In this document: positions 1 through 54,699 of the stretch, piece after piece
Position numbering within the stretch: the stretch's first letter is position 1
How the letters are laid out: each line of letters starts with the position of its first letter
Source: a virus
Taxonomy: Duplodnaviria; Caudoviricetes
Virus record (IMG/VR): IMGVR_UViG_3300009124_000016
Span: 1-54,699 of that record
Strand: one strand, 5' to 3'
Length of the DNA stretch: 54,699 bases
Program-made: the position numbers and the translations under genes
The notes under the pieces: model-generated
What the model was told of the DNA's origin: nothing
Seen by the model: only the letters and a program-made list of their open reading frames with translations
Databases searched by the model: none

Positions 1-60
1 ATATTCATTTATAGTATTAATCGCAAGATCATCAAGAAAATCAAATGTGTAAATCATATC

Positions 61-987
61 TTATTGCTCAGGGTATTCTATAGATTCTGGATCGGGAATT
101 GGATTTGGTTTGACAAGTTCAGATTTGAGTTCTGGGAAGTAATCAAACATTTCTAATTCATTAATCAGCTCATATACTTGTTTTGAAACTATAATATCAG
201 ATTGAACCCAATTTTGTGCAAAAGTAGAAATGTTTTCAACATTGTTTGCAACAAAATCTGTAGACACTTTAAAATCTAACTTATCAAATTGATCTTCGGT
301 TGATAAGTATTCAACATCTCTATTAGGATACTTTTTGACGTAATTATTGGGATCAATAGGATATTTCATTAATGATATGTGTTTGAATGCATCATATGGT
401 GTATCAAAAGTTTCGTACTTTGGAAGTAGTCCTCTTAGTCTACGTCTCCATTCTATCCATTGTGCTCGTTCACCTTCATATTCTTCCTCAACATCAGGGA
501 GCATTCTCCAATCAGAATATAAAAGCATTGAAGAAATTTGTCTATAATATTTTAGATATTTTGCTTCAAAATAAAACTGTTGATCAAATAATTTTTTACT
601 TTCTGCTACCCAATTTGTTTTCTTCTCTTCTTTTGTTAAAGTAAAAACGCTAGCAAAAATATTTGCAGTTCTTTCTGCTTCATCTTCAGTTGCATCTCGG
701 AAAGCATAACTTTTCCAATAAGTATTGCCAGTGGAAGAATCAGTTCTCAATCTTCTTTTCTGACATACATATGATCCATCAGACCAATACTGAAAAAATT
801 CAAGTTCATCTACATCAGGATCATGCCAATCCTGTCCTAGTCCCGCAAGGATTATACCGTTCCAAACTTCATCGGTACACATACATGCGTGTTCAACTTC
901 TCGAATAATAATTTTTTCTTTGAAGTTTACTTCAATGACAACATGCTTTCGATGAGCATTTTCTCTTTTTAAACTATATTGCGACAT
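61..987 (-). CDS. Hypothetical protein with a tail-fibre assembly chaperone-like motif
   Basis: 308-aa ORF. LLYSDWRMLPD...WIEWRRRLRGLLP resembles the 'SDWTQLPD..W..YRQ.LRDLP' phage tail chaperone motif. Lies downstream of the fibre genes. Confidence 0.5.
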   Translation of the reverse strand: MSQYSLKRENAHRKHVVIEVNFKEKIIIREVEHACMCTDEVWNGIILAGLGQDWHDPDVDELEFFQYWSDGSYVCQKRRLRTDSSTGNTYWKSYAFRDATEDEAERTANIFASVFTLTKEEKKTNWVAESKKLFDQQFYFEAKYLKYYRQISSMLLYSDWRMLPDVEEEYEGERAQWIEWRRRLRGLLPKYETFDTPYDAFKHISLMKYPIDPNNYVKKYPNRDVEYLSTEDQFDKLDFKVSTDFVANNVENISTFAQNWVQSDIIVSKQVYELINELEMFDYFPELKSELVKPNPIPDPESIEYPEQ

Positions 988-999
988 TTCTTTTTATGC

Positions 1000-1650
1000 T
1001 TATGGGACTTGAAAATACCAACCTGTCAAAATATATTTATCCTGAGAGTAAACCGTAAGACCTCTATGTACATGGGTCATGCCTGCTGGCCAAATGACAA
1101 CTGTTCCTTGAGTGGGTCTAATTCTTCTTCTTTGATGTAAAAACTCTGTTTCTCCTTCACCTTCTGGCATATCATTTAGATAGACAATCCAAACAAGTTC
1201 TCTATCCTTACAATGAAAATCGCTAGATTCGTAATGCCAAATATGATACCCGCCTTCGGGTTCAGTTTTTTGCATCTTGATATCAGAAGAAAACATTTTA
1301 ACATTTCTCAGTTGAGAATACTTATCAATATAATGCATTATGGTTGCTTTTAAATATTGATTAAAGTTTGCTCCTAATGTAGTATCAGTATTGTTTAATA
1401 GAATAGAGAGATCATCTCTGCCAAGTTTAGCATTCTTGAACTGACCCTCTCCATCTATTGGTTGATGATATTGTTGATCTCTATCATTGTACATACAAGA
1501 GGTATTTACAATATCCTCAAAATGATTAATTGCTTTTTCACATAAAAACTTTGGGACAAATCCTTCCCACACTCCAATCCAATCCGTAAAATCACTTTGA
1601 GTGATTTTAGGATCTTTCATAAGTTCTAATGGTTTAATCGGCTGAAGCAT
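1000..1650 (-). CDS. 2OG-Fe(II) oxygenase (prolyl-hydroxylase-like)
   Basis: GGYHIWHYE, VYLND..EGETEF, HVHRG and KYILTGW motifs of the cyanophage 2OG-Fe(II) family. ATG at 1650. Confidence 0.9.
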   Translation of the reverse strand: MLQPIKPLELMKDPKITQSDFTDWIGVWEGFVPKFLCEKAINHFEDIVNTSCMYNDRDQQYHQPIDGEGQFKNAKLGRDDLSILLNNTDTTLGANFNQYLKATIMHYIDKYSQLRNVKMFSSDIKMQKTEPEGGYHIWHYESSDFHCKDRELVWIVYLNDMPEGEGETEFLHQRRRIRPTQGTVVIWPAGMTHVHRGLTVYSQDKYILTGWYFQVP

Positions 1651-1685
1651 CAAACAAACCTCAATTCAGTTACATTATACTATAT

Positions 1686-4600
1686 TTAGTACGCTTTGAT
1701 AAGGTACTTACACTTAAAGAATGGTTGAAGCAAAGGAATAGTTCTGTTTGGTTTCAAAGCAACACCAGGAAGGAGTGCTTTTTGTGCTGATAATGTAGCC
1801 AGTCCAGGAGAAATAGTTGTTCCTAGTTCAGTATGACTAAATGGAACATCTACCGTGTTGCCTCCACCCATACCTGTTGTCTTTGTTCCACCACCATTAA
1901 CATTACCCCATCCATAGACGTTCACAGGATCTCCAAAATCACTTAGAGACAAATAATGAGTATGTGTTAGCATTCCACCTTCTGGAGAATAAATTCTTCC
2001 TTGAGCAGTAGCTTGAATAACATCAATAGCACCAAGTTGGTTGCCACTGTTATTATCTAGTTGAAGACTATTTTCTATACTTGATGCCCAATAATTACTA
2101 TAAGTAACACTTCCTTCCCATGTGGCGGTACTCAAACCATTATCTAAAGTTGGTGCATTTGGAGCACCAGGCCATATAGTACTAATTTCGTTAGTTCCTT
2201 CGATAACAGCTGGCGATCCTACTGGTGGTGTTCCTCTGTGGTTCCATGGGATTAATCCAGATGTAACATTTAATCCAATACCAGTAAGAATTCCATGTGA
2301 ATGACCAGGAGGTTGAAGAACTGGTGAATCTAATGGTCCAACCGTAGCATTCATATTTCCAGCAACGTTGAAATTAGCAATTGCTGTTGAAGTGTCAAGT
2401 CCACTTGTATTGACAGTTCCAAGCGAGAAAAATTGTCCTGCAGTACCAGAAGTGCCAGTTCCTTCTACCTGTTCTAATGGTAAAGTTCCAGCAGCATCTA
2501 CAGTATCGATGTACCAATCACCACCAACAGATCCAACAGTATTAACTCCACCAGTTCCTATTCCCGCTGGTCCAACTCTAGTTGGAGCAGAAGGAGCAGA
2601 TCCCACATTTCCATCTACCTGACCACTTCCAAATAGTCTTCTATTTCTAAAATCGGGAAGAGTAAACGATCCAGAGTATGAATATGCATTTATGGTAGAA
2701 CTACCTTGACTAGTGGATGATAATGTTCTACTTCCACTTCCACCATAATCATTTCCAATAACATCAAATAAGTCTGGGTATTCATCTGCATCTAAAGAAT
2801 CGCCATTACATTCAATAAAACCAGGATATCTAGAAGTTAAACTGCCATCTAAAGTTCCCCAGTTTCCTTGAGGATCTTTAAAGATAGTAATGACACTGCC
2901 AATTGCAAGACCATCAAGTTTTTCTGTTTTTTGTGAATACCAAGTAGATACATCGTTGCTTGTAGGTGCCGATGCTAGCACAGATACATTCCACAATACA
3001 GAGACATTATCAATTGTTACTGCAATTTGAGCAATAGCACTTCCATATGATCCAGTCGTAAGTCGAAGTTGGAAATTATCTCCAGGATCAAAGTCAAATG
3101 GTGTGCTAGCTGGATTTGTTGCTAGATTTGTCCATACACCATTAAGTCTGATTTGTGCATTAGTAGCGCCACTAACAGTTTCTAGTCTAGCAAAACTACT
3201 AGCAGTTGCATTAAACCCAGTAGGAACAACGATATTACTATAAACTTGTGTATTTTCTAATTGATTTGTTCTTGCGGGTAGTGCAAATATATCTGGAGTT
3301 GTATCATTAGCATCAACAGCCGTAACTCTCCATTGACCAGATGTTTGACCAGTTGATACAGATCCAATAGTTACTGTTGCTGTTACTGCATTTCCTGCTA
3401 AACTTGGTGCAGTTGTTCTTAATGCTAAAGTATCTAGATTACTAATAGTAGTAGCAGCAGTAGAAAACAATCCACCATTAATACTATATGAAATGAGTGC
3501 ATTTGATGGAGACGTAGAAATTGTAAGTGCTGCTGGAACATTAATACCTTGAATTCTTTGAGTATTACTGGTCACTAGCGTACTAACTTGTCCAGTTGCA
3601 TCAATAAAATCAAATGGTGCTGGTGTTGTATCTTGAGAAGTAATAGTTGTTAATTGCCAATCTACTGCAGATCCAGCACCAACAGTAACACTGGCAGTTG
3701 TAGTTGTATTCAAAACAGTACCAGTGTCTGTAATTCTTAATGCTAATGTATCGCCATTGTTGATAGTTGATGAAACTACACCATTTACCAATACTTCTAC
3801 AGGTGTGCTTGCTCCACCTCTAGTTGCAGTTGCACTAACCGATGCTTGTTGTGTTAGACCACTAATAGTTACAGTATTACTTGTAACAGCCCTACTTAAT
3901 GGTCGCTCAGTAACATCAGTAAAATCAAATGCATTAGGTACATTACTTGGTGCATTGCCAGTAATAAGTTTAAATGTTGCTGTAACTTGTTGTCCAACAG
4001 GACCAACGGTCAATGTTGCAATAGTTTCAGCATTATATGAACTTGATGATATCATCCTAATACCAAGTGTATCTCCATTAATAACAGTTGTCGTAGCTCC
4101 TGTTAAAACTGTACCATTTTTAATGAGTAGAACACCATTAGTAACACCAGTTCCTCCAGTTACAGTTGCTGAAATTGTCTGATTGATACCAGTAATAGCT
4201 TGCTCGGTATCAGTATCATATGCAGTAGATCTATCTAGATTAGTTTGAGTACCGAAATTATTTAAATTGTTTGGTTGTTCGTCAATATCATCATATGCAA
4301 TGTATACTCCACCAGCTGATCCAGCTGTAGACTGTCCGCCACCAATTCCACCTTGAATTAGATCTGAGGGTCTTGAATTAGAAGCACTAGGAGCACTACT
4401 ATGAAAAGTTGTATTGTACCAAGAACCTCCGCCTGCACCTCCACCTGCGTCACTATCACTTGAAGGAGTAGATCCAGCAGAACCACCTGGGCGACCACCA
4501 CCGCCGCCTCCACCTGCTCCACCATCTCCACTATTATTACTGGCATTAGAACCATTCGCTACAGTTGTGGTTGTTCCAGACGTTAAAGTTGTTCCACCAC

Positions 4601-5081
4601 TTCCACCAAATTGAGAAGAAGATGGACCACTACCATCATTTCCTGCTCCACCAGCACCACCACCTGCTCCAGCAATAGCAATAATCTCACCATTTTGAAC
4701 TTGAAGATATGTAGCAGCACCACCGCCACCACCACCTCCAGAAGCGCCAGAGTTGCCAGCATTACCACCGCCACCACCTGTACCTGTAGTAGTTCCATTA
4801 GTTCCACCAGAACCACCAGGGGCACCACCTTGAGAACTAGCGCCTCCTCCACCGCCACCACCAACATAAATGCGAATAGTAGTACCTCCAGGATTACCAG
4901 GAACAGTAACACTTCCTATAAGGGCAGCACCACCACCCCCAGTAGCACCAGGAGATCCAGCATCAGATCCCGATCCACCGCCACCTGCACCCATGATGCT
5001 ATAGGAAAACTCGGTTACACCAGATGGCAACGTCACCGAATAAGATCCATTAGTATATTGTGAATATGTTGTGATTGCCAT
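1686..5081 (-). CDS. Tail fibre/virion protein: Gly-rich N-terminal domain, about 4 beta-rich repeats, tail collar domain
   Basis: GAGGGG-rich N-terminus, 'D..P..FDF.D....VTSNT..I.G' repeats, collar motif PGFIECNG..YPDLFDVIGNDYGG..FTLPD, C-terminal YLIKAY. Confidence 0.8.
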   Translation of the reverse strand: MAITTYSQYTNGSYSVTLPSGVTEFSYSIMGAGGGGSGSDAGSPGATGGGGAALIGSVTVPGNPGGTTIRIYVGGGGGGGASSQGGAPGGSGGTNGTTTGTGGGGGNAGNSGASGGGGGGGAATYLQVQNGEIIAIAGAGGGAGGAGNDGSGPSSSQFGGSGGTTLTSGTTTTVANGSNASNNSGDGGAGGGGGGGRPGGSAGSTPSSDSDAGGGAGGGSWYNTTFHSSAPSASNSRPSDLIQGGIGGGQSTAGSAGGVYIAYDDIDEQPNNLNNFGTQTNLDRSTAYDTDTEQAITGINQTISATVTGGTGVTNGVLLIKNGTVLTGATTTVINGDTLGIRMISSSSYNAETIATLTVGPVGQQVTATFKLITGNAPSNVPNAFDFTDVTERPLSRAVTSNTVTISGLTQQASVSATATRGGASTPVEVLVNGVVSSTINNGDTLALRITDTGTVLNTTTTASVTVGAGSAVDWQLTTITSQDTTPAPFDFIDATGQVSTLVTSNTQRIQGINVPAALTISTSPSNALISYSINGGLFSTAATTISNLDTLALRTTAPSLAGNAVTATVTIGSVSTGQTSGQWRVTAVDANDTTPDIFALPARTNQLENTQVYSNIVVPTGFNATASSFARLETVSGATNAQIRLNGVWTNLATNPASTPFDFDPGDNFQLRLTTGSYGSAIAQIAVTIDNVSVLWNVSVLASAPTSNDVSTWYSQKTEKLDGLAIGSVITIFKDPQGNWGTLDGSLTSRYPGFIECNGDSLDADEYPDLFDVIGNDYGGSGSRTLSSTSQGSSTINAYSYSGSFTLPDFRNRRLFGSGQVDGNVGSAPSAPTRVGPAGIGTGGVNTVGSVGGDWYIDTVDAAGTLPLEQVEGTGTSGTAGQFFSLGTVNTSGLDTSTAIANFNVAGNMNATVGPLDSPVLQPPGHSHGILTGIGLNVTSGLIPWNHRGTPPVGSPAVIEGTNEISTIWPGAPNAPTLDNGLSTATWEGSVTYSNYWASSIENSLQLDNNSGNQLGAIDVIQATAQGRIYSPEGGMLTHTHYLSLSDFGDPVNVYGWGNVNGGGTKTTGMGGGNTVDVPFSHTELGTTISPGLATLSAQKALLPGVALKPNRTIPLLQPFFKCKYLIKAY

Positions 5082-5084
5082 TTT

Positions 5085-5963
5085 TTAAAACTTGATGATG
5101 TATTCTACAATAATGTATGGTTGTATTGTTGAATCAAATGTCGTTACAGGTTGTGTAGTAATATTTACTGTTGTTCTAACATTTGTTGTTGGAATACTTA
5201 TTTGATTTAATGTATACTCAAAATTGTGACTATAGTCTGACGTTGAAGTTGGAGCATCAATTCTATGTACATGTGAAGCAGATAAGGAACTAGTTCCCTC
5301 AGGTGTATTGAGAGTAGTTAATAAATTTCCACCATATGCCTTACAATTATTTCCAGCATGGGTGTTCTCACCTGATGTTGGACCAATAGCAGGAGAAACT
5401 AGATAATTACCAGTGCAATTAAGAACTTGTTGATTTGCTAAGTGTCCATGACCTTGAAAATGACTATCAACAATAAATCCCGTAAAGGTTTCTTCATCCA
5501 TTTTATAAAAAGGATTTCCCAAAACATCATCTGTTCTGGCATTAATTTTAAATTCTCCAGACCAACCTATAGTTGCACTAGTACCAACATTAGAAGTAAC
5601 ATCAAATTCTGCTCCAACACGTCTAGTAGTTCCATCAGAAAGAGTTGATTGGAGATATGTACCTGATGCTCTTCCAGGAATAATATATTTAGATCCAATA
5701 TCTGGAAGTTGAAATTCATCATCTTGTATTGTAGTGCGATCTTTGGCAAACTTACAATCCTGTCCAATTCCAAGAGTTTCCGCAAGTTCTGGAAAACGAT
5801 CTGCTTTAAAAATAGATCCATCACAACGAAGAAATCCAGCAGGAAGTTGTGTTCTGAATTCTCCTGAATTGGGATCATTACCTGATGGTAAAGTGTTGGT
5901 AAACACTTGGATGCTACCAACCATACCTCCAAATCTTGCTTTATTTACTGCGTAATTTGCCAT
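5085..5963 (-). CDS. Tail collar domain protein (short fibre/baseplate wedge-like)
   Basis: PAGFLRCDG..FPELAETLG..FQLPD collar motif, HxH motifs, C-terminal QPYIIVEYIIKF. Confidence 0.8.
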   Translation of the reverse strand: MANYAVNKARFGGMVGSIQVFTNTLPSGNDPNSGEFRTQLPAGFLRCDGSIFKADRFPELAETLGIGQDCKFAKDRTTIQDDEFQLPDIGSKYIIPGRASGTYLQSTLSDGTTRRVGAEFDVTSNVGTSATIGWSGEFKINARTDDVLGNPFYKMDEETFTGFIVDSHFQGHGHLANQQVLNCTGNYLVSPAIGPTSGENTHAGNNCKAYGGNLLTTLNTPEGTSSLSASHVHRIDAPTSTSDYSHNFEYTLNQISIPTTNVRTTVNITTQPVTTFDSTIQPYIIVEYIIKF

Positions 5964-7237
5964 TAATATGCTCGGATAACGTAAACTACAGTTAGTTTTG
6001 GTGTAGGAACCGTTACTGCAATATTTAGTGCCTGTGGTAAATTATCTGGAGATACTTGGGCTTGTACATCGTTAACAGTAATTAATCCAGGCATCCTCAT
6101 TGAGGTATTAGCACGATCTAACTCAACGTTAAACGATGAGTGATCGTGTGCATCAATTCTATCTTGTACACCCACTGGTGCAGCAGTTTTATTAAAACTG
6201 TTTCCAGAATGATTGAAAAACACTTCATATGGTCTGTGTCTATCAAAATTATTTCCATCACCAGTGTTTAAATCACCATCATCATAATTGACATGTTCAG
6301 TATCAATAGTAGTGCCACCAATACCATATGGTGCTGTATCTCCAGTATTAAATCTTCTAGTATGTACTGGCGAATTGCTCGGTGATCTGAATGGATCAGG
6401 TGGTTCAGGATCATCCATAGATCCAAACCAGTTTGAAATACCATGTGATGCAGTTTCTATGGGTTTTAAGTTTGGTCCTGGTTGTTCTGCGTTAAAGTTT
6501 GCAAGAATAATACCATCACTTCCATTTCCAAAACCACCTGAAGCAGATGGCAACTGTTGCTCAACAGCAATTTGAGCTTCGTCATTAAAATCATCAGCAG
6601 CACCTTTTTTAAAATTATATGTAACTTCTCTAGAACAAGAAGCTCCACTGCCAGGTTTAGCAGTATCATTACCAAGGATCGTTGGAACTTCTGTAGGATG
6701 GGCGTGAATAGGAATATGTCTCCTACCTAATTTTCTTGGTGCAGTATATACTGTTTTAAGTCCAAATCCAGCATTGAGGGTCATTCCATCAATTCCAGCA
6801 CTAAAATCATTCTGAGGAGTATAGTCGAAAAGAATATCAGTATATGCGTCACTAACAAAATTTGTTCCATTGCCAATATCTGTACCAATATAAATTCCTA
6901 CAGCAGATAGTGCTTCTGATGTATCAATATTGGCATCAATAGCGCCACTACCAAAATAAGAACTATCAATATCTGCTAATGCTCTTTGATCAACCTGAGG
7001 GAGAGTAAACGTTGTATTAGTATCATTTGACCAAGGAAAACTTGCTAAGGAAAAACCACTAGATCCTCCGTAAGTATCCCCAATAACTTGAGCTAAAAGA
7101 GGAAATTCCGAAGCTACTTGACTTGTTCCATCACAAATAATCCATCCAGGAGGAATATTTGTGAGGGATCCTGTCCATGGCATGATTGTGCCAACGGCAG
7201 CACCCCTCATAGTTTTTAAAGCACCGTAATTTGCCAT
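5963..7237 (-). CDS. Tail collar domain protein
   Basis: VGTIMPW..IPPGWIICDG..FPLLAQVIGDTYGG..FTLP collar motif, HAH/HDH motifs, C-terminal YVIRAY. Confidence 0.85.
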   Translation of the reverse strand: MANYGALKTMRGAAVGTIMPWTGSLTNIPPGWIICDGTSQVASEFPLLAQVIGDTYGGSSGFSLASFPWSNDTNTTFTLPQVDQRALADIDSSYFGSGAIDANIDTSEALSAVGIYIGTDIGNGTNFVSDAYTDILFDYTPQNDFSAGIDGMTLNAGFGLKTVYTAPRKLGRRHIPIHAHPTEVPTILGNDTAKPGSGASCSREVTYNFKKGAADDFNDEAQIAVEQQLPSASGGFGNGSDGIILANFNAEQPGPNLKPIETASHGISNWFGSMDDPEPPDPFRSPSNSPVHTRRFNTGDTAPYGIGGTTIDTEHVNYDDGDLNTGDGNNFDRHRPYEVFFNHSGNSFNKTAAPVGVQDRIDAHDHSSFNVELDRANTSMRMPGLITVNDVQAQVSPDNLPQALNIAVTVPTPKLTVVYVIRAY

Positions 7238-7238
7238 A

Positions 7239-10200
7239 TTAGATGTCGATCAACCACCAACCTTGTTGTGCAGAAGGAACATTAGATGCACTTCCATCAC
7301 TATTTAGTGGACCTGCATAGACTAATCCAAATGCAGCATGTGGTGTGGTGACAATTAGTTCGCCACCCAAGTGTGTAGTTCCCGTAACAGTAGTAGAAGA
7401 AATATTAGATACATCACCCTGTACTGACTGACCAGTTGCGGCACGAATAATAAGTTTAAGATCATACTTAAGAGTACCACCAAGGTCAACAAATCTAATC
7501 ATATCACCACTCTTTGGATCTTGTGGCAATCTTACATACAAATTACCAGTTGCATTGATGAAGTAATTGATATTTGATTGTACTTCATCACCCAATCCAG
7601 AGGAGAATGCATAGTAATCCCAACGTCTTTGTCCAGCAGGACCGAAGTATCTATCAACTTCACCAATCTTGATTGTGCCATTGTTAACAACGGCAAAGTT
7701 AACGTCTGAGGGGTTATTTTGTACAACAAAGTCTCCACCACGAACTTCAAGATCGCCAGCAAAGTGGTTAGTTCCAGTACCATTAGCAGCGAATTCGCCC
7801 GAAATAGTTAGATCACCAGTGTTATTAACGAATGCCAGGCTGGTTACCCAGTTAAAAGCAGAAGATGTACCAGTATTTTTCTGAATATATAGATCACCAT
7901 CTCTAATGCTAACATTGCCAGTAGCACCATTCATTCTAATTCTTGCATAATCAGAAGTGGTAGCATTTGCATCTTTACCACCAAGGAGTAGTCCTCCTTG
8001 ACCGAAGATCGCACCATTCTCACTCTTAACATAGAATGTTACATTATCAACACCTGCCTGACCATTGTTGACGACAAGTTCCTTACCAGCAGCAGTATCA
8101 CCATGGAGTGTGATAGTGTCATAAACATCAGCAGTACCTCTAATATAAGTATTACCAGTAGTAGATTCTACTTCAAATGCTAGAACTGGTGCTGTAGTTC
8201 CACCATCATTAACGCTTAGAGTTTGAATAGAAGTTAGAGAAGTAACACTGCCATCAACACGTACAAATTCACCACCATTCAATCTTAGATAATCATTTGG
8301 ATTAATAACTCCACCAAACTCTGCAGTCTGAAGTTGAGTGTCTCCTGCTGTCATAGCAACAGTTAGGAAACTCGCATCTTCGTTCTTAATAAGTTTGATG
8401 AGAGGTAGATTGTCTTGGTGAGATCTAGCGGTAGATCCATCAGCACCTCTCTCAACCTCAACACGAATACCAGCAAGATCTGTGGTATCTGTAAGATTGA
8501 TTAGAGAAACAACTCTTACGATTTCTTTGTCGTTGGCAATAGTTTCATCAAGTAAGATATAATCACCAATGCTAATTGTATTAGTAGCAATAGCACTATC
8601 AAATCTCAAGATTGTATCAGTAGCACTCATTGGAGCGTTACCGCCAGTATCAAGAGTTCTGCCAATTGCTACTGCTTGATACAAATCAACGTTGAAGTTT
8701 GCTGCATCACCAATTGCTTGAGCAGCAGCAGTAGTTCCAAATACACCTCTGGTAACGTCAAATCCACCAGAATTTAGACCACCACGGAGTAGAACATCAC
8801 CATCAAAGTCTGCTCTTGCGTTAACTTCAAGGGCGTTTCTTACTCGTGTAGTACCACCTCTAGATCCCATTGTAAGGGCAGAAGCAGTCATTGCGAAGTC
8901 AACAGTTGCAGGACCGCCACTAGCAGCAAGTAGTTCAAATGTGTTGTTCTGCGAGAACAATTTGCCGACGCCACCAGAAATACCAGATCCAACCTCAACG
9001 TCACCATCTAGTTGAACACCTCTGGTCTTAACTCTTGTCATAGAGCTACTTGCAGCAAATGCACCACCAATGGTGATATCACAACGATAAGAAGCATCGC
9101 TGTTAGCAACACTAGCAATATCTAAGGTTGCATTCTGACTATTTCTATGGAGACGGAAGATTGATGTTTCCGCTGCATCTCCAATAGTAATAGTTTGCTC
9201 ATCGTTAAAGTTACCGATGTTGATTGTTTGAGATCCATTGTTAGCGGTTCCATTAGCAATCTGTAGATCGGTTGCAGATTGTGCGAATGTTACTGTAGTT
9301 GGAGTGTTAAATAGACTTAGTGATGTGCTAGTGGTGCTTAGATCACCAACAAACAGGGCGAGAGAACCATTGATTGTAGTATCACCTTGTAGTAAGGTCT
9401 TACCAACAACATAGAGTTCTGCATCTGCAGCATCAAATGCTGTTTGGTTAGAGTTAATTGATACTCTACCAAGATTTCCAGTTCCACCCGATCTTGGTGT
9501 AGTAGCAACTCTTAGAACAGATAGGTTATCAAGATCGCTCTCGTCTCCACCAACATTTAGAGCATTATCAAGTTTGCTCTCGGTTTTGAGTTGTACACCA
9601 GGTGCGACTGTAATAGCAGTAGACTTACCAGAAATGTATGTATTACCCTCAACATCAAGAGTAGCAACAGGTTGTGTCTCTGTCTGTACAAATCCTGTCT
9701 GATAACCATCATCAGTTGCTCTTGCGAGAGTGTTAACACCCAATCTGTAAGCACCCCAAGTCTCAGTATTTGTTCTGAGAGTTTCAGCACCAACAATACC
9801 GAGTTCTTTCCACTTCGATTGAGAAACTTCTAGTGTACCACCAGAAGCAACCCAAGAATAAGTAGATCCGCTAGCAGGAGCAACAGTAGGTCTTACTCTA
9901 AAGCTATTTTGTGATCCAAGGTTTGAAGCAGATTCTACAGTCCAGTTACCATTTAGATTAGTAAAGGAAGTAAATCCACTAATTCTAACAATCTGACCAG
10001 CAGTTGTAATACCAATACTTGCATTAGTAATACCAACCGAAAGATTAAATGTAACGTAAGTTCCATCACTAGTTACTGTGTTGATATCAGCAGTAGCAGC
10101 AGTGGAATAGTAGTTAGCAAAGATCCAACCAATAGACCCAGAAAGACCAACTTCTTTACCCTTGAATAGAATATCACCAGCAGCAGGTTCTTGAGTAGAA

Positions 10201-13200
10201 CCGTAGGTTACTCTTTGAGTGCCACTGAACAAAGTACCTTGGTCTGGTGTGGTATTTGTGGGACCAAGTGTAGTTGTATAATGTGTTCTGATAGAATAAT
10301 CTTGACCCTCGTTACCAAGAATTTGGCGAGGATTTAGTTTGTAAATTGCTGCAGCAATCTGGTTTTTGTTTAGACTGATGCTATCAGTATTTGCTTCACT
10401 GATTGATTGATCTTCAACAACACTACTAGTGTCAACAATACTTGGAATGGAAAGGGCAGGACCCTCACCAACCGACATGGTGATAGTAACAGGATTGTTG
10501 AATTGTGCGTCACCTTCGACTGTAATTCTATCATTGAAAGTTACAGGAGTATCGAAGGTTGTAACGAGACCGCCGAGATCATCATCACTATCGTCTTCAC
10601 TATCCTGAAGAACTGCTCTTTCAAGGAACGTCTCTTCTCCTGTAATAGCGTTAACCTTACGGTTACCGATATAAAGGTCACCATTGGAGTTTAGACCAGT
10701 GTAGAAGACGATACCACCGTTTTCACGCTTAGACTGTGCATAGAAGTCTTGAATGTCTTCCAGGACAACTTCCTGACGGAGTGGGAAACCAGTTGAGTAG
10801 TTACCAGGACCGAAACCAAGATATTCAAACGTGTGGTTACCAGATCTAGCAATCGATGGACGACGTAGTTCGACATATAGTCTGCCGTCTGTTGGGAAGT
10901 CACTATCACCGTTGATAGGAATATATCTGTCTTCAGATCCAGAAGTAGCATTACCATTCTGTGCCTGAATGATGTTAGATCCACCACTTGGGTTTAGTGT
11001 AGGCGATGATAATGTGTCAGCAGAAACAAAACTGAATGATGTCAATGCTGGTTGAGAAATTAGATCCTCAACAAGTTCTTTAGTTTCACTGTTCTTAGCA
11101 TCATTAATGGTAACCAAACCATGGATATAGTTGTTAGCAGCAGAATATGTAGCAGGAACATCATTGTAGTTCTCATTAATCTGCTTAAACCATACTGGAT
11201 CGTTCTTATAGTTAAGAGGATACAGTTGAGAAATTGGTTGAGAGAACTTGAAGTTTCTGAAGTTGTTACCAACACCAGCACCTTGTGGGAATGGAGAAAT
11301 GTTACCACGTAAGCAAGTTAGATAGTAGATACCATCTTGTTGTCCAGCAATCCTTTGCTGGATAGTGTCGATATCAAAGATGTAGAAAGTATCTTCGATT
11401 GCACCAACATCATATACTTCCTCAATAGTGTATTGATTGCTCTGGTCGTCAGTGATAACATCGCCAGGAACAACAGTGTATACGTTTGCACCTTCAATTC
11501 TGTAAAGATAATCTTTTCTATCGGACTTATCTTTACCAGTAGGATCACCAACACTATTTGGTTTTGCTTGTAGATCAGCAAATACAGATCCTTGAGTAAA
11601 TCTTGTCTGTACTAGAGCATTATACTTAGGATCCTTAGTGGTATTCTTGAGGACCAAATAATGCTTGGTTCCTTGCTGGAAGTATCCTTGGATATATCCA
11701 GAACCTGCAGCATCACCATTCCACTCAACAGCATTAGCAGAAGTTGCAGTGGAGTTGCTGACTACGAATGATCCACCTTGAGGAGCATTGATCTCAACAA
11801 CAGTGAAGATCTCGTTCTTTAGTGCATCAACTGTGATTGTATGGTCAAATGCAGTGATCTCTAGGCGATTGTTTACAGTTCTTGCAGACTGAATGGTGAA
11901 AGCAATTCTACTTTGAGTTCTGTCACTAGCAACAATCTTAGGTTCATTATATGGATCATAGGTTGGATTAGTGATACCAAGTGCAGAAAGATCAGATCTA
12001 GAGAAACCAATTCTCTCACCTGCCTGTGCAGGGTTATCAAATCTAGCGACATCTGGAGCACCACCAACAGGATTAAGAACAAATCTTTGTGGGACTAGTC
12101 TTCTCTTATCATCAGTTCTGACCTTAAGGACGAAACCATTGAGAGGATTACGAACAGTTTCAAGATACTTAGGAATGACATACTTGAGACGATATACTCT
12201 ATCACCTTCAGTTCTATCATCCTTGACACGATCGATCCAAGTATCAAGTGTTCTGATCTTACCAGATCCAGAACCATATGCAACTGGATCGTGGAAGCGA
12301 GTAAGAATAGAATCTGCACGGAACTGGGGAGTTGCAGATGTAGATTCGTTCTTGACCTGTAGATACCAGAGACCAGAAGTATTGGTGGAAGTGCTAAACT
12401 CTGCGTCAAATCTTAGAGGACTTCTTCTCTTGTCTGCAAATACATAGAAGTCTTGTCCACTAGAAGAAACAAAGTTAAGGGCATTTACACCAGCAATAGC
12501 GTCTGCGTGTGTAGTGTGTACACTAAATCTCTTAGGAGATACATATCTCGCATAGAAATAAGTTTGAGTATCAATCGCACCTGTTGCTGTTGATGGCAGA
12601 CCAGAACCAATAATGTCGGTAGCAACACGGAAGAATACTTTCTGTGGTGTTACATTTGCATTTGGTAGGTCAAAAATGTGAGCAACATCAGTTTCGATCT
12701 CACCTGCACCACCTAAATTACAGGTGTAACGATGGAGATCATAGATATCATCGAGAATATATTGCTGCATCTCGATTTCAACATCAGGATCTAGATCATC
12801 AGTTTCGGGAGAGTAGATGTAAATACCAGCAGCAGCATTTTCTTTCGTTGCTGCAAGCATTAGTTTGGTTTGATCCGAACCATCAAACACACCAGGATAG
12901 CTAGCACCTACAGAATAATCTTCGGGAACTGTTGTTCTACCAGGAGCAATAACGTAATACTTAGTATTAGGATCAAATCCTTCAGGAAGTCTGATAAGTC
13001 TCTTATCGGGATTTGTACCTGCTCTTGCTCTAGGAACAAGTCTGACAGGTGTTCCAGTCTCAAAGTTATGTGGATTAGATACACCACCACCAGTATTAAC
13101 GGTAAAGATAGTAGCACGCTTGACAAGATTTTCTGTGTCAAGAACTGGTTCTACTCTTGTTACATTAGTAATAACTGGGGTAGTCTTAGTAATACCAGAT

Positions 13201-16200
13201 AATGTTCCTGGCGTAGATGAAGTACCAACACCTTGAGTGACGATTGAAACTAAGTTAGTGATTACCGTCGAAACAGTTGTATCAGTTGGATCAACAACAA
13301 CGTTATTATCAATAAACTGAGATCTAGATGATCCAGTAATCGTAATAGACTGATTACGCATCGCTTGGATCATCATGTCTCGTGCTTCTGTGTAAGCATA
13401 GACAACCTCATCTTGCTGACCTGCTAGAAGAGTTGGATCACTAACATACAGTTCTGCTATATCATATACTTTATTATTGCTACCATATTCAACATTAAAC
13501 GTAATTGCGTTGATAGTATCAATAATATCATTAATATACTCTTGATTACCACCAGGAACAGAGAAACCAGGGAAGTTGGTTAGCATTCTGTCAACTGCTA
13601 CTTCAGCAATCAACTCTTTGTTCCCATCAATTAGGTTAGAAGCATCAGTCTGCTTTTGACCTAGACGTGTTAAACCATTGTTGAGGATAACAAAAATGTC
13701 ATCAAAATATCCAGAGATCGTAGTTGCAACGTTAGCACATTCAGGATATCCAGCGTTAGAAGTAAGAATAGTAGGATCTTTTTCGGGATCTAAAGTTGTA
13801 GAGAATGCACCGTCAACAATTTCAAAGTACAAATAAGCGTTGCCTACTCTATCACCAATAGCAGGTTGAACTGATCCAGTAGTTAGTTTGCTACCAGCAA
13901 CACCAAGTTCAATTCTACTGCCATCTAGAATTCTCTTAATGAATGTATTTACAGGAATTGCAGTTGTGATTGGTGTTGGAGTTCCGATTAACTGACTATC
14001 AGCATTAAAATCAGCAGATGCATATTCTTTAACAGACATGCCAACCAAAAGACCAGCAGTAGATCCAACATCAACAATTTCGCTGGTGTCAGTAACTGTG
14101 CAGTTCTGGATCAAGAAGTCCCAGTTACGCATTGCTGCGATACACATGTTCTTGACATAATCATATGTCTCGATACTTTCATCAAGTTCATTCTGAATGT
14201 ATGTTAATTGACCACCAATGAAGTATCCTTCTGCTGCTTGAATAGTATTAATATTTCCGCCTAGCTTGAGGTCAGAAACAACAGCATCTACAAAGTATCC
14301 GATGTCTCTCTCACACTTACCAATGACAATATTTGGATTGGTTAGTAGATATGGATACTTAGTAGTAATATAAGTATATGCTTCGTTCTGAATGAACTCT
14401 TTGTTCAAAGCAATCAGGTTAGCAGCATCTTGTGCTAAGTTGTCAACCTGAATGCCAGAAGGATTTAGAGTTTCAATGGATGCAGTGTAACGTAGGAAAC
14501 CAGTTGGTTCTAGAGTTGAATAATATGTACCATTGTCTAGTTTGACATACAGTTTATCATCACTTCTAGCACCGACACGATAACCACTGATAGATGCTGC
14601 TGGACGATCTGCAGGATCTGTTAGATCATCAGAACCGAGATACAATCTGGTATTGTTAGTTGTATCGTTTGATGCTTGAATATCAAGGGTGTAGTATTGG
14701 ATTTTCTCTTCTACACTTTCTCTAATAGTCTTTGGAGGAATGATATCAGAAATGTATCCACCCTTATCCTGGTTAAATGCAAATCCTTTGAAACCTACTG
14801 CGTGTAGAGAAGTATTACCGAAGTTGGAGTTCGAGTTGGTGATGGACATATCACCACCACTTTCCATTAGGAAGTGATCGAAGAAACCAACAGCGAAGAC
14901 CGAGACGCACTGAATGAAGGAATCGTCAGAAGCACGAATGTGGAAGTTTCTCCAGTCATCCTTCCAGTATGCATCACCTTTTGCGTGATAAGGAACTGTT
15001 GCAAATGCATCAGTTAGTGATGCTTGGTTCCAGGTGTTTGTAAATTTATCGTAGCGGATGAATGCGCGGTCATCTTTCTGGAGCGAAACACCAGTGTACT
15101 GTGCAACAACCATCGACTTAAATCCAGTCGCCTTGCTACCATCTGCCCACATACCACACTGACCCCAGGTGGAACGAATAGAGCAGTTAAAGACGTATGG
15201 AGATGCAGATTCGACACTATCAATTTCTGCCTGTCCAACAGCATTGGTGTTCAATCCATTTGCTGTTGTGTAAGTTGTTCCGTCAATCAGACCGAGGGCA
15301 GAAGTTGTTGCTTCAATTTGATATTGGAATACTTTTGGATTATCAGCATCAATAGAGTAGATCTTAAATGTACCATTGACCTGATCATCAAGACCAGAGT
15401 TCAAGATAGCAACATACTGATCTACGAAGTAACCATGATCAATCTTTGTAGTAACAGTTGCTGTGATCTTACCAGTGCTAGCACTAAATGATGCACCACC
15501 AGATCCAAGAAGAGGATTAGATAGAGTTACAACATCACCAGTAATATCAACAATCGTGGTATTATTTGGAATAGTGATACCAGTGCTAGAAGTTGTTACA
15601 GTAGCACCAACTTCAAGACCAGATGTGTCATTGACACTGGTAATACCAGCATTAGTGTTTGTTACAACACCAGTAAATGCAACAGTATCTTCTACCTTGA
15701 TACTTTCAATTCTTCTGGTATCAGATAGAGGACCAACAATTCTATTTTCTTGTACTAATGCCTCTAGTTCACCATTGTCGATATCTGGTTGGAACCTAGC
15801 AAAAGATTTACCAACTTTATCATAATATGATTGCAGATCAGCATTGTCTGCATATGTCATGATGCAGATCTTATGGTGCGAATACTCAGGAATTGCTTTC
15901 GCAGAATCGTTTCCTTTAATGTAATAAACCTTACCAACACCTGCTGTGCTGTCATATAAAGGAGAGTTTGCAGATAGATCGCCGTCTTTGATCGTGAACT
16001 GCCAGAGATAGCAACCACCAGTTAGATTGAAGATGGAGGTTCTTTCGACTGAAGGAGAAGTGGGGTCAGGAACGTATAGAGGACGAATGATGGTACGACG
16101 AAGGTCGTAACCAATAAGAGAGCAACCTCTAGGAACAATAGCGCCACCAGAAGCAGCATTGAATTTGTAGAGAACATTGTCTGGATTGGAGAGATCTAGA

Positions 16201-17081
16201 ATGCTGTTATCATCCCACTCTTCAAGTGCTCTGTTGAAATTGAAGATTGGCAATTCTTCATCGCTCTCAGGAGCAGTTTTGGTGACACCAGATAGACTGC
16301 CAGGGTTGCCAGTTGTTCCAACAGCAGTCGTGATGAGTGCAATTAGTGATGTGATGTTAGAAGCAACATCTTGACAAGTATTGGACTGACCGTAAGGAAT
16401 GTTAGGACCAGAAGTGCCAGCAATAGCAGGACCGAGACTAATCGTGAGATTTTTTTGTTGTGTTAGTCCGTGAGTACCTTGAACAGCAACATCTTCATTT
16501 CTCATCACCTGAATGGCGATGTCTCTTGCTTCGTTAAATGCTGCTACAGTTTGATCTTCTTCACCCTGTACGTGTGCTCCATTGACATACAGGTTTGCAG
16601 CATCATAAACCTTATCGTTGCCACCAAACTTCAGGTTGTATGCAAGTTCTACCAGGGTATCTTTAACATCATCAGTGCAATCAGAAGTGTTGCCAGTAGG
16701 CGACACCCAAGAGGGGAATGCAATCTGCATTCTAGCAACTGCTTCCTCTGCAATGAAGTCTTTGTTGGTTAGAATTTGATTAGCAGCATCAAAATATCTA
16801 TTACCTTGACCATCATAATTGACAATGCCAGGTCTATTGTCAATAAAGTGGTTGCCAGGCATCAGCATGATGGTGAACTGGTCAAACCTATCGTTATTCT
16901 TACCAGGGAGATAAGAGTAACGTGACACCTCAATAAACGCTCTTTGAATAGTCTTGAATGGACGTAGAGGACTATTTCCCCTATTGTCTAGTTCATCAGT
17001 AGCGTTAAAATCATCTGGTGATACATATAAGTATTTTCCAGTTTTACTTGAGTATAGATTATCAAGTCTTGTAAGAGCCAT
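7239..17081 (-). CDS. Giant virion structural protein (baseplate/fibre-associated)
   Basis: 3280 aa. N-terminus LYVSPDD..D...RGNS..RPFKTIQRA is typical of cyanomyovirus structural proteins. Three 'DAANLI..NK.FI' helical repeats; C-terminal 'RLPQDPKSGDMIRFVD..GWW' baseplate-type domain. TATAAATA late promoter upstream. Confidence 0.8.
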   Translation of the reverse strand: MALTRLDNLYSSKTGKYLYVSPDDFNATDELDNRGNSPLRPFKTIQRAFIEVSRYSYLPGKNNDRFDQFTIMLMPGNHFIDNRPGIVNYDGQGNRYFDAANQILTNKDFIAEEAVARMQIAFPSWVSPTGNTSDCTDDVKDTLVELAYNLKFGGNDKVYDAANLYVNGAHVQGEEDQTVAAFNEARDIAIQVMRNEDVAVQGTHGLTQQKNLTISLGPAIAGTSGPNIPYGQSNTCQDVASNITSLIALITTAVGTTGNPGSLSGVTKTAPESDEELPIFNFNRALEEWDDNSILDLSNPDNVLYKFNAASGGAIVPRGCSLIGYDLRRTIIRPLYVPDPTSPSVERTSIFNLTGGCYLWQFTIKDGDLSANSPLYDSTAGVGKVYYIKGNDSAKAIPEYSHHKICIMTYADNADLQSYYDKVGKSFARFQPDIDNGELEALVQENRIVGPLSDTRRIESIKVEDTVAFTGVVTNTNAGITSVNDTSGLEVGATVTTSSTGITIPNNTTIVDITGDVVTLSNPLLGSGGASFSASTGKITATVTTKIDHGYFVDQYVAILNSGLDDQVNGTFKIYSIDADNPKVFQYQIEATTSALGLIDGTTYTTANGLNTNAVGQAEIDSVESASPYVFNCSIRSTWGQCGMWADGSKATGFKSMVVAQYTGVSLQKDDRAFIRYDKFTNTWNQASLTDAFATVPYHAKGDAYWKDDWRNFHIRASDDSFIQCVSVFAVGFFDHFLMESGGDMSITNSNSNFGNTSLHAVGFKGFAFNQDKGGYISDIIPPKTIRESVEEKIQYYTLDIQASNDTTNNTRLYLGSDDLTDPADRPAASISGYRVGARSDDKLYVKLDNGTYYSTLEPTGFLRYTASIETLNPSGIQVDNLAQDAANLIALNKEFIQNEAYTYITTKYPYLLTNPNIVIGKCERDIGYFVDAVVSDLKLGGNINTIQAAEGYFIGGQLTYIQNELDESIETYDYVKNMCIAAMRNWDFLIQNCTVTDTSEIVDVGSTAGLLVGMSVKEYASADFNADSQLIGTPTPITTAIPVNTFIKRILDGSRIELGVAGSKLTTGSVQPAIGDRVGNAYLYFEIVDGAFSTTLDPEKDPTILTSNAGYPECANVATTISGYFDDIFVILNNGLTRLGQKQTDASNLIDGNKELIAEVAVDRMLTNFPGFSVPGGNQEYINDIIDTINAITFNVEYGSNNKVYDIAELYVSDPTLLAGQQDEVVYAYTEARDMMIQAMRNQSITITGSSRSQFIDNNVVVDPTDTTVSTVITNLVSIVTQGVGTSSTPGTLSGITKTTPVITNVTRVEPVLDTENLVKRATIFTVNTGGGVSNPHNFETGTPVRLVPRARAGTNPDKRLIRLPEGFDPNTKYYVIAPGRTTVPEDYSVGASYPGVFDGSDQTKLMLAATKENAAAGIYIYSPETDDLDPDVEIEMQQYILDDIYDLHRYTCNLGGAGEIETDVAHIFDLPNANVTPQKVFFRVATDIIGSGLPSTATGAIDTQTYFYARYVSPKRFSVHTTHADAIAGVNALNFVSSSGQDFYVFADKRRSPLRFDAEFSTSTNTSGLWYLQVKNESTSATPQFRADSILTRFHDPVAYGSGSGKIRTLDTWIDRVKDDRTEGDRVYRLKYVIPKYLETVRNPLNGFVLKVRTDDKRRLVPQRFVLNPVGGAPDVARFDNPAQAGERIGFSRSDLSALGITNPTYDPYNEPKIVASDRTQSRIAFTIQSARTVNNRLEITAFDHTITVDALKNEIFTVVEINAPQGGSFVVSNSTATSANAVEWNGDAAGSGYIQGYFQQGTKHYLVLKNTTKDPKYNALVQTRFTQGSVFADLQAKPNSVGDPTGKDKSDRKDYLYRIEGANVYTVVPGDVITDDQSNQYTIEEVYDVGAIEDTFYIFDIDTIQQRIAGQQDGIYYLTCLRGNISPFPQGAGVGNNFRNFKFSQPISQLYPLNYKNDPVWFKQINENYNDVPATYSAANNYIHGLVTINDAKNSETKELVEDLISQPALTSFSFVSADTLSSPTLNPSGGSNIIQAQNGNATSGSEDRYIPINGDSDFPTDGRLYVELRRPSIARSGNHTFEYLGFGPGNYSTGFPLRQEVVLEDIQDFYAQSKRENGGIVFYTGLNSNGDLYIGNRKVNAITGEETFLERAVLQDSEDDSDDDLGGLVTTFDTPVTFNDRITVEGDAQFNNPVTITMSVGEGPALSIPSIVDTSSVVEDQSISEANTDSISLNKNQIAAAIYKLNPRQILGNEGQDYSIRTHYTTTLGPTNTTPDQGTLFSGTQRVTYGSTQEPAAGDILFKGKEVGLSGSIGWIFANYYSTAATADINTVTSDGTYVTFNLSVGITNASIGITTAGQIVRISGFTSFTNLNGNWTVESASNLGSQNSFRVRPTVAPASGSTYSWVASGGTLEVSQSKWKELGIVGAETLRTNTETWGAYRLGVNTLARATDDGYQTGFVQTETQPVATLDVEGNTYISGKSTAITVAPGVQLKTESKLDNALNVGGDESDLDNLSVLRVATTPRSGGTGNLGRVSINSNQTAFDAADAELYVVGKTLLQGDTTINGSLALFVGDLSTTSTSLSLFNTPTTVTFAQSATDLQIANGTANNGSQTINIGNFNDEQTITIGDAAETSIFRLHRNSQNATLDIASVANSDASYRCDITIGGAFAASSSMTRVKTRGVQLDGDVEVGSGISGGVGKLFSQNNTFELLAASGGPATVDFAMTASALTMGSRGGTTRVRNALEVNARADFDGDVLLRGGLNSGGFDVTRGVFGTTAAAQAIGDAANFNVDLYQAVAIGRTLDTGGNAPMSATDTILRFDSAIATNTISIGDYILLDETIANDKEIVRVVSLINLTDTTDLAGIRVEVERGADGSTARSHQDNLPLIKLIKNEDASFLTVAMTAGDTQLQTAEFGGVINPNDYLRLNGGEFVRVDGSVTSLTSIQTLSVNDGGTTAPVLAFEVESTTGNTYIRGTADVYDTITLHGDTAAGKELVVNNGQAGVDNVTFYVKSENGAIFGQGGLLLGGKDANATTSDYARIRMNGATGNVSIRDGDLYIQKNTGTSSAFNWVTSLAFVNNTGDLTISGEFAANGTGTNHFAGDLEVRGGDFVVQNNPSDVNFAVVNNGTIKIGEVDRYFGPAGQRRWDYYAFSSGLGDEVQSNINYFINATGNLYVRLPQDPKSGDMIRFVDLGGTLKYDLKLIIRAATGQSVQGDVSNISSTTVTGTTHLGGELIVTTPHAAFGLVYAGPLNSDGSASNVPSAQQGWWLIDI

Positions 17082-17117
17082 AATTAGCTAAACCCTGGGT
17101 GTATTTTCCTTTCAATG

Positions 17118-17125
17118 TATTTATA
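17118..17125 (-). promoter_or_regulatory. T4-type late promoter TATAAATA
   Basis: Exact TATAAATA on the minus strand, 36 nt before the ATG of the structural operon. Confidence 0.8.
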
Positions 17126-17144
17126 TCAAGAGTTTTTGTTAAAA

Positions 17145-17217
17145 CTCCCCCTCCTGGGATCGAACCAGGGACATTTTGATTAACAGTCAAACGCTACTAC
17201 CGCTGAGCTAAGGAGGA
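17145..17217 (-). tRNA. trnN: tRNA-Asn(GTT)
   Basis: Cloverleaf TCCTCCT..AGGGGGA-G, anticodon arm TTTGA-CTGTTAA-TCAAA, T-loop GGTTCGATCC. No encoded CCA. Confidence 0.95.
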
Positions 17218-17222
17218 TTGAG

Positions 17223-17293
17223 AGCCCTATGACGGAATTGAACCATCCTCTGCAGTTTACAAAACTGCTGCATCACCACAATGCTTATAGGGC
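17223..17293 (-). tRNA. trnT: tRNA-Thr(TGT)
   Basis: Acceptor GCCCTAT/ATAGGGC, anticodon arm GCAGT-TTTGTAA-ACTGC, T-loop GGTTCAATTCC. Confidence 0.9.
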
Positions 17294-17321
17294 GTGTCTG
17301 TGGTAGTCCTGACGTGCTCTC

Positions 17322-17846
17322 TCACGTCATTTGCTTTTTGAATTCAAATTGTCCGTACTTTGAACCCCAAACATGTTCGTGGGTATCAACTAGGTAACCA
17401 CGATCTACAACATTGTAGAAGTCTTTACCTAGTTGAACCTGATTTTTACAGTATGTAGTTTTACCTTGCCATTCAACAAAGCATTTACATCCTGATAGAG
17501 AACCAGTGAAAACCTCATTCTTGTATTTAAGAATTGTATCACAGTTCTTTTTGTATGTCAACCCTTTTGGAATATCTTCCAGGTTCAAAAATCCCATATG
17601 CGATTTTTTATCGAAGTTAAAATTTTTAACTACGAGTTGACCTACCTCTTCAAACGCTTGTACTACAAACTGTCTATATGGACGACGAAGAGAGTAATTA
17701 TATGCCTGCTCTCCATAGAACATATTGTCTGTCCCAGGAACCTTTACATGGATAATTCGCACCATCGCATATTTGGATGGATGAGACATTGCTTGGTACT
17801 TGTTTGAAAAGGTGCCCTCATAATATGAACAAAAAGTATCAATCAT
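17322..17846 (-). CDS. cpeT: CpeT/CpcT-type phycobiliprotein lyase
   Basis: G.FSNK.QA..HP, FYGEQAY....PYRQ, GC.C, DRG....VWGS..G.FEF motifs. Likely ATG at 17846. Confidence 0.9.
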   Translation of the reverse strand: MIDTFCSYYEGTFSNKYQAMSHPSKYAMVRIIHVKVPGTDNMFYGEQAYNYSLRRPYRQFVVQAFEEVGQLVVKNFNFDKKSHMGFLNLEDIPKGLTYKKNCDTILKYKNEVFTGSLSGCKCFVEWQGKTTYCKNQVQLGKDFYNVVDRGYLVDTHEHVWGSKYGQFEFKKQMT

Positions 17847-18105
17847 CTTGTGGTAATAACTGCGGATCATCAACTTCAACTTTATAGACTAGAGGGTGTA
17901 CCTGCTCTTCCATTAGATAGGAAGATGATCTATAAAGTTCTTCGTCATCCCAGTCATGACCAGCTAACGCTTCAGTTTGCACTGCAGGATGATCTTGAAC
18001 TAGTACGGGTAGTTCATCAAAGGTGTAGGGCATACCGTTAATAAAATACATCCTCACTACCGTTCCCATGTAGAAGGCGTATGATTGTGAGAGTTTGTAC
18101 TTCAT
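17839..18105 (-). CDS. Conserved cyanophage hypothetical protein
   Basis: ORF in operon with cpeT (VRMYFING.PYTFDELP). Late-like CATAAATA upstream. Confidence 0.65.
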   Translation of the reverse strand: MKYKLSQSYAFYMGTVVRMYFINGMPYTFDELPVLVQDHPAVQTEALAGHDWDDEELYRSSSYLMEEQVHPLVYKVEVDDPQLLPQDD

Positions 18106-18145
18106 GGTGATTTCCACACATAACTATTTATGGAATGCGAGTTAA

Positions 18146-18220
18146 TACCCGTGATCGGACTCGAACCGATACTGTCGAAATTTTAAGTTTCGTGTCTACT
18201 GCCAATTGGACTACACGGGC
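18146..18220 (-). tRNA. trnL: tRNA-Leu(TAA), short variable loop
   Basis: Acceptor GCCCGTG/CACGGGT-A, anticodon arm CGAAA-CTTAAAA-TTTCG, T-arm ATCGG-TTCGAGT-CCGAT. Confidence 0.9.
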
Positions 18221-18235
18221 ATTTCATATATTATA

Positions 18236-18475
18236 TCACATAAACATGCCCTTGTCACTCATGTATTTGAGTGTTTCTTTCAAGGTGCCCCTGTGGTCTA
18301 GACCAATGGAAACTTGAGGATACTCAGCATCTTCTCCAAATTCTCCTTTGAATTGTTTATGGGTGAAATCAACACCTAGTAAGAATTCTCTTACATCCTG
18401 ACCACATGCCTCAAGAACCATGACTGCTCTTTCACATTCTTGACTGCCGTTACCATAAACTAGTGCTTGTATCAT
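18236..18475 (-). CDS. Glutaredoxin-like protein (single Cys, SQEC)
   Basis: ALVY...SQEC..A..L, YPQV.I...HRG.L: glutaredoxin-fold signature. Confidence 0.7.
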   Translation of the reverse strand: MIQALVYGNGSQECERAVMVLEACGQDVREFLLGVDFTHKQFKGEFGEDAEYPQVSIGLDHRGTLKETLKYMSDKGMFM

Positions 18476-18660
18476 TTTTTCTTGTGGTTGTACTCGATTA
18501 CAATTTTTTCATGGGTTGTAAATTTATCACTGCAAGTATAATGTTTTAGTTCGCCACCCAAGATCTTGCACACATTATCTAGTTGCAATTGAGTAACAAA
18601 CTCTTTGAATACAGGAGTGATTCCTATCTTCTCAGATCCTGGTTGATTAAAATCATCCAT
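18472..18660 (-). CDS. Hypothetical protein
   Basis: ORF overlapping both neighbours (ATGA coupling at its 3' end). Confidence 0.6.
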   Translation of the reverse strand: MDDFNQPGSEKIGITPVFKEFVTQLQLDNVCKILGGELKHYTCSDKFTTHEKIVIEYNHKKK

Positions 18661-18859
18661 TAGGGCGTCCACCAATAGCATCCCACATCTCTTGTACCAT
18701 ATCTATTACTGGTGGTGCTTTGTATGAAGGTGATTGTTGTGATTGCCACTTATCAATTGCTTCCTGTGTAGGAATAGAAATTCTGAATGGTGTTCTATCT
18801 TCTTCAAACTCCTTATTCATATCAATATATGTTTGAGGAGTAATTTTAATTTCAGTCAC
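18653..18859 (-). CDS. Hypothetical protein
   Basis: ORF in a tight small-gene cluster. Probable GTG start with GGAGG upstream. Confidence 0.55.
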   Translation of the reverse strand: MTEIKITPQTYIDMNKEFEEDRTPFRISIPTQEAIDKWQSQQSPSYKAPPVIDMVQEMWDAIGGRPNG

Positions 18860-19166
18860 GTTGCCTCCAGTCATCGGGTTTATCTTGTTTGAACCAATCT
18901 ACAATTTCATCTGCACTACTAAACCCCGATTTATAATTAGATGGGTCGGGGTCTCCTAGTCCCATCTTATTCATAAAATCATCCATAGTGCCCTCCTCGA
19001 TGTCTTGAGCAGCATGACGACGTGCTTTCTTGAGCATTTCATTGGCACTTGTATTTGCCTTAGCAAGTTTCTGTGCCCATACCATATCTTCGAGTTTTAC
19101 CTCTTCCTTGTTTGCAATCTTCGTACAGATGAATTCTAACCGTAGTCTGTATTGAGTGGATAGCAT
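18852..19166 (-). CDS. Conserved cyanophage hypothetical protein
   Basis: MLSTQYRLRLEFIC...DDWRQRD, a small-protein type I recognise from cyanomyoviruses. Confidence 0.7.
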   Translation of the reverse strand: MLSTQYRLRLEFICTKIANKEEVKLEDMVWAQKLAKANTSANEMLKKARRHAAQDIEEGTMDDFMNKMGLGDPDPSNYKSGFSSADEIVDWFKQDKPDDWRQRD

Positions 19167-19167
19167 A

Positions 19168-19365
19168 TTATTCTTCCGAGAGATAGTGCTCTAGTTGATT
19201 GATCCTTTGAAACTCAGCATATGCTGCTTCAGAACGTACATGAAGAACGTCACGAATATCATCCATAATGAATGTAGGGTCAACATCGTCTTCCAAGTAT
19301 TTATCGAGTGCTTCCTTGAGGTAGCGATATCGATGCCATTCAGGACTGTAGGGTTTATAGTTCAT
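19168..19365 (-). CDS. Hypothetical protein
   Basis: 65-aa ORF (YKPYSPEWHR.RYL), tightly packed with neighbours. Confidence 0.65.
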   Translation of the reverse strand: MNYKPYSPEWHRYRYLKEALDKYLEDDVDPTFIMDDIRDVLHVRSEAAYAEFQRINQLEHYLSEE

Positions 19366-19484
19366 AATTCATTTTGCTTATTTCGCTCCACTGTTTCATG
19401 AAGTTTTTTGACTGCTTCAATTAATTCAGGAGTTTCTTCCCATTCCCAGGTGTCACCAGACTTAGTTACGAATTGACGCTTCAT
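19362..19484 (-). CDS. Small hypothetical protein (40 aa, not in the ORF track)
   Basis: MKRQFVTKSGDTWEWEETPELIEAVKKLHETVERNKQNEL*. ATGA overlap with the next gene. Confidence 0.6.
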   Translation of the reverse strand: MKRQFVTKSGDTWEWEETPELIEAVKKLHETVERNKQNEL

Positions 19485-19818
19485 AAGAAATTAATTGTCC
19501 ATTTATAAGGTGAATTATTTGCCGTGGGAATGGTGAATATTTACAATCCCACGTAGCAGGATACACTTCGATATACTTAGTAATCTCTGTTGGTCTGATT
19601 TTACCATGATTTCCGTTTGGTGTCAAACGATATCCAAACAATTCGTTATCATCCATGATATAGTCAGTAGTACCAGAATAATCGATCTCAAAAAGTCTCC
19701 CCTTGGGATCTAACCAATACTCAGTCATAAAATTTTCCAGACTTTTTGTCTGCAATTCTCTATTCAAAAAACCAGGACCTAAGTCAAAGTTGCATCTAAT
19801 AGTATCGAACATACCCAT
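19462..19818 (-). CDS. Conserved phage hypothetical protein
   Basis: MGMFDTIRC...QTKSL motif, GGAGG SD and sigma70 promoter upstream. Confidence 0.7.
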   Translation of the reverse strand: MGMFDTIRCNFDLGPGFLNRELQTKSLENFMTEYWLDPKGRLFEIDYSGTTDYIMDDNELFGYRLTPNGNHGKIRPTEITKYIEVYPATWDCKYSPFPRQIIHLINGQLISYEASIRN

Positions 19819-19836
19819 TTGAACCTCCACAGAGTT

Positions 19837-19865
19837 ATTTTACTGAGGTTTGTCAGATTTGTCAA
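19837..19865 (-). promoter_or_regulatory. Sigma70-type (early) promoter
   Basis: TTGACA-N17-TAAAAT ahead of the small-gene/tRNA cluster. Confidence 0.75.
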
Positions 19866-19868
19866 CCC

Positions 19869-20933
19869 TCAATTGAGAAGAATCGCCTTACCAACAACTT
19901 TAACAAGTGCTGTGCCATCTATATTGACAGCGACCTTCGCGGTTTGATTGATTGCTCCTATTTTAGAGTTCAGATCAAGATCCTGATCTGCATCAACTTT
20001 AAATGATGTTTTGCCACCACCTGCTCCAATTTCTGTTAGATATGTTTCTAACTGTTCAATAGGAATTAATGTTTTACCGCCCACGTAAATTTTCTTCTTG
20101 CCTTCAATTTTCTCGTCAGCATTTCCTTTAGCAGTCTGAAAGATGCTCTTCTGAGAACTTAGAGCATAGTTTCCAGATGTATTGATAGCGTAATCACCCT
20201 TGACACCAAGTTCGTAGTTACCATTGATAACATAACTGAGACTACCAGGCGTTTCAATGCTAACTTTTGCTCCTGGTTTTCTTTGTTCAGTCTTTACTTC
20301 ACCGCCACCTTCGCTATACTCACCGACTGACAATCTCTTCCTTAGAGTTCCGCCAGCGATAAGAGTTTGTGCTGCATTGATATTGCAATTTCCTTTGGAA
20401 TCTACTATAATATTTTCTCCACTTGTCAATGTAAGAGTGCTTGCTGCATTCAAAGAAATATTATTTGCTCTCATTCCAATGTCTCCACCGACAGATTCAA
20501 TGGCAACGTCACCATAAACAGTGAGAGAGTAAGCAGGTTTCTTTACAGTTTCTGTATCACCACTAGAACCTTCTGCATCTTCTTCTTGATCATCGTTACC
20601 AGTTATTTCAATGGCAACAGAATGAAACTTTTCAATTTTTTCATCACCTTTAACAATCGCTTTACCACCACAACCTCCTAAAGGTTTGCCAGTGGTCATA
20701 ATCATATTACCTGCTTGATCAAAATGGAAAGCACTCTTACCGTTTGTTAAAATAAATCCTTGAGTGCCATCTTGTTCATTCTCATAGACACCCATCGTCC
20801 ATCCCTTTTCTTTGAAGATGGTTGTAAATTTATCTACACCAGGGGCTAAAGCAGGTGCGTCTCCTCCTGTAGGTTTTGATGCTGTTTTTCCGTCATTGGG
20901 GTTTGAACCCGCTACTGGTTTATTACTAGACAT
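19869..20933 (-). CDS. gp5 C-terminal-like beta-helix spike protein
   Basis: V.G.....V.G repeats, ends 'VVGKAILLN'. TAATG coupling to gp5. Confidence 0.65.
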   Translation of the reverse strand: MSSNKPVAGSNPNDGKTASKPTGGDAPALAPGVDKFTTIFKEKGWTMGVYENEQDGTQGFILTNGKSAFHFDQAGNMIMTTGKPLGGCGGKAIVKGDEKIEKFHSVAIEITGNDDQEEDAEGSSGDTETVKKPAYSLTVYGDVAIESVGGDIGMRANNISLNAASTLTLTSGENIIVDSKGNCNINAAQTLIAGGTLRKRLSVGEYSEGGGEVKTEQRKPGAKVSIETPGSLSYVINGNYELGVKGDYAINTSGNYALSSQKSIFQTAKGNADEKIEGKKKIYVGGKTLIPIEQLETYLTEIGAGGGKTSFKVDADQDLDLNSKIGAINQTAKVAVNIDGTALVKVVGKAILLN

Positions 20934-23900
20934 TAGGGACAATCAATATACTTACCAGTTCCGATAGAGGCATATCCTCTACGTTCTAGATCCTTATTAT
21001 CTAGGCAAGATAGATTAGCTAAGAATCTAGCGCCATATCCATTACCACCTACAATAAGAACTTTTGGAACACTTGTAAATGCTAGAGTTCTGTCCTTAAT
21101 TCTAATGTCAGTAACAAAACCATCTTCAATAATTGCTTCTGCAATAGTATCATCACCATCAACATATACTGTTGGTGTAGATGTATATCCACTTCCAGGT
21201 CTTAGCATGGTGAATGATGTGACAATACAAGTAGTTTGCTCTTCTGGTGGAGAAGACTTATATCCAATTCCAGTTCTAGTTAATTTGACATTCGTTAGGT
21301 AACCATTTGCATCTAGTTCTGGGATTGCTGCTGCACCATATCCTGCACCACCAATAATAACGGCAGGGGGATTTTGATAAGGGCAACCAAAATCATCAAC
21401 TGTTACACTAAGAAGTCTTCCATTGCTGTCTGTAGTTGCTTTAGCAGTTGGTTTTGTCAGACATCTAACAACTGGTGCTGTTGTAGGAGCAGTTGGTTGT
21501 TGCTGACCTAAAATTACAACATCAGCAAAACTTGAAGTTCCGACGATCTGGAACCTAACGGTTTCATTAAATTCAATTACATTGTCATCAGCTAATAAAA
21601 CATTTACAACTGCTCTATTTGATGTAACAGTAAACTTATCTTTTAAAGTTCTAAGTACGAAATCATCTTTTGTTACGTTAGTTCCAAACAATGTATATTC
21701 TAAAATAGAACCATCAGGGACATTAGTAGTTACAATAGTATATTGGATGTTATCTCCCTCGTCATACTGTAACTTATCCGTGGTTATTGTATATGTTGGA
21801 CTTGTAGCAGGTGTTACTGTTGGTAATGCAGGATCTTGTAAAACAACATCAACTGATGCTGTAGTATTGTCTACAGTACAAGTAAGAACTTCGTTTCCTT
21901 CAATAGATCCATCATCAACTGTTACAACTGTAAATGTTCCTACATTACTGTTAATGGTTACAGATCCTGTCAAAGATTTTGGTATAAAATCATCTGATGT
22001 GATGTTGACACCAGATAAAGTGTAACCTACAGATGTTCCATCAGCAACGTTTCTTGTATTAATTGTGTATGTAATTAGATCACCTTCAGTTGCTGTAGTT
22101 TTATCTGCAGATATGCTATAATTTGGTGCTGTGCTTGTTCCAGCATTGATTGTCACTGAAGCATTTGCATTAGTATTATCAATACTAAACAGCAACACTT
22201 CTGCCGTAGTATCATTATCTGTTGCAGTTTTGATATCAACAGTTGCAGTGCTGTTTTGAATAGTGAAAGTTCCTGTCAATCCACTACCATCTAGATCATT
22301 TGCTTGAATTCCACTGAGTGTATATCCTAGTGTGGTGTTATCAGGAACACCGTTTGTTGTGATTGTAAACGTGATTGTTTCTCCTTCATCAGCAAAAGCT
22401 TTATTTGCACTAACAGAATATGAAATATACTGAGTAGGAGTTGATGGAACATATGCTCCAGGAATTGGTTGAGGTTTTGTATTATTATTACCACCGCCAC
22501 CAATTGTTGGGGGTGTTGTAGGAACCAATGGAATATTAGGTACAGGTGGAGGTGGAGTTTCTGTGTCTGTAAGAGGTGTTGTTGGGGGTGGTGTTGAAGT
22601 TAATGGAGTGTTAGTTTGTTCTCTAATTATACAGACAAACTTCTTACCATCTGGGAATACAATATCTGTACCATCAATGTCATTTAGTTTTTGAATAGTA
22701 ATGTAAAATTCTTCTAAATCATCAGAAACAGAATCTGAGTAAGTGTTGTAAACAATTTTCTTTTCTGCCTCTCCAGGTGCAAATGCTAGAGTTCCAGTTC
22801 CTAGAGATGTAGCACCATTGTATGCAATATCATAATCTAATCCTTGGGTTGCTGTATCATCTACTGTATATACAGTTAAAGCAGAAGAAACATTAATGTC
22901 TCCTGTTCGTTTGATTGTAAAAATAGCATCTTGTCCCTCAATTACTTCAATGTCTGCACAAGTATATGAAATCTGTTTTTGAGTTGGTATGAAAACACCA
23001 CCAACAAATGTTACAGTGGTATCTTCCTCATCTGGATATTCTGTTGCTTCAGTGCAGACAGAGTTGCTGAAATCTAAATTACCATCTTCAACTGCTTCGA
23101 TCAATTTATCTAGATCATCTTCATTATCACTGGAGCTTGTACAGTCGGTGCATGTAACCTGAATTTTCTCGCATTGTACATCGGGTCCTGTACAAACTAA
23201 ACCCAATAGATCTGTTACTTTCTTGAGTGCATTGCCAATAATGTTACCGATACCAGCAACAGCACCTAGAATTGCTTCTAGGGGTTCTAATAAAGCACTA
23301 ATAGCATCATCAATAAGACCAAAGATTTGACTTAAAATATTATTGACAATTTCATTGATCAAACATGTTGCTGCACTATATGCTTCATTCAAGAACTTGA
23401 GGAGCAAATCTGTGATATACTGAGAAATTCTGTCAGTAATATCTTCAAACTTACAACCAAGATCTTTTACAGCATTGTCTAACCACTCTTGGACTTCTTT
23501 TAGTCTAGATTCTTTTGGTTTAATTGTAGGATGACCTCTTTGTCCAGTGATATCCTCTAGAATACTTTGAAATCCTTCATCTGCTGCATCAATACTTGCT
23601 TGATCACCAGTCTTCAAAGCATCACTTAAAGCTTTTGAGGCTTCTTCAACTAATTCTTTTTGCTCATCCGTTAGTTCTTGATCAATATCATCAGGAACAA
23701 TTGGTCTTTCAGGTTCGTATAGCAAAGTATCTACAATAGATGTGACACCATCTCTCAATACTGTGATAACTTCTCCTTTCGCTCTCGCGATAGAACTATT
23801 GATAAGTCTTTTTACTCTACCAATATGATATTTTCCCTGATCAATATGACTGTATAGTTCACCATTTACCTTACTGACGTAGTAGTCACCTAGTTGACCA

Positions 23901-24619
23901 CCAGAATTCTGGTTTGCTGCTAACATCTCACCGATGATGTGAGTGAGGTTACTGTTTAAGTTCTTTTCTGCTCCACAGTTAGGATTAGCAACTACAACAC
24001 AGAATTGTCCACCCGTGGGGTTAGTTTCTGAATTCTTTTTGAATGCTGCTGATACTGCTGGTGGTAATCCTCCTTTCTCGGATGCTCTTTGAGAAGCAAC
24101 AGGTTGTGCTCCAGTTGTAACTGAATCTTCTTCATATCCAGTTTCATTATCTGAAGATGCTGTAGGTTTACCATTGTCTGCTTCTGCAAAATCTGTAGAA
24201 GGATTTGCTTCAGGTGAAATGTATCTGGTTAAATTCTTTGCGGTGCCACCTGGGTCTGGATCATCACCAACAATTTTTGTAGATCCTGGGGTGTGAGGAA
24301 TAGATCCCATGATAATTGGTTTCTGTTTGTCATTGTCCATATAGAAACCAATGACCCAGTTACCAGGGTTTAGATTTGATGATGCACCTGTTTCACCACC
24401 ATCACTGTATGGTGTAGTGACAGGCATCATAGTATATGCCCATGGTAAAGATTCCGTAGCAACTACAGTTGCATCTCTAAGATGTTCACCTACAATACGT
24501 ACTTGTACTCTTCCGCCTTTCTTAGGATCTTTAATATTTTCAACCTGCCCAATCCACCAGGAGAAACCGTCGCTCCCGATTTTATTGATAGGAAATAATG
24601 ATGATAAAATGGGATCCAT
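20933..24619 (-). CDS. gp5: Baseplate hub subunit gp5-like (OB-fold) with Calx-beta/Ig-like repeats
   Basis: WWIGQVE...DP..GRVQVRIVG.H....LPWA..P....GNWVIGFYMD..QKPIIMG is the gp5 OB-fold. Calx-beta-like VIEG..A.FTIKR.G. C-terminus YIDCP. Confidence 0.85.
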   Translation of the reverse strand: MDPILSSLFPINKIGSDGFSWWIGQVENIKDPKKGGRVQVRIVGEHLRDATVVATESLPWAYTMMPVTTPYSDGGETGASSNLNPGNWVIGFYMDNDKQKPIIMGSIPHTPGSTKIVGDDPDPGGTAKNLTRYISPEANPSTDFAEADNGKPTASSDNETGYEEDSVTTGAQPVASQRASEKGGLPPAVSAAFKKNSETNPTGGQFCVVVANPNCGAEKNLNSNLTHIIGEMLAANQNSGGQLGDYYVSKVNGELYSHIDQGKYHIGRVKRLINSSIARAKGEVITVLRDGVTSIVDTLLYEPERPIVPDDIDQELTDEQKELVEEASKALSDALKTGDQASIDAADEGFQSILEDITGQRGHPTIKPKESRLKEVQEWLDNAVKDLGCKFEDITDRISQYITDLLLKFLNEAYSAATCLINEIVNNILSQIFGLIDDAISALLEPLEAILGAVAGIGNIIGNALKKVTDLLGLVCTGPDVQCEKIQVTCTDCTSSSDNEDDLDKLIEAVEDGNLDFSNSVCTEATEYPDEEDTTVTFVGGVFIPTQKQISYTCADIEVIEGQDAIFTIKRTGDINVSSALTVYTVDDTATQGLDYDIAYNGATSLGTGTLAFAPGEAEKKIVYNTYSDSVSDDLEEFYITIQKLNDIDGTDIVFPDGKKFVCIIREQTNTPLTSTPPPTTPLTDTETPPPPVPNIPLVPTTPPTIGGGGNNNTKPQPIPGAYVPSTPTQYISYSVSANKAFADEGETITFTITTNGVPDNTTLGYTLSGIQANDLDGSGLTGTFTIQNSTATVDIKTATDNDTTAEVLLFSIDNTNANASVTINAGTSTAPNYSISADKTTATEGDLITYTINTRNVADGTSVGYTLSGVNITSDDFIPKSLTGSVTINSNVGTFTVVTVDDGSIEGNEVLTCTVDNTTASVDVVLQDPALPTVTPATSPTYTITTDKLQYDEGDNIQYTIVTTNVPDGSILEYTLFGTNVTKDDFVLRTLKDKFTVTSNRAVVNVLLADDNVIEFNETVRFQIVGTSSFADVVILGQQQPTAPTTAPVVRCLTKPTAKATTDSNGRLLSVTVDDFGCPYQNPPAVIIGGAGYGAAAIPELDANGYLTNVKLTRTGIGYKSSPPEEQTTCIVTSFTMLRPGSGYTSTPTVYVDGDDTIAEAIIEDGFVTDIRIKDRTLAFTSVPKVLIVGGNGYGARFLANLSCLDNKDLERRGYASIGTGKYIDCP

Positions 24620-24641
24620 GTAGGCACAGATTTTTTACTAT

Positions 24642-26051
24642 TTATTTGACGTTTGAAGCACTTTCTTCGGTGCCGTATGTATCTCTAATTAGAGTTAGGA
24701 ATGATACGCCGACTTCATTTTTTGATTCTACGACATGATTAATTTTTGAGATCAGATATGTTCCACTATGCTCAGTATCGTATGGATCTGCAGTTCTATT
24801 GGCAGATGGGATTTGGTTAGGAATATAGATGTTAATTTTGTCTCCCACTCCCAATTGGAAGTTGCCAGTGATTTTAATTTCTACTTGCTGGTTTGCAACT
24901 GTATGTGATCTTGCAATACTTTGCATCAGATAGTGCTTTTGGAAGTCAGGATAATCTGGATTAGATGATCCACCATCTTCTTCATCAGGAGATCCAATAG
25001 TTGCCTCACTGTTCCAGGTTTCGTGATCTGTCAACACACTCATCACTCTAGTTGGGTATTTTGACAGTTCTTTTTGTCCAATAGGAAGTCCTGCCTGACT
25101 GCCAAGATGCGTCAGACTATCATAACTATCTGCTAATGAATAGACATGCTCATCATACTTCCCCGTGCTAAAATCATATGTACACAAAACAGATGAGAAT
25201 GCTCCCATTCTTAGTTTAGATAAAATGTCAATTTCATTATTAAATGTGATATCAACAATCTTTTGGTTTGCTGAATGCTGTCCTTCGTTTGGTTCTAGGT
25301 AGTAACTAGGGTATTCTTTTTCCCCCTCACTTTTGAATAGTGTCTCTAAAGATTTGAAATGATATCCAGTTCTAGTTTCATAGAAAAGATACCCAGCAGT
25401 TCCGCCTGCTTTCTTATAATCAGTATTTTCAACACCACCTAAATCTGATGATGCTGTAGTCAGAACACCTGTTTCATTTTTGAACTTTGGAAGCTTTGCA
25501 GATGTAACAGTCTTTGGTTCTGATGCACCATAAACAGATCTTGTTTTTACATAATCAATAACACTGAATGGTGATCTCTTTGGGATATGAAATTTTGTTT
25601 TGAATAGTGTAGGATCTAGACTTAGTGTCTTCTGGGTGTTCAACTTCTGAAGCATTGCTCCTACAATATTCTCTGGTCTTTCGGCAACTGTAGCAGCAAT
25701 CTTAATACTCTCGTTAATTAGTGCTTCCTCGGAATATAAGACCAAGACGTATGCTTGAAATCTTTGTCCTTGGAACCTATTCATGATACGATTGACACGG
25801 AAAATATATGTAAACTCTCCGTCTCCATTTTCCACTTCAATTTCAATTTTTTCAAATCCTTGGATGGGAAATGAAGATACGATGTTTTCACCGCTATCTG
25901 ATAGCATCAACTTTGCATGAGTAGATGGTTTGTTTATATCTTCAAAATAATCAAATCTTTCGATCAAGTTGATAATATCTTTCGACCTTGTTCCATCTGG
26001 AGATGACAAGATACATGAAATAATTTTAGCGTCGGATGCGTAAGTGGTCAT
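24642..26051 (-). CDS. Baseplate hub/tail protein (gp27-like)
   Basis: YFEDI..P, PIQGFEKI, YLFYET..GYHFKSL, SGTYLISKINH motifs. Upstream of gp5. Confidence 0.65.
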   Translation of the reverse strand: MTTYASDAKIISCILSSPDGTRSKDIINLIERFDYFEDINKPSTHAKLMLSDSGENIVSSFPIQGFEKIEIEVENGDGEFTYIFRVNRIMNRFQGQRFQAYVLVLYSEEALINESIKIAATVAERPENIVGAMLQKLNTQKTLSLDPTLFKTKFHIPKRSPFSVIDYVKTRSVYGASEPKTVTSAKLPKFKNETGVLTTASSDLGGVENTDYKKAGGTAGYLFYETRTGYHFKSLETLFKSEGEKEYPSYYLEPNEGQHSANQKIVDITFNNEIDILSKLRMGAFSSVLCTYDFSTGKYDEHVYSLADSYDSLTHLGSQAGLPIGQKELSKYPTRVMSVLTDHETWNSEATIGSPDEEDGGSSNPDYPDFQKHYLMQSIARSHTVANQQVEIKITGNFQLGVGDKINIYIPNQIPSANRTADPYDTEHSGTYLISKINHVVESKNEVGVSFLTLIRDTYGTEESASNVK

Positions 26052-28525
26052 TAGGTTGGAATTCCATCTCTAGGATATAGACTATTGATATTACTATCTT
26101 CGTGTCCTCTATTTGGTAGTGCTTGTTCACCAGATTGCTTAGAAGATGATCTATTGTTTTGTTGTGTATCACCTATATTTAACATCGCAATAGAAGGTTC
26201 TGCTGATTGACCAGATCTAGGTCTTTGATATGAAACTTCTTGATCTCTTCTTTGCTCAGGTGGTTCTATCGATGGTTCAGATTTAACACGGAACTCTGGT
26301 GCAAGTCTAAATCCACTATAACCATCTTCTCGTGATGATGAGATAATTTGATTTGCTTCACGAAGACTAATAGGTTCTGCATCAGCAGCACCCAGTTCAT
26401 TGGTTTTGTAAATCTCTTGTCCCATTCTAACAATAGTGTTAGGATCATTGTGTTCAATATCATATTCAGGAATACTATCTAATGTGAGATCTCCACCAGC
26501 AGGAGGTGGTGATGTAGAAGCTGCTTGATATGCTTGTAAATTTTGTTGATATCTTTGAGCAGCACCTGTTGTATGAGTATTAGGTTGACTGCCGCCTGGG
26601 AGTGATGGCCATCCAAGATCTTTGGATAGTTTGGGGAACACCTCACTCTCAAGATTTCCAGATTTAAGTGCCTGAAGCATTCCTGCTTCACCATCACCAC
26701 CACCACCTGCTGTCCATACTTGTGTCATGAAGTTTCTCATAATCTTAGTCTGGTTTTCCATTGAGAACTTATCTTTCGATGGATCTAAACCAGCATCAAT
26801 TGCTCTTTGACGTAGGTAACTAGAGTGCATCTGGAATGCACCCAAAGCACCAGTTTCAGACTTTCCTTCATTGATCAATCGATTAGCAACTACAAGTGCC
26901 TCATCGATGGTCATATCTTCTAGACCAGCATATGATCCATGACCTTGAATAGAATCTACTACACCCTCACCGCCAGAAATTGTTGACATCAATGCTTTGA
27001 TCTCTGCTGGTGCATCTCCAGGTAGTAATGTTCCTGGTCCTCTACGACCATTATTGATGCGGTTTGTCAGACCTTCTAAAAGTCCACCAAACCCCTCAAA
27101 CATCTTTTCAAATAAGTTCTTATTGTCTCCTCCGTCTTCACCACCTTCGGGAGTAGATTTCTTATTTGAAGATGATACACCACCAACTGCTTTTTGAATA
27201 AATCCTGGTGGCAGTCCAAATATAGATGCGATAGGTCTCATCAACGAAAGAGTATCACTTCTAATTCCATCTTGTTCACTACCAAATGATTTCAAATATT
27301 CAGAAGTTGTTGAAAGTAATGATGCACCAGTTGCAAGGAATGGCATCTCCATTGCCTCCACCAATGCCTCGTTCATATATTGGTTCTTATTTCCACCTAG
27401 ATTTACCTGAGTTTGTTGTGGTGATGTAACCTTGGTAGTATTCAGGGTCAGATTAGTGACAGGAGTAACTCCTGGGGTCCTAGTACCCGCTTCAAATGAT
27501 TGATATGGACTTTTCCTTACCTTTCCATCAACAGCACTTGGAAGACCTCTGGTGTAGTTATTATCGATAGGAACAACCATCTCATTACCATGTAAGGTAA
27601 CGTCATAACCGCTATTTGGACCAGAAAAAATAGCACCTTGCTCTGCCTGTGGTAAAGGTTCTTGAGATACTTGTTTATCTGGAGTTGTATCTACATTTCT
27701 TGGATCTTCTTTCTGTTCGTTTTCTTCGGTAGTAAGATCATCAAATGTTTCTACATCATCCGATCCCACTCGAACACTTTCTAATTTATTCTCTGCAGAT
27801 TTATCTTCTGCTTTGTCAATAGTTTGTTTAGTAAACTGCGTCTGGTTTTGGATTGCCGCAGCAATATCATCCAGTTTACTTTCTAGTGTAGAAGTTCTAT
27901 GCTTTAGTTGCTCTGCTAGTTCTGTTTGTGTAGAGGCAACCTTGCCGATGCTATCAGCAGATCTCTGTGAACTATCACTAATCGACTGTGTAATCCTTTC
28001 CAAAGAAAGGACTAGTTCTCTAAGATGCTGGAATAGTTCTTCCTTCGATACTTTACCAGAACCTCTAGTTGCTTTGGTTACTTTTTGAGCAGAACCTTCC
28101 GCTACAGGAGTAGTTGGTGTTGCTTCAGATGGTTTTTGTGATGGATCATCAATTACAGCAGTATAATCAAATTGTGCTCTAAATCTTTGTAGAGAACTTG
28201 TTTTCTTTTGTTTCTTAAATACTTTCCAAAAATTTTCTCTGGGATTTTTTAGAAGTTTTCCTCTTTCTACGAGATTGTTTAGATCTTCCTTCTTGCTGGC
28301 GATTGCATCTCCGCCAAACTGGTGTCCTAATGCTTTCTTGAAAAAATAACCTTTCTCTACACCTGCCTCATCTAGTGAGGTATCATTCTTTTCTGCAATT
28401 TTTTCAGCATATTGTCTCTCATTCTCTGCCATTTCTCTGGCAGCAAGAATTCTACGAATAGCAGATCCAATAGGATTAGCGCCATCGCCGCCAGTATATT
28501 GAAATCCTTGTGTTCCGCGACCCAT
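26051..28525 (-). CDS. Tape-measure/hub-like virion protein with a lysozyme-like domain
   Basis: Coiled-coil N-half, SGPNSGY.VTLHG.E.VVP motif, lysozyme-like 'ALMSTISGGEG..GAFQ..FSMENQ..W.SLPG'. Confidence 0.65.
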   Translation of the reverse strand: MGRGTQGFQYTGGDGANPIGSAIRRILAAREMAENERQYAEKIAEKNDTSLDEAGVEKGYFFKKALGHQFGGDAIASKKEDLNNLVERGKLLKNPRENFWKVFKKQKKTSSLQRFRAQFDYTAVIDDPSQKPSEATPTTPVAEGSAQKVTKATRGSGKVSKEELFQHLRELVLSLERITQSISDSSQRSADSIGKVASTQTELAEQLKHRTSTLESKLDDIAAAIQNQTQFTKQTIDKAEDKSAENKLESVRVGSDDVETFDDLTTEENEQKEDPRNVDTTPDKQVSQEPLPQAEQGAIFSGPNSGYDVTLHGNEMVVPIDNNYTRGLPSAVDGKVRKSPYQSFEAGTRTPGVTPVTNLTLNTTKVTSPQQTQVNLGGNKNQYMNEALVEAMEMPFLATGASLLSTTSEYLKSFGSEQDGIRSDTLSLMRPIASIFGLPPGFIQKAVGGVSSSNKKSTPEGGEDGGDNKNLFEKMFEGFGGLLEGLTNRINNGRRGPGTLLPGDAPAEIKALMSTISGGEGVVDSIQGHGSYAGLEDMTIDEALVVANRLINEGKSETGALGAFQMHSSYLRQRAIDAGLDPSKDKFSMENQTKIMRNFMTQVWTAGGGGDGEAGMLQALKSGNLESEVFPKLSKDLGWPSLPGGSQPNTHTTGAAQRYQQNLQAYQAASTSPPPAGGDLTLDSIPEYDIEHNDPNTIVRMGQEIYKTNELGAADAEPISLREANQIISSSREDGYSGFRLAPEFRVKSEPSIEPPEQRRDQEVSYQRPRSGQSAEPSIAMLNIGDTQQNNRSSSKQSGEQALPNRGHEDSNINSLYPRDGIPT

Positions 28526-28546
28526 AGAGACCCCTTATTTTCGTAT

Positions 28547-31500
28547 TTATGTTAGTGATAAACGTTGCATTTCAATGTTTGCTTTAGGTTCGCCTACACT
28601 GAAAACAGGTTGTGCAAAATTTACAGGAACTGCTGCTGCTACCATATTATTTAAGAGAATTATCTGCTGAGATTGTTGTTCTCCTTCATCAACATCAAAA
28701 GAAACTAGATCTGCGTTAGCAACCTGCTGTTCTCTCTGTTGTGGTGGTTGTAGATTTGACATTAACTTAACTTCACCACTGCTTGGTAGAGTATATTTTT
28801 TGTTTTGTTCTAAACCAAATCCTGATGGATGATTTTTTCTAATAGCATTGTAAGTTGCTTCACTAATCTCAGTTGCATTTCCATCTTTTCTCTGGAAATA
28901 CTTTCCATTCAAGTAATAATATTCATTTGCACCAACCTTTCCAAATCCCATTGGAGTTCCACTCTGTCCGTTTGGTTGATTGACTAGTTCTTCATGTTTA
29001 GATTTTGCATCTGCATCACTCAAAGGTGCAGGAACTCTATTCTTTGCTTCTGATAGGAACCTAGTGGGATTGACTAGTTTTCCATCTGCATATGCTTCAA
29101 AGTGTAAGTGTGTTTGCTCTGTAGTACCATCAAAGTATCTAAAGAGGTTTCCGATATGCTGACCGCCATACACTTCATCTCCTGCTTTTAGACCTGCTCT
29201 TGGAATAACGTGCAAATATTTGGTTTCAGTTCCATCACCATGATCGATGTGTACAACACCACCAGGACCTCCACCACTATTAGATGCTTCGGTAACTCTT
29301 CCAGTCTTATATGCAACAATTGGTGCTCTAGTGTCTGCTAGTGAATTTTCAGTAACATCAATACCTAGGTGCTTCCTTCCACCACGAGCAGTAGTATTTC
29401 CATATTCTTGTCCAGGTTGTTGTCCTGCCACTGCACTAGAACTTGCCAGTGGCATAAAAGTGTCACCATCGATCTCGCCTGTGTAATAATCAACTACCGA
29501 TAGAGGAGATTGTGTACCACCTGTATTGATAATTTTACTAAGTACTTCTAACTTATCTTTGAAAAACTCTGCTAGTCTTTTACCAAAGTTAGATTTGCTG
29601 TTTAAAATACTCTTCTGACTAGATGATAATCCTGCTTCTGATCCATCATCTTTAATTGACTTTACCTTTTGTTCTACATTTGGGAAAGATCCACCTACGT
29701 TTGTACCAACCATAGTAGGAGATACACCAAATACATCTGCAAGTCTAGAAAGATCAGATCTTAGTTCTCTTGAGACATTGGATCCAGCAGGACCTAATCC
29801 ATTGATGAACGAACTAGTCGATACAATCAAAGAAGAACCAATATCACTGAATGGTGAATCCACCATCTTATCATATTCTTTCTTAGTTCCTACCCATTCA
29901 GCACCGTGTAGTTCTGCTTTTCCTGCTGCAGCATCTCTAGTTCCATACTCATACTGTAACTCTTCTCCAACGATTTCGTTGAAGAATGCTTGCATTGGTT
30001 TACCGTCACCTTGGATCACTGCTCCTAGGTTTGGTTCAATATGCTTTGTGTATGCATCAATATCAATATCCCTGAAAATATCAATGACGCTAAATCCTGC
30101 GCCAATAAAAGGAATTGCACCACCAAGAGATAATGCAGCACCTTTAGGATCTCCCAGAGCAGCTCTAGTAATACCCTCTACAAGACCATATCCAACGTTT
30201 ACTGCTTGTCCAATACCACTAGGAACAGCGTTACCACCAACTTTTACTATACCCTTTCCAATAACTTTTTCTAGTAATTCTTGACCACCTCTCGTGATAA
30301 TTGCTTTTTGAACCCTAGGGTGTGTTAGAGCAGCCTGGAAGATCTTCAATCCACTCTTTGGTTTTACAACATGATCTAGGACAGCAGGAGCAAGAGGTCC
30401 CATGGTGGCAGTCACCAACGATCTTGCCATGGGATTTTTTATTAGGAAATTCCCAGCATCATCCAAGTTGCCAGTAATTGCTCTTGTTACTCCAGGGAGA
30501 GCAATATGTTCAAATCCCGCTGCATATGCTCTAGGGTTCGTAGCAGCACTTGCAGCAGCACTCTGTGCCACTCTAGGTAGTGCTCTTCTAACAATAGATG
30601 TTGCCGCTCTATTTGCAATTGCTCTGGGTGCAACTCTGCTAAGCAGACGCTTTCCTGCCATCCTAGCGAAACGAGCTTTTGCTCTTAATGCTCTAGGAAT
30701 TAGTCGTCTGAGGAGGGGTCTAAGAAGTCGTCTTCCCAAAAATTTGCCCAGTCTTCGTAGAAGTCCCATGGGAATTCCAAGTCCGCCACCTCCACCAGAA
30801 AGATCGTCAAAACCACTAGTTCCCGAACCGTCCCTTCTGTCATCTAACTTATTTTTAGCAGCTTCATCTTCCATCGCATCTAATTGATCCTTCGCTGCCT
30901 GTTGTTGTGCATCAAGGGCAGCGAGGATTGCGTCAAACTTTGCTTCTAACGCTTCATCTTGGTTGGCAATACCCTGATAGGTTGCCATTGTAATTCCAAG
31001 AGATGTCCTAAGTAATTCGTTTTGTTCTTGCAGTCTCTTATCAATGGTTGATAGTTGACTTTGGATTCTGCCAACATTTGAATTTAGGAACGTTAAAATA
31101 CGTTTATTTGAAAAACTTTCTTTCTTTTGCTTCTCTGGTAGTGGTAAATTTGCGTCTGTTCTTCTATTTACCGTTTTAATTAAACTTTCACGCACTCCCT
31201 CAGGCAAATCATCGAACATGTCTGCCGAGATTGCTTTTTGGTTTTCTTGCTGTACATCTTCTAAAACTTCTGTTGCTGCTTGCACCTGTGCTTTGACTTC
31301 TTTCTCATCAGGTGCTGTTTCTTCTACTGCTACAGGAGTAGTTTTCTTTTTCAGAACTTTGTCTCTCAATTCACGAAGACGTGCTTCATCTTCTGCTTCT
31401 TGAATTTTTCTATTGGTTTGTTCACGAAATGGTTTTTCTAGATATTCATCAACCAACCACTTTTGATATGCTTCTAGGTTTTCATATCCCGCTTGAGCAC

Positions 31501-31720
31501 CAGTTTGGTTTAGTTGTGGATATCCACGAGGTTCTTTCTTTAGGTTGCTGATAAGAGTATCAGCATCTGCTTCACTTAGACGAACAAAAGATGAATATGT
31601 AGTACCATCCAGAGGAGACTGACCACCAATTAGTTTCCACTTCAATCTTGTCCAGGTGTTGTCACCAATCTTACCCTTATACCATGGTTGTTGTGGATCT
31701 AAAAATTGTTCTGGATTCAT
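28547..31720 (-). CDS. Tape-measure/hub-like virion protein with an M23 peptidase domain
   Basis: Coiled coil, Gly/Ala-rich hydrophobic segment, M23 motifs HLGID, KYLH, THLHFE, VNP. Confidence 0.75.
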   Translation of the reverse strand: MNPEQFLDPQQPWYKGKIGDNTWTRLKWKLIGGQSPLDGTTYSSFVRLSEADADTLISNLKKEPRGYPQLNQTGAQAGYENLEAYQKWLVDEYLEKPFREQTNRKIQEAEDEARLRELRDKVLKKKTTPVAVEETAPDEKEVKAQVQAATEVLEDVQQENQKAISADMFDDLPEGVRESLIKTVNRRTDANLPLPEKQKKESFSNKRILTFLNSNVGRIQSQLSTIDKRLQEQNELLRTSLGITMATYQGIANQDEALEAKFDAILAALDAQQQAAKDQLDAMEDEAAKNKLDDRRDGSGTSGFDDLSGGGGGLGIPMGLLRRLGKFLGRRLLRPLLRRLIPRALRAKARFARMAGKRLLSRVAPRAIANRAATSIVRRALPRVAQSAAASAATNPRAYAAGFEHIALPGVTRAITGNLDDAGNFLIKNPMARSLVTATMGPLAPAVLDHVVKPKSGLKIFQAALTHPRVQKAIITRGGQELLEKVIGKGIVKVGGNAVPSGIGQAVNVGYGLVEGITRAALGDPKGAALSLGGAIPFIGAGFSVIDIFRDIDIDAYTKHIEPNLGAVIQGDGKPMQAFFNEIVGEELQYEYGTRDAAAGKAELHGAEWVGTKKEYDKMVDSPFSDIGSSLIVSTSSFINGLGPAGSNVSRELRSDLSRLADVFGVSPTMVGTNVGGSFPNVEQKVKSIKDDGSEAGLSSSQKSILNSKSNFGKRLAEFFKDKLEVLSKIINTGGTQSPLSVVDYYTGEIDGDTFMPLASSSAVAGQQPGQEYGNTTARGGRKHLGIDVTENSLADTRAPIVAYKTGRVTEASNSGGGPGGVVHIDHGDGTETKYLHVIPRAGLKAGDEVYGGQHIGNLFRYFDGTTEQTHLHFEAYADGKLVNPTRFLSEAKNRVPAPLSDADAKSKHEELVNQPNGQSGTPMGFGKVGANEYYYLNGKYFQRKDGNATEISEATYNAIRKNHPSGFGLEQNKKYTLPSSGEVKLMSNLQPPQQREQQVANADLVSFDVDEGEQQSQQIILLNNMVAAAVPVNFAQPVFSVGEPKANIEMQRLSLT

Positions 31721-31890
31721 CGCCTACTAGCTGCTTTTGCTGCTTCCTGTTTTTGTTTTTCCTCTTCAATATACTGTAATAGTAACGACGTGTAAACTTC
31801 ACGTTCCCACGGCATGAGGTTTTCTACCTCAGTCAAAGAGTATTTATGGTACTGCATCAAAGCAAAGTTAGTTTTATAGTACCCCTCCAA
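31717..31890 (-). CDS. gp51: gp51-like baseplate hub assembly protein (small, not in the ORF track; possibly made by -1 frameshift from gp26)
   Basis: LEGYYKTNFALMQYHKYSLTEVENLMPWEREVYTSLLLQYIEEE, the cyanophage gp51-like motif. ATGA overlap with the next gene. Confidence 0.8.
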   Translation of the reverse strand: MEGYYKTNFALMQYHKYSLTEVENLMPWEREVYTSLLLQYIEEEKQKQEAAKAASRR

Positions 31891-31920
31891 ACTATTTTGG
31901 AAGAGTGCTATCCGAAAAAA
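31881..31920 (-). other. Putative programmed -1 ribosomal frameshift signal
   Basis: T TTT TTC heptamer (31920-31914), 7-nt spacer, hairpin ACTCTTCCAAA-ATAG-TTTGGAGGGGT. The -1 frame is open into gp51. Confidence 0.65.
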
Positions 31921-32621
31921 TTCTGTAGACCCTCAATTGTGTATTTATTGGGGACGCCTGTATTGGGGTTCACAACCTCAAATGTGTGAGACAGTTTGGG
32001 CATAGTCTCATAGAACTTTTGGATTGCCTCGAACTGCTTAACAGTCAGACCTTCAATCCATTCACGCATCTCCTTCTTAGTTGATGTAGAAGAATCATAA
32101 ACTTCTTCACCATAGAAGATCTGGTCAATATGGTCTGCAATGAAATTGAAGACCTCTTCTGTTTTGATATCCTTGTTCAGGAATTCTGCTTCAATAAATC
32201 TATCCATTGAAGGATACTTCATCAGAATACCAGTGTCATCTGTGAGCATAATCTTGTTCGTATGCTCAGGATCTTTGATGACCTCAACTTCATTGATGTC
32301 AATCTTAGCATCAACTCTAGTCTTTTCATCATCACGGCAAAGGATTTTCATCGTAATGATCTCTCCAACCGCTGCTGCTCTGATCCTGAGGAATAGATAC
32401 TCAAGATCAAATGTTGGCAGTTCATTTACTTTGATCCTGCTTATGACACAACTCTTGATAAGATCTTTTACAGCAGAAGCAATCTGTGCTTCGTCTTCCG
32501 ATTCTAATGCTAGTAATAGAACTTTCTCTTCTTTTACAAGAAATGGTCTATATTTTACAGTCTTTCCAGTAGAAGGTAGTTCCAACTCGTAAGTAGGAAT
32601 ACCGATTTTAGGTAATGCCAT
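31908..32621 (-). CDS. gp26: Baseplate hub subunit gp26-like
   Basis: MALPK..PTYELELPSTG...YRPFLVKEEK.LL, FDLEYLFL.IRA, C-terminal GLQNFF. Confidence 0.9.
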   Translation of the reverse strand: MALPKIGIPTYELELPSTGKTVKYRPFLVKEEKVLLLALESEDEAQIASAVKDLIKSCVISRIKVNELPTFDLEYLFLRIRAAAVGEIITMKILCRDDEKTRVDAKIDINEVEVIKDPEHTNKIMLTDDTGILMKYPSMDRFIEAEFLNKDIKTEEVFNFIADHIDQIFYGEEVYDSSTSTKKEMREWIEGLTVKQFEAIQKFYETMPKLSHTFEVVNPNTGVPNKYTIEGLQNFFG

Positions 32622-32649
32622 GAAAATTTAATTCAAATCGTAATAGTAT

Positions 32650-33363
32650 TTATCCTTGGAATTTAGCGATCTCGTTGTATACGACTGTATGCTTAGCGTA
32701 GTAGAAATTCACAGATACTCTTGTAATCTGAGATGAACCATATGCAAGAGGAACACTGTCGATAGAATATGGATAACAATCTTCTAACAGATACATCATA
32801 CTAGGTCTTCCGTTAGGAGCGTTAATACTTCGCTCAGTCTTAACAATTTTCATTGTTCCCATATAAGATTCGGGATAGTTCAATCGAACGTTTCTATTTC
32901 TGTTTTTTGGTGTTCCTAGTTCGTTTTTGAATTTTGATAACTTTCTAGTAAATTTATTTACAGGACTATCATTTTCTTCCGTAGTATTTGCGCTGTAAAT
33001 GTATGAATACCAACTATTAAAGAACTTGAGTGGGATCATATTTCCATCACACATCCAGGTCAAACTTAGATCCGAATACATTTTGGTGTGTGCATAATTA
33101 AATTGACTTTCGCCTAAGTATCTACCAGTAACTGTACCAGTAGCAGACTGTACGTTTGGAAGTTGCGCCTCATCACACATTAGAGTAAGCAACTTTGATC
33201 TATCAGTAGGACTGCTATTACTGAAGTCTACTTTAGTTTCTAGTTTGATCCTGTCTGCCAAATCTGGTTGCAAGGCGAATTCTACGTCATATCCATTACT
33301 AAGGGATACGCCGCCTTGTTCGTTGATTGCTTCGATGAAGTCTCTTATTGATCTTGATGCCAC
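32650..33363 (-). CDS. Baseplate-tail tube junction (gp54-like, tail tube fold)
   Basis: CDEAQLP, FFNSW, YPESY, LEDCYPYSIDSVPLAY..VSVNFYY tube-family motifs. Probable GTG start at 33363. Confidence 0.7.
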   Translation of the reverse strand: MASRSIRDFIEAINEQGGVSLSNGYDVEFALQPDLADRIKLETKVDFSNSSPTDRSKLLTLMCDEAQLPNVQSATGTVTGRYLGESQFNYAHTKMYSDLSLTWMCDGNMIPLKFFNSWYSYIYSANTTEENDSPVNKFTRKLSKFKNELGTPKNRNRNVRLNYPESYMGTMKIVKTERSINAPNGRPSMMYLLEDCYPYSIDSVPLAYGSSQITRVSVNFYYAKHTVVYNEIAKFQG

Positions 33364-33397
33364 TCTAAATAAAAGATATGGTTTATTTTTATTTATG
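33364..33397. promoter_or_regulatory. Divergent late-promoter-like elements
   Basis: CTAAATA on + before gp4 and CATAAATA on - before the gp54-like gene, in a 31-nt gap. Confidence 0.5.
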
Positions 33398-33832
33398 GCA
33401 TATTCTGGAAACTTCAAACCAAAAAACCCACAGAAGTACAAAGGTGACCATAATAACATCATTTACAGGTCAATGTGGGAAAAGAAGTTTATGATTTTCT
33501 GTGATCTGAATTCTACAATCGTTGAATGGGGATCTGAAGAGATAATTATCCCCTATCGTTGTCCTACGGATGGAAAGGTTCATCGTTACTACCCCGATTT
33601 TTATATCAAGGTAGTAAACAAAGCAGGTCAAAAGAAGAAGTACCTGATTGAAGTGAAACCAAAGAAGCAAACTATACCCCCGAATGAAAAACCAAAGAAA
33701 AAGACTGCAACTTGGAAACGGGAAGTCCTTACGTTTATGAAAAATAATGCTAAGTGGGAAGCAGCGAAAGACTTCTGTGAAGATAGACAAATGAATTTTT
33801 TAATTCTTACAGAAGACCACTTAGGAGTGTAA
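33395..33832 (+). CDS. gp4: Head completion protein gp4
   Basis: MAYSG.FKPKNP.KYKGD...IIYRS.WE, WGSEE...PY, HRYYPDF, IEVKP, N.AKWEAA, LTE.HL. Confidence 0.95.
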   Translation: MAYSGNFKPKNPQKYKGDHNNIIYRSMWEKKFMIFCDLNSTIVEWGSEEIIIPYRCPTDGKVHRYYPDFYIKVVNKAGQKKKYLIEVKPKKQTIPPNEKPKKKTATWKREVLTFMKNNAKWEAAKDFCEDRQMNFLILTEDHLGV

Positions 33833-33836
33833 TCCA

Positions 33837-34439
33837 ATGGCTAAGAAGACATTCAAAGCTCGTGGTTTTGCCGACACCACAGCAACTACTTCTTATGTAA
33901 CCTTATTTGACAAACTAAAGAAATCTGCGGGTGGATCAAAGAAAAGTTCCGCATGGTTTCAAAGAACTATTAAAGAATATGCATCAGAATACAAAGTAGA
34001 AGAAGGAGATATACAGGAGAATGTTTTACTCAAAGACCCGCTAGTAGGACATCTCTACATGTTTGAGTATAAAGCAAAAATGCGCTATTTGCCATACTAT
34101 GACAAGTTTCCTTTAGCGTATGTAATTAAAGATACTGCAGAATATTTTTGGGCAGCAAACTTACATTATATCGAACCTAAAAAAAGACTAAAGATCGTGA
34201 CAGATCTAGCAAAGAACAAAATTAGCATTCCGAAGAAATGCGTTAATAAATACCTAAAAGATCATGTGCAAAGTTACTATCTAAAATTAAGTGAAAAGGA
34301 ATGGGATACTTCGATTTTCATACCTGTGGAAAACTTTGTAAACTACAGACAAGTGCCCTACGATAGTGAACTTGTTTGGAAAGAAACAAATGATGACTAC
34401 TACAACATGCTGAAAGGATCCCGCAAGGTAGAAAATTAA
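33837..34439 (+). CDS. gp2: DNA end protector protein gp2
   Basis: G.LYMF.Y.AK...LPYYDKFPL, NLHY motifs. Follows gp4. Confidence 0.85.
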   Translation: MAKKTFKARGFADTTATTSYVTLFDKLKKSAGGSKKSSAWFQRTIKEYASEYKVEEGDIQENVLLKDPLVGHLYMFEYKAKMRYLPYYDKFPLAYVIKDTAEYFWAANLHYIEPKKRLKIVTDLAKNKISIPKKCVNKYLKDHVQSYYLKLSEKEWDTSIFIPVENFVNYRQVPYDSELVWKETNDDYYNMLKGSRKVEN

Positions 34440-35611
34440 TGGCACAACAATATAAAAAAGGAGATTATTACAAAGTTGATCGTAAATACTATGTTTACAA
34501 TGGGACCAACTTTATAAACAGAGGGCAGAATAGTGGTCGTGCTACTGGTAAAGTAGTACAACCACCTTCGGCGGCAGCTCCTGCAGGATCTCCCACTGCA
34601 AGTCCTGCTAGTGGTGCTGGTAAAAATAAGGATGGTAAGGCAACTATTGTTATCAGAAATCCTAGCATCAATGCTTCTTCTTTCAAAGCAGGAAATGCTT
34701 ACAAAGCAGGGGCACAGTCTGATACTTTAAGATATCCTAGAGATCCTGGCATCAATTCTACATCAGACTATGTTATGTTTGAATTCTTTAACTATGCTCC
34801 TCCTTTTGGAAGAAACAGTAGCAGAGCTCAAGATACAGTAAAATATACTCAAGTATCAGGTTACCCTGGTTATAGTGACTACATGCAAAGTCAGGAAAGA
34901 TCTTGGGCATCTCCTGCAAAAATGGGTCCTATTATGATGTATATGCCCGAAGATCTTGGTGATCAAATGGGTGCTGACTGGGGTGGTGCTGGATTTGGTG
35001 CTACAGCAGCAGGTCTTATGAATGTTGCAGGAACAAAAACAGATAAATTTACTCTTGGAGGTTTTGCATCTGCTATACCAGGAGTTGTAAAAACTGGAAC
35101 ATTTGAGGCAATAAGAAAGGGTCTTAATGCAGCAACAGGAAGTAATATCAGTCAAAATCAACTTTTAGGCGGAGTTACTGGAACTGTAATCAATCCTAAT
35201 GTTGAAATGATGTATGATGCTCCAAAACTAAGAACTTGGTCGTTGAAGTTCAAGATGGTAGCAAGAAGTGCTACCGAATCTAAAGAAATTAGAGCAATCT
35301 GTCAAAGGTTTAAAAAAGCACTGCTGCCAACATATGGTGGTCAAGCATTAGGAGGAACTTTGCAAGCAAGCAACTTGCTAACAATTCCTCCTCTATGTCA
35401 AGTTACATATATGAACGGAAACAACGTTCACGAGTATCTTCCAAGATATAAATTGGCAGCACTCACAGACGTTGATATTAGTTATACTCCTGATGGTGCA
35501 TATGCTACATACGTTGATGGAGCACCAGTAGCAACAGAAATTTCAGTTAATTTCGCAGAAACAAAACTAATCTTTGAACACGAAGTTCTAGAAAACGGGA
35601 AGGCATACTAA
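34439..35611 (+). CDS. gp48: Baseplate tail tube cap gp48
   Basis: LRYP..DYVMF, YMP, NPNVEMMY.AP.LR, YTPDG.YATY.DG.PV, F.ETK motifs. Confidence 0.85.
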   Translation: MAQQYKKGDYYKVDRKYYVYNGTNFINRGQNSGRATGKVVQPPSAAAPAGSPTASPASGAGKNKDGKATIVIRNPSINASSFKAGNAYKAGAQSDTLRYPRDPGINSTSDYVMFEFFNYAPPFGRNSSRAQDTVKYTQVSGYPGYSDYMQSQERSWASPAKMGPIMMYMPEDLGDQMGADWGGAGFGATAAGLMNVAGTKTDKFTLGGFASAIPGVVKTGTFEAIRKGLNAATGSNISQNQLLGGVTGTVINPNVEMMYDAPKLRTWSLKFKMVARSATESKEIRAICQRFKKALLPTYGGQALGGTLQASNLLTIPPLCQVTYMNGNNVHEYLPRYKLAALTDVDISYTPDGAYATYVDGAPVATEISVNFAETKLIFEHEVLENGKAY

Positions 35612-36261
35612 TGTATTTCAGAAATATTCCAGATATAGAATACGACGTAAAACCGATTTCTTATCCTTTTACGGAATCGGAGTTTGTCGTAGCAAAGAAC
35701 TTTTTCAGACGTTTTCGTGTAAATGAAGAAGCGTTCTCATATGCAGTATTTTTTAACAAATACTCAATTGAAGAAGGAGAGCGCCCTGACACTATTGCTC
35801 AAAAAGCATATGGAGACCAATTTTTGGATTGGGTCGTTATTTTAACAAATAACCTAATTAATCCACTGTTTGACTGGCCACTGTCAAACTACGAATTAGA
35901 AAAAACCCTTAATTTCAAGTATGATGACCCATATGGCACAATTCATCATTACGAAACATATGAAATCAAGAATGATGCTGGATATATCGTTCTTCCTGCA
36001 GGACTGCGTGTAGATGAAACTTTCTACAATGGCACTTTCAAGTATTACAACAATGGACTAGTTGCAGAAGTAACTGGCAGTTCTGTTTGTCGTGCAAGAA
36101 CTGTTGCTGATTGGTTCAGTGAAGAAAACGAGAAAAAACGCGAAATCTACATTTTAAAGGCAGAATACTTACAGTCCTTTATCAAGGATTTCAAGAATAG
36201 GAACAAATATAAGAAATCTGGCGATTACATCAATAATACGCTAAAGAAGACTTCAGCATAA
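35611..36261 (+). CDS. gp53: Baseplate wedge protein gp53
   Basis: MYF..IPDIEY, KNFFRR, GERPD.IA...YGD..LDWVVILTN, HHYET, NEKKR.I.ILK. Confidence 0.92.
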   Translation: MYFRNIPDIEYDVKPISYPFTESEFVVAKNFFRRFRVNEEAFSYAVFFNKYSIEEGERPDTIAQKAYGDQFLDWVVILTNNLINPLFDWPLSNYELEKTLNFKYDDPYGTIHHYETYEIKNDAGYIVLPAGLRVDETFYNGTFKYYNNGLVAEVTGSSVCRARTVADWFSEENEKKREIYILKAEYLQSFIKDFKNRNKYKKSGDYINNTLKKTSA

Positions 36262-36264
36262 CAT

Positions 36265-36289
36265 AAAAAAAGGGGGTCTATGACCCCCT
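36265..36289. terminator. Rho-independent terminator between convergent operons
   Basis: AGGGGGTC-TAT-GACCCCCT hairpin with an A-tract on the left and a T-tract shortly after on the right. Confidence 0.8.
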
Positions 36290-36344
36290 CGACTTTTTTA
36301 GCGATTTTTTAGCGGAGAAAATTTTTCCCGATTTATGGAATTCA
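36290..36344. repeat. Dispersed intergenic A/T-tract element, copy A
   Basis: CGACTTTTTT..GCGG.GAAA.TTTTTCCC..ATG.AAT, similar to 46089-46142. Confidence 0.55.
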
Positions 36345-36527
36345 ATAGTCGATTTTCCTACACGTATCAGGGTTCTTCTTCAAGAACTTGTAAACATAAC
36401 TATCTACATCAACACTCATAGTATGATGTGCATGTAAGTGTAACCCCTGAATGATACTCAGAAACACAACAATCAAAAGATTGAATTGTGTCACTGGGTG
36501 AAGTAAAACCTTCAGAAACTTCATCAC
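36342..36527 (-). CDS. Small hypothetical membrane protein
   Basis: Hydrophobic helix. ATGA coupling to gp32. Confidence 0.6.
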   Translation of the reverse strand: MMKFLKVLLHPVTQFNLLIVVFLSIIQGLHLHAHHTMSVDVDSYVYKFLKKNPDTCRKIDY

Positions 36528-37429
36528 TCTTCAGCGAGACGTGCAAAGTAGGACAGGGCATCGTCATCATCAACGACAGGAGCAGGAGAGCTCATCTTCT
36601 CGCGGAAAGCGGAGGGAGCAGAAGGAGTGATGTCAGGTGCATTGAAACCTTCACTCTCATCCTCATAGGTCTCAGGGTCAACACGACGTGCTGCTGGTTG
36701 AGACATGCCCAGAACGAGGTTCAGACGGTTCTCAAGTTCCTCATAGGTCTTGAACTGGTCTCCAGCAGTGAATGCTTCCAGCGAGTGCTGTTGCTTCCAG
36801 ACTGCTTCAAGTTCATCGTCGTCTGCACTGACAGCGGAGACGTTATCGAACTCGGAACTATCGTAGTTCCAGTAACCTGCAACAGTCTTGATCTTCAGTT
36901 TGAAGTTAGCACCTTCCCAGAAGTCGAAGACGTTGACAGGAGTTTCATCCTGAAACTCGGGTTGCATGGCAGCAATGATCTTATCATGGATCTTCTTGCC
37001 ATACTTGTACAAGAACACCTTACCTTCGTTCTCAGGATGCTTAGGATCCTTCACGACCAGGATGTTGCTGTAGTAAGAGAGCTTACGCTTCTGCTTACGT
37101 GCAGTCTCCTTGTCAGCATCACTGCCGCTGTTCCAGAGACGACGGTTGACCTCACCAAGAGGGTCTTTGCCACCGTTGGTAGTCAGGGAGTTCTCGATGT
37201 ACCAACCGCCAGGACCTTGGAAGGCGTGGGAGTACAGTTTTGCCCAGGGAAGGCTTTCGCCATCAGGTGCGGGGAGGAAACGGATAACTGAATACCCGTT
37301 GCCAGAAGCGTCAAGTTCGGGCTTCCAGAAACGATCGTCGGCATTGGAGTTGCTGCTGGACTTTTCCAGTTCCTTTTGCAGGAACGAGAAGTTGTTCTGG
37401 GACTTGCGCTTAAGATCTGCGAATGACAT
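36524..37429 (-). CDS. gp32: Single-stranded DNA-binding protein gp32
   Basis: DDRFWKP, GNGY.VIRFLP, GGWYIEN.LTT, GKKI.DKI, FDFWEGANFKLK, acidic tail. Confidence 0.97.
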   Translation of the reverse strand: MSFADLKRKSQNNFSFLQKELEKSSSNSNADDRFWKPELDASGNGYSVIRFLPAPDGESLPWAKLYSHAFQGPGGWYIENSLTTNGGKDPLGEVNRRLWNSGSDADKETARKQKRKLSYYSNILVVKDPKHPENEGKVFLYKYGKKIHDKIIAAMQPEFQDETPVNVFDFWEGANFKLKIKTVAGYWNYDSSEFDNVSAVSADDDELEAVWKQQHSLEAFTAGDQFKTYEELENRLNLVLGMSQPAARRVDPETYEDESEGFNAPDITPSAPSAFREKMSSPAPVVDDDDALSYFARLAEE

Positions 37430-37518
37430 TCGGATTACCTCGGATTAGTTTGGATTTGGTTTAAGTGTTGGTCTTACGGTGCGAACCAGTCTCCCAGTCC
37501 CGTCCTGCCAACGAAGTT

Positions 37519-37548
37519 ATTATAACAGAGTGGTAGCAGGGGCGTCAA
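37519..37548 (-). promoter_or_regulatory. Sigma70-type promoter for gp32
   Basis: TTGACG-N18-TATAAT with extended -10 (TGtTATAAT). Confidence 0.7.
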
Positions 37549-37889
37549 CCCTCTGTGCCACTTTCCAATTGTCTTTTCATGGTCTCAACCTTCTTCAGAA
37601 GGTCATCAAACATTTCAGGAATGCTGTCGTCTGGTGTAGCACCTAGCATGACTGCTGCATCTCTCATGCTTTCTGCCATTGCTTTTGCTTCTAGATCATC
37701 ACTGAGTGACAATCTACCATAGAAAATCTTTTGTTTCTCAATGAGAAGTTCTAACTTCTCAAAGTAGTCCATCTTTTTTTCAGGAGGAAGAACAGGGAAC
37801 GCCATCATGGATCTCATACAGAATTCCTGTAGTTCCATCATCTCCTGAATAGTACCACGTACTAGTTCTGATTGAAAAAAGTCACTCAT
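37545..37889 (-). CDS. DUF1825-like cyanophage protein
   Basis: FFQSE.V....EM..LQ, RL.LSDD..A motifs. Usual position between gp33 and gp32. Confidence 0.7.
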   Translation of the reverse strand: MSDFFQSELVRGTIQEMMELQEFCMRSMMAFPVLPPEKKMDYFEKLELLIEKQKIFYGRLSLSDDLEAKAMAESMRDAAVMLGATPDDSIPEMFDDLLKKVETMKRQLESGTEG

Positions 37890-37891
37890 GG

Positions 37892-38137
37892 TTATACAAG
37901 CATTAGTTTTGCTCTAGAAGTTTTCTTGATAAAGTTTAGTTTTTGAGCATCATACTTCAACTTTTCTTTCAATGGTTTTGAAATAAGTTTGGGTACTTTC
38001 TCCAATTCAATTTCATTAATTTCACAGTAATGAATGATAGCATCGATGTAGTTCATCGCATTATCGTATGCAATTTTCTCCACGTCCTGCGAAAATCTCG
38101 CAGATGTCATAAATTTATCCTCCAGAATGTCTTTCAT
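37892..38137 (-). CDS. gp33: Late transcription coactivator gp33
   Basis: YIDAI.HYCE.N.IE.E.V.KLISKPLKEK....A..LN. Confidence 0.9.
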   Translation of the reverse strand: MKDILEDKFMTSARFSQDVEKIAYDNAMNYIDAIIHYCEINEIELEKVPKLISKPLKEKLKYDAQKLNFIKKTSRAKLMLV

Positions 38138-38810
38138 TTTTTTCTTTATACTCCGCTATGTACTCTTGCAGTCTTACCAAGTATTCTTTTTTAGGAGGAA
38201 CAGAACTAACTTGAACATCACCATTCTCACAGACAAGAATGGTGATTAATTTTTTGACAGAAATCCCGTACAATTCTTGCAACATGCAAGCGTATCCTGT
38301 CTCTTGCACGTAGTAATCGTAAAGATGTTCCTCTTTCTTTGGTTTAGCAGCGGTTTTGAAATCAATTACGGCGAGTTCGTTATTATATTCAGCAATACAA
38401 TCAACTCGACCAGCAAGTCCCAAGTAATCAGAATAGAGTGCTGCTTCCTGTAGATATACTTTATTTATATTGTCAAGAGTAGACCTCGCGGAGTGAAACA
38501 TTGCCACAGGGAGAGGTTGATCCTTGTATTTGTCTAGGTCTAGAACATTATTAATGTAGTCTTCCGTAAGAAGGTGAAACCTTGTACCTCTAGAAGCGGA
38601 CCTAGTTGTGATTGCTTGCGCTTTATCTTTTCCAACCCTGTTTCTCCACCGTGCAAGTCCCGCTTGCTTGCGAGAGTTATTACTGATCACTGTTGTGATC
38701 GACGGATACTTTCCACCGCTAGGAGTGACATAGTATCTCCTCCCATCGATATTCTTTGTTTTCATATCAATGGGATCCTTAATCACATCCACATGATCAA
38801 ATAATTTCAT
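38115..38810 (-). CDS. Exonuclease (PD-(D/E)xK family)
   Basis: R.Y.TPSG..YPSITTV, RGT.FH, AGRVDCIAEY..ELAVIDFKT, Q..GYA. Confidence 0.9.
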   Translation of the reverse strand: MKLFDHVDVIKDPIDMKTKNIDGRRYYVTPSGGKYPSITTVISNNSRKQAGLARWRNRVGKDKAQAITTRSASRGTRFHLLTEDYINNVLDLDKYKDQPLPVAMFHSARSTLDNINKVYLQEAALYSDYLGLAGRVDCIAEYNNELAVIDFKTAAKPKKEEHLYDYYVQETGYACMLQELYGISVKKLITILVCENGDVQVSSVPPKKEYLVRLQEYIAEYKEKNERHSGG

Positions 38811-39562
38811 TACATTCCCAAGTTAAGTTTACTAATCAGATAAGATTTGACCAGACCAGATCGAACAATATCTTCGATGCCAAATTCAATCAAAGAAAAC
38901 TCCTCCATGTTCTGAAGAATTTTCTGGAACTCTAGGATGCCAGTCTTTTCGTTACTCTTTTGAAGGTCAGACTGACGAGCATCACCACAGAACATGATCT
39001 TTGTATCCTGTCCCACACGGGTCATAATACTATCAAGTTCGTGGAAGTTCAGGTTTTGGCACTCATCAACAATAACAATAGCATTGTCAAGTGTAGTACC
39101 ACGCAAGAATGAAGTTGACCAGAACGATACCGTCTCCTGTGCTTTGAGATTCTCGTAAAGCATATCAAACGATGCTTGATCTGGCATTTCAAACATGTAC
39201 TTCACCATATTCTTGTATGGAATTTGGTAAATGTCTGCTTTATCTTCGTGAGTGCCAGGAAGGAAACCGATCTCTCTAGTTGCTACCAGAGATCTCACAA
39301 CATAAACCTTTTCATATGAAGTGTTCTCATCAAGAACATCTTTAAGTGCAAGGTACAAAGCAACAAATGTTTTACCTGTACCAGCACAACCATAAGCAAA
39401 AAGGTTTTGACCTCTTCCATACTCGTTAAACATTACTGTTTGACTTTCTGTAAGAGCTTCTACATCAAGCAAATAATTTGTATTGATAGGTTTCTTTCTT
39501 TTCATTTGCTTCGTTGACATACCGTTGATGTCAGGATTGGACTTCTTTCTTGCTCTAGGCAT
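38810..39562 (-). CDS. phoH: PhoH-like ATPase
   Basis: GCAGTGKT, GFLPG, SFLRG.T, DECQN, TRVG, GD..QSDL, IVRSGLV. Confidence 0.97.
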   Translation of the reverse strand: MPRARKKSNPDINGMSTKQMKRKKPINTNYLLDVEALTESQTVMFNEYGRGQNLFAYGCAGTGKTFVALYLALKDVLDENTSYEKVYVVRSLVATREIGFLPGTHEDKADIYQIPYKNMVKYMFEMPDQASFDMLYENLKAQETVSFWSTSFLRGTTLDNAIVIVDECQNLNFHELDSIMTRVGQDTKIMFCGDARQSDLQKSNEKTGILEFQKILQNMEEFSLIEFGIEDIVRSGLVKSYLISKLNLGM

Positions 39563-39570
39563 ATTTTAAA

Positions 39571-39810
39571 TCACCATTGAATGTTTGAACCAGGAACTTT
39601 GGATGCGCGGGTCATGATGTCCGACCATCCAGGATGGGTCTTACCCATTTTGTTGCGCCAATCACCTACTTCACCGACGCCTGCAACTCCTGCTTGCCAG
39701 TCTTTATCCCAATCAGGATTAGTAAGACGCCACTGATCATACTCTCGCATGGTCATGGAGAGTTCTTTTTTCTCTCCCGTCTTTTTATTAATTACTGGAT
39801 ACGTCGGCAT
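39571..39810 (-). CDS. Conserved small protein (FmdB-like N-terminus)
   Basis: MPTYPV.N..TGE motif, the type usually found upstream of phoH in cyanophages. Confidence 0.7.
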   Translation of the reverse strand: MPTYPVINKKTGEKKELSMTMREYDQWRLTNPDWDKDWQAGVAGVGEVGDWRNKMGKTHPGWSDIMTRASKVPGSNIQW

Positions 39811-40009
39811 TTTTTTTCTCCTTATTAAATCCGAAGGGCGCAAGTTTTTCATCGACCCTATTCTTCATAGCAACACCAGCAAGTGCTTCCATTACTTTAA
39901 GAACTTGTTCTGGTTTGGTATCTTCAGGCAACTTCGATGAAACAAATTCATACTTGGGGAAGAACTCTTCCCCCGCCTTTTCATATTCTTCTAGTGTAAT
40001 TGTTTTCAT
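39788..40009 (-). CDS. Hypothetical protein
   Basis: ATGA coupling to thyX. KVME.L..V.MK.R...PFGF motif. Confidence 0.65.
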   Translation of the reverse strand: MKTITLEEYEKAGEEFFPKYEFVSSKLPEDTKPEQVLKVMEALAGVAMKNRVDEKLAPFGFNKEKKNADVSSN

Positions 40010-40656
40010 GACCATTCAAGTGCCTCGGCACAAATAGGGAACTGTTCCACAAAGATATCACGACAAGCATGTGCAATATCCATGTGTTCTTTTTGAGTGC
40101 CGTGAGCACTCCGTAGATCTATATAGTGAATCCATGACCGAACTGATCCTGTCATGTAGATTTTTGTGGGCGTCGCGAGGGGGAGTACAAAACGCGAACA
40201 CTCCTTTGCGATTCCCATTTCAAGCATGTGCTTGTAGATGTCCATAGCACTCTGGAAGTGTCGCTTGATAGTAATCTCAAGTTCTTGTCGAACAAAAGGA
40301 TCAACATCATCAATAGAGTTCTGACGGTTCTTTGTATCCTGACGACGAAGATCAAACAAAGGGATCTCATCTGCCAACATAGAACTGTCAGCATACCGCT
40401 GGGAAAACTCTTGAAATGTGAACGAACGGTGACGCAAAATTTGAGCTGCGATACCTCTGGTAGTGTTGATCTCAAGCGTCATGTGCGCCTGCTCAAAGAC
40501 GCTCCAGTGGTTGTGTTTGATGCAATACTTAAGGAGACCAGCAACCTTAGGATTATCTTGATTAGAGGGGTTGCTTACCCTCGCTACGTACCCCATCATC
40601 TTCTCCGCTTCTGGGGTTACTGTAATCAGATTCACTAATTGTTGATTGATGCTCAT
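40006..40656 (-). CDS. thyX: FAD-dependent thymidylate synthase ThyX
   Basis: ARVSNP, HWSVFE, QILRHRSF.FQEFSQRY, TQKEH. Confidence 0.97.
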   Translation of the reverse strand: MSINQQLVNLITVTPEAEKMMGYVARVSNPSNQDNPKVAGLLKYCIKHNHWSVFEQAHMTLEINTTRGIAAQILRHRSFTFQEFSQRYADSSMLADEIPLFDLRRQDTKNRQNSIDDVDPFVRQELEITIKRHFQSAMDIYKHMLEMGIAKECSRFVLPLATPTKIYMTGSVRSWIHYIDLRSAHGTQKEHMDIAHACRDIFVEQFPICAEALEWS

Positions 40657-40816
40657 ATCCGAAACCATAGAGTGCTTTTTCGTTGTTTGTTTGAATGCGA
40701 CGCAGCTTCATCAATTCACGATACTGCTGCTGTAGTTTAGCATACTCTTCGTTGCTATACAAATGTCCTTTTGCAAGGGCTTTCTTGATGTTCTTTGTGA
40801 GTGTTTTAAGTCCCAT
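40562..40816 (-). CDS. Hypothetical protein
   Basis: Basic helical small ORF (IKKAL...LYS.EE...GFG). Its 3' end overlaps thyX by 95 nt. Confidence 0.55.
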   Translation of the reverse strand: MGLKTLTKNIKKALAKGHLYSNEEYAKLQQQYRELMKLRRIQTNNEKALYGFGYEHQSTISESDYSNPRSGEDDGVRSEGKQPL

Positions 40817-40818
40817 AA

Positions 40819-40986
40819 TCAGTCCGTGTAACCGTCATCGTCATCTTGTGAATCGTATCTGGCATATGCAGCAGACACATCTTTACCTTCTGTATATGAT
40901 CGTGGATCTGAATAGATTTCAGATTTCAAACTAGCAACTAGTAGTTCTAGATTTCTCACAATCATCTTTAATCGTGTTTTTTCCAT
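40819..40986 (-). CDS. Conserved small cyanophage protein (55 aa, not in the ORF track)
   Basis: MEKTRLKMIVRNLELLVASLKSEIYSDPRSY...DDDDGYTD*. Confidence 0.7.
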   Translation of the reverse strand: MEKTRLKMIVRNLELLVASLKSEIYSDPRSYTEGKDVSAAYARYDSQDDDDGYTD

Positions 40987-41007
40987 GTCTACATGTAATA
41001 CATGTTC

Positions 41008-41047
41008 AATTATAGCATAAAAAAAGAGGGGTTACAAGCCCCTCTTT
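41008..41047 (-). terminator. Terminator hairpin overlapping a sigma70 promoter
   Basis: AAGAGGGG-CTTGTAA-CCCCTCTT plus U-tract. The same bases read TTGTAA-N17-TATAAT. Confidence 0.7.
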
Positions 41048-41101
41048 ATTGAATATGCAGGCGATGAATACTTATCATCTAACCAATCTCGCAAGTGAAT
41101 A

Positions 41102-41269
41102 TCACTTGCTGTAAGTGCGACCACGATAGCAGAAGGTGCCATGTGGTTCGGTCATCTCAACACAACATGTATCATACGCAACGCCACGATATGCAGCGTG
41201 AGTAATCTGAGCGTCATGAAGTGCAGCAGCTTTCTTGATCTGCTTTTTGATGAGGTTTAAAGTGTTCAT
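41102..41269 (-). CDS. DUF4278-like small protein
   Basis: Two YRG motifs (AYRGVAY, CYRGRTY), AGGAG SD, downstream of glutamine-riboswitch-like RNA. Confidence 0.75.
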   Translation of the reverse strand: MNTLNLIKKQIKKAAALHDAQITHAAYRGVAYDTCCVEMTEPHGTFCYRGRTYSK

Positions 41270-41302
41270 TGTAGGTCTCCTAAAGGATGGGTTTTTTAGT
41301 CC

Positions 41303-41540
41303 CCGTTCCTTCAGTCGTTTGCGTCCCATGGATAACACTCAGGGGTAGATTCCTTTACGGTCTCTATCAACTCTACCTTAAAAGCATCTGAGATGTTCTC
41401 GTTTGCTCTCATCCTCAGGATAATTCCCTCGGTTTGTTGGCAGGTGAGTGTTGTATAGAATAATAGTTCTAGCATGAGATGAACGGCTCCGTTCCGCGAC
41501 TTACTTGCGTCCACGGGATGTGAAGTCCCTTGGATGAACG
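41303..41540 (-). ncRNA. Tandem glutamine riboswitch-like element (glnA/Downstream-peptide class)
   Basis: Unit 1: CGTTCATCC..GGACGCAAGTAAGTCGCGGAACG (41540-41490). Unit 2: CCGTTCATCTCATG...CATGGGACGCAAACGACTGAAGGAACGG (41486-41303). AGTCG/CGACT are complementary. Confidence 0.75.
41311..41475 (-). CDS. 54-aa hypothetical protein nested in the riboswitch P2 loop
   Basis: MLELLFYTTLTCQQTEGIILRMRANENISDAFKVELIETVKESTPECYPWDAND*. GGAG 11 nt upstream. Confidence 0.65.
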   Translation of the reverse strand: MLELLFYTTLTCQQTEGIILRMRANENISDAFKVELIETVKESTPECYPWDAND

Positions 41541-41547
41541 TATGGTA

Positions 41548-41576
41548 ATTATACCATATTATATATGCTCTGGCAA
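41548..41576 (-). promoter_or_regulatory. Sigma70-type promoter for the riboswitch/DUF4278 unit
   Basis: TTGCCA-N17-TATAAT, with the -10 ending 7 nt before aptamer 1. Confidence 0.75.
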
Positions 41577-41577
41577 C

Positions 41578-41593
41578 TGTATCGGTTGATACA
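41578..41593. promoter_or_regulatory. Putative NtcA-binding site
   Basis: TGTA-TCGGTTGA-TACA matches GTA-N8-TAC and abuts the -35 box. Confidence 0.65.
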
Positions 41594-41595
41594 AT

Positions 41596-41847
41596 TTAAC
41601 TGAGATAGAACTCGTCGCCGTTTCCTTGATTGCAATACCTAATCTTTACATCAAATCCACCAAAGGAAAGAATTAGTTTTGCTGTAGGCATTGCTTCTCG
41701 CAATGAATTAAACATCATTACTTCAGAAAACTTCGACGCAGAAATTAAAATGTTGTTCTTGTTAATTCTACGCAGGACTTTAGGAGGAGTTTTGTACTCC
41801 TTAACGTCCCAGTATTCTATACACAGTCTATTAGTTACCTTTGGCAT
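41596..41847 (-). CDS. Hypothetical protein
   Basis: 83-aa ORF, TAATG-coupled to CP12. Confidence 0.6.
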   Translation of the reverse strand: MPKVTNRLCIEYWDVKEYKTPPKVLRRINKNNILISASKFSEVMMFNSLREAMPTAKLILSFGGFDVKIRYCNQGNGDEFYLS

Positions 41848-42074
41848 TAGTTGTCATGCAATTTACACTCTGGTGCGCCTGGTTCTTGATCGCAGTAGAG
41901 TTCAAGCGGTGTGGGATCGTGATGATCTCCTGCTTCGATTTCTTTTTTGTGATGCTCTACCCAATCTTCAAGGTCATGCAATTCGCCTTCAATGTGACGA
42001 CGTTGCTGTGGAGAAGTCGTAGGATTAGAAAGAATTTCCTTATCCTTCTTGATATGCTGTTCGATGCTATCCAT
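41847..42074 (-). CDS. cp12: CP12 Calvin-cycle inhibitor (phage type)
   Basis: C-terminal DPTPLELYCDQEPGAPECKLHD; phage-type N-terminus SIEQHI.KD..IL.NP. Confidence 0.93.
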   Translation of the reverse strand: MDSIEQHIKKDKEILSNPTTSPQQRRHIEGELHDLEDWVEHHKKEIEAGDHHDPTPLELYCDQEPGAPECKLHDN

Positions 42075-42328
42075 TACTTTTTGCTGTTAGGTGGGTTCCA
42101 AACTTTAGGATTTTGTCTTCCTTCTGTCTGGGTGAATTGAATTAAATCTTGTCTATATTTATCCCAATACTCATCAAAGATGTCCACCCGTTTACCTGCC
42201 ATAACAATGTCAAACTTAGTGGTCTCACCTTCAATGTACTCAACCAAAAAAGCGGTACAGGGAAGTGATCTATCCTGTGCTAGAGAGGGATCACAGTCCT
42301 TGTGGATCATTCGTACACCTTTCCCCAT
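42074..42328 (-). CDS. Conserved cyanophage hypothetical protein
   Basis: IHKDCDPS.A.DRSLP..A.LVEY...IFD.YWD.Y...GR.NPK.W. TGATG coupling. Confidence 0.7.
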   Translation of the reverse strand: MGKGVRMIHKDCDPSLAQDRSLPCTAFLVEYIEGETTKFDIVMAGKRVDIFDEYWDKYRQDLIQFTQTEGRQNPKVWNPPNSKK

Positions 42329-42762
42329 CAAGAACGTCCTCCCCATTTGATTTGGGGGAACGCTTCCTCTACGGTTGCTCTAGTGATGCGGTACGTTTTA
42401 TTGAGTGCTTTATCTTTTACCAAGATTAGAATTCTTGCTTCCTGCTCACACAATCCTTCCAACATTTGAATGAAAAGATTTTCTCTCTGTGATTGCTTGA
42501 GTGAACTAGATCCTCCTTTAAAAAACAAGTATAGTTTGCGATACTCTTTCTCCAAGATAGTATGTTCAGTTCCCTCGGGGGCATCGTTTGCTTCAAAAGG
42601 AACATCTCCTTCTGGAAGCAAAGAGATGACACTCTCATCAAAGTTTGCAATCAAAATAGACCTGAGAGCAGGAGTGTTATGCTCATGCAGAAGTTTAACC
42701 TTCTGTGCTTTAGTCTTCGCATTGCTCACTTTCTGGAGCACTTCAGAAATTAGTAGTTTCAT
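42328..42762 (-). CDS. Conserved T4-like phage hypothetical protein
   Basis: LLISEVL.KV, LP.G.VPF, RE.LFIQMLEGL...EA motifs. Follows rnh. Confidence 0.75.
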   Translation of the reverse strand: MKLLISEVLQKVSNAKTKAQKVKLLHEHNTPALRSILIANFDESVISLLPEGDVPFEANDAPEGTEHTILEKEYRKLYLFFKGGSSSLKQSQRENLFIQMLEGLCEQEARILILVKDKALNKTYRITRATVEEAFPQIKWGGRS

Positions 42763-43622
42763 TTTTTAAATGGTGTTGTACGACGGAAAAAATATTCTTG
42801 CATCAAATCGTTCAATTCGTGCTCTTGGAAATATTCCAAAGGAACAGTCTTTTCACTTATATTTAGAGAGTTAAATTGTTGCATAATTTCATGCTCAATC
42901 TCCTCTGGTACATAGTCAAAATCAATAAGAGTTCTGTTCCTGCAATAGTTTCTGTACTGGTCGTCAGTCTCACAGAAAGTAGTTGGATCTTGTTCCACCC
43001 ACTTAACTAGTTTTTTCTGACTGATAGGTTTTTGCCTAATACCTTGAACAAAACTATCGTCCGCTGAAAGAAAGTTAGGAATACCATCAGACTTATCACC
43101 CTTGATCACATGCTCGCGAATATAAATGTGTGGATTGTCTGTGGTAACCTTCTTCTTTGTAATAGGATTATACTGGTATACACCAGGATACTTCTGTAAC
43201 TGAATAAAATCTTTATCTCCTGAGAGGATCAAGATCTTATCCTTCGGACTTTTGTTTTTACAGAGAGTGGATACTACGTCATCTGCCTCTGCTCCCTCAA
43301 CCTCAACAACTTTATAAGGGAAGAAGGTTTTGATCTCGTCTCGGATCTTGTTTAAGACTTCAAAGATTGAAGACCAATCGTGACCAGATCTTTCTCGATC
43401 TTTTTTCCTATTTTGTTTATAGAAAGGGAAAAAAGTTCGTCTCCAGTATTTTTTAGAATCATATGCTAGTACAACTTCACCATACTCTGGAGCGTATTGT
43501 CTTTCATAAAAACGAAGACTGGTGAGAACCATATGCCTCACCAGTTTTTCATTCAAGAAATCATGTTTCAATTGCGACATCAAGTTACTAATCATAACTT
43601 GGTTCATGTCAATAATAATCAT
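42759..43622 (-). CDS. rnh: T4-type RNase H (5'-3' exonuclease)
   Basis: IIDMNQ, YWRR..FP.YK.NRK, EADD, ILSGDKDFIQLQ, GDKSDGIPN. Confidence 0.95.
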   Translation of the reverse strand: MIIIDMNQVMISNLMSQLKHDFLNEKLVRHMVLTSLRFYERQYAPEYGEVVLAYDSKKYWRRTFFPFYKQNRKKDRERSGHDWSSIFEVLNKIRDEIKTFFPYKVVEVEGAEADDVVSTLCKNKSPKDKILILSGDKDFIQLQKYPGVYQYNPITKKKVTTDNPHIYIREHVIKGDKSDGIPNFLSADDSFVQGIRQKPISQKKLVKWVEQDPTTFCETDDQYRNYCRNRTLIDFDYVPEEIEHEIMQQFNSLNISEKTVPLEYFQEHELNDLMQEYFFRRTTPFKK

Positions 43623-43836
43623 CTTCGTCCTCTTCATCTTTGACAAATTTCACTGATAATAGTTCCTCATTAATCCAAATCCCATCCTCATCGTACATCT
43701 CTGGATGTCCTTGAACTTCGTCGTTCCTATTCATTGCATAAACAATATCGTTGATATGCCATCCAGCGATAATACCAACGATGATAGCAAGGAAACTGAT
43801 GCAGCCTGAAAAAAATAAAATAACTGAGGTTGGCAT
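43609..43836 (-). CDS. Small membrane protein
   Basis: N-terminal TM helix, then HPEMYDEDG...EELL motif. Confidence 0.7.
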   Translation of the reverse strand: MPTSVILFFSGCISFLAIIVGIIAGWHINDIVYAMNRNDEVQGHPEMYDEDGIWINEELLSVKFVKDEEDEDDYY

Positions 43837-43862
43837 GGTACTGTGCTCCTAGATTAGTAAAA

Positions 43863-44021
43863 CTACTCCCAGGTGAACTCAACTTTCAATGAAAATCTTT
43901 TACCCAGGAGACTGAATATCTTATGTTCTGTGAACCCCCTTGTTTCGGGTTCTCCTTTTTCCCTCCTGAGCATTAGCTCTACACCTTTATTTATTTTAAG
44001 ATCATCACCTTTTGTATTCAT
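43863..44021 (-). CDS. Small hypothetical protein (52 aa, not in the ORF track)
   Basis: MNTKGDDLKINKGVELMLRR...LKVEFTWE* fills the gap exactly. Confidence 0.6.
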   Translation of the reverse strand: MNTKGDDLKINKGVELMLRREKGEPETRGFTEHKIFSLLGKRFSLKVEFTWE

Positions 44022-44028
44022 TTTATAA

Positions 44029-44286
44029 TTAATTTCTTTTCTTTGTTGAACTTACCAAACCCTTTTCAACAAAGAGTTTTACAGCATCAACCAATCCACC
44101 AATAGGTTCACCGTCAATGATGGTGTAAGGATAAGAAGTTGCTTCTGGATACTTTTCTTTAAAAGCATGATCGTCGATATCCTTACCGACGACAATTTGC
44201 TGGTAAGGAACGTCAGCACGTACCATAAGTTCTTTCATCTTACGGCAGTGAGAACAACCAGGAATAGAGTAAATTACGATGTCCAT
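44029..44286 (-). CDS. Glutaredoxin
   Basis: IYSIPGCSHC, YP..IIDG.PIGG. TAATG coupling. Confidence 0.9.
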   Translation of the reverse strand: MDIVIYSIPGCSHCRKMKELMVRADVPYQQIVVGKDIDDHAFKEKYPEATSYPYTIIDGEPIGGLVDAVKLFVEKGLVSSTKKRN

Positions 44287-44903
44287 TAGATAATGTTTAA
44301 ACGAATAGAAGATAACCAATCGGGAGATCCAATCATACCATGTGGCCATGAATTAAACGACAAAGAATATCGATCCTTGCCTTTATTACCAGGAACCATA
44401 TGATCTAGCATGGAAGGAAAAATAAGTAATTCTCCTTTTTGTGGTAAATGTCGATGAACCAGTGTCATGGTGTCGTAGTCTTCGTAACTTAGTTTTACTA
44501 AACCACCAGTCATGTAATCAAAATTCCATATATTACAAACACCAAACTCGATGGGAGCAACACTTTCCATTGGATAGTAAACACCACTCATCAAAGAGTT
44601 TGGATGCATATGCATATGATGCCATTGATCATAACAGGATAGATTACCCCATGACTGAGTAACTCTTATACTTTCACAAGCATAATTAAGTTCATCTTTT
44701 ACCAGAGTTAGGCACTCTGTAAACCACTCATGTATTGTAGCATATTTGTTCTGTCGATGCAAGCTTTCAGTTCTGGGAGTTTGTAAGTTAGATGCTGTGG
44801 GTGTCCACTGTTCTTTCTTTAAATTAGCAAGAACCTCATCTGCTTCTTCATCAGAACTTTTAAATTTAAAAATTGTCTGAGGACAGATGCTAATTTTTTC
44901 CAT
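44286..44903 (-). CDS. Putative 2OG-Fe(II) oxygenase (TIGR02466-like)
   Basis: SWGN, H..H.HPNS..SGVYY, G.LLIFPS.L.H.V, R.SLSFN. Confidence 0.85.
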   Translation of the reverse strand: MEKISICPQTIFKFKSSDEEADEVLANLKKEQWTPTASNLQTPRTESLHRQNKYATIHEWFTECLTLVKDELNYACESIRVTQSWGNLSCYDQWHHMHMHPNSLMSGVYYPMESVAPIEFGVCNIWNFDYMTGGLVKLSYEDYDTMTLVHRHLPQKGELLIFPSMLDHMVPGNKGKDRYSLSFNSWPHGMIGSPDWLSSIRLNII

Positions 44904-44928
44904 AAAAAAAGAGGGTCCGAAGACCCCC
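44904..44928 (-). terminator. Terminator after psbD
   Basis: GGGGGTC-TTCG-GACCCTC followed by T7. Confidence 0.85.
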
Positions 44929-44934
44929 AGTATA

Positions 44935-45990
44935 TCACAGGGCGTTGCCTCTTGGCAATACTTCCTCTGGAAATACAAATTGTTCATGTGGTTGGTCAAC
45001 AGTTGCCATCCATGCTCTCAATCCTTCATTCAAAAGCTGATTCTTTGTGTAGAACGTCTCAAATTCAACGTCTTCTGCTGCTCTTATCTCCTGACTGACA
45101 AAATCGTAAGCACGGAGATTGAGGGCAAGACCAATAATGCCAATGGATGAAGTCCAGAGACCCATAACAGGAACAAACAACATAAAGAAATGAAGCCACC
45201 TTTTGTTGCTAAACGCGATCCCGAAAATCTGCGACCAATAACGGTTCGCTGTAACCATCGAGTAAGTCTCTTCTTCTTGGGTGCTGTCAAAAGCTTTGAA
45301 AGTATTTGCTTGCTCACCATCTTCATACAAAGTATTCTCTACTGTAACACCATGGATGGCAGAAAGCAATGCACCACCCAGGATACCTGCCACTCCCATC
45401 ATGTGGAAGGGGTTGAGTGTCCAGTTGTGAAATCCTTGTAGAAAAAGAAGGAATCTGAAGATTGCCGACACGCCAAAGGACGGCGCAAAGAACCAACTGG
45501 ACTGTCCGAGAGGGTAGATGAGAAATACACTAGTAAATACGGCAATAGGACCCGAAAAAGCAATCGCATTGTATGGTCTAATCCCTACGAGACGACTAAT
45601 TTCAAACTGCCTGAGCATGAAACCTATGAGAGCAAAGGCACCGTGGAGCGCCACAAAATTCCAGAGTCCCCCAAGTTGGAACCACCTGACAAGGCTCCCC
45701 TGAGACTCAGGACCCCAAAGTAGAAGAAGAGAATGACCCATAGCGTCAGCAGGAGTTGACACAGCTGCCGTGAGGAAATTAGCACCCTCAAGATAACTAG
45801 ACGCCAGTCCGTGGGTATACCAGCTCGTAACAAACGTTGTGCCAGTAAGCCAGCCACCAATTGCCATATAAGCAGTGGGAAAAAGAAGTAGTCCAGACCA
45901 GCCCACAAATACAAAGCGGTCGCGTTTAAGCCAGTCGTCGAGTACATCAAACCACCCCCTTCTTTGTTGTTGTAGTGTAGTTGTTGTCAT
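44935..45990 (-). CDS. psbD: Photosystem II D2 protein
   Basis: [18 protein letters not shown]...[12 protein letters not shown]. Confidence 0.99.
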
Positions 45991-46087
45991 GTTTTTTATC
46001 CTTTTTAAAATCTTTTAACCAGTAAAGTTGAGGCCACGTATCCATAATAATTTCTCTCAACTTCGGTGGAGTATCGTCGTTAATCAT
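45947..46087 (-). CDS. Small hypothetical protein
   Basis: [22 protein letters not shown]..., a small-ORF type I associate with the psbA-psbD interval of cyanophages. Confidence 0.5.
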
Positions 46088-46088
46088 G

Positions 46089-46142
46089 CGACTTTTTTGG
46101 TAAAAAAATTGGCGGGAAATTTTTTCCCCACCAATGAAATCA
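46089..46142. repeat. Dispersed intergenic A/T-tract element, copy B
   Basis: CGACTTTTTT..GGCGGGAAATTTTTTCCC..ATGAAAT, similar to 36290-36344. Confidence 0.55.
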
Positions 46143-46157
46143 GTTACTGATTTTGGA

Positions 46158-46233
46158 TCAACCGATTGCAGGTGCGGTGAGAGCAACAGGAGTTGACTCT
46201 GCTGCTGCCAGGTCGAGGGGGAAGTTGTGTGCA
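46158..46233 (-). pseudogene. psbA: Orphan duplicate of the psbA 3' end (24 codons + stop)
   Basis: Encodes [24 protein letters not shown]. 58/75 nt and 23/24 aa identical to 47380-47454. Confidence 0.95.
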
Positions 46234-46650
46234 TCAGTAAGACAAATAACGAACCTCATCAACATATCCCGACTCAATAGCAGTTTTAATCATTTCATCG
46301 GAAGAATTACCTTCCTTTGGTTTTGCGGAAAAGTAAATAACATATTTTGCATCTGGATACTTTGCTTTTAGGAGAGCACCATTACAAATTGCTTTCTTTA
46401 CGTTATCTGTGCGTTGAGCTCCTGGGCGTTTTTTTCCACCAGACTTACCACCTTTGTCTTCACCATATTCTTTGACTCCATCTTTTTCTGCGATATAATC
46501 AACGTTGATTCCAATGCCAGGAATCTTTACGTTTGTTTCAAGAATAGTATATCCCTTACTAATCAAATCTTCATTAACAATACGCTCAAATTCATCACCA
46601 GACGCTGTGCTTTCAGCTTGAAAGTTTTTGGAGACAGACGACGTTTTCAT
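46234..46650 (-). CDS. PD-(D/E)xK endonuclease (restriction/Mrr-like)
   Basis: G.EFE..V...L...[24 protein letters not shown]. 138 aa, overlaps the MTase stop. Confidence 0.7.
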
Positions 46651-47263
46651 AATCAATTCTTTGTTGAGAGTTTGATCCAAATCGCATTCCTCTTGATGGA
46701 ACACGAATAGATTCTACCACACTCATCCCATATTCGTCAAGAGTTTTGATGTGCCACTGGGTCACTTCCATAACTGTCCCAGAAGAAATAAAATCTTTAC
46801 AGTTCAAAATAAAAACACCATTATCCTTCAAGGCATCAACACACACTTTCCAAATTTTAGTATGTAAGTCTTCATACTTTTTATTTTTTTTACCATAATG
46901 TAAATTAGACGTTGTTCCTTCTGATAATTTTCTACCCAATTTGTGGCGATAGGTTATTCTTTTAGATTTATCAGATGCTTCAAAATCATCAGCCATACGA
47001 TTTCCATATGTTGGACTGGTTAAAACAGCATCAAATTTTTCAAGAGTAGGGACAACGATTAAAGAATCACCACAGATTGTTTTCTCATACTGATCAGCCC
47101 ATTCTTTTTCTATTTCAACGCCAACTACATCATACTCTGGTAGTAGTTTTGCGGTTGTTCCTAAACCCGCAAAAGGATCTAACACTCTACACCCCTCAAA
47201 GGGGAGAAATGTTTTACAAGATTCTAAAATATGAGGTCCCATTACAGCAGGATGTTTTGACAT
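46613..47263 (-). CDS. DNA amino-methyltransferase (N4-C/N6-A type)
   Basis: HPA, VLDPFAGLGTT (SAM motif I), GVEIE, GDS, LTSPTY (SPPY-like motif IV), LK..G. Confidence 0.85.
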   Translation of the reverse strand: MSKHPAVMGPHILESCKTFLPFEGCRVLDPFAGLGTTAKLLPEYDVVGVEIEKEWADQYEKTICGDSLIVVPTLEKFDAVLTSPTYGNRMADDFEASDKSKRITYRHKLGRKLSEGTTSNLHYGKKNKKYEDLHTKIWKVCVDALKDNGVFILNCKDFISSGTVMEVTQWHIKTLDEYGMSVVESIRVPSRGMRFGSNSQQRIDYENVVCLQKLSS

Positions 47264-47333
47264 ATCAATTTACCTTCATTTGTAGGTATTCTATCATAGA
47301 TTGAAGAATTTGGGTGTTGTCTCCTACTTCCCC

Positions 47334-47358
47334 AAGAAAGGATCCCGAAGGATCCTTT
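47334..47358 (-). terminator. Hairpin/terminator after psbA
   Basis: AAAGGATCC-TTCG-GGATCCTTT followed by CTT. Confidence 0.7.
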
Positions 47359-47379
47359 GCACGACAATGATTGATTATA

Positions 47380-48462
47380 TCAACCAACAGCAGGTGCGGT
47401 GAGAGCAACAGGGGTGCTTTCAGCAGCAGCAAGGTCAAGAGGGAAATTATGAGCATTTCGTTCATGCATTACCTCCATCCCGAGACCAGCACGGTTGAGA
47501 ACATCTGCCCAGGTGTTCAGGACTTTGCCCTGACTATCCATGATGGACTGGTTGAAGTTGAAACCGTTGAGGTTGAATGCCATGGTGCTAACACCGAGAG
47601 CAGTGAACCAGATACCAACGACAGGCCATGCTGCCAGGAAGAAGTGAAGTGAACGAGAGTTGTTGAACGATGCATACTGGAAGATCAGACGACCGAAGTA
47701 TCCATGAGCAGCAACAATGTTATAGGTCTCTTCTTCTTGACCGAACTTGTAACCATAGTTCTGGGACTCTTGCTCAGTCGTCTCACGGACGAGTGAAGAT
47801 GTAACCAAAGAACCGTGCATTGCACTGAACAGAGAACCACCAAACACGCCAGCAACGCCAAGCATGTGGAAGGGGTGCATCAGGATGTTGTGCTCTGCTT
47901 GGAAGACAAGCATGTAGTTGAACGTACCAGAGATGCCAAGAGGCATAGCGTCAGAGAAAGAACCTTGACCGAAAGGATAGACCAGGAAGACTGCGGATGC
48001 TGCTGCAACAGGTGCAGAGTATGCAACACAGATCCATGGACGCATACCTAGACGGTAAGAAAGTTCCCACTCACGTCCCATATATGCATAGATGCCGATA
48101 AGGAAGTGGAAGACTACTAGTTGGAAAGGACCACCATTGTAAAGCCATTCATCCAAAGATGCTGCTTCCCAAATGGGGTAGAAGTGAAGACCAATAGCGT
48201 TGGAGGAGGGTACAACAGCACCAGAGATGATGTTGTTGCCATACATGAGCGAACCAGCGACGGGTTCACGGATGCCGTCAATGTCCACAGGAGGAGCAGC
48301 GACGAAAGCAACGATGAAGCAGATGGTTGCCGCCAACAGTGTTGGGATCATCAGGACACCGAACCAACCGACATACAGACGATTGTTGGTGGAGGTTACC
48401 CAGTTACAGAATTGTTCCCAGGTAGATGCGCCTTGCTGACGCGAGAGAGTAGATTGAGCCAT
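47380..48462 (-). CDS. psbA: Photosystem II D1 protein
   Basis: Full-length D1 (NRLYVGWFG...[14 protein letters not shown]), uninterrupted. Confidence 0.99.
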
Positions 48463-48475
48463 TGTTTTTGTACGA

Positions 48476-48585
48476 AAAGTAAGACCATCAGGGAAATGGT
48501 GGAGTTACTATTTCCTCACCACCCTCAGGTGAGGATATGAGAGACTGTTTTTTATACACGCTGTTTAGTCTCGGTGAGGCGTGTT
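48476..48585 (-). ncRNA. PhotoRC-II-like structured psbA leader RNA
   Basis: Stems CACGC/GCGTG, GAGACT/AGTCTC, CCTCACC/GGTGAGG and ACCAT/ATGGT directly 5' of psbA, matching the known location of the motif. Confidence 0.7.
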
Positions 48586-48632
48586 TACAAAAGATTAGAG
48601 AACTTTACATTCCTTAACCCGTTGATGTATTT

Positions 48633-48661
48633 AGTATAACCCGTACCCAAGATCCTGTCAA
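48633..48661 (-). promoter_or_regulatory. psbA sigma70 promoter with overlapping late-like CTAAATA
   Basis: TTGACA-N17-TATACT followed by AAATA. Confidence 0.8.
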
Positions 48662-48717
48662 CCCCCTAAAGATGAGTATTTGTACCCGTTGTACCAGATC
48701 ATGAAGCGGCACAATAG

Positions 48718-48725
48718 TATAAATA
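48718..48725 (+). promoter_or_regulatory. T4-type late promoter
   Basis: Exact TATAAATA about 50 nt upstream of the fibre gene. Confidence 0.8.
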
Positions 48726-48774
48726 CGTCTCGTCTAAATAGTTCAACGAGAAAAACTAGCAGCAGCATAGTGTA

Positions 48775-51700
48775 ATGGCAGATCGCTTTCCTTTAATTGT
48801 AAACCAAGGTTCTCAACGTGTAGAGGAACTGGTTTCTGGAGACAATTTAGACCTGACAGGTAGTGGCATTGCTATCAGTGGTAATACAGGAACCACAGGG
48901 CAATACTTAAAAAGTTCTGGTTCAACAGTAACTTGGGATACGCCTGGTGATGTTTACTTAACAGCATCTCAAACGCTAGAGAATAAGACCCTGATTGGTG
49001 CGATGATCTCAGGATCATTGAATACTATATCAGATATTCCAAACACATCTCTGGCAAATCCAAGTTTTATTCTAAATGGTCAGACAATTTCTCTTGGTGG
49101 AACTGCAACACTACCAGATGAGAACACAACATACTCCATCAGTGCTGTAGATGGAAGTGTTCCAACCAAAAAAGTTGTTAGATTAACTGCTGCCAACCCT
49201 ACTTCAACTGCTGACGTTACACTTGCTGCTGGTAACAATGTCAGTCTTGCAAGAATTGGAAACGAAATTACAATTGAATCTAGTTTTACTGATACAAACA
49301 CTGTTACCACACTCGCTGCTGCAACTGGTGGTACTGCTACAAGTGGAGCACTAACACTAGATGAAGGTAACAACGTAACGATCACTCAAAATGGATCAAC
49401 CTTTACGATTGCATCTAGTTACATCAATACAATCACCAGAATTAGAGGAACGACATCAGGAACGTATCTGTCTGGAGATTTCACAATTATTCCTGGTAGT
49501 GAAATTACAGTTGTTCAGTCTGGAAATGATATTACTATCGCTTCTACTGACACAATTACTAGAGTTGGAAATACATCTCCTAACCTAGTCTCTGGTGATG
49601 TCATTATCACTGGTGGTGGCGACACAGTTGTATCACAAACTGGTAACACTATTACTGTTACTACAAATGACACCGACACTGTAACGACAGTAGCATCAAC
49701 AACTGGTCCTAATACAGGGGCTGTTAGTGGAGCGATCACACTCCAAGGTGGTGCTGATACAACCGTCTCTCAGAACGGATCTACATTTACTATCTCCACG
49801 ACAGATACCGACACCACTTACAGTGCAAATGCAACAGGTGGTCTTGTAGAAAGTAATGACGAATTTAGTCTGAAGAATGCTGCTAACCTGCAAGCAAACA
49901 GAGTAATGAAGTGGGATGGTTCTAACGACCAATTCACTAACAGTATTATTTCTGACGATGGTTCTACTGTAACTATCGGTGGTGACCTAACTGTAACGGG
50001 AACCAATACCGTACTCAATACAACCACACTCGAAGTTGCCGATGCAGAGATCGAACTTCGTAGAGGTAACAACTTAGTTGGATCTAATGGTGGTATCAAA
50101 CTAATCAGAACCACTAATGGAACTGGCGATACACTAACTTATAATTCACTAAGTTGGTATGAAGCTGGTTCATACTGGTCAACTTATGATGGATCTATTA
50201 GGAACCGTCTTGTTACTGAGGATGAGACCCAGGTTCTTACAAACAAAACTCTAACCTCACCTACACTAAACAATCCAAATCTAGGTATTGCTGTTGCGAC
50301 TACCATTAACGGTCTGTCAATTACCAATGCTCCTTCAGCAATCCTTACAATTAATAGTGGAAAAACTTTAGAGTGTCTGAATACTCTAACATTCAGTGGA
50401 ACAGATGGTGCTTCTGTAAACTTTGGTGCTGGTGGAACTGCAACATATAGAACTGACACACTAAACGTATTCTCCAACACAACATCTTCTCAACTAAGAG
50501 CGGTAATTTCTGATGAAACTGGTGTTGGTTCTCTGGTATTCAACACTCAACCAACTTTAATTGATGCTGTTCTAACTTCCAGCACAAGCTTCAACATCTT
50601 CAATGCAAACGTAACAACGATCAATGCATTTGCTAGTGCAACTTCTGTTACCGTTGGCGCAGCAACAGGTTCTACAACAATCAAACACGACTTCCTCACG
50701 GAAGGTGCAGTAACTCTAGGTAATGATGGTGCTGATGCCATCACAATCAATGGTCTTGTGAACATTGAAGATAACGATTTCGTTATCCGTGGAACAGACA
50801 CATATCCAATGAGCATTGGTAGAGGTGGAAATGCTCACCAACATAATACAAGGGTTGGTGTTGATGCTCTACAAGGTAACGGCACAGGCACACAGAATAG
50901 TGCATTCGGATTTAATGCTCTAGAGGTTGCTGATACTGCAACTGGTAACACTGCTGTTGGTTACAGATCAGGAACCGCACTCGATGATGGAGGATTGAAT
51001 ACTCTTGTCGGTAGAGACACTGCTCTCAACCTAGTCAGTGGAATTGGTAACGTTGTCCTAGGTGCAAATGGTCTAGCATCATCCACTGCAGGAAGTTACA
51101 ACGTCTGTATCGGTGCTTATGCTGGTTTCGCTGCACTTGGATCTGGAAACGTTCTCATCGGTGCTGCAAGTAACCAGAACGCAGGAGATGCTACTTACAT
51201 TCCACCACTAGAAAGTGGTAACAACCAACTTGTTATTGGTAGTGGAGCAAATGCTTGGATTAGAGGAACAAGTACATACGATGTTCTAGTTCCACAAAAC
51301 TTCAGCGTCTCTGGTAACGCTATTGTTGAGGGTAACCTCACTGTTCAGGGTGTATATACAACAGTCAACAGTGCTGTTGTTACCGTCGATGATAAAGCAA
51401 TTGAACTTGGTGCAGTCGCAAATACAACCTTTACTGCAAGTGTTACTGACCAGTCTAACTATATCACCAGTATTTCACCAACCACAGGTCTAATCGCTGG
51501 TATGGTTATCAACAGCAACACTGCTGGTGCTGCTGTTCCTCTTGGAACATACATCACAACGATCACTGAAGACAACGCTTATCTATCTGAAGTTGTCAGT
51601 ATCACTGGTGGATCTGGTACAGTTAACTTCACAGCAGAAGGTCCCTCAGATACCTCAGCCGATGGTGGTGGAATTATTTTGAAGGGAACGACTGACAAGA

Positions 51701-52284
51701 GCATCACCTGGGGTAACTTTGCTGATGCATGGAACTCCACAGAACACCTAAACCTAGCAGTCAACAAAGAGTTTAGAATTGGTGGTGCGCTTGCTCTAAG
51801 CACAACCAGTCTCGGTACAACTGTTGTCAACTCTTCACTAACATCTGTTGGTACACTAACTGGACTGGATGTTAACGGTGCTATCACACTTGGTGGTGTG
51901 ATTACTGAAAAAACTTTCAATAACTATGGCACTGTTCTAACACCTTCTTCAAACATCTTGACGATTGATGTTGCAAATGCGAATACAATCATGGGCGCAC
52001 CTTCCTCTGGTGCTGGTGCTGCTATCAATACTTGGGCATTTACTAATGTCAATCTTGCTAATGGTCAGTCGAAGACCATCACTCTAATTCTAACAGCAAA
52101 TACATCTGCTACATATGGTGATGGTTGTGTTATTGATGGAACTACCATTACAAATGGTGTTAAATGGTCTGGTGGTTCTCCACCAATTGCTACATCTAAC
52201 ATAGATATTCTAACATTCGTTGTTGTTAAAGATACTGCGGGTGTGACCCAAGTATTCGGACAAGGTAACACAGACTTTAGCTAA
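48775..52284 (+). CDS. Tail fibre / YadA-like repeat structural protein
   Basis: MADRFPLIV N-terminus, about 5 x 41-aa 'SG..T..G...TV.Q.G...TI..TDT' repeats, NTAVG..AL beta-roll repeats, C-terminal W.GG.PP....IDIL.F domain. Confidence 0.8.
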   Translation: MADRFPLIVNQGSQRVEELVSGDNLDLTGSGIAISGNTGTTGQYLKSSGSTVTWDTPGDVYLTASQTLENKTLIGAMISGSLNTISDIPNTSLANPSFILNGQTISLGGTATLPDENTTYSISAVDGSVPTKKVVRLTAANPTSTADVTLAAGNNVSLARIGNEITIESSFTDTNTVTTLAAATGGTATSGALTLDEGNNVTITQNGSTFTIASSYINTITRIRGTTSGTYLSGDFTIIPGSEITVVQSGNDITIASTDTITRVGNTSPNLVSGDVIITGGGDTVVSQTGNTITVTTNDTDTVTTVASTTGPNTGAVSGAITLQGGADTTVSQNGSTFTISTTDTDTTYSANATGGLVESNDEFSLKNAANLQANRVMKWDGSNDQFTNSIISDDGSTVTIGGDLTVTGTNTVLNTTTLEVADAEIELRRGNNLVGSNGGIKLIRTTNGTGDTLTYNSLSWYEAGSYWSTYDGSIRNRLVTEDETQVLTNKTLTSPTLNNPNLGIAVATTINGLSITNAPSAILTINSGKTLECLNTLTFSGTDGASVNFGAGGTATYRTDTLNVFSNTTSSQLRAVISDETGVGSLVFNTQPTLIDAVLTSSTSFNIFNANVTTINAFASATSVTVGAATGSTTIKHDFLTEGAVTLGNDGADAITINGLVNIEDNDFVIRGTDTYPMSIGRGGNAHQHNTRVGVDALQGNGTGTQNSAFGFNALEVADTATGNTAVGYRSGTALDDGGLNTLVGRDTALNLVSGIGNVVLGANGLASSTAGSYNVCIGAYAGFAALGSGNVLIGAASNQNAGDATYIPPLESGNNQLVIGSGANAWIRGTSTYDVLVPQNFSVSGNAIVEGNLTVQGVYTTVNSAVVTVDDKAIELGAVANTTFTASVTDQSNYITSISPTTGLIAGMVINSNTAGAAVPLGTYITTITEDNAYLSEVVSITGGSGTVNFTAEGPSDTSADGGGIILKGTTDKSITWGNFADAWNSTEHLNLAVNKEFRIGGALALSTTSLGTTVVNSSLTSVGTLTGLDVNGAITLGGVITEKTFNNYGTVLTPSSNILTIDVANANTIMGAPSSGAGAAINTWAFTNVNLANGQSKTITLILTANTSATYGDGCVIDGTTITNGVKWSGGSPPIATSNIDILTFVVVKDTAGVTQVFGQGNTDFS

Positions 52285-52294
52285 GGACAAATAA

Positions 52295-54699
52295 ATGCCA
52301 GTAGGATTTAGTAGCCCCGCAAGGAACCTATTCCTCCTAGCTTCTACAGCAGGAGGAACATTAGCAAACTTTTTCAAGACACTAGATCAGTCATCAGGTA
52401 CTGATGTTAACTTTGAACCAACAGAAATAAGAAGCATCGCATCAGATGAAACATATACTTTGGCAGGTGAAGCAGATACTTCATCTGGAGATAGGTTTGG
52501 TTGGTTTGAAAATGTACAATATAATGGAACAGAAAATTGGAGTAATGAAATTCAATCTTCTACTGCAGGAACAGACACTACTTTAAGAACATTAGAAATT
52601 GATGGATCTGGTAATTATCTTGTTGCAGGAAAAACTGGAACACATCCATGGATTGCTAAGTATAGCAGCACTGGTGTTTTATCTTGGGATTCTACTACAT
52701 TTTCTGGTGACGTAGAATATACTGGAATTGCAGTAGATAGTAGTAATGTTTACTATGCTTGCGGAAGCACACCATCTTCTGGAAACAATACTGGATTAGC
52801 ATTTGTAGAAAAATTTACTAATAGTGGCACCCCTGACTGGGGTAAGTCTTCTATACTTCTTAATGGAGATGTATCACTATCTAAAATCGCTGCTAACTCT
52901 AGGGGTGAAGTTGTCGCAGTAGGATGGTTGGATGAAGGTACAGAGAATGCCAAAGGATATATCGTCAAAATTGATACTACCACTGGTGATGTAAAGTGGG
53001 ACAGATCTATTAAGTCATATGCATATGACAATGGCGAACATGTTTACTGTGAAGACGTTACCATTGACGACGAAGATAACATTTATATTGTAGGTAGACT
53101 AGTTAGAGCATCAGGATCGACGCCACGAGGATTTGTTGCACGTTACAGTCCTGAAGGAAATTTAATCTGGCAAAAAGAAACTCCATTCGGAGAGGACTTT
53201 GAATACTATCAGGTTAAAATTGATAATACCACTAAACAGTTGATTACTTATGGTAGATACATCGATGGTTTTTTACAAGAGCATGGTGTTCTCACCAAAT
53301 ATGAAAGTATTGGTGATCAGATCTGGCGTAGAAAAATGTATGTCAGTAACACTGCTGTCTTTGGACAAACTGGTAGAGGTGGCGCAGTCAATCTAGACGC
53401 ATCAACACAGTGGTATTACATGTTGTACATCGACATGAACAATGCTGATAAGTACACCTTTGGTCGTGTAAGTTCTTCTGGTAATGGTCTCGGTGCTTTC
53501 CAGTATGCAGAAGGTACAGGAGAAACTGTTTACTATGAAATTCTAAACATCGATGATAGAGTAGGAAGACTACAAGATGGTTCTGTAAGAAACGATGTTA
53601 GCGATCTTGTTAGCTATCCTTTCACTGCTAACAAACTTTTGTTTGATGATTTGGCAACACCAATCACAAACAAAAAAGTTCAGGTAGCAGAACCAAATGA
53701 ATTTGATTACAGTGGCAGTCCTGCTATTAGAACTTCAGACTTCAAAGAACTGAACCTATTGGGTGATATTGGTATTGTTGCTAGCACCACAACAGGGTCT
53801 GGAGTTATTTACAGTGATGATGTTAGTGCTACAAATGGTTTCAATCATCCTGCGGTGAATGCTTTTGATGGAAGCACTAGCACAAGAATGGAACCAGCTG
53901 ATAACTCTGTTGTTACCTATGCTCCCAGTCCAGCAATTTCTGTCTCTACCTCGATGAGAGTTTATACTACTACTGCTGGTAGTGTAATTGATAGTGATTT
54001 TAAAATCAATGGAAGAGGTCTTGGTAGATACATTGATTCTGGCACAGGTTGGAAAAACATTACTGTTGGACCTGTGTATAGTACGATGCTAACTGGATCT
54101 ACTGTAAAAACTCCTGAAGGTGGTTTTAATCCTCCACATACCATGCAACAAACTGGTGATAGATCCGAGGGTGTTGGTGGTCTAACTTTTACTCCAACAA
54201 CTCCCATTTCATATAGTTCTTCTGTTGAAGTTTATGACAATAATAACGTAACTCATTCTCAGGTAAATAGTGGATCATTTGTTCAACATGCTACAAATGC
54301 TTGGGTAACTGTTGCTTCTGGTAGTGGAACTATCAATAGCATGTTCTTTCAAAGAACTGATAATGCCAATTGGGATGCTGGATTTGTTGCTATTAGAGTT
54401 GATGGAACTATCTTGGAAGATGGTGTAGAAACTCTCAATACTATTGAATTAGAACACAGATCTGGTGCAGCATCAATAGAATTATTTGCTGTTGAGATTG
54501 ATGGATCCATCTTGACTGATGGTGGTGGATTAACTGTTGTTCCTGGATCATGGGTAGATCAATCAAGTAAAGGTAATGATGGTGTAGTGTATGGTGCCAC
54601 CCACAACGCCGCTGGATACTGGGAGTTTGATGGAGTGGATGATTACATTTCTATTACTGACGATCCTTCATTACACACTGAGGAAATGTCTTGGGAATG
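52295..54699 (+). CDS. Virion structural protein (beta-propeller-like, nested modules, LamG-like), truncated at the window end; not in the ORF track
   Basis: Starts MPVGFSSPARNLFLL. 'IAKY...G...W' propeller repeats. Ends WVDQSSKGNDG..FDGVDDYI (LamG-like) in the same frame. The portions I translated contain no stop. Confidence 0.85.
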   Translation, partial: MPVGFSSPARNLFLLASTAGGTLANFFKTLDQSSGTDVNFEPTEIRSIASDETYTLAGEADTSSGDRFGWFENVQYNGTENWSNEIQSSTAGTDTTLRTLEIDGSGNYLVAGKTGTHPWIAKYSSTGVLSWDSTTFSGDVEYTGIAVDSSNVYYACGSTPSSGNNTGLAFVEKFTNSGTPDWGKSSILLNGDVSLSKIAANSRGEVVAVGWLDEGTENAKGYIVKIDTTTGDVKWDRSIKSYAYDNGEHVYCEDVTIDDEDNIYIVGRLVRASGSTPRGFVARYSPEGNLIWQKETPFGEDFEYYQVKIDNTTKQLITYGRYIDGFLQEHGVLTKYESIGDQIWRRKMYVSNTAVFGQTGRGGAVNLDASTQWYYMLYIDMNNADKYTFGRVSSSGNGLGAFQYAEGTGETVYYEILNIDDRVGRLQDGSVRNDVSDLVSYPFTANKLLFDDLATPITNKKVQVAEPNEFDYSGSPAIRTSDFKELNLLGDIGIVASTTTGSGVIYSDDVSATNGFNHPAVNAFDGSTSTRMEPADNSVVTYAPSPAISVSTSMRVYTTTAGSVIDSDFKINGRGLGRYIDSGTGWKNITVGPVYSTMLTGSTVKTPEGGFNPPHTMQQTGDRSEGVGGLTFTPTTPISYSSSVEVYDNNNVTHSQVNSGSFVQHATNAWVTVASGSGTINSMFFQRTDNANWDAGFVAIRVDGTILEDGVETLNTIELEHRSGAASIELFAVEIDGSILTDGGGLTVVPGSWVDQSSKGNDGVVYGATHNAAGYWEFDGVDDYISITDDPSLHTEEMSWE

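Follow-up and report, generated by a model that had tools for sequence, protein, structure and literature searches.

Riboswitch aptamers are usually treated as compact elements of untranslated leaders. On its minus strand, a contig of a T4-like cyanophage carries a gene within a glutamine-riboswitch-like RNA, a natural split aptamer predicted to close across one or two conserved genes in marine cyanophages, and the locus raises the question of how a ligand-binding fold and a reading frame can share the same nucleotides. A first-pass annotation of the window (the whole stretch of DNA analysed, 54,699 nucleotides) described two tandem aptamers, the second split around a reading frame, together with a long-range link AGTCG/CGACT and a hairpin GAACG-GAGC-CGTTC. 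Both halves, the reading frame, the link and the hairpin were all recovered on the minus strand where they had been placed; the topology that joins them was not. Here, we favour a nested double glutamine aptamer surrounding a translated gene on a single early transcript and regulated as outlined below, a reading to which we give a probability of about 0.6.

Occurrence and layout of the element

The 5′ half, CCGTTCA-TCTCATG (41486-41473), and the 3′ half, CATGGGA-CGCAAACGACTGAAGGAACGG (41330-41303), are separated by 142 nt. The pattern GACGCAA-N9-GGAACGG occurs exactly twice in the window, both times at this locus, compared with none expected (100 shuffles), and a chance origin of the repeated elements is excluded. 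A 43-nt junction was matched by 415 of 50,697 GenBank phage records, which are cyanophages without exception and have one site each (query coverage of at least 80% for 378 of them), and it is also present on at least 120 IMG/VR contigs. Judged by these 415 records, nearly every T4-like cyanophage of Synechococcus carries the element, in a single copy; among cultured carriers are S-CAM4, S-RIM44, Syn1 and S-CAM3, the last with two nested genes. Among the matches listed from a bacterial genome collection, 119 of 120 are chance matches in unrelated bacteria; the sole exception is a 193,981-bp contig, of a size typical of myoviruses, in a Synechococcus MAG, and this same MAG is the only one of 401 genomes searched in the host family to contain the pattern. 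The gene-containing form is dominant, with 126 loci against five gene-less loci from a dedicated scan of the whole of IMG/VR, plus locus L295.

A promoter-like site of the sigma-70 type precedes the element and is conserved in aligned relatives; its position would place the transcript start approximately 1-3 nt ahead of the aptamer. The coordinates of all features are given in table 1.

Table 1. Features of the nested element and its transcript (coordinates in the window).
Feature	Coordinates	Strand	Remarks
Promoter-like site, TTGCCA, 17 nt, TG-TATAAT	41548..41576	minus	sigma-70 type; 11/12 matches, extended -10
Outer P1, 5′ strand CGUUC	41536..41540	minus	position in RF01739 alignment of relative L288; pairs with 41308-41304; unchanged in 51/51 swapped-hairpin loci
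Junction A after outer P1 5′ strand	41535	minus	
Outer P2 (P2a)	41510..41534	minus	short hairpin in the window
Outer J2/3, CGCAAGUA	41502..41509	minus	AGUA side of loop-E motif; fits RF01739 consensus CGGAAGUA
P3, 5′ strand AGUCG	41497..41501	minus	pairs with 41313-41317
Inner P1 hairpin	41481..41495	minus	GAACG 41494-41490, loop GAGC 41489-41486, CGUUC 41485-41481
Inner P2 (P2b), 5′ strand UCUCAUG	41473..41479	minus	contains nested-gene AUG 41475-41473
ORF-B	41311..41475	minus	54 aa + stop; phrog_504; T4-GC 430 in GenBank notes
Inner P2 (P2b), 3′ strand CAUGGGA	41324..41330	minus	encodes part of ORF-B C-terminus
Inner J2/3, CGCAAA	41318..41323	minus	without loop-E GUA
P3, 3′ strand CGACU	41313..41317	minus	pairs with 41497-41501
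J3/1, GAAG	41309..41312	minus	GAA side of loop E; RF01739 consensus GAAGGAACG
Outer P1, 3′ strand GAACG	41304..41308	minus	L288 alignment; unchanged in 44/44 swapped-hairpin loci having the 3′ half
Sequestor hairpin	41280..41314	minus	CUGAAGGA (41314-41307) with UCCUUUAG (41287-41280)
ORF-C	41102..41269	minus	55 aa; phrog_545; DUF4278-like, two YRG motifs; T4-GC 937
Intrinsic-terminator-like hairpin, then U run	41023..41047	minus	would end a transcript of ~525 nt

Topology of the outer and inner junctions

The outer strands (41540-41497 and 41317-41304) are predicted to form the canonical three-way junction of glutamine-I (glnA) riboswitches. In keeping with RF01739, P1 pairs CGUUC with GAACG between a conserved flanking A and G, and P2a follows straight after CGUUCA and closes onto GGA-CG; the P2a stem is kept by many hairpin variants (among 101 loci), and GCAAGTA of the outer J2/3 is invariant in all 123 sequences. 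P3 is present as a helix, opened by an insertion and not capped as a hairpin. Its two strands are the AGUCG/CGACU link claimed in the first-pass annotation, which covaries: the share of paired cells is 99.5%, a score as high as the observed one arose in none of 500 shuffles, and each of 55 variants among IMG/VR loci having the 3′ half keeps the pairing, with A-U, U-A and U.G at two positions (a variant scan at position 4 found none). Loop E would be assembled from AGUA (41505-41502) and GAAG (41312-41309), which are joined only via this long-range P3. In 33 phage singlets the same arrangement, CGCAAGUA-AG..CU-GAAGGAACGG, is found with P3 as a hairpin.

The insertion that opens P3 appears to be a second, permuted aptamer-like junction, in which the hairpin GAACG-GAGC-CGUUC is followed by a P2 helix (P2b) enclosing the gene. 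This hairpin had been taken for an alternative that breaks both P1 stems, but proves to be a conserved helix with a compensatory change of its own. It is invariant in 123 sequences, partly owing to search design, and occurs in the unconstrained minimum-energy fold, while its loop and flanking G provide the sole Shine-Dalgarno-like GGAG for the nested gene. A paired swap of G to C and C to G (CAACG...CGUUG) was found in 51 loci, although covariation counts here are of sequences and not of independent changes, and a single event may underlie all 51 swaps, and a few events the P3 variants; a variant scan of the fourth pair of inner P1 found none. P2b also covaries, the fourth pair being CG in 97 sequences, UA in 17, UG in six, AU in two and unpaired in one, and the fifth AU in 102, UA in three and unpaired in 15 (120 sequences). 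The 7-bp P2 that had been described is thus present in the window (one pair being U.G), but across relatives only the first 4-5 pairs, closing ~150 nt, are conserved, and pairs 6-7 are open in about half of 123 sequences. Since the inner junction retains the conserved CGUUC/GAACG/GGACGCA set of the outer one, it may, even without loop E, be a candidate second glutamine site. Also rejected was a local 3′ aptamer with CCGUAAAGG (41360-41352) as the 5′ partner, a stretch that shows no conservation as an RNA motif.

Covariance models of the two glutamine riboswitch classes have cut-offs of 35 bits (RF01739) and 33 bits (RF01704, glutamine-II), and at the Rfam gathering level no glutamine riboswitch was matched in the window or in 19 related loci. 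Natural gene-less relatives stood in for the sequence with its loop removed. One of these, L288, scores 46.4 bits on RF01739 in Infernal (E = 1.8e-7), with the outer strands carrying the alignment and 41 nt inserted in P3, and the failure of the window can therefore be attributed to the size of its insertion. On RF01704 (Downstream-peptide), in which CGUUC forms a pseudoknot with GGAACG in the loop of a 3′ hairpin, the window, L289 and L288 reach 17.7, 29.2 and 28.1 bits, and the latter two alignments contain several non-pairs in the 3′ hairpin.

The first-pass annotation had the two units side by side, with CGUUC(1) pairing with GAACG(1) and CGUUC(2) with GAACG(2), AGUCG/CGACU bridging them and the local hairpin acting as a competing OFF structure. 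Either pairing is possible, since most loci have identical P1 strands, and the P1 of unit 1 can form in transcription ahead of CGUUC(2); glutamine riboswitch doublets are reported as common (157) in PMC9481103. Scored singly on RF01739, unit 2 reaches 30.1 bits in L289 and unit 1 reaches 18.4 bits in the window (where no value was reported for unit 2), but both fall under the cut-off of 35 that the nested alignment of L288 exceeds. Moreover, loop E is divided between the units, AGUA being exclusive to unit 1 and GAAG to unit 2. A search for two complete serial aptamers, each with its own P1, finds each unit without half of loop E, and only the nested fold yields a complete motif. The CAACG/CGUUG swap would introduce C.C and G.G mismatches into the P1 helices of both tandem units while leaving the nested helices perfect, and fits the nested fold only. 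The tandem fold is also less stable by 3.1 kcal/mol (-67.5 against -70.6 kcal/mol), with the unconstrained minimum-energy fold, at -82.8, matching neither model. The swap and the outer-strand alignment of L288 together favour one canonical aptamer with a permuted junction in its P3; the side-by-side arrangement we regard as improbable, though it may arise as a transient folding intermediate.

The enclosed genes, the sequestor and the downstream gene

In the nested fold the P2b loop is filled by an open frame of 49-66 aa in each of the 126 related loci holding both halves, and the 54-aa coding ORF proposed for the window is borne out. The ATG of ORF-B sits in the P2b 5′ strand, and the start codon lies inside or directly beside that strand in 126/126 loci. 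The TGA (41313-41311) is contained within GACTGAAGG, in the loop-E/P3 region; across relatives the stop falls in CGACU(G/A)AAGG, at J3/1, in 117 of the 126 (83 UGA, 34 UAA) and outside loop E in six. Its coding status is evident from codon entropy (~1.6 at position 3 vs ~0.8 at position 2) and from a median dN/dS of 0.39 over 2081 pairs, compared with 0.66-2.2 in shifted frames, and this coding signal rules out a non-coding structured spacer. In the last five codons, by contrast, third positions are nearly invariant, with an entropy of 0.1-0.4 vs ~1.6 in the gene body. ORF-B matches phrog_504 over its full length (residues 1-54, E = 6.8e-29), and several unrelated-looking ORF subfamilies are found in P2b. 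AlphaFold predicts a two-helix hairpin with two invariant Cys (pLDDT 84), for which Foldseek returned no match in the PDB at E ≤ 0.001; no Pfam family was found for ORF-B, and the ESM Atlas gave hypothetical clusters only.

The outer P2 loop encloses a gene in about a fifth of related loci (29/133), in this case one of 65-75 aa from the phrog_6471 family, termed ORF-A. P2a covaries: the helices that close over these genes, UCUUAUG/CAUAAGA, UCUCAUG/CAUGAGA and UCCUAUG/CAUAGGA, match the stop codons UAA, UGA and UAG, respectively, with just three contiguous pairs left in 10 of the 29 loci. BLASTP gave no alignment between ORF-A and ORF-B, while profile comparison gave 47% probability (E = 1.9e-4), and the two are possibly paralogues.

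Downstream, the aptamer 3′ strand is connected with the Shine-Dalgarno sequence of a DUF4278-like gene through a hairpin that covaries. This sequestor, which is present in the minimum-energy fold, contains an inner GGG/CCC pairing (41304-41302 with 41291-41289); it and the aptamer are competing folds, and it takes in the initial two bases of the Shine-Dalgarno AGGAG (41281-41277). A perfect 6-nt anti-sequence stands immediately 5′ of GAG in 111 of 126 loci, as the best of 39 offsets, with a perfect 6-mer estimated to occur by chance in about one case in 10. The A that comes from UAA is opposite U in 34 of 35 loci, whereas G is opposite C or U. ORF-C itself matches phrog_545 over its full length (residues 1-55, E = 4.7e-33), and the DUF4278 likeness noted in the first-pass annotation extends to its relatives, 94 of 100 of which match DUF4278 (PF14105) at E ≤ 0.01; the copy in the window scores 18.9 bits, below the 25.3 cut-off. 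As expected of RF01739, the RNA is the leader of a DUF4278 / IF17-like gene. Computation has established the anatomy of the element and its conservation, the covariation of P2a, P2b, P3, the sequestor and inner P1, and that the nested genes are protein-coding.

The nested double aptamer could be real and its genes nonetheless passive cargo at insertion-tolerant sites, comparable to the ORFs in group I introns; the switch would then act on the DUF4278-like gene alone, and ORF-B would be made constitutively or by a first round of ribosomes. Natural relatives show both P2a and P2b in two states, gene-bearing or a short hairpin, the diversity of ORF subfamilies in P2b and the six stops outside loop E point the same way, and the solved glutamine-I fold places P3 and the P2 loops at its periphery (PMC6698751). 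Yet cargo needs no such precision as a start codon at the P2 5′ strand in every locus and a stop in the sequestor/loop-E strand in 117/126, nor would it lead one to expect that G/A variation in the stop codon covaries with the anti-sequence or that the gene-containing form dominates, and we consider this explanation unlikely. Far less probable still is that gene insertions split ordinary riboswitches and left the aptamer halves as relics, which no longer co-fold and are conserved as initiation regions, for translational coupling or as RNase sites. The window does fall under the Rfam cut-off, long-range helices of 4-5 pairs are weak alone, P2a pairs poorly in some loci, and six decayed remnants are present; relics would not, however, be expected to show compensatory changes over 150-200 nt in P3 (55/55), P2b and P2a, a 3′ half that is identical whether coding or not, and frozen third positions at the end of ORF-B.

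Proposed working and relation to known RNAs

For the nested double aptamer with its translated gene, we infer ligand binding and the direction of regulation as follows. A single early minus-strand transcript would extend from ~41542 to 41015, and its first 240 nt would fold as the nested double aptamer. When glutamine is high, the fold would close, burying the ORF-B start (GGAG in a 3-4 nt loop, AUG in P2) and keeping the strand CUGAAGGAACG in P3, loop E and P1. With CUGAAGGAACG held, the anti-sequence UCCUUUAG would leave the ORF-C Shine-Dalgarno free, turning ORF-C ON as in the host gifB switch. When glutamine is low, the aptamer 3′ strand would enter the sequestor hairpin and the ORF-B start would become accessible; ribosomes on ORF-B would melt P2, P3 and loop E and halt on the sequestor 5′ strand. 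Translation of ORF-B would hence oppose aptamer folding, and may couple ORF-C to ORF-B. The earlier suggestion, in which the ligand conceals the nested start and translation in turn unfolds the aptamer, fits this anatomy and is plausible, and sensor folding and translation of the enclosed genes should exclude each other.

A stronger version can be put forward only tentatively, at somewhat under even odds. The sensor would be a nested pair of glutamine sites closing over 150-450 nt of coding RNA, in which ribosomes and glutamine are antagonists and the output is reciprocal, with nested protein(s) made at low glutamine and the IF17-like protein at high. Were ribosomes to open the sequestor on terminating, ORF-C would be made in either state, and the reciprocal logic would be weaker. 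If the scheme is true, the phage would be able to read host nitrogen status as infection begins.

Glutamine-I RNAs are described in PMC6212724 as translational ON switches ahead of DUF4278 genes, and in the structural account of PMC6698751 glutamine contacts C1:G59, C58 and G22 in P1 while P3 'projects out to one side'. The cyanophage element shares with this class (RF01739; the Synechocystis gifB leader and cyanophage singlets) the outer P1, P2, CG(C/G)AAGUA, P3, the GAAG of loop E and GAACG. As in the examples given in those two papers, it would occupy the 5′ terminus of the mRNA encoding a small DUF4278-type protein, with a similar hairpin competing at the ribosome binding site. It differs in that P3 is opened by a ~184-nt insertion holding a second junction and a translated gene, some phages also hold a gene in P2, the aptamer incorporates the start and stop codons, and the window lies under the Rfam detection cut-off.

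Tandem doublets and triplets are treated, in Sherlock et al. 2022 (PMC9481103) and Weinberg et al. 2010 (PMC2864571), as pseudo-cooperative glutamine riboswitches with separate expression platforms. The present leader likewise has two CGUUCA / GGACGCA / GGAACG sets, and the rare compact gene-less relatives L288 and L295 would resemble a doublet. Its units are nested and not serial, however, with a single P3 and loop E in common; they are separated by just 3-4 nt with no expression platform, and one or both enclose a gene. Closer in one respect is the two-piece glutamine-II RNA of Huang et al. 2019 (PMC6698751), which assembles upon glutamine addition: there too the ligand-binding helix CGUUC/GGAACG is formed by non-adjacent segments, and glutamine drives their association. 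That construct was made in the laboratory from two short RNAs, whereas the cyanophage element is natural, lies within one mRNA and has an ORF between its segments. As for glutamine-II sequence, the window and relatives score from 17.7 to 29.2 bits against the RF01704 cut-off of 33.

The ORFs of group I introns sit in peripheral loops, and dual-function RNAs likewise reconcile folding with translation. ORF-bearing group I introns resemble the cyanophage element as structured RNAs with a translated ORF in a terminal loop, but the latter is neither a ribozyme nor an intron, is not spliced, and has ORF boundaries that are functional aptamer nucleotides. No description of such an element was found in the literature consulted.

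Nucleotides conserved in the aptamer here also serve as the start and stop codons, as C-terminal codons and as the anti-Shine-Dalgarno partner, which would offer a physical route for coupling metabolite sensing to the translation of more than one gene, in an element that covariance-model annotation misses. The arrangement would tie early phage expression to glutamine in the host and to a putative inhibitor of glutamine synthetase resembling IF17, and bears on how phages may steer nitrogen metabolism in the ocean.

RNA reads gave word shares of only 0.04-0.07, in six runs from five studies. Contigs from four RNA runs (three studies) are mostly conserved pieces of relatives, and one RNA-derived contig of 311 nt spans 41293-41558. 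Joints in RNA that skip 141-161 nt belong to compact relatives (85% likeness) and do not reflect splicing. In nature, the element occurs with no gene, with a gene in the inner P2, with a gene in the outer P2 and with genes in both, a series that provides ready controls for experiments.

A glutamine-I riboswitch variant in cyanophages

Here the glutamine-I riboswitch (RF01739, glnA) occurs as a variant that is real, widespread and unannotated. It lies on the minus strand of the window (54,699 bases; CheckV completeness estimate 28), which is most closely related to T4-like Synechococcus cyanophages in the family Kyanoviridae (S-CAM4, ACG-2014j/i/e, S-CAM3, S-RIM44 and Syn1, among others) and which also encodes PhotoRC-II RNA and tRNAs (Rfam). 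A gathering-level Rfam scan of the window annotates no glutamine riboswitch at the locus; a permissive scan matches unit 1 only, at 18.4 bits for RF01739 (cut-off 35) and 17.7 bits for glutamine-II (RF01704; cut-off 33). The likeness to glutamine riboswitches proposed in the first-pass annotation thus falls under both cut-offs in the window itself, but is borne out by Infernal in L288, a naturally occurring relative whose P2 hairpins are both short; it scores 46.4 bits on RF01739 (E = 1.8e-7). Unit 2 of another relative, L289, reaches 30.1 bits alone on RF01739, and the glutamine-II model reaches 28-29 bits in compact relatives, both under cut-off.

Both copies of the motif GACGCAA-N9-GGAACGG in the window lie at the locus, and none is expected by chance. 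Of 50,697 GenBank phage records, 415 carry the 43-nt junction between the two units, every one a cyanophage with a single site; query coverage is 80% or more in 378. In IMG/VR, exact-pattern matching finds the junction in at least 120 contigs. The 133 loci parsed comprise 12 from GenBank, 120 from IMG/VR (of the at least 120) and the window. The 3′ half lies within 420 nt in 126; contig ends account for its loss in five of the other seven. Among the matches listed for bacterial genomes, all are due to chance except that on a 193,981-bp contig of a Synechococcus MAG; a search of 401 genomes of the MAG's family found the pattern in the MAG alone. Cyanophage glutamine riboswitches are already known from Rfam hits (PMC9964418, PMC9602691 and PMC9004378). 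Full-text literature searches returned no account of a gene housed in the loop of a riboswitch helix, nor of nested units, though an earlier report may exist.

Coordinates of the riboswitch locus and of other features of the window
Feature	Position	Strand	Details
Promoter-like site	ends 8 nt 5′ of CGUUCA		TTGCCA-17-TG-TATAAT, 11/12 matches
Unit 2, 5′ half	41486-41473	minus	CCGUUCA-UCUCAUG
ORF-B (54 aa)	AUG at 41475, UGA at 41313-41311	minus	phrog_504
Unit 2, 3′ half	41330-41303	minus	CAUGGGA-CGCAAACGACUGAAGGAACGG
Sequestor hairpin	41314-41307 with 41287-41280	minus	in minimum-energy fold
ORF-C	41269-41102	minus	phrog_545
Terminator-like hairpin	3′ of ORF-C
Second promoter-like site	41009-41037	minus	TTGTAA-17-TG-TATAAT, 10/12; overlaps terminator-like hairpin
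Small ORFs	40819-40986; 40562-40816		follow second promoter-like site
220-aa ORF	40006-40668	minus	holds RHRSFTFQEFSQRY
PhotoRC-II RNA (RF01717)	48500-48596	minus	65.6 bits; upstream of ORF 47380-48462
Three tRNA genes	17145-17293; 18146-18220	minus	Rfam tRNA, 54-58 bits; adjoin 3280-aa ORF at 7239-17081

Nested topology of the two units

The two halves of unit 2 are found where the first-pass annotation placed them, as are the AGUCG/CGACU complementarity (P3) and the hairpin GAACG-GAGC-CGUUC. That annotation took the units to be arranged in tandem and the hairpin to be an alternative that breaks both P1 stems. In 33 phage singlets, the canonical order is CGUUCA, P2, CGCAAGUA, an AG..CU hairpin and GAAGGAACGG. 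In the window, AAGUA-AGUCG is present in unit 1 only and CGACU-GAAGG in unit 2 only, so that a complete canonical junction with loop E can be formed only by the outer strands together. The Infernal alignment of L288 runs through these outer strands, with 41 inner nt placed as an insert within P3.

Both long-range helices, P3 and the inner P2 (P2b), covary in an alignment of 123 sequences, more strongly than in any of 500 shuffles. P3 pairing stands at 99.5%, with two-sided changes in three of its pairs; the fourth pair of P2b is CG in 97 sequences, UA in 17, UG in 6, AU in 2 and unpaired in 1. Among IMG/VR loci in which position 5 of P3 is not G (35), all 34 with a 3′ half keep the pair, as 33 A-U (one of which has a further U.G at another P3 position) and one U.G; where position 2 is not G (25 loci), it is kept in all 21 with a 3′ half, as 18 A-U and three U-A. 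The IMG/VR scan contains no locus in which C at position 4 is replaced.

The sequence case that decides between the arrangements is a swap in P1. The first G of GAACG in unit 1 is altered in 57 loci; in 51 it is C and CGUUC of unit 2 reads CGUUG, with CGUUC of unit 1 unaltered in 51/51 and GAACG of unit 2 in 44/44 with a 3′ half, although these counts, like those of covariation, are of sequences, and independent events are fewer. Both helices remain perfect if the units are nested, whereas in the tandem arrangement both P1 helices would contain mismatches (C.C and G.G). Nearest-neighbour energies are −70.6 kcal/mol for the nested fold versus −67.5 for the tandem one; the unconstrained optimum (−82.8) is a third structure, with the inner hairpin. 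The topology is therefore revised from tandem to nested, and the supposedly disruptive hairpin is itself a helix of the nested fold. The other six of the 57 loci are decayed remnants. Six near-identical loci (L357, L363, L365, L385, L392 and L394) keep unit 1 (CGUUUA) and the junction up to GGAG, with the second CGUUC, nested gene and 3′ half replaced, and look like a broken copy.

Read round its junction, the inner element runs CGUUC-A-P2b-CGCAAA-P3-C-GAACG; the order is canonical, but P1 carries a GAG(C) cap, P3 is open and loop E is absent. In solved structures (PMC6698751), glutamine touches the P1 helix and J2/3 at C1:G59, C58 and G22, P3 points to one side, and glutamine-II has the same binding mode without loop E. 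The inner junction carries the CGUUC/GAACG/GGACGCA set found at that ligand site, which makes it, by analogy, a plausible candidate for a second glutamine site. The swap alters the fifth pair, the one next to the junction, which corresponds to one of two non-conserved helix pairs (PMC6698751). In unit 1 of L044 and L079, the junction A after CGUUC is G, together with C to U in CGCAAGUA (CGUUCG-ACCC...GGGU-UGCAAGUA); this is an isosteric A.C to G.U change, as expected if both bases pair at the base of P2.

Genes within the P2 loops

The nested ORFs are confirmed as genes. ORF-B, the gene inside P2b, has the extent first reported in the window, and a frame of 49-66 aa opened by an AUG in or adjoining the P2 5′ strand is present in 126/126 loci. 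Its stop is the UGA (83 loci) or UAA (34) of CGACU[G/A]AAGG, or lies 3 nt later in long-P3 variants (three), as UAG within the P2 3′ strand (four) or 18 nt upstream (two). The coding-type conservation sought is present: median pairwise dN/dS is 0.39 (2081 pairs) versus 0.66-2.2 in shifted frames, entropy is ~1.6 at codon position 3 versus ~0.8 at position 2 (123 distinct coding sequences), and a Cys pair is essentially invariant (123/123 and 121/123). Third positions of the last five codons (W-D-A-N/H-D) are nearly frozen (entropy 0.1-0.4) and the RNA motif of this 3′ end is kept also where non-coding, which argues for an RNA constraint on top of the coding one. GenBank records list ORF-B as a hypothetical protein, T4-GC 430. 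Its predicted fold is a two-helix hairpin (pLDDT 84), for which structure and family searches gave no informative match.

Unit 1 of S-CAM3 and of Sf-CH1b has a P2 (P2a) that encloses a 66-aa gene (phrog_6471) rather than a hairpin, in the order CGUUCAUCUUAUG, ORF, CAUAGGACGCAAGUA. Across the 133 loci, P2a holds a gene in 29 and a short hairpin in 101. The gene ends with a stop codon in the P2 3′ strand, to which the 5′ strand is matched, giving the helices UCUUAUG with CAUAAGA, UCUCAUG with CAUGAGA, UCCUAUG with CAUAGGA, and UCCAAU with AUUGGA. At least five contiguous pairs are present in 17/29 (two more if a one-base bulge is allowed), and just three are left in 10/29. A short hairpin replaces ORF-B in five IMG/VR loci (dedicated scan) and in L295; each P2 loop thus occurs with gene or hairpin, and the sites are interchangeable for either. 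The P2a gene of L049 looks decayed, with ACG as its start and only 18 codons open, yet a compensating change on the opposite strand preserves the helix (UCUCACG with UGUGAGA). The RNA libraries yielded no usable signal for transcript starts or levels. Metatranscriptome contigs from two runs (X1 and X6) skip 141-161 nt, with joints at the nested-gene borders (window 41325-41488), one with 18 other letters between the sides that form a short P2 hairpin. Splicing was rejected as the cause; the joints represent compact, gene-less environmental relatives.

Expression platform and proposed switch

The strand CU[G/A]AAG, which takes in the last part of P3, the stop of ORF-B and loop E, complements YUU[C/U]AG directly 5′ of GAG in the Shine-Dalgarno AGGAG of the next gene. 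The 6-mer is perfect in 111/126 loci; A (from UAA) lies opposite U in 34/35 loci, and G opposite C or U. This anti-sequence is the best of 39 offsets, a choice that matches perfectly by chance in an estimated 1 in 10 cases, so its fixed position beside GAG is the stronger evidence. The next gene, ORF-C, has two invariant YRG motifs and is DUF4278-like as first supposed: 94 of 100 relatives match at E<=0.01, with the window copy under the curated cut-off.

The inferred switch most likely works as follows. Glutamine would stabilise the closed nested fold, burying the ORF-B initiation region and taking strand CUGAAGGAACG from the sequestor, the hairpin at the ORF-C Shine-Dalgarno, so that the ORF-C ribosome binding site is freed. 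Host glutamine riboswitches have been shown to act as ON switches (PMC6212724), in agreement with this predicted release. Without glutamine, the ORF-B start would be open and the sequestor would form. Ribosomes on ORF-B would have to unwind P2b, P3 and loop E and would terminate on the 5′ strand of the sequestor, such that translation would oppose sensing. Through this termination ORF-C may be coupled to ORF-B, which would weaken a strictly reciprocal logic.

Downstream of GGAACGG, the relatives L037, L022, L100, L096, L102, L104, L115 and L288-L292 contain a further conserved element, placed between aptamer and DUF4278-like gene. It reads ...ACGGAUC(C/A)...GAGAAGGUUAA... or ...CGGAUCACCC...GGGGUUAAAGGAG..., with the CUUCAGGAG anti-sequence shifted further downstream, and may act as another structured module or provide a second site for ribosome binding. 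L102 also has a PhotoRC-II homologue. The motif in the 220-aa ORF of the window resembles the ThyX signature, and a thymidylate synthase is annotated at the equivalent place in the relative S-H9-2.

Follow-up and report, generated by a model that had tools for sequence, protein, structure and literature searches.

Why does a cyanophage carry the end of psbA twice, with a DNA methyltransferase (MTase) gene and a nuclease gene between the two copies? We analyzed this locus in a cyanophage stretch of 54,699 nt (IMGVR_UViG_3300009124_000016, here called the window), a metagenomic IMG/VR contig that is 28% complete. Among the auxiliary metabolic genes of cyanophages, the gene concerned, psbA, is the one best known, and it is widely used as a marker. 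A first-pass annotation had proposed that a module made of the MTase and the nuclease invaded the 3′ end of psbA, displaced the native end and supplied a recoded one.

A second psbA end lies behind a methyltransferase-nuclease pair

The whole locus, from psbA to psbD, runs on the minus strand in the order psbA, hairpin, Endo VII remnant, MTase, PD-(D/E)xK nuclease, orphan psbA tail, psbD. The features are as follows, with their evidence in brackets.

48500..48596, minus strand: PhotoRC-II RNA motif, 5′ of psbA (Rfam RF01717, 65.6 bits, E 3.3e-10)
47380..48462, minus strand: psbA (D1), intact, 360 aa, intronless (ORF; Photo_RC 1.7e-89)
47434..47469, minus strand: live psbA codons Met331-Asp342, around the equivalent of the intron site (CGA/AAT at 47458/47457)
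47380..47454, minus strand: live psbA tail, codons 336-359 and stop (comparison with the orphan copy)
47337..47358, minus strand: hairpin 3′ of the live tail, T-run truncated (RNAfold -20.6 kcal/mol for 47385-47325)
47265..47336, minus strand: F-CphI-like (Endo VII family) endonuclease remnant, last 23 codons and stop, LGEVGDNTQILQSMIEYLQMKVN (58/64 nt to contig L028)
46613..47263, minus strand: DNA methyltransferase, 216 aa (PF01555 1.5e-11; PADLOC MTase_II 1.2e-13; phrog_67)
46234..46650, minus strand: predicted small PD-(D/E)xK-fold nuclease, 138 aa (AlphaFold2 model, Foldseek, invariant residues)
46158..46233, minus strand: orphan psbA tail, last base(s) of Asn335, codons 336-359 and stop, untranslated (alignment, tblastn)
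46108..46135, minus strand: terminator-like hairpin of the native psbA-psbD spacer (12-bp stem and T-run)
44935..45990, minus strand: psbD (D2) (ORF; Photo_RC 3.2e-72)

The ORFs, the PF01555 match and the alignment agree with the layout of psbA, hairpin, MTase, nuclease and orphan tail described in the first pass. The hairpin at 47337..47358 was not called in a terminator scan; a near-identical hairpin with a full T-run is present in another locus, L094. Performing tblastn with the 32-aa tail peptide, we found matches at two places only in the 54.7-kb window (1.7e-17 and 1.2e-11). The live tail (47454-47380) and the orphan match at 58 of 75 nt. Of their 24 aa, a single one differs (Val to Ile), 12 of the first 14 codons carry synonymous changes, and one stretch of 23 nt is identical; our alignment thus reproduced the earlier figures. 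The live site codons in Met331-Asp342 are CAT, GAA, CGA, CAT and AAT. The CAC and AAC of the orphan are indeed typical of the rest of psbA, whose codon use without the last 30 codons is CAC 7 : CAT 1, AAC 17 : AAT 2 and CGT 10 : CGA 0.

A spliced intron at 47457-46234 was ruled out. No group I intron was found between the tail copies by Rfam (44800-48700, E<=1; the sole match was PhotoRC-II), while the same search does recover the introns of S-PM2 and of two contigs, L043 and L047; moreover, the sequence preceding the orphan would cause a frameshift. Among deposited phages, none of 437 matching records covers 80% of the 3.6-kb arrangement, and the cassette DNA has one matching record, Sf-FR1, over 211 nt.

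The junction behind the nuclease recurs in independent assemblies

An assembler might have joined two phages through conserved psbA sequence. The window is a metagenomic, 28% complete contig, psbA is conserved, the tails share their 23-nt stretch, and the connection of the orphan with psbD across the spacer (46157-45991) comes from this one contig alone. However, the nuclease-orphan junction lies outside the shared sequence. L028, L029 and L030, contigs from three JGI metagenomes, have the same junction, and so do the Logan contigs X6, X11 and X1, which come from runs of different studies. This recurrence across independent assemblies means that the junction is not a chimera. We rejected the artefact for this junction and consider it highly improbable as an account of the locus.

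Among the Logan contigs, X6 spans 46188-47327 and then continues with psbA from 47405. X11 and X1 extend 15 nt into the orphan, and X11 goes 21 nt further with a different tail allele. Over the bins at 45984-46125, X1, X5 and X6 were without cover and X11 had a depth of 6.3/1.1, a gap on which we base no conclusion.

The orphan tail starts at the psbA intron site

The psbA intron of S-PM2 sits exactly between CGT(Arg334) and AAT(Asn335). The 60-bp F-CphI substrate SBM4-60Top is centred on GAGCGC/AACGCT (PMC6083498, supplement file 6). The identification of codons 334/335 as the intron site was therefore right. We find that the orphan begins 1 nt past this insertion site (CGN/AAT): it starts (TG)A T GCA CAC, and exon 2 of S-PM2 starts AAT GCA CAC straight after the intron. 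For a 1083-nt gene, we estimate the chance that a random breakpoint falls within 1 nt of the intron site at roughly 0.003.

Comparing the window with L028, we find identities of 614/651 nt in the MTase, 374/379 in the nuclease and 62/76 in the orphan, where 12 synonymous nt differences stand against 1 non-synonymous codon. Downstream of the orphan, the two are unrelated. The window's flank matches the cassette-free S-BM4, with which orphan, spacer and psbD are collinear (86.8% over 242 nt). The L028 orphan and its downstream sequence match the intact psbA end of L060 (92% over 129 nt). Recipient-type sequence reaches within 3 nt of the junction in these two different backgrounds. By this comparison, the orphan is probably part of the flank and not of the cassette. 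The start of the orphan at the site and its collinearity with the S-BM4 flank uphold one part of the first-pass proposal, namely that a foreign block entered the 3′ end of psbA and displaced the former end.

An Endo VII endonuclease remnant lies behind psbA

The proposed invader fared differently. The supposed spacer at 47336-47265 is an Endo VII remnant, and relatives of the window carry the whole gene and an intron, which speaks against the MTase-nuclease pair as the invader of psbA. This segment matches the 3′ end of a complete 125-aa ORF (L028:203-580) at 58 of 64 nt. The complete ORF matches PF02945 at 1.4e-17; F-CphI itself does so at 4.1e-26. The remnant also matches the C-terminal motif common to most of the Endo VII-family ORF ends among those listed.

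The intact form in the relatives L028-L030 has an intron end, exon 2, a hairpin, a full Endo VII gene, the MTase, the nuclease and the orphan. The Endo VII ORF is complete in L028 and L030; the window retains the last 23 codons only, 3′ of psbA. In both L028 and L030, the opening 29 nt have as their last part the 3′ terminus of a group I intron family, which scores 81.5 bits (L043) and 79.2 bits (L047) for RF00028. Contigs with this type of intron end carry an Endo VII gene 3′ of psbA in 16 of 18 cases and an MTase or nuclease in 0 of 18. Since the L028 endonuclease shares only 33% identity with F-CphI, its likely target is taken from family and context. L094 shows another type of orphan tail, which continues in frame into an Endo VII gene; neither the MTase nor the nuclease is present there. 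S-PM2 was absent among the best 40 matches listed in tblastn with the Endo VII protein of S-SKS1.

The methyltransferase-nuclease pair also occurs at several other sites

The MTase has the SAM motif FAGLGTT and the catalytic-type motif SPTY, and its 3′ end is overlapped by 38 nt by the nuclease ORF (ATG at 46650). By sequence, the nuclease gave no usable match in Pfam, PHROGs, NCBIfam, PADLOC or PDB sequences. Its AlphaFold2 model (pLDDT 90.8) matched SfsA, EndoMS, XisH and AF1548 in Foldseek, with TM about 0.5, and residues E22, D51, E64 and K66 are invariant across 24 homologues. Going by the model, the 138-aa protein is predicted to be a PD-(D/E)xK-fold nuclease.

We compared the pair with type II R-M systems. 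The MTase has the SAM and catalytic motifs, and the nuclease has the PD-(D/E)xK core (fold, D51, E64, K66), but the nuclease does not always accompany a cognate MTase. MTase and nuclease occur together in the window, L007-L010 and L028-L036. Among IMG/VR loci, the nuclease is without this MTase in 10 of 16 (one with an MTase remnant only), and in Sf-FR1 its partner is a D12-class MTase. The R-M pair between psbA and psbD of S-H9-2 was considered as a relative and rejected; it is unrelated (MjaI family), and S-H9-2 is without a second psbA tail.

The nuclease has 454 homologues, with genes placed between conserved core genes (3′ of gp44, regA and gp41, and near psbD). Cassettes at 84-93% nt identity lie at regA/hsp20, 3′ of gp44 and 3′ of psbD, unlinked to psbA, and the nuclease alone is found at further sites. 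The cassette is thus promiscuous cargo rather than psbA-specific; copies in relatives that are unlinked to psbA were what the first-pass annotation itself had named as refuting its proposal. The MTase has a TATGnTAGAAT element in front of it in four contexts. At regA (34/37 nt, 92%, L010) and at gp44 (28/29 nt, L031/L032), the cassette lies between direct repeats of the end of the gene upstream. We saw no homing endonuclease gene at these two repeat-flanked sites, so the cassette may make such duplications by itself. Judged from these comparisons, the pair is apparently cargo with its own record of moving between sites.

Could the PD-(D/E)xK nuclease, with the MTase as protection, nevertheless be the homing or R-M-like agent that cuts psbA at codons 334/335? 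Its family is selfish-like in its number and its positions between core genes, its catalytic residues are invariant, its ORF overlaps and co-occurs with that of the MTase, and the orphan abuts its stop codon. Against this, the 84-93% identical cassettes sit far from psbA, many copies of the nuclease do without this MTase, this nuclease is missing from L094 although an orphan tail is present there, and the duplicated unit itself contains the enzyme family (Endo VII) known for the psbA site. We therefore regard the nuclease as a doubtful candidate for the agent.

Both tails are natural psbA alleles

The live tail had been described as recoded. We ruled out that it is an oddity: both tails are ~80% identical to typical alleles, and the site sequence of 32 nt is identical in another locus, L073. 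Compared with 65 endonuclease-free alleles, the live tail has on average 59.6/75 identical nt and the orphan 60.3/75, as for two natural alleles. The live tail is identical to S-T4 at 70 of 76 nt, and live psbA Met331-Asp342 differs at 7 of 36 nt from the F-CphI-sensitive S-BM4 sequence. The repeats are 77% identical, which points to two different alleles, not to a fresh duplication.

Is the orphan nearer than the live tail to cassette-free alleles? The comparisons give no uniform answer. Orphan and spacer are collinear with S-BM4, and of the 65 endonuclease-free alleles 38 are nearer to the orphan, while 21 are nearer to the live tail. In the coding part, the orphan (65/76) is no closer to S-BM4 than the live tail (65/78). 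Of 14 endonuclease-linked alleles, 10 are nearer to the live tail than to the orphan. The match of psbA to S-BM4 drops from 94% (nt 821-960) to 82% (nt 961-1005), with an uncorrected p of 0.03 for the best breakpoint. We looked for a clean conversion-tract boundary along psbA and found none; the gene is mosaic over its whole length.

Site codons are altered in intronless endonuclease-linked alleles

We checked the codons CAC AAC (His337/Asn338) at the site. They are altered in 14 of 14 intronless Endo VII-linked alleles versus 16 of 66 endonuclease-free alleles (Fisher 1e-7), 9 of the latter loci having < 600 nt of downstream sequence. Counting unique 36-mers, the figures are 12/12 and 14/58. 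Intron-bearing alleles keep CAC AAC in 16 of 20. In the window, the live tail reads CAT AAT and the orphan CAC AAC. Under phylogenetic control with 6 independent pairs, a mean of 3.5 went the same way, 0 the opposite way and 2.5 showed no difference; the association is then directional only (median p 0.125) and underpowered at this number of pairs. It would lend putative site-specific cleavage of intronless psbA indirect support.

Proposed mechanism

We propose, with a probability of about 0.6, that a composite homing insertion has decayed at this locus: a donor served as template for the repair of an Endo VII break, and the recipient's gene end stayed behind downstream. In the first step, a free-standing endonuclease of the Endo VII family would have cut an endonuclease-free psbA between codons 334 and 335. 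The left break end would have been repaired by copying from the donor, through its psbA end, its terminator and its endonuclease gene and on through the MTase and PD-(D/E)xK nuclease pair behind that gene. The right break end, from Asn335, would then have been joined directly behind the nuclease stop codon, and the recipient's last 24 codons would have survived as the untranslated orphan. The orphan would thereby offer 76 nt of homologous sequence right where the cut is made, and such homology, we suggest, might let the block be copied into other cleaved psbA alleles with any downstream sequence. In the window's lineage, the intron would be absent, the psbA end would be an endonuclease-associated allele, and the endonuclease gene would since have been deleted down to 72 nt. 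The first-pass idea that psbA serves as a recombination anchor is plausible.

The insertion may also have arisen without a site-specific cut, through short-repeat recombination or through a small circle that integrated (PeSL type, or the R-M 'insertion with long target duplication'), the match to the intron site being due to chance. Mechanisms of this kind have been described in T4-type phages (PMC4122927) and RM systems (PMC2853133), as far as the available portions of these papers go. The repeats of upstream gene 3′ ends at regA and gp44, the hairpin after each psbA tail copy and the recurrent TATGnTAGAAT element are in keeping with them. However, this account would require a 1-in-300 positional coincidence, and the repeat-bounded unit holds an endonuclease gene whose family targets that very position. 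Recipient sequence up to <=3 nt from the junction also fits a break better than crossovers over 76 nt. We consider an insertion without a cut unlikely.

Going further than the homing insertion itself, we tentatively consider that the orphan tail may be a working part, a portable right-hand homology arm at the cut site. The Endo VII gene and its cargo would then be a splice-free, intron-like mobile element with its own replacement gene end, homing into any cyanophage psbA. The MTase and PD-(D/E)xK pair would be a new minimal selfish cassette that travels behind different homing endonucleases and leaves duplicated gene ends. This extension is possible, but we hold it to be less probable than not. 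The companions of the cassette would be Endo VII at psbA and an HNH-like gene at psbD, and the duplicated ends would be 76 nt at psbA, 37 nt at regA and 29 nt at gp44. If the extension is true, the element could home into the psbA of any cyanophage, whatever the downstream sequence.

If the proposed insertion is real, endonuclease-driven replacement of the psbA 3′ end, along with cargo, gives selfish DNA a concrete way to reshape psbA and blur its phylogenies. The locus suggests that homing endonucleases can ferry an MTase-nuclease pair between phage genomes. The invading and the displaced gene ends lie side by side and form a natural substrate pair (CAT AAT versus CAC AAC), with which the resistance of psbA alleles to F-CphI-type enzymes can be tested.

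Comparison with known systems

In the excerpts returned by a full-text literature search, we found no description of a duplicated psbA end or an MTase-nuclease cassette in cyanophages. The free-standing endonucleases SegF and SegG of T4 are named as cases of intronless homing in the accessible part of PMC6083498. The locus resembles them in having a free-standing endonuclease gene between conserved genes and, on the proposed reading, in the co-conversion of flanking markers. We know of no classical SegF or SegG case that left a duplicated gene end.

With PeSL cassettes, as described in the portions available of PMC4122927 and PMC2839356, the locus shares a T4-like genome, small optional genes, terminator hairpins and a promoter-like element. 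Unlike in PeSL cassettes, the window's two hairpins differ in sequence and the repeat is psbA coding sequence. R-M insertions with long target duplication, going by the accessible text of PMC2853133, likewise have M and R-like genes and a flanking direct repeat of >30 bp, which occurs once in the insert-free relative and reaches into the 3′ end of the gene upstream. The psbA end is a single copy in S-BM4, but the unit in the window holds an endonuclease remnant, a mobile gene that this class, as there described, excludes. Moreover, its repeats are only 77% identical (76 nt), and its R-M function is putative.

The combination of F-CphI with the psbA group I intron of S-PM2 is known as 'collaborative homing' (Zeng et al. 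2009, as summarised in the part of PMC6083498 available). That system uses the same gene, psbA, and the same site between codons 334 and 335, and it likewise has a free-standing Endo VII-family endonuclease directly 3′ of psbA; the relatives L028 and L030 also have the intron end. In contrast, the window has no intron, its endonuclease is cut to a 72-nt remnant, its insert adds the MTase and the PD-(D/E)xK nuclease, and a displaced second copy of the exon-2 equivalent lies downstream. No description of a second psbA-end copy in S-PM2 was found in the excerpts of the literature searched.

A further likeness is to mobile endonuclease ORFs with carboxy-terminal duplication in fungal mitochondria, namely in Allomyces atp6 and in Glomus atp6, atp9, cox2 and nad3 (PMC3630166, available in part, citing Paquin 1994). 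In these ORFs, going by that text, a foreign in-phase C-terminus is followed by the endonuclease ORF and then by the native C-terminus downstream, and the two C-termini are near-identical in protein and diverged in DNA. The window has the live tail in frame and the orphan (46233-46158) behind the endonuclease remnant and the nuclease. It differs in its host gene, which is a phage auxiliary metabolic gene and not mitochondrial DNA, and in its endonuclease, which is of the Endo VII family and decayed, with a PD-(D/E)xK gene also present and an MTase-nuclease pair as cargo. On this analogy, the best reading is that the locus would correspond, in a phage, to the 'mobile ORF plus C-terminal duplication' of fungal mitochondria. 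This arrangement, known until now from fungal mitochondria, would hereby extend to a phage gene.

Organization of the psbA-psbD locus

The window spans an entire 54.7-kb IMG/VR viral contig of a T4-like cyanomyovirus (completeness estimate, 28%). Matches to its psbA-psbD region, at about 80-90% identity, were found in 437 deposited cyanophage records, none of which covers 80% of the 3.6-kb region.

Features of the psbA-psbD locus in the window
48462-47380, minus strand: psbA
47358-47337, minus strand: hairpin behind psbA
47336-47265, minus strand: short stretch, endonuclease gene 3′ remnant
47263-46613, minus strand: N6/N4-type DNA methyltransferase (MTase)
46650-46234, minus strand: nuclease ORF, 138 aa
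46233-46158, minus strand: second copy of the psbA end (orphan)
46135-46108, minus strand: terminator in the orphan-psbD spacer
45990-44935, minus strand: psbD

This layout and a comparison of the two tails confirm the duplicated psbA end that the first-pass annotation placed behind an MTase-nuclease block. Its statement that CAC and AAC dominate the rest of psbA is borne out by our codon count. The psbA tail peptide occurs at two places only in the window, the in-frame gene end (live tail) and the orphan, which share 58/75 nt and 23/24 residues; synonymous differences fall in 12 of the first 14 codons. A putative 39-codon ORF with a TTG start (46158-46277, minus strand) would run from the nuclease 3′ end into the orphan in the psbA frame. 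Upstream of psbA lies a PhotoRC-II RNA motif (48500-48596, minus strand; 65.6 bits), also found in the intron-bearing loci L043 and L047.

Sequence-library searches returned no sequence-family match for the 138-aa ORF. Its structure, predicted with high confidence (pLDDT 90.8), has a restriction-endonuclease-like fold, with SfsA, EndoMS, XisH and AF1548 as the best Foldseek matches (TM ~0.5; three at E<=0.001), and E22, D51, E64 and K66 are invariant across 24 aligned homologues. On this modelling, the ORF is a predicted nuclease of that fold.

The window retains the 3′ end of an Endo VII-family gene

The stretch 47336-47265, earlier read as plain spacer, encodes LGEVGDNTQILQSMIEYLQMKVN followed by a stop, the last 23 codons of an Endo VII-family gene. 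The JGI metagenome contig L028 holds a complete ORF of 125 aa whose 3′ end is identical to this stretch at 58/64 nt. This ORF matches Pfam Endonuclease_7 (1.4e-17), as does F-CphI, the free-standing homing endonuclease of cyanophage S-PM2 (4.1e-26), and the same C-terminal motif, LG.VGDN...MIEYL, ends most of the listed Endo VII-family ORFs at the collected psbA loci. The window gene is deleted from the terminator T-run to its last 23 codons.

The first 29 nt of L028 and of a second JGI contig, L030, are not psbA exon 1 but the 3′-terminal stretch of a group I intron family, which scores 81.5 bits in L043 and 79.2 in L047 against RF00028 (S-PM2 intron, 87.8). Because the complete Endo VII ORF and the intron 3′ end are found there, we take the intact arrangement to be that of L028 and L030. 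It runs from the intron and exon 2 through a hairpin, the Endo VII gene, the MTase, the nuclease and the orphan to a second hairpin, ~1.3 kb of other genes and psbD. An Rfam search found no group I intron in the window psbA region, and the window locus appears to be a decayed derivative of the intact intron-bearing arrangement.

The orphan begins at the psbA intron site

Aligning S-PM2 to the window, we find that its intron falls exactly between CGT (Arg334) and AAT (Asn335), which upholds the earlier identification of codon 334/335 as the S-PM2 intron site. The 60-bp F-CphI substrate is centred at the same place, between GAGCGC and AACGCT (PMC6083498, supplement file 6). As described in that paper, F-CphI cleaves the intronless psbA of cyanophage S-BM4, and S-PM2 is protected by its intron (PMC6083498). 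Exon 2 of S-PM2 starts AAT GCA CAC AAC; the orphan starts (TG)A T GCA CAC AAC, 1 nt past the insertion point.

Among the 80 intronless alleles collected, CAC AAC (His337-Asn338) is altered in 14/14 with an Endo VII gene <=1.6 kb downstream and in 16 of the 66 in which no such gene was seen, 9 of these 66 having <600 nt of downstream sequence (Fisher, 1e-7; unique 36-mers, 12/12 versus 14/58). Intron-bearing alleles, 20 rows chosen by one shared 20-mer, are altered in 4 and keep CAC AAC in 16. The window carries CAT AAT in the live tail and CAC AAC in the orphan. Endonuclease-linked alleles show a site-specific signal at His337-Asn338, though under kinship control it is only directional, with a median p of 0.125 (psbA tree without the site; 6 independent pairs, on average 3.5 the same way, 0 opposite and 2.5 without difference).

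In L039, L044, L045 and L052, psbA is also interrupted away from codon 334/335, with protein-alignment gaps of several hundred nt that suggest extra introns or insertions. Near position 174 of L049, the 20-mer of the intron 3′ end precedes sequence other than psbA exon 2.

The orphan resembles a native flank

The orphan and its spacer align with the psbA end and psbA-psbD spacer of the cassette-free S-BM4 (86.8% over 242 nt), so the orphan occupies the position of the original gene end. In the coding part alone it is no closer to S-BM4 (65/76) than the live tail (65/78). The proposed displacement of a native tail is supported by the collinear orphan and spacer. The psbA gene is mosaic along its whole length. 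The live tail and its hairpin find their best match in other alleles (S-T4, 83.8% over 139 nt), and the hairpin is nearly the same as that of L094, another psbA locus.

We compared both tails with 79 intronless alleles of equal tail length (65 endonuclease-free, 14 endonuclease-linked). For the 65, mean identity is 59.6/75 with the live tail against 60.3/75 with the orphan; the orphan is the nearer tail for 38 of them and the live tail for 21, with 6 ties. Of the endonuclease-linked alleles, 10/14 lie nearer the live tail. The 32-nt site sequence of the window also recurs, identical, in L073. With both tails about equally like the endonuclease-free alleles and the site shared with L073, there is nothing unusual in the live tail, which had been called recoded.

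Between the window and L028, 614/651 nt of the MTase and 374/379 of the nuclease are identical, falling to only 62/76 in the orphan (12 synonymous nt differences, one non-synonymous codon); farther downstream the two are unrelated. The L028 orphan and downstream sequence match the intact psbA end of L060 (92% over 129 nt). Given this drop, the synonymous changes and the L060 match, the orphans diverged while still working psbA ends, and they are part of the flanks. One and the same nuclease-orphan junction is present in at least two different psbA backgrounds.

The same junction occurs in three JGI contigs (L028, L029 and L030; 94.7% identity to window 47327-46158), and four Logan runs, each from a different study, yielded contigs that cover the cassette. 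The X6 contig spans 46188-47327 and then enters psbA at 47405. Those of X11 and X1 extend 15 nt into the orphan, after which X11 follows another psbA-tail allele for 21 nt. The orphan-spacer-psbD link is seen in the window contig alone. These contigs rule out an assembly artefact for the nuclease-orphan junction, and its recurrence leaves an assembly chimera a very slim chance. A Logan contig of X5 shows a further variant, with the final 37 nt of a psbA tail of orphan-like sequence, some unmatched letters, and then 47294 onward through MTase and nuclease; the tail that precedes the cassette here is similar to the orphan allele of the window.

The cassette occupies other sites

Across the cassette contexts, DNA homology begins around the MTase start codon and extends as far as the nuclease stop. 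The cassette lies between regA and hsp20 in L008-L011 and L033 (Pfam HSP20 and D12 MTase nearby), after gp44 in L031/L032 (Gp44_lid), and downstream of psbD in L034-L036, directly behind an HNH/Endo VII-like gene (phrog_3322, 7e-34; L034:726-1253, L036:651-1148). The psbD site is a further instance, besides psbA, in which the pair follows a gene of homing-endonuclease type. L037 has the genes in reversed order, and L007 has the cassette directly before psbD with no orphan. The nuclease stands without this MTase in 10/16 IMG/VR loci, for example between a gp41-like helicase and mazG, and in isolate Sf-FR1 it adjoins a D12-class MTase between gp44 and gp62. Judged from these neighbourhoods, the pair is promiscuous. 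Because it is found in contexts unlinked to psbA, an outcome that the first-pass annotation had itself named as refuting, the proposal that it targets psbA is weakened. The same contexts speak against the PD-(D/E)xK nuclease as the agent, a reading we hold quite improbable; the Endo VII remnant in the window and the complete gene in L028 make the Endo VII family the likelier agent.

In L007 (1106-1893), a 96.5%-identical cassette is followed by 78 nt and a psbD without residues 51-139 and with a changed frame. Its nuclease stop is replaced, making the ORF 8 codons longer, and the contig begins exactly at the MTase start codon.

At the regA site of L010, regA-end repeats flank the cassette (264-300 and 1366-1402; 34/37 nt). 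At the gp44 site (L031/L032), a 29-nt direct repeat does so (L032:575-603, 1653-1681; 28/29); on the upstream side it is the native 3′ end of gp44, and on the downstream side it provides the nuclease's last codons. Since repeats of the upstream gene end flank it at both sites, the cassette may create target duplications on its own. They leave a nuclease-independent or cassette-driven origin as a competing explanation; recombination or mini-circle insertion with the site coincidence due to chance is a reading that we consider rather unlikely. The nuclease also closes with the same 12 nt (TTGTCTTACTGA) in the window (46234-46245), in L007 and in L028, which may be an older scar from a position beside gp44.

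In the regA/hsp20 context (L010, also L008, L011 and L021), a duplicate of the regA end comes after the nuclease stop and comprises the last codons, the stop and a terminator hairpin. In four contexts (window 47290-47305, minus strand; L008, L010, L032), a TATGnTAGAAT element precedes the MTase start by ~35-45 nt; in the window and L028 it lies inside the endonuclease C-terminal codons (SMIEY). It may be a cassette promoter or a joining microhomology.

Other duplicated psbA ends

Two psbA tails occur in 4 of 106 collected tail-bearing sequences: the window, L028, L030 and L094. In L094 (2771-3163), psbA is intronless, and the Endo VII gene behind it (PF02945, 1.1e-14) forms an in-frame fusion with a psbA tail fragment, from ~codon 346 to the stop; we found no MTase or nuclease in this locus. 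This is a second kind of displaced psbA end, and it shows that orphan psbA ends occur with Endo VII genes even without the cassette.

Between its psbA and psbD (2697-3967), isolate S-H9-2 (L001, MW147367) has an MjaI-family restriction enzyme, an N6_N4 MTase and a thioredoxin, and it carries no second psbA tail. This restriction-modification pair is unrelated to the window cassette. Where the S-H9-2 paper names the phage's restriction-modification genes, psbA is not mentioned with them (PMC10194205).

Mechanism and comparison with known systems

Starting from what was observed directly (the anatomy of the locus, the remnant of the endonuclease gene, the relatives with the intact arrangement, the coincidence of position and the flank-like orphan), we favour an Endo VII break-and-repair mechanism, with a probability of roughly 0.6 for the whole. 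An Endo VII endonuclease would break an endonuclease-free psbA at the intron site. Repair of the left end would copy the gene end of a donor together with its terminator, endonuclease gene and cargo pair, and the right end, starting at Asn335, would be joined behind the nuclease stop. The resulting 76-nt orphan would offer homology at the cut for further spread, and in the window lineage the endonuclease gene would have decayed later.

Of the known systems, F-CphI and the S-PM2 intron come closest, alike in gene, site and enzyme family; the window differs in having no intron, a decayed endonuclease, and an added cargo and duplicated gene end. Fungal mitochondrial mobile-ORF hybrids are described with the same order of inserted C-terminus, endonuclease ORF and native C-terminus (PMC3630166). 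Restriction-modification insertion with long target duplication, as defined in PMC2853133, demands no other mobile element in the insert, and the window falls outside that class. Barth et al. locate nuclease genes at exchange boundaries in phages (PMC10448857), a general picture that the window locus would fit by analogy. The structure is real and well supported, and it would join homing at the psbA intron site with a C-terminal-duplication architecture.
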